Virus record (IMG/VR): IMGVR_UViG_2534681774_000039
Source of the DNA: a virus
Taxonomy: Duplodnaviria > Heunggongvirae > Uroviricota > Caudoviricetes
Direction: 5' to 3' (one strand)
Length of the DNA: 11,760 nt
In this document: positions 1-11,760 of the stretch, piece by piece
How the letters are laid out: every line of letters starts with the position of its first letter
How positions within the stretch are numbered: the stretch's first letter is position 1
Program-made: the position numbers and the translations under genes
Notes under the pieces: model-generated
The model's database searches: none
Told to the model about the DNA's origin: nothing
Seen by the model: only the letters and a program-made list of their open reading frames with translations

Positions 1-276
1 GTGGCTTCTGTTTCTATCAGCTGTCCCTCCTGTTCAGCTACTGACGGGGTGGTGCGTAACGGCAAAAGCATCGCCGGACATCAGCGCTATCTCTGCTCTC
101 ACTGCCGTAAAACATGGCAACTGCAGTTCACTTACACCGCTTCTCAACCCGGTACGCACCAGAAAATCATTGATATGGCCATGAATGGCGTTGGATGCCG
201 GGCAACTGCCCGCATTATGGGCGTTGGCCTCAACACGATTTTACGTCACTTAAAAAACTCAGGCCGCAGTCGGTAA
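1..276 (+). CDS. insA: IS1 InsA (transposition inhibitor / N-terminal part of the InsAB' transposase), GTG start
   Basis: 91-aa translation [23 protein letters not shown]...NSGRSR with CPSC...CSHC zinc-finger motif matches IS1 InsA; stop TAA 274-276. Confidence 0.9.
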
Positions 277-698
277 CCTCGCGCATACAGCCGGGCAGTG
301 ACGTCATCGTCTGCGCGGAAATGGACGAACAGTGGGGCTATGTCGGGGCTAAATCGCGCCAGCGCTGGCTGTTTTACGCGTATGACAGGCTCCGGAAGAC
401 GGTTGTTGCGCACGTATTCGGTGAACGCACTATGGCGACGCTGGGGCGTCTTATGAGCCTGCTGTCACCCTTTGACGTGGTGATATGGATGACGGATGGC
501 TGGCCGCTGTATGAATCCCGCCTGAAGGGAAAGCTGCACGTAATCAGCAAGCGATATACGCAGCGAATTGAGCGGCATAACCTGAATCTGAGGCAGCACC
601 TGGCACGGCTGGGACGGAAGTCGCTGTCGTTCTCAAAATCGGTGGAGCTGCATGACAAAGTCATCGGGCATTATCTGAACATAAAACACTATCAATAA
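195..698 (+). CDS. insB: IS1 InsB frame, expressed as the InsAB' fusion by -1 programmed frameshift at the A6C motif (252-258)
   Basis: 167-aa frame ...[28 protein letters not shown]...[10 protein letters not shown]... matches IS1 InsB; overlaps insA in the -1 frame; stop TAA 696-698. Confidence 0.85.
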
Positions 699-963
699 GT
701 TGGAGTCATTACCGCCTCCTGAATAGTGATGCTGAATAACATAACCCCATGATATATCGATAAAATAATCTCTACATTTGAAAATGCACGGTAATTCTGA
801 AATGCAAAAAATCAACCAAACCAGCGCAATGCCTGAAAAAACTGACGTTCACTGGAGTGGTCGGTTTAGCGTTGCACCAATGCTCGATAGGATGTACCGT
901 TTTTGAAAAACAACTAGTTATACACTTTGTGGGAGCCTATTGGGAACCTGAAGTTTTGCTCTT

Positions 964-1036
964 TCTATTCATATCTATTCATAAAGCACCATTTGCTGCC
1001 TTATCTGATTGACCAAAAACAACCGCGGTTATAGAC
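964..1036 (+). promoter_or_regulatory. Candidate promoter for the 1091-2081 operon (-35 TTGACC 1009-1014, -10-like TATAGA about 1030-1035) preceded by a perfect tandem 10-bp direct repeat TCTATTCATA x2 (964-983)
   Basis: Hexamer match and spacing read directly; the tandem repeat sits just upstream of the -35. No experimental support; the -10 is weak. Confidence 0.3.
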
Positions 1037-1090
1037 TTTGCTCCAAATAGCTAAGGCTATTGCTTAGTAAGTAAAACAGTTGAGGTTGCC

Positions 1091-1630
1091 ATGAATCCGT
1101 TTAACGCCATTACTTTTGCTGCATTGTGCGGGCCTCTGGCTTGTCCTGCTGCTATGGCGCAGGAGTTCATCATCCAGCCAGCCCCTGTGATTGCTAAACC
1201 TTTTGAGTACTCTCCTTCTGTTGAGGAATTCTCACGCAAAATGGAAGAGGGTAAGGAGATCTTGCAAAAGTTAACAATTGCAGCAGATGACTACTATATC
1301 TGTTTGATTGATCTTAATAGCCAAGATGCTCGCGAGTTTGTTTCCAAAAACGGGACAGATACGACAGAGGCATGCGAAATGTTCCTGCGTGCTTTTGAAG
1401 AAGAAGTGAAGCGTACAATTGAATCGCCTCTGCCTGAATTTATCAGGTCAGAACTGAAGGTTTACTGGCGTCATATTGCTAAAGCTCGCTCATCTGTCAC
1501 TCGCCTTAACAATTACATAAAGAGCATATTTAAAGAAACTGTTACTTTTAGCGGGCGCGCGGATCTTGCTGGAATTGCAGCACTAGCTAGTCACACATCA
1601 AATAAGCTAAAATCGATGCAATTTCACTAA
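1091..1630 (+). CDS. Hypothetical 179-aa protein with hydrophobic signal-peptide-like N-terminus (MNPFNAITFAALCGPLACPAAMA/QE); first gene of a two-gene module with the YafO-like gene
   Basis: Good RBS (GAGG, 5-nt spacer) before ATG 1091; 16-nt gap to the downstream gene; no family recognised from sequence. Confidence 0.6.
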   Translation: MNPFNAITFAALCGPLACPAAMAQEFIIQPAPVIAKPFEYSPSVEEFSRKMEEGKEILQKLTIAADDYYICLIDLNSQDAREFVSKNGTDTTEACEMFLRAFEEEVKRTIESPLPEFIRSELKVYWRHIAKARSSVTRLNNYIKSIFKETVTFSGRADLAGIAALASHTSNKLKSMQFH

Positions 1631-1646
1631 CCGATAGCGGACGACC

Positions 1647-2081
1647 ATGCATCTAGAAGTCTCTATTAATCCAGAAACTAGAGCTGAATTTTTTGATGAA
1701 GTTTTTCTCAAATTCCCGGAGCTAGAGTCTTCTATCATTGATGATTTCAAGAGATACAAAGCAACCGGTGAGCTTCCGCATTATTTCGGTAGGGACGTTG
1801 CGTATACTCAGCCTTATGGTGCTTTTCGGGCTGGGTTGATGCATATCCATCTTTGTCTACCGCCAAACAAGTTTCCCGAGAAACTTCCACAACCGGATAG
1901 GGTCTGCAAGAAAGGTGATCCTGATAATGATGCTTGTCTTGTGTATGTCCAAGGTGAGCTTTATGAGAATAAATATTCACTCATTGCTATTATGTATCCC
2001 GATGCACATGAAAAAGCAAGAAAACATGATGTGATGAGCTATCTGGCGCGAATTGCCCAGAATTATAAAGATGAAAACTAA
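1647..2081 (+). CDS. YafO-family toxin-like protein (ribosome-dependent mRNA interferase family)
   Basis: Translation carries blocks I recall from E. coli YafO: ...YKATGELPHYFGRDVAY..., ...MHIHL..., ...ACLVYVQGE...SLIAIMYPDAHEKARKHD...; 144 aa; stop TAA 2079-2081 followed by a terminator. Confidence 0.7.
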   Translation: MHLEVSINPETRAEFFDEVFLKFPELESSIIDDFKRYKATGELPHYFGRDVAYTQPYGAFRAGLMHIHLCLPPNKFPEKLPQPDRVCKKGDPDNDACLVYVQGELYENKYSLIAIMYPDAHEKARKHDVMSYLARIAQNYKDEN

Positions 2082-2101
2082 CCCGCCGAAGCGGGTTTTT
2101 T
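2081..2101 (+). terminator. Rho-independent terminator (stem ACCCGC / GCGGGT, CGAA loop, T6 tract), shared by the convergent YafO-like and excisionase-like genes
   Basis: Perfect 6-bp GC-rich stem, tetraloop and T-run directly after the stop codon at 2079-2081; partly bidirectional (A-run on the other side). Confidence 0.75.
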
Positions 2102-2107
2102 GTGAGA

Positions 2108-2380
2108 TTAGTTATTTATTTTCCTATTTGTTCTTACCCTCTCCCATTCAATTCTGCCTTCTTCACGCCGTTTATCTATATATTCAGCAAGATCCTGAAT
2201 GTTGATGCAGCGCTTTGCTTTCTGTGATGTACCAACACGATAAGTCGGGATCGGCAACTGGCATGCATTTGCTTTCGCTTCTGCTGTGTTAGGGCTCATA
2301 CCGAAATACTTTTGGCATACAGCTGACAGCTCAATGTTTGGGGTATTGAATTCAGCCATCAGTAAAAACAAGGTGTTCAT
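2108..2380 (-). CDS. Excisionase-like / PrtN-family small DNA-binding protein; likely start at the internal ATG 2380 (MNTLFLLMAEF...) rather than GTG 2407
   Basis: MNTLFLLMAEF...SAVCQKYFGMSPNTAEAKANACQLPIPTYRVGTSQKAKRCINIQDLAEYIDKRREE resembles the PrtN/excisionase-like proteins of lambdoid prophages as I recall them; GGAG RBS 6 nt before ATG 2380; last gene of the minus-strand operon. Confidence 0.6.
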   Translation of the reverse strand: MNTLFLLMAEFNTPNIELSAVCQKYFGMSPNTAEAKANACQLPIPTYRVGTSQKAKRCINIQDLAEYIDKRREEGRIEWERVRTNRKINN

Positions 2381-2416
2381 AATTTTCTCCATCAAAACCG
2401 GCTGCACCCGGGAAAA

Positions 2417-2989
2417 TCATAATTCTGTGCTGGTAGCAGGAATTAATTTCTGCCAGATAGCGGAAACATATTTTGCCTGATGACGGGCATCAGCCAGGGC
2501 GTTGTGCCGGTCGCCATCGAAAGGCATGTCCATTTTGGGGTCGAATCCGATGGAACGCCCAAGCGTAACGATCGTGCGTACATCGTGGTCATTCCAGTAC
2601 GCCCACGGGCAGATTTGTCCTGCTCGCTCGTAAGCTCCACGTAAAATTACGTTGTCGAAGGTGGCCCCGTTACCCCAGACTTTTAAATATTTCGTATTGT
2701 CTGCGTGCCGGTTAATGAAATGGTTTAGTTCTGAGAGAGCATCGCTGATCGACAAAGTATCATCAATACAGATTGCAGCTCGTGCTTCAGGGCTTTGTTT
2801 CAACCACCACAGGATGGTATCGCCGTCAGGTGTAGCTCCTTGCTCCATAGCACTTTCCAGGCTAACAACCGTATAGAATTCTTGTCCGATGTCTCCGATT
2901 TCTGGAGTGAAGAACACCGCGCCAATGGAAACGATCGGTGCATCCTTATTTTTCCCCATCGTCTCAAGGTCGATCATTAAGTTGTTCAT
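2417..2989 (-). CDS. DnaQ-like DEDDh 3'-5' exonuclease (phage exonuclease)
   Basis: Exo motifs readable in the translation: IDLETMG (Exo I D-x-E), WGNGATFDNVIL (Exo II), HNALADARHQAKY (Exo III H-x4-D); GGAGG RBS; ATG overlaps the upstream stop (TGATG). Confidence 0.75.
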   Translation of the reverse strand: MNNLMIDLETMGKNKDAPIVSIGAVFFTPEIGDIGQEFYTVVSLESAMEQGATPDGDTILWWLKQSPEARAAICIDDTLSISDALSELNHFINRHADNTKYLKVWGNGATFDNVILRGAYERAGQICPWAYWNDHDVRTIVTLGRSIGFDPKMDMPFDGDRHNALADARHQAKYVSAIWQKLIPATSTEL

Positions 2990-3555
2990 CACTTCACCTC
3001 CAGCGGCGGTTCCGGTAGCGGCATCCAGTGAGTTGCTTGCTCAATACCATTACCCGGCTTAATCGTTGCATCTCCGCGCCGAAAGGTGCTTCCGGTATAG
3101 CGTGCGGAGCATATTAGCGGTTCAACCTGAGAGCTATCGAAATTCACCGAAATAAGCACGTTCTGGCCCTTTTCAGGCATTCGATCACTACAGCTTATCC
3201 AACTATCCGGAGTTCCCGGAGAGTTGCCATTTACATCGAAGTTTGGCTCTGCGTCCTGAACTAGGAGGATGTAACCATTTTTGGCTGTATCAAGTTCTAA
3301 CGCCTCGGTGACGGTACCGAAATAGCGATTACCTAAATCAACATCACAAGTGCTTACATCAATGGAAACTTCCATGCCTTCGATTAATTCTGGCAAGTTG
3401 TAAGTTTGGCTTACAGGCTCTGCTTCCAGCGATACCAGTGCAATTCGTGCCAGTTCTTCCGCTTCTTCTGCTGGCAGTACAACGTTGCTGCCAGGTCCGT
3501 ATGTTTCGCGCCACTGCTGGATTGTCAGCAGTCGCCCTTTGGTAATAGTGATCAT
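2989..3555 (-). CDS. Phage protein with DUF551-like C-terminal region
   Basis: 188-aa ORF translationally coupled on both sides (ATGA overlaps); C-terminal ...WISCSDRMPEKGQNVLISV... resembles the DUF551 signature of lambdoid early-region proteins (from memory). Confidence 0.55.
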   Translation of the reverse strand: MITITKGRLLTIQQWRETYGPGSNVVLPAEEAEELARIALVSLEAEPVSQTYNLPELIEGMEVSIDVSTCDVDLGNRYFGTVTEALELDTAKNGYILLVQDAEPNFDVNGNSPGTPDSWISCSDRMPEKGQNVLISVNFDSSQVEPLICSARYTGSTFRRGDATIKPGNGIEQATHWMPLPEPPLEVK

Positions 3556-4067
3556 GCCGCGTTTCCTTCTTTCTTATTAACAATCACACCGTCATATATT
3601 TCATTAAGGTGCCCTCTCAACTCCATGCGCCTTAATGCAGATAACATGTAATCGCATTCAACCTGCTTATTCCCAGTAAATGGCTTATCGTCAGGATTAC
3701 CCCAACAGCAATTACCCCTGGGCCATCCATGTACTTTCCGTACTCTTCCGTTAACAACGTGAAGTAATCCCCAGCCGGGAGGTAAATCCTCAACTGAAAT
3801 AATTTCCGGCTCACTAATAAAGAATCGCCAGTCGCCCATGCCAAGTGAGGGATTTTTACGGAAACGCTTTTTTCTATCTGCCAACAAGTCAGCACGAGAA
3901 CACTTCGCCTCTATCAGGCATGATGCTGAATTTCTGAATCCCATAGCATCTGGCTGTTCTCCGGTACTGGTTACAGCAACAAAGCGGTCATGAAAGCAAA
4001 CCTTGAACCCGTTGCGCTTAAGGAACTTGTACGCAATCTGACAGAGTTCGTGGTGTGTTAACGCCAT
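3552..4067 (-). CDS. PD-(D/E)XK nuclease-fold-like hypothetical protein (171 aa from the internal ATG with AAGGAG RBS)
   Basis: Motif arrangement E(LCQ)...GEQPD...(13 aa)...LIEAKCS fits E...PD...(D/E)xK; strong RBS AAAGGAGAG 6 nt before ATG 4067; the ORF-track start at 4100 is probably read-through into the upstream gene. Confidence 0.5.
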   Translation of the reverse strand: MALTHHELCQIAYKFLKRNGFKVCFHDRFVAVTSTGEQPDAMGFRNSASCLIEAKCSRADLLADRKKRFRKNPSLGMGDWRFFISEPEIISVEDLPPGWGLLHVVNGRVRKVHGWPRGNCCWGNPDDKPFTGNKQVECDYMLSALRRMELRGHLNEIYDGVIVNKKEGNAA

Positions 4068-4068
4068 A

Positions 4069-4617
4069 TCACTCTCCTTTGATGCGAATGCCTGTTGCAA
4101 TGCTGTTTATGATGCTGTCAGTGCATGGGGTAGAAAGCTGGGCATCTCCAGCAATTTTCATGACCTCAACATCTGCATATCGAATACCGAGGTGTATCAG
4201 ACCGGCTATGCCTGACTTAAGCCGAGCATTTTCCATAAATAGAACTTTTGCCCGCTGTTTTTCTGCTTCAAGCTCAACGCGCAGCTTCCCTACCGTTAGC
4301 GCAATATCCTCGTTCTCCTGATCGCGGCTTTTGATGTATTGCAGGTTTCTTTCCTGTTCATCCAGCAGTGCCAGCACGGTAGCCGGGTTAGCCTCTGCTA
4401 TGAATTCAGCGTTTGCATAAGCCTGAGCATCTGATTCAATCAGGCAGTTAACATGACATTCCGCAATCACGCCACCGGGTTCTCCTTTCCATTTTTGGCA
4501 AACAAAAACTCCTGTTAAATTGCCGTGCTGGTTAACAGATGTATGCCCTACGATGTAGCTTCCTTTAGTTGCTTTCTCTGCCTTTTCACGCAGTGCCTGA
4601 TAGTTAATTTGGGTCAC
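4069..4617 (-). CDS. Ead/Ea22-like phage protein
   Basis: N-terminus MTQINYQALREKAEKATKG... and a coiled-coil-rich middle resemble Ead/Ea22-like proteins of lambdoid prophages; ATGA overlap with the upstream gene. Confidence 0.55.
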   Translation of the reverse strand: MTQINYQALREKAEKATKGSYIVGHTSVNQHGNLTGVFVCQKWKGEPGGVIAECHVNCLIESDAQAYANAEFIAEANPATVLALLDEQERNLQYIKSRDQENEDIALTVGKLRVELEAEKQRAKVLFMENARLKSGIAGLIHLGIRYADVEVMKIAGDAQLSTPCTDSIINSIATGIRIKGE

Positions 4618-4838
4618 TCTTCATCCTCCAAGTCGGCAACGGCGTCCATCACATCAGAACCGCGAATAACCTCAAAAGCACGGCAGGCCATTTGAAATAC
4701 CAGTTGCTCTTGCGGATGCGGTGATTCCCAATATTTGAATCCAGGGCGATGCGCGTACCCCATCATTGAATAAAAATCACCAGCAAGCTTAATCGCGGCA
4801 TCAACAAGCTCTCTGTTAGTCATTCTTTTTCCGCTCAC
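4614..4838 (-). CDS. Small hypothetical phage protein (about 74 aa, probable GTG start at 4838 with GGAGG RBS)
   Basis: ORF coupled to its neighbours (GTGA and ATGA overlaps); acidic C-terminus (DLEDEE); no family recognised. Confidence 0.45.
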   Translation of the reverse strand: MSGKRMTNRELVDAAIKLAGDFYSMMGYAHRPGFKYWESPHPQEQLVFQMACRAFEVIRGSDVMDAVADLEDEE

Positions 4839-5446
4839 TGGTTGCCTCCTTTGCGAATCTGTTCCGCCCATTCTTCTAGGGATTTCTCCGCATATTCACC
4901 GGACAGGCCATCAATCGGGTGTGGTTCATTAGCCAACTCTTCTTTCGCTGACAGAATCATGCGTGTAACGTCGAAAACTTCACGTAAAGACTTATTGATA
5001 AATCCGTGATTGAAAGCAGCAGCAAGACGGCTTGCGGTATAGTTAATCCCCTCGTTGCGTGCTTCCGCACGAATTTCAGCCAGGAAAGCATCGGTGGCTG
5101 GAGTTTCGCTGTGGTGTAGGGCATCGTTGATAATCATTGCAGCAACACCAGCCTGCCCTGCATCCGTGACCGACACATGCTCAAGAGTTACGGCCATTGC
5201 GTGTTTCAGCCCCGCATTCTCCGCCGCCAGCGCCGAAAACTTCTCGTGTGCCAACTTAACAGCTGCATCAGCCTGCTTAATTGACTCAATCGCTTTCTGT
5301 TGGTCTTCGGACAGAGCCAAAATCTTGGCCTCCGCTTCAGCAAATTTACGCACCAGATATTCAGCATTTGTTTCATTCACTTTCAGATCTCGTGGTACAC
5401 ATTTCCCGCGAAGAAACCCTTCCATTTCGAAAACATTCATGCGCAT
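4835..5446 (-). CDS. Hypothetical phage protein, alanine-rich / coiled-coil-like (203 aa)
   Basis: Long ORF in operon context; start overlaps the HD gene stop (ATGCGCATGA); no family recognised. Confidence 0.55.
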   Translation of the reverse strand: MRMNVFEMEGFLRGKCVPRDLKVNETNAEYLVRKFAEAEAKILALSEDQQKAIESIKQADAAVKLAHEKFSALAAENAGLKHAMAVTLEHVSVTDAGQAGVAAMIINDALHHSETPATDAFLAEIRAEARNEGINYTASRLAAAFNHGFINKSLREVFDVTRMILSAKEELANEPHPIDGLSGEYAEKSLEEWAEQIRKGGNQ

Positions 5447-5973
5447 GTGCGTAACTCCGATAACTCGTTAAAGCGCTCCATAAACATCCCGTAGGCATGG
5501 CTCGGAGCCAGTGGAATAACTTTGAACATTTCTGTTGCCGGGATACCTTCCAGTACTGGCCAGAAAGAGCCATCATCAAGCCCGAGATCGCGGCGTTCGG
5601 TTGCCAGCATGATGAGATCGGCATATTTCACAGGCGTGCTCATAACCGGGGGTAACCCGTATTTCTCACGGATTACGGCGTCTATTTTTTCTTCCATCCG
5701 TTTATAGTCAGGAAGAAGGCGTTTCAGTGGAGCGGGAATATCCTGGCAATACGCTTCTGTTGCATCATGCATTAACGCTTCAAAAGCAAATTCCTGCGGC
5801 ACCAGCTGGCTGCAAAGCACCGCATGTTGGGCGACACTGTAGAAGTGAGAAAGATGACCGGCAAAGCGGCAGATATTTGAAAGGGAAACCGCGATATCGT
5901 TAATCACGATGTCGTCTTTATTTATCTTGTCATAATAAAAATGCTTCCCGGAAAAAGTTTTAATAAATGACAT
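5437..5973 (-). CDS. HD-domain phosphohydrolase, YfbR-like (5'-deoxynucleotidase-like)
   Basis: ...YSVAQHAVLCSQL... (metal-binding His) and ...EALMHDATEAYCQDIPAPLK... (HD motif) align block-for-block with E. coli YfbR as I recall it; GGAGA RBS before ATG 5973; the upstream in-frame extension to 6042 is discounted. Confidence 0.75.
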   Translation of the reverse strand: MSFIKTFSGKHFYYDKINKDDIVINDIAVSLSNICRFAGHLSHFYSVAQHAVLCSQLVPQEFAFEALMHDATEAYCQDIPAPLKRLLPDYKRMEEKIDAVIREKYGLPPVMSTPVKYADLIMLATERRDLGLDDGSFWPVLEGIPATEMFKVIPLAPSHAYGMFMERFNELSELRTCA

Positions 5974-6015
5974 TTTGTTCTCCACGTTATATGCGCTGCA
6001 CCGCTCTGAATTTTG

Positions 6016-6065
6016 ATTGCAGCAATCCAGCCCATTTGACATGGGATGATTGCTGCAATTTTTTT
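6016..6065 (+). terminator. Intergenic hairpin (12-bp perfect stem ATTGCAGCAATC / GATTGCTGCAAT, inner CCCA/TGGG tier) followed on the + strand by a T7 run; terminator-like in the + orientation, between rdgC and the HD gene
   Basis: Base pairing checked position by position (6016-6027 with 6048-6059); T-run 6059-6065 overlaps the rdgC stop codon; orientation is opposite to the surrounding operon. Confidence 0.4.
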
Positions 6066-6981
6066 AAGTTGTTGGATTTTGGCTTTTATCTTCTTTGTAA
6101 GAAAGAAGGTCACACATCAAATTAACTACCTTGCTGAATTGGAAAAGGTCAGCGCCAGTCTGATGACGCCACTGGAATGCTTTATCATCTTCATCATTAA
6201 ATGTCTGAGATTGAGTATTGATGCGCGAAAAATGGAAATTTTCGGTAAGAATGAAGGTCACACCGCAACCGGATAACTCCATTTTATCAGCAGTGAAACT
6301 ACTACTAAGACTATCGGCCAGTTCGCTTTGAATTGACTCATGCTCAGCTGAGTAGCGAATAATTTCCTTTTGATCTGCGTAGCGTGATAGCTGAATATAA
6401 TTTCCGACAGTGAATCCTTCAAATGCATTGGCTGCACCATTGATGTAGTTATTCAGGCGTGTAGTCAGTCCATTCTTGATATCACTGATGTTGATTGTTT
6501 CTGTTTTCACTGAACCGACAACCTTAATCAGCATTGCGCATACCATACCAGCTATTATTTTATTGGTTGTGTTGATTACCAATAATTTCTCATCAGTGCT
6601 GTACAATGCAAGAATCAGCGTAGACTTAACAAATGCCTGTTTGCATAGATCTACTCGTACGTTATCAATAATGGCCAGTCGTTCGGCACGCTTTAATTTA
6701 TTCCCGGACATATTTTCGATTGTTTGGATTCGAGAATTAGCTTCTTTCATGACGACATGTCGGGGAATTATTTTCTGATCATGACGGATTACCATTGCGT
6801 ACCCACCAGATATCGGAGTTACCAGTTCACCAGTGACAGGATTCTCTACAAAAGAGGACCGTGAAAATTCTGTTTCCCCGATTTCAGAATAAGGGAGTTC
6901 GAGAAGATGACCTTCAATAGCCTGTATACTAGGTAATGTTGCTCGGTACACAATTGCGTTACGAAATTTTGGTAATTTCAT
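6064..6981 (-). CDS. rdgC: Recombination-associated protein RdgC-like (305 aa from the internal ATG 6981)
   Basis: MKLPKFRNAIVYR... parallels the RdgC N-terminus (MLWFKNLMVYR...), and central blocks (...MVIRHDQKIIP..., ...KLKRAERLAIIDNV...) parallel RdgC as recalled; GAGGAAAA RBS before ATG; the 67-codon upstream extension in the ORF track is read-through into the leader. Confidence 0.8.
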   Translation of the reverse strand: MKLPKFRNAIVYRATLPSIQAIEGHLLELPYSEIGETEFSRSSFVENPVTGELVTPISGGYAMVIRHDQKIIPRHVVMKEANSRIQTIENMSGNKLKRAERLAIIDNVRVDLCKQAFVKSTLILALYSTDEKLLVINTTNKIIAGMVCAMLIKVVGSVKTETINISDIKNGLTTRLNNYINGAANAFEGFTVGNYIQLSRYADQKEIIRYSAEHESIQSELADSLSSSFTADKMELSGCGVTFILTENFHFSRINTQSQTFNDEDDKAFQWRHQTGADLFQFSKVVNLMCDLLSYKEDKSQNPTT

Positions 6982-7015
6982 TCTATTTTCCTCTGCACAA
7001 GATATTAGTTTCTCC

Positions 7016-7104
7016 ACAAAACAGAGAAGAACACCTGCGGTGGCAGCCGCCCGGGTGGATTGGGTTATGAGCCCGTCGTCCGGTGATGCTCTTCTCTGTT
7101 TTGT
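7016..7104 (-). promoter_or_regulatory. Large RNA hairpin in the pL leader: 15-bp perfect stem (7016-7030 with 7090-7104) enclosing a ~55-nt GC-rich loop, about 35 nt upstream of the rdgC RBS
   Basis: ACAAAACAGAGAAGA pairs with TCTTCTCTGTTTTGT, verified by position; the loop contains further short palindromes (CCCGGG, GCGG/CCGC). Confidence 0.4.
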
Positions 7105-7150
7105 AAAAAGAGCGGTACCAGCCGGAAGCAAGTGTACAAACTGGTACCGC
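7103..7150 (-). terminator. Candidate rho-independent terminator within the leftward leader (10-bp perfect stem GCGGTACCAG / CTGGTACCGC, 19-nt loop, then UCUUUUUAC on the minus-strand transcript)
   Basis: Stem and U-tract read directly on the minus strand; the loop is larger than typical, hence moderate confidence. Lies between the pL-like promoter and rdgC, so it would need read-through or antitermination. Confidence 0.4.
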
Positions 7151-7561
7151 CAAAGCAGTGGCTGTTGTGGTGGGGTTGTCACTCAGGTGTATGGTCAACC
7201 TGACAATCCGGTGTCCTCAACGGGGAAAGAGTAACCCCGCCATACTTACCGCCGCGCCATTTCGCGGATTACCACAACGCTGAGAGCACTTAGCCAGTTA
7301 CGGCACCACACTTTGTCGCGGTTCCATAAATGCCCTCATCGTTGCACCCTGGTCTCTTCCCAGGCGTCAAACCGAATCGCCACGCTGGTTAGGCGTCTTA
7401 TCAGCATCCTCATTGACTTGCACATTCCGGCTACCTGGTTTGTTTGCCCGAGCAAGGAGTGGATTGTCCCCTTTAACGTCCCCAGACCGCTAACGACGCA
7501 TGTGCCATACGCCGTGTTACAACCAAATTTTGTTTAATCTTGCCTGTGGCATGTTTCTTTT

Positions 7562-7595
7562 AGATACATTATGTATCTCAAGGGTACATTGTCAA
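7562..7595 (-). promoter_or_regulatory. pL-like leftward promoter (-35 TTGACA at 7595-7590, 16-nt spacer, -10 CATAAT at 7573-7568) overlapped by a 17-bp operator-like palindrome AGATACAT-T-ATGTATCT (7562-7578)
   Basis: Consensus -35, near-consensus -10 and spacing read on the minus strand; the perfect 8-bp inverted half-sites overlap the -10, as expected for a repressor-controlled OL. Confidence 0.45.
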
Positions 7596-7620
7596 GTATA
7601 AAAAACCTGCCGAAGCAGGT
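7596..7620 (-). terminator. Rho-independent terminator downstream of cI (stem ACCTGC / GCAGGT, UUCG loop on the minus strand, then U5 tract)
   Basis: 6-bp perfect stem plus tetraloop and T-run 13 nt after the cI stop codon (7633-7635). Confidence 0.7.
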
Positions 7621-7632
7621 TATAAATATTGA

Positions 7633-8307
7633 TTAGGCCTTTATTTGGTATCTTCTTGGTTTTCCTGAGAAAATTACTGTACCAATTATAGAGCAATTAC
7701 CGTTAATCTTAATGTAAGGCTCAGGCCAGTTTGGGTTTAATGCTTTGAGATAACGCTGTGTTCCATCTTCTATCAATCGCTTGAAGGTGGTTTCGCCTGT
7801 ATCGTGCATCAATGCAATAACGTCGTCACCGTGGCAGGCAGGGACTTCGGGATCAACAAAAATCATGTCTCCCGGGCGGTACTCATCAATCATTGAATCA
7901 CCAATCACCCGCAAGATATAAGTCATTTCGCCACAGGGTACAGGGCAGGGATAAGTTTCTGCTGTGCTCAAATCAACCTCAGAATAGCCAACTTCTTTCC
8001 ATGCTCCGGCCTGTACCCATGATATGACAGGGACTAACGTTATTTGTTTGTTAGTAATTGAAACATCAGGTTTTTTTGTGATGTTTGTTGTCTGGTGTTC
8101 TTGATCAAGCCATCCGACAGGCAGGTCGAAACATTTTTCGATGTGCCGTGCCATGCTGTCACCGATATTTTTAGTAGCACCATCTCCCATAAACCTGCTG
8201 GTCTGGGTTGGCTCGCGATCAATCATGGTGGCAAAGGAAGAATTCCCGCCAACACCATCTCTCAGTTTTCTGGCGTTAGACCGCCGGATGTCATGGACTG
8301 TTTTCAT
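7633..8307 (-). CDS. cI: cI-like prophage repressor, N-terminal DNA-binding domain plus C-terminal LexA-like S24 autopeptidase domain
   Basis: C-terminal domain shows a candidate Ala-Gly cleavage site (WVQAGAWKE), catalytic Ser motif GDSM, and a Lys in ...TTFKRLIEDG... resembling the LexA ...FTVKRLKKQG... block; position and orientation (divergent from cro) fit an immunity repressor. Confidence 0.8.
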   Translation of the reverse strand: MKTVHDIRRSNARKLRDGVGGNSSFATMIDREPTQTSRFMGDGATKNIGDSMARHIEKCFDLPVGWLDQEHQTTNITKKPDVSITNKQITLVPVISWVQAGAWKEVGYSEVDLSTAETYPCPVPCGEMTYILRVIGDSMIDEYRPGDMIFVDPEVPACHGDDVIALMHDTGETTFKRLIEDGTQRYLKALNPNWPEPYIKINGNCSIIGTVIFSGKPRRYQIKA

Positions 8308-8323
8308 AACGAAATTAAAACCT

Positions 8324-8375
8324 TTGTACCGATAGGGTACAAGTATCTTGAAGGTTCATCTCAATCATGTAATAT
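8324..8375 (+). promoter_or_regulatory. OR/pR region: operator-like palindrome TTGTACC-N5-GGTACAA (8324-8342) and pR-like promoter (-35 TTGAAG 8348-8353, 16-nt spacer, -10 TAATAT 8370-8375) driving cro
   Basis: Inverted repeat and hexamers read directly in the 90-bp cI-cro divergent spacer; GGTACA/TGTACC half-sites recur at 8386-8391 and in the OL region (7583-7588). Confidence 0.45.
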
Positions 8376-8397
8376 GTATATCGGAGGTACATATTGT

Positions 8398-8598
8398 ATG
8401 AAAGCGTATTGGGACTCTTTAACCAAAGAACAGCAGGGCGAGTTGGCCGGAAAAGTTGGCTCAACACCAGGCTACTTACGGCTAGTTTTCAATGGTTATA
8501 AAAAAGCCAGTTTTGTGCTGGCTAAAAAACTTGAGCAATGCACGTCAGGTGCAATTACGAAATCTGACTTAAGACCGGATATCTATCCGAAAGATTAA
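8398..8598 (+). CDS. cro: Cro-like small HTH regulator (YdaS-like)
   Basis: 66-aa protein MKAYWDSLTKEQQGELAGKVGSTPGYLRLVFNGYKK...SDLRPDIYPKD; GGAGG RBS 8 nt before ATG 8398; the ...LRPDI... C-terminal block recalls Rac YdaS-type Cro proteins; first gene of the rightward operon. The 167-aa ORF-track version (8095..) is an upstream read-through that overlaps cI. Confidence 0.65.
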   Translation: MKAYWDSLTKEQQGELAGKVGSTPGYLRLVFNGYKKASFVLAKKLEQCTSGAITKSDLRPDIYPKD

Positions 8599-8629
8599 CA
8601 GAACACCTTCAATTTTTAACCACAGAACG

Positions 8630-9193
8630 ATGAGGCTAACCGTGGGTAAGCATCACTGGAAAGTAGAAAAACAGCCTGAGTGGTACGTGAAAGCTGTCAG
8701 AAAAACTATCGCGGCGTTGCCGGGGGGTTACGCTGAAGCTGCTGAGTGGCTGGATGTAACAGAGAACGCTTTATTCAACCGCCTTCGTGCAGATGGCGAT
8801 CAGATTTTCCCGCTGGGATGGGCAATGATTTTACAGCGCGCGGCTGGCACTCACTACATTGCGGATGCTGTCGCACAGTCTGCTGGTGGGGTGTTTGTAT
8901 CGCTTCCTGAAATTGAGGAAGTAGAGAACGCCGATATAAACCAGCGCCTGCTGGAAGTCATCGAACAGATCGGGAGTTACTCAAAGCAGATTCGTTCGGC
9001 AATCGAAGATGGGGTCGTGGAGCCACACGAGCAGACAGCAATTAATGATGAGTTGTATCTGTCAATTTCGAAGCTCCAGGAACATGCAGCACTGGTCTAC
9101 GAAATCTTCTGCGCTCCAGAAAAGAGTGACGCCCGCGAGTGTGCAGCTCCGGGCGTCGTGGCGTTTTGTGTCTGTGGAGAAACTAACGCATGA
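8630..9193 (+). CDS. CII-like / YdaT-like phage regulatory protein (start may be GTG 8642, which has a better RBS)
   Basis: Block ...AEWLDVTENALFNRLRADGDQIFPLGWAMIL... parallels the ...TLRNKLNPEQPHQFTPPELWLL... block of the Phage_CP76 CII family as I recall it; sits in the cII position after cro. Confidence 0.55.
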   Translation: MRLTVGKHHWKVEKQPEWYVKAVRKTIAALPGGYAEAAEWLDVTENALFNRLRADGDQIFPLGWAMILQRAAGTHYIADAVAQSAGGVFVSLPEIEEVENADINQRLLEVIEQIGSYSKQIRSAIEDGVVEPHEQTAINDELYLSISKLQEHAALVYEIFCAPEKSDARECAAPGVVAFCVCGETNA

Positions 9194-9792
9194 ACAGTTT
9201 AACGGCAAATAACCGTTTGTCGCAACAGCTGGTGGTCAGTGTCGCTGAACACCTGTTGTTACGGCATGAATGCAGATTACCAAATCACCTGGCTGTAAGT
9301 AACCACAGAGAACTTTACCTGACTGTGGGGGGCGAGTTGTGCAGGAACTTAACCGCTGGTTTCGTGACGGAAGAGGGCTTTATGTCCATGTTATTCGTTG
9401 GGAGCCAGAAACACAGCGCGTTATCTATCTTCGCAAAGACTACCCGCATGAGTGCTTTAGTCCTTTGTGGAAATTCAGGCGTGATTTTGTTGAGTGTGAA
9501 GGACCACCAGCACATTGATTCTGCCATTCCGGGACGTTACACTGTTCAGGCACCTTATAAAGCGGGTGCCGGGATTGGCGTCCTGGAGAAGGCTACCGCG
9601 TACAACCGCGTAGATGCGGTTTTTTTGTACGCATTATTTTGTCACGCCCAAATTATGGTGGGGCGTACAGGGGCATCGCAAGATGCGCCGGTAAGGGTAG
9701 CCGCCGGTAACGCCAACTCTGTACGTCTCACCACCTCTATGATTGGCGTCTTATGTGGTGAGTTTTTTAAGCTTGCTACCGAGGCTGCCATT

Positions 9793-10338
9793 ATGGCTAC
9801 GATCCCAACCTTTGTTCACCCTGAAATCACGATCATCAATGGTCGTGCTGTCACTACATCTCTTGCAGTTGCTAACTACTTTACTAAACGGCATGAGCGG
9901 GTTTTAGATAGAATTCGAAACCTTGAATGCTCCGCTGAATTTGCTGAACACAATTTTGTGTTAAGTGGTTATATCGACGCTTCAGGCCGCAAACTACCTT
10001 GCTATCAAATAACCCGCGATGGCTTTGCGTTTCTTGCTATGGGTTTCACGGGTAAACGTGCTGCCCAGTTCAAAGAGGCATACATCAATGCCTTTAACCA
10101 GATGGAGAAACAGCTTTCAAAGCCCTCTGTACCGAGCGACGTTACACATAACGCCAGCGTTCTCTATTCCTACATTTCATCAATTCATCAGGTCTGGTTG
10201 CAGCAGCTTTATCCCATGCTGGAAAAAGCTGAATCACCGCTGGCTGTAAGTCTGTATGACCGAATTAACGATGCGGCATTTCTTGCCCGTCTTATTCATT
10301 CGTCGCTGAACTCTTCAGAGGTAAGGGGGCGCAAATGA
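9793..10338 (+). CDS. rha: Phage regulatory protein Rha family (Rha domain at N-terminus when started at ATG 9793); the same frame is stop-free back to ATG 9190, so a longer 382-aa product cannot be excluded
   Basis: ...ITIINGRAVTTSLAVANYFTKRHERVLDRIRNL...ITRDGFAFLAMGFTGKRAAQFKEAYINAFNQMEKQL matches the Rha-domain signature as recalled; GAGG RBS 9 nt before ATG 9793; stop overlaps the next start (ATGA). Confidence 0.7.
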   Translation: MATIPTFVHPEITIINGRAVTTSLAVANYFTKRHERVLDRIRNLECSAEFAEHNFVLSGYIDASGRKLPCYQITRDGFAFLAMGFTGKRAAQFKEAYINAFNQMEKQLSKPSVPSDVTHNASVLYSYISSIHQVWLQQLYPMLEKAESPLAVSLYDRINDAAFLARLIHSSLNSSEVRGRK

Positions 10339-10559
10339 TCCGGAATATTTTCAAACGTTTTACCAATCAGACTTTCCGTTGTCCTCGTCCGGGTCAGTGG
10401 TACACCACGCCTGCAGGGCATGTTCTACGTGTTAGCCTGGTTGACCGTGAATGTCAGAAGGTGGTTTGTGAACCGCTGGGCCGTAATTACCGCGTCAGTA
10501 TGCCGCTTATAGCCTTTCGCTCCGGAAAAAACATGAAGCATCTCGGAGGTGCTGCATGA
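10335..10559 (+). CDS. Small hypothetical protein (74 aa), translationally coupled between rha and the replication gene
   Basis: ATGA overlaps at both ends (10335-10338 and 10556-10559); no family recognised; basic, Arg-rich. Confidence 0.4.
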   Translation: MIRNIFKRFTNQTFRCPRPGQWYTTPAGHVLRVSLVDRECQKVVCEPLGRNYRVSMPLIAFRSGKNMKHLGGAA

Positions 10560-11374
10560 GTATGGAGCTGATGGTTAAAGCGATGAAAATTCGAGTGGGA
10601 AATCCATTGCGAAAACTGGTTCTGATCAAGCTGGCTGATAATGCCAGCGATCAGGGGGAGTGCTGGCCCAGCTACCAGCATATTGCTGATCAGTGCGAGA
10701 TTAGCAAACGTTCTGTGATGAATCATATTGCGGCCCTTTGTGAGTCCGGGCTGGTAAAAAAAGTCACCCGGAAAGGTGAAAAAGGTAACTCAAGTAATAT
10801 CTATCTCCTTCATCTGGATGGTGCAGGAGATTCACTAGGGGGTAGTGCAAATAATTCACTATCTGGTGCAGCAAATTCACCAGGTAGTGCAGGAGTTGCA
10901 CCAGGGGGTAGTGCAGGAGATTCACCCAGAACCAGTCACTCTTTTGAACCAGTCAAAGAACCAGTCAATGAACCAATAGCTGTTGGTGCATCTGCTGATG
11001 AGTCTGTGCGAGTTCGTTCAAACCGACCGGAATACTCTCCGGAGTTTGAGCAGGCATGGCTGGTATATCCCAAACGTGCTGGTGGCAATTCAAAATCTGC
11101 AGCCTTCAAAGCCTGGAAAGCCCGTTTGAATGAGGGGGTAAACCCCGAAACCATGCTGGAAGGTGTGAAACGCTACGCGGGCTGGGTATCTGCGATGGGT
11201 AACAGCGGCACACAATTTGTGAAACAGGCTGTCACGTTCTTTGGTCCGGATCGTCATTTCGAAGAATCCTGGGAAGTTCCTGCGGTATCTGCAGCCAGAC
11301 GCGAGGACCCGTACTTCAAAGCCAGTTACGACAATGTGGACTACAGCCAGATCCCGGTAGGATTCAGGGGGTGA
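10556..11374 (+). CDS. Phage replication initiation / replisome-organiser protein: N-terminal winged-HTH region, Gly/Ser-rich linker, conserved phage C-terminal domain (Phg_2220_C-like)
   Basis: N-terminus ...LRKLVLIKLADNASDQGECWPSYQHIADQCEISKRSVMNHIAALCESGLVKK... is typical of phage replication HTH proteins; C-terminus ...FEQAWLVYPKRAGGNSKSAAFKAWKARL...VKRYAGWVSAMG... matches the conserved phage C-terminus pattern as I recall it. Confidence 0.7.
   Translation: MSMELMVKAMKIRVGNPLRKLVLIKLADNASDQGECWPSYQHIADQCEISKRSVMNHIAALCESGLVKKVTRKGEKGNSSNIYLLHLDGAGDSLGGSANNSLSGAANSPGSAGVAPGGSAGDSPRTSHSFEPVKEPVNEPIAVGASADESVRVRSNRPEYSPEFEQAWLVYPKRAGGNSKSAAFKAWKARLNEGVNPETMLEGVKRYAGWVSAMGNSGTQFVKQAVTFFGPDRHFEESWEVPAVSAARREDPYFKASYDNVDYSQIPVGFRG
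10821..10977 (+). repeat. Cluster of direct repeats inside the replication gene linker (candidate iterons / origin)
   Basis: GTGCAGGAGATTCAC at 10821-10835 and 10911-10925; GGGGGTAGTGCA at 10838-10849 and 10904-10915; ATTCAC recurring at about 22-bp spacing; GAACCAGTCA three times (10929-10938, 10946-10955, 10958-10967) plus a partial fourth. Confidence 0.5.
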
Positions 11375-11376
11375 TC

Positions 11377-11760
11377 ATGAGTCTTTTGAATGACGTTCAG
11401 AAATTCATTGAAGCCCATCCGGGATGTACTTCCGGAGACATTGCGGATGCTTTTGCAGGTTACTCACGACAGCGCGTTCTGCAGTCAGCAAGCAAGTTAC
11501 GTCAGAGTGGGCGTGTGGCTCACCGTTGTGAAGGGGATACACGCAGAAATTTCCCGCGGCTGACTGAGATACCGCAGGAGCCGGAACCGCAACCAGTTCG
11601 TGAATCCAGACCTGTGCGCAATTTCTATGTCGGCACTAACGATCCCCGGGTGATTTTGTGCCTGACCCGCCTGGCGGAAGAACTGGAGTCCAGGGGCTTA
11701 TACCGTCGTGCTGCAACGGTGTGGATGGCGGCATTCCGTGAAAGCCACTCCCTGCAAGAG
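11377..11760 (+). CDS. Hypothetical protein, 3'-partial at the window edge, with a PerC-like motif (...ELESRGLYRRAATVWMAAF...)
   Basis: ORF starts 3 nt after the replication gene stop and runs off the window; the GLYRRAA..W block resembles the PerC/Pch family motif as I recall it; the N-terminal ~90 aa is unassigned. Confidence 0.4.
   Translation, partial: MSLLNDVQKFIEAHPGCTSGDIADAFAGYSRQRVLQSASKLRQSGRVAHRCEGDTRRNFPRLTEIPQEPEPQPVRESRPVRNFYVGTNDPRVILCLTRLAEELESRGLYRRAATVWMAAFRESHSLQE

Follow-up and report, generated by a model that had tools for sequence, protein, structure and literature searches.

The window (the whole stretch of DNA analysed here, 11,760 nucleotides of the Caudoviricetes record IMGVR_UViG_2534681774_000039 from IMG/VR) contains a cassette of two + strand genes, here called A (1091-1630, 179 aa) and T (1647-2081, 144 aa), with 16 nt between them. 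The features of the cassette are:

1009-1037, + strand: candidate sigma-70 promoter, consisting of a -35 TTGACC (1009-1014), a 17-nt spacer and a -10 TAGACT (1032-1037); 9/12 consensus positions
1046-1061, no strand assigned: small palindrome AATAGC-TAAG-GCTATT, a possible operator, lying 3' of the -10 and 5' of the ribosome-binding site
1082-1085, + strand: Shine-Dalgarno sequence GAGG of gene A, 5 nt 5' of the ATG, read from the sequence
1091-1630, + strand: gene A, the 179-aa partner (PHROG 8416, without a Pfam family); putative antitoxin or regulator of T
1091-1159, + strand: hydrophobic signal-peptide-like element, codons 1-23 of A, MNPFNAITFAALCGPLACPAAMA followed by QE
1647-2081, + strand: gene T, a 144-aa YafO-family (RelE/ParE, BECR-fold) toxin
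2080-2103, no strand assigned: intrinsic terminator AACCCGC-CGAA-GCGGGTT plus a T-run, with the hairpin at 2080-2097; found by a terminator scan of both strands

The open reading frames confirm the gene pair of the preliminary description and its orientation opposite to the adjacent early operon. On the - strand the cassette is flanked by a PrtN/excisionase-like gene (2108-2407) and an exonuclease gene. A position between IS1 and an excisionase-like gene had been proposed, which holds for the PrtN/excisionase-like side; IS1, however, ends at 713 and belongs to host DNA; a dusA 5' fragment (784-888) follows it, and IS1 does not adjoin the cassette inside the phage. Phage DNA starts near 870, and the cassette lies about 220 bp inside the left end of the prophage.

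The cassette is a phage moron, a self-contained unit found at variable accessory positions of temperate phages. Its location at a prophage end and the presence of the same pair at different sites in other phages agree with the moron-like placement first suggested for it. Elsewhere, the pair occurs at prophage ends beside a xis/PrtN gene, in tail-gene gaps and in baseplate regions; in two lineages it lies directly downstream of a cI-type repressor gene on the same strand, and one pair is found at a non-phage chromosomal site. The pair thus moves between unrelated positions as one unit. About 1% of complete E. coli genomes carry the cassette. A search of 5,426 of them gave full-length matches in 49 records (48 genomes), and the annotation of each shows both ORFs intact. 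In E. coli M8 and two close relatives the length of the cassette region is off by 1 nt; of these three, M8 was checked, and there the missing base belongs to the terminator T-run. Isolated temperate phages with the cassette include PhiR40_1, PhiR55_1, and HK639; the PhiR phages may stem from Brenes & Laub 2025, a guess based on their ECOR host and 2025 accession.

The proposal that the cassette has its own promoter is sustained in part. Homologous cassettes of Phytobacter, Enterobacter, Pantoea, and Yersinia, as well as that of phage HK639, have a -35 TTG and an A/T-rich -10 at equal spacing, but the match in the window extends to 9 of 12 positions and a consensus scan found no enrichment of promoter-like sites in the cassette region over shuffled sequences; we therefore retain it as a candidate suggested by consensus match and conservation. 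The palindrome is located at about -45 from the start of A in the window, Phytobacter, Pantoea, and Gilliamella. In Pantoea it reads GATAAC-ACAA-GTTATC, with both arms altered jointly, and in Gilliamella ATAGC-GTGA-GCTAT. As an RNA element of the 5' UTR it was rejected, its hairpin stability being no different from that of shuffled sequence (z 0.5). The GAGGT upstream of A is invariant across six aligned homologous cassettes. The terminator, already described as strong, was recovered by the scan on both strands; its stem overlaps the stop codon of T, and on the opposite strand it is also the predicted terminator of the convergent PrtN-like gene.

An RNA antitoxin (type I or III) was likewise rejected, as no Rfam family was matched (the best, isrK, scored 19.6 bits against a threshold of 50). 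Apart from two copies of a 10-bp repeat at 964-983, tandem repeats are absent in and beside the cassette. There is no match to a LexA box within 700-2450 and no dinB in the window, so the SOS (LexA)/dinB-operon setting of a yafNO-type module is not found here.

Gene T encodes a member of the YafO family, in line with the YafO-like character ascribed to it initially. A Pfam HMM search matched YafO_toxin (PF13957) at 76.5 bits (cut-off 25; E 1.9e-21) across profile positions 1-100 of 101. The score against the NCBIfam equivalog NF007377 is 75.8 bits, below the cut-off of 153, which identifies T as a YafO family member but not a YafO ortholog. T is 36% identical to K-12 YafO over 117 aa and has in common with it the motifs FG.D, HIH, R85, LVY.QG, and P..H, with an additional 28-aa N-terminal extension and a 6-residue insertion in T. 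Residues H66, H68, Q82, R85, Y100, and H121 do not vary among 28 sequences, one of which is K-12 YafO, and a RelE/HigB-like (RelE/ParE, BECR) fold was found for T. A few T copies in databases are truncated. Based on its family, T is likely toxic, possibly arresting growth by mRNA cleavage.

Gene A represents a previously undescribed family, PHROG 8416, which is tiny (23 representatives among 1.84 billion proteins). The protein is all-helical and roughly double the usual antitoxin size. It has no family match in Pfam or NCBIfam, to an antitoxin or otherwise, and BLASTP against YafN gave no similarity (E 1.7), all of which accords with the earlier picture of a partner about twice antitoxin size and devoid of a RelB/DinJ/YafN-like region. 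None of 32 family members matched Pfam, nor was a DNA-binding domain detected in them; a family profile search of the PDB returned no credible relative, and PADLOC defence models had no credible match for A or T. Most close-clade members contain a single Cys after the putative cleavage site (see below). The label "YafM antitoxin" in PV340560 is regarded here as an annotation artefact, as A has no similarity to K-12 YafM/RayT. We found no paper in which the A-T pair was tested, and a Photorhabdus TA survey and a Pseudomonas tailocin paper contain nothing on the A partner.

An A-family gene is directly upstream of a T-family gene in 19/19 independent loci, the two genes being -10 to +20 nt apart. 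The linkage is the same whether a locus was found through its T gene or its A gene. Among them we found neither A without T nor T without A, and no conserved third gene, including a SecB-like one; the neighbours differ at every locus. At many loci the stop codon of A forms part of the ribosome-binding site of T (TAAGG or TGAGG). A evolves faster than T: of 171 pairwise comparisons, 99% show T as the more conserved protein. The divergences of the two are correlated (r 0.67). The antitoxin is commonly the less conserved partner of a toxin-antitoxin pair, so this pattern is one commonly seen in such pairs. Purifying selection, with synonymous changes, has kept the two genes together from Pseudomonas to Orbaceae; they are adjacent, co-oriented and co-inherited, with a small toxin preceded by its partner, as is general for type II TA loci. 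The recurrence of the pair from Pseudomonas to E. coli phages argues for a real TA-module variant, as opposed to a toxin gene on its own. In databases and prophage surveys this YafO passes for an orphan, or its neighbour bears an unfounded name; the new observation is that, at the loci examined, it is always accompanied by one specific, unstudied partner family. The pair also offers researchers of phage defence and toxin-antitoxin systems a defined two-gene, easily cloned system.

Residues 1-23 of A are the most hydrophobic stretch of the protein and end in an AxA site at residues 21-23 (AMA/QE, the slash marking the putative cleavage position); the preliminary description had noted a hydrophobic N-terminus with such a site. 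The c-region, P19...A21-M22-A23/Q24-E25, combines small residues at -3 and -1, a helix breaker at -4 to -6 and an acidic or neutral mature start, as expected for signal peptidase, and resembles the PelB leader AQPAMA. A basic n-region is absent from the window protein, which starts with MNPFN and has no K or R there; many homologues have 1-5 K/R residues in this region. On a hydrophobicity scale, the best 10-mer of the window protein scores +1.0 kcal/mol, where nine benchmark signal peptides score -0.3 to -1.9 and cytoplasmic N-termini +1.4 to +6.8; the best 19-mer of the window protein (+5.7) is inside the signal-peptide range. By the same scale and benchmarks, the 10-mer scores of 37 A members divide into 14 in the benchmark range, 13 marginal and 10 weak. 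With a core weaker than all nine benchmarks and no basic residues, the N-terminus of the window protein is a marginal candidate for a signal peptide. Three other possibilities were rejected: a membrane anchor (the best 19-mer insertion energy is positive in 37/37 family members), a lipoprotein (by eye, no residues in the window protein fit a lipobox before C13 or C18) and a signal-less isoform made from an internal start (M22 and M51 have no ribosome-binding sites, and M51 is not conserved).

Homologues with as little as 22-30% identity retain a hydrophobic N-terminal segment and a small-x-small site (e.g. SFSA/G, SQA/DE, ASA/QM, and AKA/AE), and those of Photorhabdus, Providencia, Pseudomonas, Gilliamella, and a Klebsiella phage have textbook n/h/c signal peptides that are unrelated in sequence to the E. 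coli one. The basic n-regions of distant members favour an N-in/C-out orientation. The element is weak in the HK639 clade, and in the pJN2-26/CMS-2020a plasmid-prophage branch the N-terminus is non-hydrophobic, with pairing to T kept; export therefore cannot be essential for the family. Thus, the designation of A as signal-peptide-like applies well to several homologues, marginally to the window protein and not to one branch. Within the close clade the N-terminal 32 residues are the best conserved, with synonymous codon changes, and conservation runs beyond the putative cleavage site (QEFIxQPAPV). A may be exported.

We favour, with a probability of about 50%, the interpretation that A-T is a non-canonical type II toxin-antitoxin or abortive-infection module in which A would neutralise T and the N-terminus would destabilise A or link it to Sec. 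The cassette would be mobile accessory cargo of temperate phages, probably expressed in the lysogen from its own promoter. T would act as a cytoplasmic YafO-family mRNA endonuclease that stops translation when free. A occupies what would be the antitoxin slot, upstream and well translated with T close behind, and most likely binds and inactivates T. The N-terminal element would render free A short-lived or conditional, either by Sec export and cleavage or by exposure to chaperones and proteases. If the operon then ceased to be expressed, whether by prophage loss, host shut-off or a disturbance of Sec or the membrane by a superinfecting phage, T would be released, and the outcome could be abortive infection or exclusion and/or prophage addiction.

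A non-canonical TA or Abi pair had been offered as one interpretation from the outset, and it would fit the strict linkage of A and T in 19/19 loci; the precedent of TAC, a RelE-superfamily TA with a Sec chaperone and phage sensing, was also counted for it. What the analysis establishes is the family and fold of T, the linkage of the pair, the anatomy of A, the accessory placement and the terminator; the toxicity of T, its neutralisation by A, export of A and the biological role of the pair are inferred. On the other side, a protein that is fully exported cannot restrain a toxin in the cytoplasm, A lacks a recognised DNA-binding domain with which to autoregulate, and the signal is marginal in the window protein, weak in HK639 and replaced by a non-hydrophobic N-terminus in pJN2-26/CMS-2020a. 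A more specific version, which we consider unlikely, makes A the first antitoxin family whose members are Sec substrates or clients of the host export chaperones, with the secretion pathway supplying lability and sensing so that the module reports phage attack. If this were true, the module would report translation shut-off, membrane energisation or Sec jamming and answer by mRNA cleavage, and the host secretion pathway would replace the proteolysis of classical TA systems or the dedicated SecB-like chaperone of TAC. Export or Sec dependence of A would amount to a novel control of a cytoplasmic toxin and possibly a novel way of sensing phage attack.

The alternative that survives best, although we regard it as doubtful, is a type II TA of the usual cytoplasmic kind whose antitoxin family is new. 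The N-terminus of A would then merely look like a signal peptide, being in fact a toxin-binding helix, a peripheral membrane tether or a degron recognised by proteases or chaperones. It would account for the conservation of the N-terminal 32 residues past the cleavage site, which is unusual for signal peptides, as well as for the weak core and missing basic n-region of the window protein, the retention of T by HK639-type and pJN2-26-type A proteins with a weak or no hydrophobic core, and the single Cys after the putative cleavage site of most close-clade members. However, the textbook, sequence-unrelated n/h/c signal peptides of distant A proteins fit export better than a binding helix, and a Gly/Pro helix breaker 4-6 residues before small-x-small is typical of a signal-peptidase site.

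It is decidedly unlikely that A is an exported periplasmic protein with its own job, such as superinfection exclusion or envelope modification, and does not neutralise T, which in that case would be restrained otherwise (by low coupled translation or self-inhibition through its 28-aa N-terminal extension) or be non-toxic natively. Phages often place exclusion and lysogenic-conversion genes near att/xis, downstream of cI and in tail-gene gaps, and the cassette is found at such sites (the att/xis side, downstream of cI, and tail-gene gaps); a signal-like N-terminus is also present across most of the A family. Moreover, the YafO genes in question are listed in P. aeruginosa prophages as toxins without an antitoxin (PMC10449497). 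Nevertheless, the 19/19 adjacency with gaps of at most 20 nt and overlapping stop and ribosome-binding signals suggests interacting partners that are co-expressed in stoichiometric amounts, neither gene was found alone in the 19 loci examined, and one branch pairs A with T without any signal. The use of a YafO fold for another purpose, the second option put forward originally, stands as an alternative to a TA or Abi pair.

An inverted sensor-effector arrangement is very improbable. Here, export would normally clear A from the cytoplasm, and collapse of the membrane potential or a Sec jam caused by a phage would make pre-A build up and activate or de-inhibit T, leading to abortive infection. 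This would explain why a cytoplasmic RNase always pairs with a Sec-type substrate, and there are known defence systems that keep watch on host machinery, such as TAC, which monitors a SecB-like chaperone (10.1101/2024.02.24.581848). The arrangement is purely inferential, though; the non-hydrophobic A branch does not fit it, and no RelE-type toxin is known to require a protein activator. Finally, a decaying or neutral remnant, in which an orphan toxin gene happens to adjoin a hypothetical gene unrelated to it, is hardly credible. The few truncated copies of T in databases would agree with it, but both ORFs are annotated as intact in every full-length E. coli match, the M8 group differs by 1 nt in length (in M8, in the terminator T-run), and the pair is conserved under purifying selection between distant hosts.

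Among known systems, the module that we favour is most directly compared with yafN-yafO of E. coli K-12, a type II TA of the dinB operon. Its YafO, an mRNA interferase from the RelE/ParE BECR superfamily, shares PF13957, the conserved motifs and the RelE/HigB-like fold with T, but YafN is unrelated to A, which is double its length and all-helical, with a signal-like N-terminus and no recognised DNA-binding domain. The A-T cassette is also phage-borne, with no dinB context or LexA box. The gene order (partner, then toxin, with a short gap) is the same in both (PMC11980606). Exclusion and abortive-infection genes that lysogens express, like lambda rexAB, resemble A-T in placement, A-T being directly downstream of a cI-type repressor gene in two lineages; there is no relation in sequence or fold, and rexAB acts by membrane depolarisation as opposed to the mRNA cleavage proposed for T.

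TAC (HigBAC) systems provide a RelE-superfamily toxin with phage-triggered abortive defence, in which a SecB-like chaperone is monitored and a hydrophobic/aromatic segment of the antitoxin sets its stability via this Sec-type chaperone (10.1101/2024.02.24.581848). A RelE-superfamily toxin and a partner with an extra hydrophobic segment are thus common to TAC and A-T. However, TAC has a SecB-like third gene, which is absent from the 19 A-T loci, and its segment is a C-terminal chaperone addiction element, whereas that of A is N-terminal with signal-peptide architecture; A could depend on host SecB only hypothetically. ToxM, in which a BECR-fold toxin is fused to a transmembrane domain, would according to a published proposal be the first type II TA associated with the membrane (Gerdes 2025, PMC11980606). 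ToxM and A-T are alike in having a RelE/ParE-superfamily toxin tied to the cell envelope, which for A would be by way of its signal-like N-terminus. In ToxM the toxin itself bears a true transmembrane helix and a periplasmic domain, whereas T is a plain soluble domain and the short, non-anchor hydrophobic segment sits on its partner A.

The cassette formed by gene A, encoding a 179-aa partner protein, and gene T, encoding a 144-aa YafO-family toxin, is best read as phage cargo of a toxin-antitoxin-like kind, a non-canonical version of type II, and we assign this reading a probability of about one half. The feature is real and was correctly described in the preliminary description, including the position of both ORFs, 16 nt apart, and the terminator behind them. 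The features of this end of the window are as follows.

1-713: part of an IS1 copy, with InsA/InsB frames; the terminal inverted repeat ends at 713
784-888: 5' end of host dusA, identical to a partial 'tRNA-dihydrouridine synthase' CDS at the same place in E. coli M8
964-983: perfect 10-bp tandem repeat, two copies of TCTATTCATA, 26 bp 5' of the cassette -35 and some 95 bp in from the end of the prophage
1009-1037: promoter-like site
1046-1061: palindrome ATAGC-N4-GCTAT, about 45 nt 5' of the A start
1091-1630, plus strand: gene A, with ribosome-binding site GAGG 5 nt 5' of its ATG
1647-2081, plus strand: gene T
2080-2103: terminator hairpin (7-bp GC-rich stem and T-run), overlapping the T stop codon

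The dusA frame (784-906, MHGNSEMQKINQTSAMPEKTDVHWSGRFSVAPMLD) continues into the phage and takes from it a short new C-terminus (RMYRF-stop), so the prophage is integrated in dusA, and its integrase must be located at the far prophage end, beyond the window. The host/phage junction, near 870, matches position 1 in the record of phage PhiR40_1 and is the same in E. coli M8 and E138. The cassette is thus the first item inside the left end of the prophage. It had been placed between IS1 and an excisionase-like gene; the PrtN/excisionase-like gene does lie in the prophage, but the IS1 insertion point is in host DNA directly upstream of the dusA start, outside the prophage, with the dusA fragment intervening. 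The remainder of the window is the early/immunity region of a lambdoid prophage, with genes for a PrtN/excisionase-like protein, an Rv2179c-like exonuclease, DUF551, Ea22, an HD-hydrolase and an RdgC-like protein, together with an S24 cI-type repressor, a CII-like gene and a Rha/Ash gene; the cassette runs opposite to this early operon, as originally noted. Relative to PhiR40_1 and E138, only 870-3000, 5338-6012, 7005-7534 and 8614 onward match (91-99.5% identity), the match over 3000-8614 being patchy, whereas the cassette is near-identical everywhere; this mosaicism is ordinary lambdoid module exchange. In the 372-aa ORF at 6064-7182 on the minus strand, the Pfam RdgC match begins only at residue 73, and the listed GTG start probably over-extends the gene; related prophages have a non-identical counterpart of about 275 aa labelled YfdQ.

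The YafO-like character seen in the second gene is borne out by an end-to-end match of T to Pfam YafO_toxin (76.5 bits; cut-off 25). T scores 75.8 against the NCBIfam equivalog for K-12 YafO, under the cut-off of 153, and is therefore a family member and not an ortholog of K-12 YafO, to which it is 36% identical over 117 residues. Compared with that protein, T has an extra folded 28-residue N-terminal extension and a short insertion. Residues invariant in 28 sequences, K-12 YafO included, comprise among others H66-I67-H68, Q82, R85, Y100 and H121. Nothing points to inactivation of T, which is predicted to be toxic.

The upstream gene does not resemble a YafN-type antitoxin, as had been proposed: searches of Pfam, NCBIfam and PADLOC gave no match for A, which also lacks similarity to YafN and is assigned to PHROG 8416, a cluster without annotated function. 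Public labels for A conflict, being 'YafM antitoxin' in the PhiR40_1 record (PV340560.1) and 'hypothetical protein' everywhere else; A is dissimilar to K-12 YafM/RayT, so the former name is unsupported. An exhaustive profile search of 1.84 billion representative proteins recovered only 23 relatives, mostly of 170-205 residues with a few fragments and one of 249, and in none does a matched region extend beyond a single A domain. In the predicted structure (pLDDT 79), residues 6-24 form a detached helix at the N-terminus, 25-43 a disordered linker and 44-174 a five-helix bundle, which contains the conserved family-wide motifs (LR..E, AKAR...LN, S.ID..GL..LA..T and a C-terminal FH); fold searches returned generic helical bundles only.

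Related loci were gathered from A by genome scan, from T, and from distant A-family representatives. In this sample of loci, an A-family gene lies directly upstream of a T-family gene in 19/19 independent cases, with a gap of -10 to +20 nt, and the stop codon of A often belongs to the ribosome-binding site of T. In loci L005, L014, L021, L024, L026 and L027, the codon for the conserved C-terminal His, the stop and GG read CAT-TAA-GG or CAT-TGA-GG; the A stop is thus included in a T ribosome-binding site 5-9 nt ahead of the T start, an arrangement that suggests translational coupling. The window version is weaker (CAC-TAA-CC...GCGGA). The hosts are Escherichia, Phytobacter, Enterobacter, Pantoea, Yersinia, Providencia, Photorhabdus, Klebsiella phages, Gilliamella and Pseudomonas. 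Among 5,426 complete E. coli genomes, 48 (49 records) carry the 1.1-kb cassette at 99.6% identity or more, with both ORFs always annotated, and two isolated temperate phages, PhiR40_1 and PhiR55_1, carry it at 100% identity.

The surroundings vary from locus to locus: the prophage end next to a xis/PrtN gene; between tape-measure and minor-tail genes (phage HK639 gp17-gp18; Pantoea); between tail tube and tape measure, adjoining a ParDE pair (Yersinia); beside baseplate genes (Photorhabdus); directly 3' of a cI-type repressor (a metagenomic phage; Pseudomonas phage YMC11/02/R656); and, in one non-phage case, the chromosome of Candidatus Pantoea multigeneris. No third gene accompanies the pair across the neighborhoods compared. 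In the Yersinia prophage (L014, 828-1676) the pair comes right after ParD-ParE and an extra ParD-like gene, making that gap a small stack of toxin-antitoxin cargo. In 99% of 171 comparisons T is the better-conserved member, and the divergence of A is correlated with that of T (r 0.67). By these comparisons, the pair behaves as a mobile two-component module with a faster-evolving upstream member, like toxin-antitoxin pairs.

The candidate promoter attributed to the cassette is weak taken alone (9/12 consensus match), but homologous cassettes from four other genera and from phage HK639 keep its TTG and A/T-rich -10, with the spacing unchanged. The palindrome is retained in several genera (the window and loci L003, L005 and L010), and in Pantoea both arms are altered together (GATAAC...GTTATC); its stability as an RNA hairpin is not unusual, and neither A nor T has an obvious DNA-binding domain. 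The tandem repeat may serve as an arm site for integrase/excisionase, or else as an element upstream of the promoter.

The N-terminus of A agrees with its first portrayal as hydrophobic with an AxA-like site: residues 4-23 are the protein's most hydrophobic stretch, ending P19...A-M-A/Q-E, that is, a helix breaker, a small-x-small site and an acidic start. Homologues share this architecture with unrelated sequences, and textbook signal-peptide-like N-termini occur in Photorhabdus (MNLSLRSCLAVVLFGGVLSVPSFSA/G), Providencia (MKAIKMILAALATGVATVPSIDCLA/S), Pseudomonas (MARTKVPFSKVAMLSLALSVSTSCAQLAAA/T) and a Klebsiella phage (MKFNIQYLHAAVVMVLSSLQPQAKA/A). Basic residues, if any, precede the hydrophobic core, which favors an N-in/C-out orientation. 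When membrane insertion is scored on an approximate scale, none of the family members contains a 19-residue segment that favors a stable transmembrane helix; by this measure the element is signal-like and not a membrane anchor. On the same approximate footing, the best 10-mer of the window protein (+1.0) is intermediate between nine benchmark signal peptides (-0.3 to -1.9) and seven cytoplasmic N-termini (+1.4 to +6.8), and the HK639 clade scores weakly (+2.6). In many partners a Cys stands at the end of the hydrophobic segment or directly after it (ALHC/S, VFSC/E, SIGC/D, STSC/A, ASAC/T), and the E. coli clade has C13 inside it; none of these fits a canonical lipobox.

Two further observations qualify the likeness to a signal peptide. 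In Klebsiella phage pJN2-26 (L026, 874-1491) and Escherichia phage CMS-2020a (L027, 883-1491), the C-terminal half is clearly homologous to A and the N-terminus is polar, lacking a hydrophobic core; this branch, carried in ~110-kb phage records, two of them circular, keeps the IRGLEG... and ...FSFH C-terminal motifs and the YafO partner. In a related phage (L028), the partner encoded at a similar position, right after a glutaredoxin-like ORF, starts with a textbook signal peptide. In the close clade of A, the first 32 residues are the best-conserved part, a constraint at the protein level because codons show synonymous changes, and one that is unusual for a mere export signal. A hydrophobic N-terminal element is thus widespread in the family and ancestral to it; obligatory export is putative, for the window protein most of all. 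Of the rival readings, we consider it somewhat improbable that A acts in the cytoplasm as an ordinary antitoxin, with a hydrophobic head for toxin binding or as a degron. That A is an independent exported exclusion protein, with the adjoining toxin controlled otherwise, is unlikely, and an export-surveillance switch in which unexported A activates T is highly unlikely. A decaying remnant is scarcely credible.

In the favored toxin-antitoxin-like module, T would arrest translation and co-expressed A would neutralize it. The N-terminal element would make free A short-lived or conditional, through Sec export and cleavage or through chaperone/protease recognition, and T would be released when operon expression stops or an incoming phage disturbs the export system. 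The cassette's position by the immunity and att regions, along with a promoter-like site and a terminator of its own, points to expression in the lysogen and to a role in exclusion, abortive infection or addiction.

Our literature search found no paper testing the pair, and surveys of P. aeruginosa prophages enter the YafO gene as a toxin without antitoxin (PMC10449497). In TAC systems, a RelE-superfamily module depends on a SecB-like chaperone recognizing the antitoxin's hydrophobic/aromatic tail, with a phage protein as trigger (10.1101/2024.02.24.581848), and in a recent paper by Gerdes a BECR toxin with a transmembrane segment is presented as possibly the first type II module associated with the membrane (PMC11980606). 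Neither precedent includes a signal-bearing partner of YafO: the kind of toxin represented by T is already known, and what is new is its obligate partner family with a signal-like head, previously undescribed.

Follow-up and report, generated by a model that had tools for sequence, protein, structure and literature searches.

The question raised by this locus is what a lambdoid phage carries where N would normally be encoded. Within the window, that is the whole stretch of 11,760 nt of phage DNA analysed here, about 580 nt lie between the early-left promoter pL and the first early-left gene (6064–6981), which encodes an rdgC-like recombination-associated protein (phrog_724, E = 4e-77). This leader occupies the place of nutL-N. 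The initial annotation had located it where N is normally encoded and had described a promoter, several hairpins and a poverty of open reading frames. All of these features are indeed present, and comparison with PHROGs revealed no N-like family among the early-left proteins of the window. As detailed below, the pL-to-rdgC stretch contains five conserved RNA elements, all of them on the minus strand, i.e. in the sense of pL.

A non-coding leader downstream of pL

The leader follows the gene cI (7633–8307), whose product is classified by PHROGs as a transcriptional repressor. A terminator scan located the intrinsic terminator of cI on the minus strand (AACCTGCTTCGGCAGGTT followed by a T-run), its hairpin (7621–7604) lying 12 nt beyond the cI stop codon. 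A consensus-like leftward promoter with an overlapping 17-bp palindrome had been noticed after this terminator, and both are readily recognized: pL (7562–7595, minus strand) comprises a −35 hexamer TTGACA (7595–7590), a 16-nt spacer and a −10 hexamer CATAAT (7573–7568), matching the consensus at 11 of 12 positions, and the palindrome AGATACATTATGTATCT (7562–7578) overlaps the −10 hexamer and is likely an operator. Judged from its sequence, pL should be active, and transcription is predicted to start near 7561. The words AGGGTACA, CAAGTAT, TATGTAT and GGTACAT are common to the pL region and the cI-cro intergenic region, which fits a repressor-controlled pL. Similarity to phages of other immunity types ends at ~7534, indicating that the pL part belongs to the immunity module. 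At the opposite end of the leader, a Shine-Dalgarno sequence, AGAGGAAAA, and the ATG of the rdgC-like gene are found at 6979–6993 (minus strand).

Leaving aside a 71-codon TTG ORF, which straddles two separately mobile modules, the longest minus-strand ORF within the leader has 39 codons; plus-strand ORFs of 64 and 74 codons are also present. Six candidate leader ORFs yielded no Pfam match at E ≤ 1, and no frame stays open throughout 35 diverged homologues of the core described below, in agreement with the earlier view of a non-coding region. Folding of the 581-nt pL-sense RNA is better than that of 100 out of 100 dinucleotide shuffles (z = −3.6). A covariance search of the leader with Rfam 15 returned nothing at the gathering threshold and chance-level matches only at E ≤ 10. 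When the window and nine diverged loci were searched at gathering and relaxed thresholds, nothing was found at the positions of the modules B and A, and no family recurred at the position of the C core in the nine diverged loci. ARAGORN detected neither a tRNA nor a tmRNA in the window. The helices of C, B and A are preserved by compensatory changes in lambdoid, P1-like and epsilon15-like phages at 77–83% identity. Of the two possibilities raised initially, a put-like element or an uncharacterized structured RNA, the structured RNA thus stands, whereas membership in the HK022 put family does not, covariance models being negative in both directions.

The C core and its genomic contexts

The C core (7345–7516, minus strand) is a pseudoknotted RNA recognized by our covariance model R1 with 134.5 bits (E = 5e-38), a match that is partly by construction, as the window sequence is part of the R1 seed alignment. 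All of its helices lie on the minus strand. P1 (7514–7507/7501–7494) is closed by the loop GGCAC, and P2 (7490–7483/7437–7430) encloses a variable domain. The junction GGUAGCCGGAAUGUGCAAG (7435–7417), invariant in the alignment of homologues, is followed by the variable hairpin P3 and by P4 (7396–7393/7385–7382), whose loop (AACC, 7390–7387) forms a pseudoknot with GGUU (7373–7370); P5 (7364–7360/7352–7348) carries the loop GAAGAGA. The family signature consists of the P1 loop GGCAC, AGCGGUC, P2, GGUAGCCGGAAUGUGCAAG, a P4 loop YUCACCA pseudoknotted to GGUG and the P5 loop GAAGAGA. The window sequence displays this signature, with the compensating pseudoknot variant AACC/GGUU.

In an alignment of 35 C sequences of at most 94% identity, 97.7% of the cells are paired as compared to 24–46% when the partners are slid. 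Twelve pairs have changed on both sides, and the observed score was reached by none of 500 shuffles. G-U pairs fixed in 34–35 of the 35 sequences assign the C RNA to the minus strand. In addition, ~45 unpaired positions in junctions and loops do not vary among lambdoid, P1-like and epsilon15-like phages; the copy at locus L049 has changes at otherwise invariant positions and looks degenerate. No family in Rfam 15 matches C, a full-text literature search with its invariant 19-mer retrieved no paper, and the leader elements are not described in the reports on put (PMC9378689), on N-less lambdoid phages (PMC12315714) and on the Pas sRNAs, which are late-region sRNAs (bioRxiv 10.64898/2026.05.13.724894). 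Taken together, C is a new structured RNA family. A single sub-threshold match to the hammerhead ribozyme (28.7 vs 34 bits) beside C in L065 is absent from the other loci. A likeness of GGUAGCCGGAAUG and CAACGAUGAG to group II intron domain V, RNase P RNA or SRP RNA was considered and rejected, as Rfam lent it no support.

C is present in 1833 of 5426 complete E. coli genomes, where no annotation lies beneath it among the matches listed. It also occurs in 24 species representatives, namely 22 named Enterobacterales and two MAG contigs labelled Oscillospiraceae and Bacillota, and is found in P1-like and epsilon15-like phages besides lambdoid ones. The C core is absent from the Qin prophage of E. 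coli K-12. Among 136 loci, only L030 has two copies.

Reading upstream of C at eight lambdoid loci placed its beginning ~0–45 nt past the promoter that follows a cI-type repressor gene, and ~12 of the 35 representatives have a cI-sized (~220–240 aa) same-strand ORF 110–170 nt upstream of C. C of the window starts ~45 nt after the predicted pL start, on the sense strand. The surroundings differ in other phages. P1 harbours C inside the ban operon, directly before ban; Pban and the DicF-like terminator behind it lie upstream, the latter at a distance of 2.3 kb. In P1, RCS47 and SJ46, C is located 14 nt 3′ of tRNA-Ile/Met(CAU) on the same strand. A same-strand tRNA-Arg(UCU) begins within the conserved tail CGUUGUGG in phiV10, TL-2011b, SPN1S and Klebsiella phage ST512, and C stands at the head of a small unit with tRNA-Arg and a terminator in epsilon15-like phages. 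At L092 and L036, a terminator is located directly 3′ of C and the flanking genes are on the opposite strand, showing that C can stand alone as an RNA gene; at L092, a terminator and a reverse moron separate C from the early-left genes. At L073, a ribosome-binding site follows C immediately. The orientation of C is constant relative to adjacent tRNA genes and promoters, and the genes downstream have no common function across loci.

Modules between C and rdgC

C is adjoined by the P6 domain (7275–7344, minus strand), an irregular hairpin that, as read directly from the sequences, runs from CAAC (7344–7341) and GAGGGCAUU to AAGUGCUCUC and GUUG (7278–7275). Its conserved tail, AGUGCUCU-N-CGUUGUGG, which varies after GUGCUCU, leads straight into the next module. 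This tail motif is present in 19 of the 35 representatives, and in each of them a tRNA or tRNA-like element follows directly.

In the window, this element is B (7164–7278, minus strand), a tRNA-like four-way junction composed of a 7-bp acceptor-like stem (GUUGUGG, 7278–7272, with CCACAAC, 7170–7164) and three hairpins. The same GUUG is claimed by the P6 stem (CAAC/GUUG) and by the acceptor-like stem of B, and this competition could represent a switch instead of simple punctuation. B has a homologue in the unannotated 115 nt that immediately precede dicF in Qin of E. coli K-12 and another just after Pban in P1; B and DicF form one unit in Qin, P1 and ~50 viral contigs. Pair counts for 14 B sequences gave 92% paired as compared to 40–58% with slid partners, and five pairs have changed on both sides. 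The position of B is occupied by a real tRNA-Arg(UCU) in epsilon15-like phages and by a 127-nt tRNA-like element in L101, for which the Rfam tRNA model gives 43.9 bits. In appearance, B and its relatives are derived from tRNAs. B itself has no T-loop motif and is called neither by ARAGORN nor by the Rfam tRNA model; RNase P cleavage at this site is thus an analogy, not a result. An antiterminator pairing of B (GCGGUA) with the 3′ arm of the following terminator is unconvincing, as 6 bp would face 10 bp in the terminator.

This terminator belongs to a DicF-related hairpin (7105–7154, minus strand; UUUGGCGGUACCAG...CUGGUACCGC) with the U-tract UCUUUUU (7111–7105). Its stem (7150–7141/7121–7112) is a perfect 10-bp inverted repeat, matching the GC-rich hairpin and U-tract of the initial annotation. 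The hairpin (7154–7105) is placed relative to B as is dicF in Qin and ~50 viral contigs, and it has the sequence UUUGGCGGUAyCAGUUU and the C/U-UUUUU tail in common with DicF of K-12. In both systems, the element is directly 3′ of B, has an intrinsic terminator at its end and belongs to a repressor-controlled early operon. However, the window hairpin lacks the 5′ seed UUUCUGGUGACG of DicF, carrying AGCCACUGC instead, and its loop and 3′ arm diverge. The Rfam DicF model (RF00039; gathering score 48 bits) gave no match at E ≤ 10 in the region 6900–7700 and only 22.7 and 19.5 bits for the corresponding elements of L103 and L065. pPE4, L154, L095 and phiV10 carry equivalent hairpins whose stems differ in sequence with compensating changes. 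The cassettes of phiV10, with a 14-bp stem ahead of CTTTTT, and of pPE4 both end in this hairpin as a strong terminator.

The last module, A (7014–7104, minus strand), is a second P6-like long hairpin with the tail GUUUUGUGG. Its arms (7104–7080/7040–7016) include the 15-bp perfect stem seen before. The 5′ half of A is 80% identical to the P6 domain of L068, and diverged copies keep the helix by compensation, CAGAG/CUCUG being replaced by CACAC/GUGUG in L101, L140 and L152. A ends 20–30 nt ahead of the rdgC ribosome-binding site. Similarity to other phages ends at 7005, indicating that A is independent of rdgC.

The two hairpins of the initial annotation exist, yet neither stands in isolation: both are links in a chain of RNA modules, each conserved separately. 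The kinship of the terminator hairpin with DicF had escaped that annotation, as had the identity of the segment before it with the conserved element preceding dicF in Qin. The leader is a mosaic, the pieces of which turn up separately in other phages. In six out of eight mapped loci, the C core is followed by the P6 tail, then by a T-loop or B loop and finally by the DicF-like hairpin; four of these six also match the closing U-tract pattern. C, P6, a tRNA or tRNA-like element and a DicF-like terminator form, in this order, a recurrent cassette in unrelated phages.

Proposed stable RNA precursor or possible antiterminator

Antitermination by RNA at an early-left promoter has a precedent in HK022. 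The put elements are ~70 nt long, fold into two stem-loops and act in cis on RNA polymerase without protein factors, an activity that is blocked by mutations in the β′ zinc-binding domain (PMC9378689); for N-less lambdoid phages, put-like RNA has been a matter of speculation only (PMC12315714). Like put, the leader of this N-less lambdoid phage encodes in cis a structured RNA that lies just past an early promoter, on the sense strand, with terminators further downstream. In contrast, C has ~170 nt with five helices and a pseudoknot versus the two stem-loops of put (PMC9378689), is single-copy, has members in P1-like and epsilon15-like phages as well and is joined to tRNAs or tRNA-like elements. 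A covariance model derived from HK022 putL and putR, R2, recovered both put sites (98.7 and 91.8 bits) and gave no match at E ≤ 10 in 6982–7567 with filters off, a result to be read with the reservation that a model of only two sequences could miss very distant relatives. Conversely, R1 had no match in HK022. We therefore reject the leader as an HK022 put element.

Comparison with lambda N-nut and rrn-type boxA systems leads to a similar picture. The pL-proximal position is the same, and there are likewise terminators and Rho acting on untranslated RNA to overcome. However, the window has neither an N-like protein nor boxB, and boxA-like words related to GCTCTTTA are at chance level, with 8 found and 9.65 expected in the whole window. 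The 31-nt cro-cII spacer (8599–8629) contains no boxA-like word, as had been stated before. Among 26 recurrent downstream ORF clusters from 103 C-bearing loci, no N-like protein was found within the commonest 25 of 55 matched PHROG families. Antitermination through boxA and Nus factors had been suggested by CGCUCUUUUUACAA at 7113–7100 and by UGCUCU in the P6 tail. We rejected it because such words occur at chance frequency, the U-tract context is not conserved in L154, L095 and Qin, and the P6 tail varies; the boxA-like word at 7106–7113 is not conserved in homologues either.

With moderate confidence, we propose that the leader is a polycistronic precursor of stable RNAs, punctuated by processing sites of the tRNA type and limiting entry into rdgC through attenuation at its terminal hairpin. 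The pL transcript would comprise, in this order, the C core with P6 (~240 nt), B, the DicF-related terminator hairpin and the second long hairpin, which precedes the ribosome-binding site of rdgC. The tRNA-like B and both long hairpins would serve as punctuation, with RNase P cutting 5′ of B and RNase E or 3′ trimming acting after B. RNase III would probably cut as well, and C and the DicF-like RNA would be freed as stable products. Most pL transcripts may stop at the DicF-like terminator (7105), the read-through fraction expressing rdgC and the rest of the early-left operon. That is, if the majority stops at 7105 and the remainder reads through, the cassette would provide a built-in attenuator in an N-less phage. 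C may act as a folded RNA on a conserved host partner. In sum, we infer the processing sites, the partial termination and any function of C in trans. What counts against the processing model is that it relies on predictions for where the RNAs start and end and for how stable they are, and that a simple scan revealed no sigma-70 promoter upstream of C in phiV10.

Parallels may be seen in the release of DicF from the dicB operon transcript of Qin and in the stable RNAs that are co-transcribed with tRNAs from the tRNA clusters of phages, such as the species 1 and 2 RNAs of T4. As with C, a structured phage RNA is encoded beside same-strand tRNA genes, and tRNA processing would set its ends; however, phages, sizes and sequences differ, and the likeness is one of arrangement only. 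In mammals, the 3′ end of MALAT1 is formed by RNase P at a tRNA-like structure, mascRNA. Here too, by analogy only, a tRNA-like cloverleaf comes right after a long structured RNA, and the cut would fall on the 5′ side of the cloverleaf, but that system is eukaryotic and cleavage at B is only putative.

The main rival to the processing model is that C is a cis-acting processive antiterminator RNA, put-like in action yet unrelated to put, which replaces N. Nascent C would bind its own RNA polymerase, which would then pass the DicF-like terminator and resist Rho over the untranslated leader. In most lambdoid loci, C lies within 5–45 nt of the pL start, like putL, which is the placement such an element would need. 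Such a role would also suit a phage without N or nut, the lack of an N-like family downstream in lambdoid C loci, the proximity of C to the promoter after the cI-type repressor gene in eight lambdoid loci, the same-strand terminator between C and the first gene at the mapped loci and the terminator plus reverse moron at L092. Finally, the large number of unpaired nucleotides that never vary is in keeping with a macromolecular partner that is itself conserved, e.g. RNA polymerase. However, neither sequence nor structure resembles put, and C is present in a single copy, an R1 search of the window detecting no counterpart in the pR operon. C of P1, being 2.3 kb past the DicF-like terminator after Pban, cannot carry polymerase through that terminator, and C of epsilon15-like phages heads a tiny unit of tRNA and terminator. 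Moreover, the systematic fusion of C to tRNA-type processing sites suggests its release as a product. Several contexts, i.e. the P1 ban operon, the epsilon15-like tRNA-Arg unit and C alone with a terminator, favour a processed stable RNA cassette at least as strongly, and we regard antitermination by C as rather unlikely.

It is improbable that C is the ligand-sensing domain of a riboswitch-like attenuator, in which a metabolite, a second messenger or a tRNA sets passage downstream. A compact pseudoknot fold with invariant junctions, together with a 3′ region that varies, is what riboswitches usually show, a few copies directly precede a terminator (L036, L092) or a ribosome-binding site (L073), tandem copies exist at one locus, and P6 and the acceptor stem of B compete for GUUG. 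Nonetheless, ~200 nt and an entire folded module separate the terminator of the window from the end of C, no alternative pairing connects the two, the downstream genes lack a common function and no known riboswitch class matches. Still less can be said for decayed or selfish DNA, i.e. remnants of tRNA genes and dicF and recombination scars whose hairpins matter only as recombination boundaries, in spite of the mosaic leader with its separately occurring pieces, degenerate-looking copies such as L049 and the resemblance of B and its relatives to tRNA derivatives. Compensatory changes preserving the C, B and A helices at 77–83% identity already disfavour this reading, as do the ~45 invariant unpaired nucleotides and the orientation kept to neighbouring tRNA genes and promoters. 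That the region encodes a small protein, be it a diverged or non-canonical N or one of the ‘hypothetical proteins’ annotated in cdtI, Ayreon and mEp460, is barely credible. Database records annotate ORFs here, and there are the plus-strand ORFs of 64 and 74 codons; yet, besides the lack of Pfam matches, the ORFs span independently recombining modules, indels of lengths not divisible by three distinguish the homologues, stop codons interrupt all six frames of the core in several of them, and the substitution pattern is that of paired RNA.

Looking beyond the processing model, we tentatively consider that C is a new class of functional RNA acting by its fold and not by base-pairing. It could be a second, put-unrelated family of polymerase-modifying antiterminators that replaces N in many lambdoid phages and serves the ban operon of P1, or else a ribozyme or ligand sensor tied to tRNA processing.

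Our data reveal a conserved but unannotated pseudoknotted RNA of ~170 nt that is carried by about one third of the complete E. coli genomes, by P1 and by phages of Salmonella and Klebsiella, that belongs to no Rfam family and whose function is directly testable in tractable systems, namely P1, Ayreon and Stx2c lysogens. Several ‘hypothetical protein’ annotations over the leader region in phage records are probably spurious. The analysis also places dicF in a wider modular cassette of C, a hairpin domain, a tRNA or tRNA-like element and a DicF-like RNA, and the conserved tRNA-like element directly upstream of dicF in K-12 suggests a tRNA-type route for formation of the DicF 5′ end. The leader represents a concrete candidate for the control of early-left transcription in a large group of lambdoid phages that lack N, Stx2-converting phages among them.

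The early-left leader of the window

The window represents the immunity region of a lambdoid prophage and comprises cI (7633-8307, minus strand; PHROG transcriptional repressor), cro (8399-8598) and a cII-like gene (8630-9193). The first early-left gene is rdgC-like (6064-6981; phrog_724, E = 4e-77) and is followed, according to PHROG, by genes for a 5'-deoxynucleotidase, Ea22-like proteins, an exonuclease and an excisionase. The initial annotation had placed a leftward promoter, pL, behind the cI terminator, and both were recovered: the terminator at 7621-7604 and TTGACA-16-CATAAT on the minus strand at 7595..7568, agreeing with the consensus at 11 of 12 positions, with the claimed 17-bp palindrome AGATACATTATGTATCT (7562-7578) overlapping the -10 hexamer. 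The words AGGGTACA, CAAGTAT, TATGTAT and GGTACAT are common to the pL promoter region and the cI-cro region, which is the appearance expected of the oL and oR operators of one repressor. The reported absence of an N gene also holds, as PHROG comparison found no N-like protein among the window proteins; the cro-cII spacer is indeed 31 nt long and devoid of boxA-like words, which occur at chance level window-wide. N/nut antitermination was rejected on the lack of an N-like protein and the chance-level boxA-like words, and boxA dependence is rejected as far as sequence can tell.

ORFs at the left end of the window (1-698) were identified by eye, on the basis of their translations, as InsA- and InsB-like ORFs belonging to IS1; the early-left operon is seemingly cut after the excisionase gene (2108-2407), and no integrase was seen in the window. 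Downstream of cII, at 9550-9738 on the plus strand, isrK Hfq-binding RNA (60 bits) and C4 antisense RNA (68 bits) score above their Rfam gathering scores within a mechanical 382-codon ORF (9190-10338), whose N-terminal half is probably non-coding. These RNAs suggest that the pR operon contains an antirepressor control module of the P1/Gifsy type.

The leader itself (6982-7567) is as poor in ORFs as first described: minus-strand ORFs reach at most 39 codons, save one 71-codon TTG ORF across module borders, and a Pfam search of six candidate ORFs gave no match at E<=1; a protein-coding leader was rejected. Its density in hairpins was likewise borne out by a perfect 10-bp hairpin (7112-7121/7141-7150) and a long inverted repeat (7016-7040/7080-7104), and the predicted fold of the pL-sense (minus-strand) RNA beats 100 of 100 shuffles (z = -3.6). 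Searches of phage records and of complete E. coli genomes by megablast and blastn showed the leader to be a mosaic, the pieces of which are conserved separately. Segment 7005-7534 occurs with other immunity regions; the homology ends at ~7534 towards pL, and at the opposite end it stops at 7005, 24 nt short of the rdgC ATG. Residues 7005-7172 occur alone in SfV, SfII and ST64B, 7156-7278 alone in Evi, PPompW prophages and pPE4, 7272-7515 in the epsilon15-like phages phiV10 and TL-2011b (~83% identity), and 7351-7528 in P1, P7 and RCS47 (77-80% identity). No credible annotation covers any of these stretches.

Structure, distribution and context of the C RNA

The pL-proximal module, C (7516-7345, minus strand), is a pseudoknotted RNA of ~170 nt defined by alignment, pair counts and a covariance model, R1. 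In an alignment of 35 representatives (<=94% identity), helix P1 reads CGGCRUAU[GGCAC]AUGYGCCG; P2 encloses a variable domain and is followed by the invariant junction GGUAGCCGGAAUGUGCAAG and a variable hairpin; P4 is a 4-bp stem with the loop YUCACCA, whose CACC forms the pseudoknot with a downstream GGUG; and P5 reads CCUCG[GAAGAGA]CGAGG. Across the 35 sequences, 97.7% of cells are paired, as compared to 24-46% when partners are slid by 1-3 columns. Twelve pairs have changed on both sides (84 cells), and the covariation score of 0.247 (0.111 in shuffles) was reached by 0 of 500 of these. The window's own copy has a compensating pseudoknot variant, AACC/GGUU. G-U pairs fixed in 34-35 of 35 sequences (columns 12:22, 34:98, 35:97) would be A-C mismatches on the opposite strand, which assigns the RNA to the pL-sense strand. 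RNAalifold offered a long-range alternative, GCACAU/AUGUGC, of invariant bases only, which may be a loop-junction tertiary contact.

R1 detects exactly one C in the window (134.5 bits) and one in each of 136 loci compared, except L030 with two; these are full tandem copies (3997-4154 and 4804-4959, minus strand) ~800 nt apart. Scanning viral contigs with the invariant 19-mer GGTAGCCGRAATGTGCAAG yielded at least 120 C loci. With one genome per species, the 19-mer gave 24, namely 22 named Enterobacterales, including Escherichia, Citrobacter, Klebsiella, Kosakonia, Enterobacter, Erwinia and Buttiauxella, and two MAG contigs labelled Oscillospiraceae and Bacillota. By blastn, C is present in 1833 of 5426 complete E. 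coli genomes, with 554 places on plasmids, presumably P1-like plasmid prophages; no annotated feature underlies C among the E. coli matches listed. No Rfam 15 family matches C, even at relaxed thresholds and with nine diverged loci included, and the 19-mer occurs in no paper in a full-text literature search. A Hammerhead_1 match directly 3' of the C core in L065 (384-430, plus strand; 28.7 bits, gathering score 34) recurs in no other locus and is probably due to chance.

In about a dozen of the 35 representatives, a cI-sized ORF (~220-240 aa) lies on the same strand 110-170 nt upstream of C, and in the eight lambdoid loci examined upstream of C, the element starts ~0-45 nt past a promoter. The first downstream genes in lambdoid loci are of early-left types (Ea22-like, ParB-like, YfdQ-like, RecE-like) and, in those analysed, never N-like. 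In P1, RCS47 and SJ46, tRNA-Ile/Met(CAU) precedes C by 14 nt and ban follows C immediately, C having the same sense as the ban operon; in epsilon15-like phages and a Klebsiella phage C is opposite in strand to the terminase/portal genes, with tRNA-Arg(UCU) downstream on its own strand. With respect to adjacent tRNA genes and promoters, C is invariably oriented as on the minus strand of the window. L092 (3125-4160) and L036 show a promoter region, C and a bidirectional terminator between opposite-strand genes. The stretch between cI and the early-left genes also holds a reverse 152-codon membrane-protein ORF, and the segment from C to this ORF is flanked by the direct repeat ACCGAGCCTGATGTGGTGAAAAGACAGGCA and looks like a moron-type insertion.

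tRNA-like and DicF-like modules downstream of C

After P5, most C copies continue with YAAC-N-(G)AGAGCAYU ... AGUGCUCU-N-CGUUGUGG, forming P6, a long irregular hairpin read from the sequence at 7344-7275 (minus strand) in the window. The P6 tail motif, present in 19 of 35 representatives, always runs straight into a true tRNA or a cloverleaf-like element, a physical fusion to tRNA-type elements. tRNA-Arg starts at the GUGG of this tail; the cloverleaf-like element has the outer stem GUUGUGG/CCACAAC and in the window is B (7278-7164, minus strand; homology, pair counts). True tRNAs and degenerate cloverleaf modules are linked by a 127-nt element in L101 (1077-1203, minus strand), which has canonical D and T arms, a long insertion and 43.9 bits on the Rfam tRNA model, but no ARAGORN call. 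In L019, ~60-170 nt past the C core, a tRNA-like element has the anticodon-like loop CUUUUAA, as in tRNA-Lys(UUU); one may speculate that it is a decoy for anticodon nucleases.

B has homology to the 115-nt stretch that immediately precedes dicF in the K-12 prophage Qin and is unannotated in NC_000913.3, and to a P1 segment just after the promoter Pban that overlaps the record's "dicF-like region"; homologues occur in ~50 viral contigs. Its four-way junction is 92% paired versus 40-58% with slid partners, and five pairs have changed on both sides in 14 diverged copies; covariation support is weaker than for C. In the 340-nt ydfC-dicF gap of Qin, a P6-like helix, AAGCGCAUGG/CCGUGCGCUU, accompanies B directly upstream of dicF (L136 2190-2380, NC_000913.3 ~1649190-1649380), both unannotated.

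In all B loci, DicF or a DicF-like hairpin with a U-tract comes after B. The window's hairpin (7154-7105, minus strand; aligned with DicF) shares UUUGGCGGUAyCAGUUU with DicF but is without the 5' seed, carries a distinct 3' arm and is not reached by the Rfam DicF model. Counterparts in pPE4, L154, L095 and phiV10 have other stems, still pairing and followed by CUUUUUA. Next comes A (7104-7016, minus strand), a second P6-like hairpin, whose helix is kept by compensation in diverged copies (CAGAG/CUCUG to CACAC/GUGUG) and whose 5' half shares 80% identity with the L068 P6 domain. In six of eight loci mapped, the C core is followed in turn by the P6 tail, a tRNA or tRNA-like element and a DicF-like hairpin, and in four of these six the closing U-tract pattern also matched. 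"Hypothetical protein" CDSs overlapping tRNA, DicF-like, B or C modules in phiV10 (L004 2672-2923, plus strand), Ayreon (L001 3036-3230, 3332-3451) and mEp460 (L271 3536-4089) are probably spurious. On the minus strand of P1 (L003 2950-3000 and 5290-5460), AUUUUCUGGUGAUGAC comes after C and resembles the DicF 5' seed. The P1 ban leader opens with B and a strong terminator, GCCCAUCUUCGGGUGGGCGUUUUUU, ~180 nt past Pban, and ban expression therefore needs read-through of this terminator.

Possible roles of the cassette

The initial annotation had proposed either a cis-acting RNA in the manner of HK022 put or an uncharacterised structured RNA. The latter part stands, as C covaries and has no Rfam match, whereas membership in the put family does not: R2, a covariance model of putL and putR, matches HK022 only, and R1 finds no C in HK022 or Qin. 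Because C lies close to pL in N-less lambdoids and a terminator always follows it, a put-like role as a cis antiterminator is kept alive; we consider this role possible, if rather unlikely. That C is an independent product is argued by its stand-alone arrangement in L092 and L036 and by its location in P1, where the DicF-like terminator of the ban leader lies upstream of it. A riboswitch-like sensor appears very improbable, a non-functional remnant or coding segment, taken together, slightly more so, and the remaining weight falls to something else.

With middling confidence, we favour a processed stable-RNA cassette with built-in attenuation. The pL transcript would be a polycistronic precursor, in which the tRNA-like B and the long hairpins may serve as processing sites for RNase P, RNase E and RNase III; cleavage would free C (~240 nt with P6) and the DicF-like RNA. 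A large share of transcripts would end at the 7150-7112 hairpin and its U-tract, making rdgC and the rest of the operon dependent on read-through; a simple scan of the minus strand from 7100 to 2100 found no other strong intrinsic terminator.

DicF, phage tRNA genes and RNA-based antitermination are already known. What is new is the C family, together with the conserved tRNA-like element that precedes dicF and the joining of both in a mobile cassette common to lambdoid, P1-like and epsilon15-like phages. The cassette is classed with phage stable-RNA or sRNA loci, and the function of C could be categorically new.

Follow-up and report, generated by a model that had tools for sequence, protein, structure and literature searches.

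Background

The immunity region of the satellite phage P4 is reportedly the subject of work by Ghisotti from 1992 and by Sabbattini from 1995. According to the passages on P4 in PMC10111431, which summarise Forti et al. (1999, J Bacteriol 181:5225), this region comprises the nested genes eta and kil, the internal promoter PLE, seqA, the CI RNA and seqC, and translation started upstream overrides RNA immunity. The same passages describe for P4 the principle of placing RNA immunity genes within an eta-like ORF, and they note it for PICIs as well. The immI region of phages P1 and P7 combines the c4 antisense RNA with icd and ant (Citron and Schuster 1990, as relayed in parts of PMC2864571 and PMC3632133; Rfam RF01695, RF03163). 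In the isrK-orf45-anrP locus of Gifsy-1, translation of orf45, its coupling to anrP and read-through of the IsrK terminator have all been shown (Hershko-Shalev et al. 2016, PMC4825925), and the isrK promoter has been demonstrated by fusions (PMC4825925). An RNA-seq and Ribo-seq study of EHEC left out C4 and isrK because both lie within annotated genes, and STnc1310 of ST64B is mentioned once, without coordinates.

Here we compare these systems with a locus in an 11,760-nt stretch of phage DNA (the window). We consider it likely that positions 9190-9792 form an RNA secondary immunity module of the P4, P1 immI and Gifsy-1 type, which lies under an eta-like carrier ORF in the early right operon of a lambdoid phage resembling e14, SfV and cdtI. 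The finding is an extension and clarification of what is known from these systems, and not a new mechanism.

Results

The long open reading frame and the elements it spans

A sequence-only reading of this DNA had noticed that the frame of the Rha-domain gene is open for 200 codons ahead of its start, and it had proposed either a novel, perhaps membrane-associated N-terminal domain on Rha or a structured untranslated leader. The open frame is real. Between 9190 and 9792 there are no stops in the 201 codons of frame 0, as against 15 and 9 in the other two forward frames; the three reverse frames hold 10, 6 and 10. Frame 0 is open in 0.015% of 20,000 dinucleotide-preserving shuffles, in agreement with the chance of about 1e-4 that had been estimated. 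The sequence features behind the proposed coupling are there as well: the ATG at 9190 overlaps the TGA of the cII-like gene ymfL as ATGA, and GGAG lies upstream at 9177-9180. The start at 9793 has the good ribosome binding site claimed for it (GAGG at 9781-9784, 8 nt upstream), and the extension upstream of 9793 is indeed poor in Lys, Glu and Asp (about 9-10% in sum) and free of Trp. The elements of the locus are as follows.

8630-9193, plus strand: upstream early gene, YmfL family, CII-like regulator (NCBIfam NF041471, E 4.7e-50; Pfam Phage_CP76)
9190-10338, plus strand: long eta-like carrier ORF, 382 codons, ATG start, in the same frame as the Rha gene
9339-9518, plus strand: 59-aa DUF4222 gene inside the long ORF, frame +2 relative to 9190, GTG start, G-rich SD at 9327-9332
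9515-9543, plus strand: putative internal promoter at the position of PisrK and P4 PLE (TTGATT 9515-9520, 17-nt spacer, TACACT 9538-9543)
9550-9626, plus strand: IsrK / P4 seqA-like RNA with intrinsic terminator (Rfam RF01394, 60.0 bits against a gathering score of 50)
9651-9738, plus strand: C4 / P4 CI-type antisense RNA (Rfam RF01695, 68.4 bits against a gathering score of 45, full length 1-87)
9655-9657, plus strand: conserved AUG at the 5' end of C4, in frame with the long ORF, counterpart of the Gifsy-1 orf45 start
9743-9792, plus strand: downstream antisense operator and translation start region, with a2, b2, a second b' match and the SD
9793-10338, plus strand: regulator with a winged-helix Rha domain, 182 aa, nested short gene (Pfam PF09669, E 6.4e-30, aa 222-307; TIGR02681, 100.8 bits)
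10335 onward, plus strand: 74-aa ORF whose start overlaps the stop at 10336-10338, downstream of Rha in the same operon
10556-11374, plus strand: replication protein, starting 4 nt before the end of the 74-aa ORF, same operon

A complete gene in a second frame

The gene at 9339-9518 belongs to the DUF4222 family (Pfam PF13973, E 9.5e-14). PGAP annotates it as WP_001341559.1 in other E. coli genomes, and homologous ORFs are present in e14 (L004:7002-7181) and in an Stx1a phage. When this segment is compared with ST64B, omega is 0.08 in the DUF4222 frame and 3.6 in the long frame; judged by this comparison, the frame under selection is that of DUF4222 and not that of the long ORF. A homology search with residues 1-117 of the long ORF returned only close relatives, fragments and variants, and served to expose the DUF4222 frame.

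A programmed -1 frameshift at G GGG GGC (9326-9332), by which the leader would be read into DUF4222, was considered and rejected because this slippery sequence lacks conservation: ST64B has GGGGGAT in its place, and a TGA precedes the GTG of DUF4222 by two codons. In one G-run variant (P0042) the leader is fused to DUF4222.

Two hydrophobic stretches had been quoted in favour of a membrane-associated domain. Both exist, but they are by-products: SALVLCGNSGVILLSV is the DUF4222 gene read in the +1 frame, and AVFLYALFCHAQIMVG is what results when the T-run of the terminator and the 5' end of C4 are translated.

An isrK-C4 module with covarying targets

The putative internal promoter, with a predicted transcription start at about 9550, matches only 8 of 12 consensus positions and is unlisted by the promoter scan; it has one variable position in 13 intact alleles, and its location matches that of a TTGACA-17-CTATAT site that we read upstream of isrK in Gifsy-1. 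The IsrK RNA contains the target copies a1 (9575-9581, TTGGCGT) and b1 (9591-9597, GGCTACC). The hairpin with a run of seven Ts that had been pointed out earlier was recovered by the terminator scan as an intrinsic terminator, with its stem at 9604-9621 and T-run at 9620-9626. Taken alone, IsrK folds no better than its shuffles (z -0.6). The C4 RNA has a minimum free energy of -46.5 kcal/mol (z -6.2), and its MFE structure, a long closing stem with two hairpins, is identical to that of the model.

The C4 RNA presents b' (9696-9702, GGTAGCC) in the loop of hairpin 2 and a' (9710-9716, ACGCCAA) in the 3' single strand. These segments are complementary both to a1 and b1 within IsrK and to a second set of targets near the SD of the ATG at 9793, namely a2 (9743-9749, TTGGCGT) and b2 (9775-9780, GCTACC, abutting the GAGG). 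In the allele of this phage the aligned b2 offers only 6 Watson-Crick pairs, while a second b' match (9783-9789, GGCTGCC), lying between SD and AUG, offers 7 pairs, one of them G-U; the exact downstream target of b' in this allele is therefore ambiguous. The duplex energies with the downstream operator are -14.3 kcal/mol for b' and -10.5 kcal/mol for a'.

The pairing was assessed in an alignment of intact modules (13 alleles; 16 aligned clusters). The outer stem and hairpins of C4 are 100% paired, with 7 covarying pairs. Pairing of b1 with b' reaches 97.4% and that of b' with b2 95.7%, with 7 of 9 pairs covarying in each case, and in the downstream operator the complements are exact within each allele; overall, 93.7% of cells are paired, a figure that drops to about 40% if the partners are shifted against each other. 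Across the alleles, which fall into eight specificity groups, the b' loop varies jointly with both of its targets; for a', two allele types show matches to a1 and a2. We used column-wise pair counts in place of a matrix of duplex energies for cognate and non-cognate partners, because that matrix, clearly allele-specific for the upstream targets, is blurred downstream by shared CCGG stem bases. The terminator helix, which is 59% paired, was excluded from the covariation evidence, as two hairpin registers occur among the alleles and MAFFT leaves them unaligned.

The leader ORF that begins at the conserved AUG at 9655 contains no stop and continues into Rha. The isrK and C4 pair also occurs in mEp460, ST64B, SfV, Gifsy-1, P4, the Stx1a phage, ZX5 and a Klebsiella phage.

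Comparison with P4, P1 and Gifsy-1

The layout is closest to that of P4. In both phages the start of a long ORF precedes an internal promoter (putative here) and is coupled, here as judged from the sequence, to the gene before it; the ORF spans isrK/seqA and C4/CI and runs in frame into a nested short gene; an 'EAAIMAT' junction is common to the Kil start and the Rha start, and the Pfam profile Phage_ASH matches both long ORFs. Eta has 199 codons and Kil 65 amino acids, as read from the P4 sequence, whereas the nested gene here encodes a Rha-domain protein of 182 amino acids. Moreover, the present module lies in a lambdoid early (PR) operon and not in the left operon of a satellite, its long ORF also overprints the complete DUF4222 gene, and a predicted intrinsic terminator lies inside the ORF. 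Its function, unlike that of the P4 region, is one that we infer.

The resemblance to immI of P1 and P7 lies in the targets: a' and b' of C4 match a1 and b1 upstream and a2 and b2 at the ribosome binding site of the first downstream gene, in an allele-specific manner (heteroimmunity). In a P1-like phage (L088), C4 lies at 2605-2692, the frame of the C4 AUG continues into icd, and the start of the product, MATIPT..HPE, resembles that of the Rha ORF here. The Rha gene occupies the place of icd in P1, as it does that of kil in P4. The differences are that the cargo is Rha here and Icd/Ant there, and that the present module lies downstream of cro and ymfL and is traversed by the long ORF.

Gifsy-1 has the same isrK and C4 pair, an orf45 that starts at the conserved C4 AUG in the same frame, and an antirepressor-type gene downstream. 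There, however, orf45 ends at its own stop, which overlaps the AUG of anrP, and upstream of the orf45 AUG the frame is closed after 1 codon. In the present phage the leader continues in frame into Rha, and 156 codons upstream of it are open. The downstream proteins differ too, AnrP being of the ORF6N type and not Rha, and the Gifsy-1 locus follows antQ and does not form part of an early operon.

Selection on the amino acid sequence

Across 9550-9792, omega in frame 0 is about 0.6-1.8, and the substitutions are spread evenly over codon positions; they are explained by RNA pairing. The Rha gene, by comparison, has an omega of 0.1-0.3 and a third-position bias, that is, purifying selection. The amino acid sequence upstream of 9793 is not constrained, though the openness of its frame is conserved.

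These results bear on Phage_ASH (PF10554), which matches the long ORF at 54.1 bits against a cut-off of 26, over residues 117-211 or nucleotides 9538-9822, and which also matches the ORF of the Stx1a phage. In the literature the function of this family is described as unknown, or the family is used as a marker of P4 epsilon; 'Rha/Ash' proteins are reported from Stx 'Eru' phages (PMC8951638). In P4 itself the profile matches the ORF over the CI RNA and not epsilon, which belongs to a different family, PF25738. In the present ORF we found no purifying selection on the Phage_ASH amino acids by omega or by codon position, and the conserved islands of the region are the RNA stems, the terminator and the SD. 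On these comparisons, the Phage_ASH match is the translation of an isrK-C4 RNA module and not a protein domain under purifying selection.

Could the ORF nevertheless encode a genuine 382-aa protein, with residues 1-200 a novel, possibly membrane-associated 'Ash' domain fused to Rha? Its homologues are conserved at full length (381-387 aa) and are annotated as a single protein in cdtI, mEp460, ST64B and others; Phage_ASH scores above its cut-off; and PHROG 821 spans residues 61-382. The homologue-length check suggested earlier thus gave full-length homologues, but length cannot discriminate a fusion from a leader, and the step from conserved full-length homologues to a fusion fails on their amino acids, which lack protein-level selection. 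Already disfavoured by the omega of 3.6 in its frame over 9339-9518, the protein reading has to contend with an 'Ash' part that is hypervariable among phages otherwise about 90% identical, with variation that tracks RNA complementarity, and with a P4 Phage_ASH match that sits on the experimentally defined CI RNA region. We regard it as very improbable. We give equally little credence to a further reading, in which the first 100 or so codons encode a cell-division inhibitor like the YmfM annotated in e14 and have become fused to the sequence downstream. By BLASTP the ORF is 33% identical to e14 YmfM over residues 1-89 (E 4e-8), ymfM of e14 likewise follows ymfL, and over-expression of ymfM causes filamentation (bioRxiv 10.1101/2020.11.19.390815). 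Yet the only parts that are alike are MNSLT and the residues encoded over DUF4222, a gene that e14 carries in the other frame as well; the DNA match to e14 extends only over 9390-9463; frame-0 omega in the overlapping stretch is the value of 3.6 given above; and no Pfam family covers YmfM. BLASTP, DNA comparison and omega gave no YmfM homology beyond that enforced by the overlapping DUF4222 gene. We conclude that the extension at 9190-9792 is a carrier frame over other elements and no new protein domain; the evolutionary tests exclude a conserved fold in it, and the annotated 'Rha/Ash' protein is mis-annotated.

Conservation of the open frame

The remaining alternative is a purely non-coding leader, in which the frame is untranslated upstream of 9655 or 9793 and open only through a chance lack of stops in the conserved RNA motifs and the codons of DUF4222; annotation alone would then have created the 382-aa ORF. 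Whatever can be recognised in the leader belongs to an RNA, a promoter or a gene of a different frame; stand-alone modules close just upstream of the C4 AUG (by 1 codon in Gifsy-1, 6 in ZX5 and 4 in the Klebsiella phage); and PGAP now begins the CDS at the internal ATG 9448 in many genomes. Against this stand the alleles themselves. In the 13 alleles, frames 0, 1 and 2 contain 0, 10 and 27 stops upstream of the AUG at 9655 and 0, 16 and 25 downstream of it (totals 0, 26 and 52), and every length difference is a multiple of 3. Shuffling of the variable columns preserves an open frame 0 in no more than 9-16% of trials, depending on the allele. Synonymous resampling of DUF4222 leaves frame 0 open with a chance of 0.04-0.07 in each of three lineages; in all three, stop-avoiding synonymous codons stand at every dicodon of DUF4222 that puts frame 0 at risk, and the safe codon chosen at one and the same site differs between lineages. 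Because the alleles share ancestry, products of these probabilities overstate the significance. The SD and ATGA coupling at 9190, the ATG of the Stx1a-phage long ORF (3 nt after the stop of its upstream gene) and the precedent of P4 eta also speak against a chance frame.

An earlier sample of relatives, picked by their frame-0 translation and hence biased to open frames, was replaced by one chosen by DNA pattern irrespective of frame. Frame 0 is open in 63 of the 66 distinct loci in this sample; of the exceptions, two (L131 and L135) are closed upstream and one (L105) ends early inside Rha. The pattern of stops and indels indicates that the long frame is maintained open though its amino acids are not conserved, and we consider the non-coding leader unlikely. 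The proposal of a structured untranslated leader was sound in its first half, given the IsrK-like RNA with its terminator and the C4 RNA, while 'untranslated' is probably wrong for a frame that is kept open.

A model of the switch

The elements, their pairing and the open frame come from sequence and comparison; the operation set out here is drawn by analogy with P1, P4 and Gifsy-1. In modules of this type a constitutive promoter stands directly ahead of IsrK/seqA, and C4 is freed from a longer transcript by RNase P/PNPase and confers immunity in trans. In the lysogen, PR would be off, and the conserved internal promoter at about 9515-9543 would give an untranslated RNA that mostly ends at the IsrK terminator, IsrK serving as the bearer of decoy target copies. 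Read-through RNA would be processed to C4 RNA, which would pair with a2 and b2 and block ribosome entry at the Rha start. The Rha regulator, which we predict to be what the RNA switch controls and presume from its context to be an antirepressor, would thereby be kept off. The phage encodes an S24-type CI at 7633-8307. C4 might also lead to Rho termination before the replication genes.

Once PR fires, ribosomes leaving ymfL would restart at the ATG at 9190 through the ATGA coupling and would reach Rha by translating without a break across DUF4222, the promoter, the terminator, C4 and a2/b2. Such translation in frame 0 would prevent the folding of the terminator and of C4 and bypass the blocked SD, so that transcription could reach the replication genes, as eta translation does for transcripts from the P4 late promoter. 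By this analogy, translation would override both termination and immunity in the present phage.

More tentatively, the carrier ORF may be a 'ribosome relay', unconstrained in sequence but maintained by selection, that within 600 nt passes over DUF4222, the promoter and the two regulatory RNAs with their terminator; the codons of DUF4222 and the RNA alleles would be constrained to be stop-free in its frame, and ymfM of e14 would be a remnant of such a relay. This we hold to be a real possibility, somewhat short of probable.

Discussion

The proteins of about 380 aa that carry the labels 'Rha/Ash', 'antirepressor', 'peptidase' or 'transcriptional regulator' are composites; they are annotated in cdtI, mEp460, SfV and ST64B and in numerous Stx and E. 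coli prophages. Of 5426 complete E. coli genomes, 1207 contain DNA resembling 9190-9800. The lambdoid and Stx-related phages concerned would have an RNA immunity layer in the style of P1 and P4, with many specificity alleles. Such a layer would control the Rha regulator and possibly the replication genes, and it bears in this way on prophage induction and cross-immunity. If the relay reading is true, a lambdoid phage could use PR-driven translation to override both termination and RNA immunity, and the cell-division phenotype of e14 ymfM might stem from the hidden DUF4222 frame.

The open frame and its setting

The window covers the part of a lambdoid phage genome that holds its immunity and early genes. 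Over positions 8600-10600 the DNA shares 99.2% identity with phage cdtI, about 90% with mEp460 and with several Stx phages, and about 78% with Salmonella phage ST64B. The features of the region are as follows.

7633-8307, minus strand: cI, S24-type
8398-8598: cro
8630-9193: YmfL/CII-like gene
9190-10338, plus strand: long ORF, 382 aa, followed by a 74-aa ORF and then a replication gene
9339-9518: DUF4222 gene, GTG start, G-rich SD (E 9.5e-14)
9515-9543: promoter-like site TTGATT-17-TACACT, 7 nt upstream of isrK model position 1
9550-9626, plus strand: isrK (RF01394), Rfam 60 bits, above gathering score, T7 terminator at its end
9591-9597: b1 in IsrK, GGCTACC, complementary to b'
9651-9738, plus strand: C4 antisense RNA (RF01695), Rfam 68.4 bits, above gathering score
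9696-9702: b', the C4 hairpin-2 loop, GGTAGCC
9710-9716: a', ACGCCAA, matching a1 (the IsrK hairpin-2 loop) and a2
9743-9749: a2, matching a'
9775-9780: b2, GCTACC, complementary to b', directly 5' of the SD of ATG 9793
9793-10338: nested Rha gene

The sequence-only reading had pointed to a stop-free frame ahead of the Rha domain, and we find that 9190-10338 is indeed a genuine 382-aa ORF, whose ATG shares bases with the stop codon of ymfL (ATGA). Across 9190-9792 the long frame runs for 201 codons without a stop, the other plus-strand frames containing 15 and 9; only 0.015% of dinucleotide shuffles stay open. The hairpin with a T7 run, also noticed from sequence, lies at 9604-9626.

The left end of the window, where regions 195-698 and 1091-2081 were noted, contains an IS1 transposase ORF (PF03400). 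A YafO-toxin-like ORF (1647-2081) is preceded by a 179-aa ORF without a family match; the prophage may carry the two as a toxin-antitoxin pair.

Two RNA genes inside the frame

Both Rfam matches fall within the long frame, on its plus strand. C4 folds into the family structure (-46.5 kcal/mol, z -6.2); IsrK on its own does not stand out in folding energy (z -0.6). Both RNAs are also present together in mEp460, ST64B, SfV, Ayreon, Gifsy-1, P4, a Stx1a phage, a P22-like phage and a Klebsiella phage. The promoter-like site is a weak consensus match that is nearly invariant among alleles; at the same position Gifsy-1 isrK is preceded by TTGACA-17-CTATAT, and the Gifsy-1 isrK promoter has been demonstrated by fusions (PMC4825925).

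The RNA part is a divergence hot spot, about 71% identical to mEp460 as against about 90% for the whole 2-kb stretch. When 13 intact alleles are aligned, b', b1 and b2 shift together in every one; mEp460, for example, has CTTTGGTGA with TCACCAAAG twice. Across these alleles b1:b' pairs at 97.4% and b':b2 at 95.7%, and in each of the two both partners have changed at 7 of 9 pairs; slid controls pair at 23-49%. The b2 of the window's own allele is short (6 bp), and a second 7-bp site lies at 9783-9789. A second type of a' (TTTCCAC with GTGGAAA) is present in mEp460 and ST64B. The pairing follows the plan known from c4 of P1/P7 (a'/b', a1/b1, a2/b2) and from P4 (seqA/seqB/seqC); IsrK and seqA, and C4 and CI RNA, have already been equated in the literature (PMC3632133; PMC4825925).

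Openness without amino acid constraint

Upstream of 9793, the amino acid sequence of the long frame is unconstrained and its openness is conserved. In the RNA part omega is about 0.6-1.8, with changes spread evenly over codon positions; in Rha it is 0.1-0.3, with a third-position bias. The proposal of a novel N-terminal domain is therefore rejected, as there is no protein-level selection upstream of 9793. The alternative reading, a structured untranslated leader, is right about structure, given IsrK and C4, and probably wrong about translation, given the conserved openness.

That openness can be assessed in several ways. In an unbiased sample of 66 distinct loci, picked by a 24-nt DNA pattern, the frame is open from the ATG of the N-terminal MNSLT through the module in 63, the full frame being absent in L131, L135 and L105. 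Among the 13 alleles, stops in frames 0, 1 and 2 number 0, 10 and 27 between the start of IsrK and AUG 9655, and 0, 16 and 25 between AUG 9655 and ATG 9793; every difference in length is a multiple of three. If variable letters are shuffled with conserved columns fixed, only 9-16% of the trials for any one allele leave frame 0 open. Under synonymous resampling of DUF4222 in three lineages (window/ST64B, e14, Stx1a phage), the overlapping frame is open with probability 0.04-0.07 per lineage; because the alleles are related, combined probabilities are upper bounds on significance. Each risk dicodon (L/V-N, V-I) in DUF4222 carries a safe codon, and the safe codons differ between lineages. Upstream of the C4 AUG, stand-alone modules (Gifsy-1, ZX5, the Klebsiella phage) keep this frame open for only 1-6 codons.

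Some variant loci were also observed. Two deletion variants, the proteins P0098 (78 aa) and P0093 (93 aa), have lost the Rha domain, the RNA module and DUF4222; their MNSLT leader continues in frame into the C-terminal ~28 residues of the Rha ORF, and the frame still leads into the start of the next gene. Two loci, L077 (IMG/VR, 2001-3797) and L148, have two tandem isrK-C4-Rha modules of differing specificities fused into a single open frame of 598 codons; the second of these modules has a match to Rfam c4-a1b1 as well.

A DUF4222 gene in another frame

Compared with ST64B, 9339-9518 shows 14 synonymous and 6 non-synonymous changes in the DUF4222 frame (omega 0.08); read in the long frame, omega is 3.6. 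The hidden arrangement recurs in e14 and a Stx1a phage, and in many E. coli genomes PGAP annotates DUF4222, with the Rha/ash CDS beginning at an internal ATG. That the carrier ORF additionally overprints DUF4222 is an unusual extra of this locus.

In E. coli K-12 e14 (L004), ymfM (6823-7181), which carries the annotation "cell division inhibitor", shares DNA with a DUF4222 ORF of 59 aa that is not annotated and lies in a different frame (7002-7181, TTG start), and it is this ORF that is conserved between the ymfM region and window 9339-9518. Since the text of the ymfM preprint mentions no frameshift or stop-codon controls, filamentation looks assignable to either YmfM or the DUF4222 frame. In protein P0042 (109 aa; on 44 contigs) a 48-aa MNSLT leader is joined straight to DUF4222, consistent with a one-base change in the length of a G-run (G6 in the window, 9327-9332); ST64B has G5 there, and its two frames stay separate.

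Precedents in P4, P1 and Gifsy-1

In P4, the frame that includes the C4 AUG has 217 codons without a stop, from upstream of the isrK/seqA match to the epsilon start. Within it are Eta (199 codons, counted from MMM) and, nested, the 65-aa Kil, whose start is at "EAAIMATT"; the window ORF aligns to this frame over "QIMVG...EAAIMAT..HPE". PMC10111431, citing Forti et al. 1999, places a constitutive promoter within eta, its transcripts being soon terminated via CI and seqA interactions; CI RNA derives from those terminated transcripts, Kil is translated only upon read-through, and full-length Eta is translated only from an upstream promoter, coupled to the upstream gene, its translation preventing termination. 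Each sequence-level element of this design is found in the window: a ymfL-coupled long ORF, an internal promoter-like site, IsrK with its terminator, C4, and, at the nested gene's SD, the sites a2 and b2. The locus is a module of the P4 eta/kil plus seqA-CI-seqC, or P1 immI, type.

Gifsy-1 translates the stretch that begins at the C4 AUG as orf45, with coupling to anrP, an antirepressor gene (PMC4825925). In the window this leader lacks a stop and runs on into Rha; such a fusion is also recorded for S. dysenteriae (PMC4825925). The first gene after C4 encodes an almost identical N-terminal peptide in P1-like Icd (MATIPTPTHPEF; L088, 2747-2790), P4 Kil (MATTLTPSHPEF; L210, minus strand, about 8365-8320) and the Rha ORF (MATIPTFVHPEI; window 9793-9840); the conserved module appears to include the region where the regulated gene starts.

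Proposed mechanism

The mechanism we propose builds on the anatomy, the co-varying pairing and the selected frames demonstrated here. In a lysogen, the internal promoter would make IsrK with its target copies and, via read-through, C4, which would occlude the Rha start and perhaps trigger Rho termination ahead of the replication genes. Once PR is derepressed, ymfL-coupled ribosomes would carry translation of the carrier frame across the terminator, C4 and a2/b2, defeating termination and antisense repression alike; the outcome would be a Rha-containing protein together with downstream replication functions. From its context, Rha is presumably an antirepressor; the cargos of other modules include P1 Ant, AnrP (ORF6N) and Bro-N antirepressors.

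Annotation of Rha and Ash

The Pfam Phage_ASH match (PF10554; aa 117-211, nt 9538-9822) lies on the isrK/C4 RNAs. In P4 the same profile matches the old "cI 137 aa" ORF, overlapping the C4 match, which is the CI RNA gene; on the minus strand of P4 (L210, 8168-8584 and 7888-8175), PF10554 falls on the eta/"cI" ORF over the CI RNA, and epsilon matches PF25738. A survey of P4 satellites assigns PF10554 as its epsilon profile (PMC8628076), which looks like a mis-assignment.

DNA similar to window 9190-9800 occurs in 1207 of 5426 complete E. coli genomes. RefSeq treats the locus inconsistently, giving some E. coli genomes one long "Rha family" CDS and others DUF4222 plus an "ash family protein" or a Rha CDS from an internal ATG (window 9448). 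The main value of our analysis is that it corrects the annotation of "Rha/Ash" ORFs and of the Pfam Ash family.
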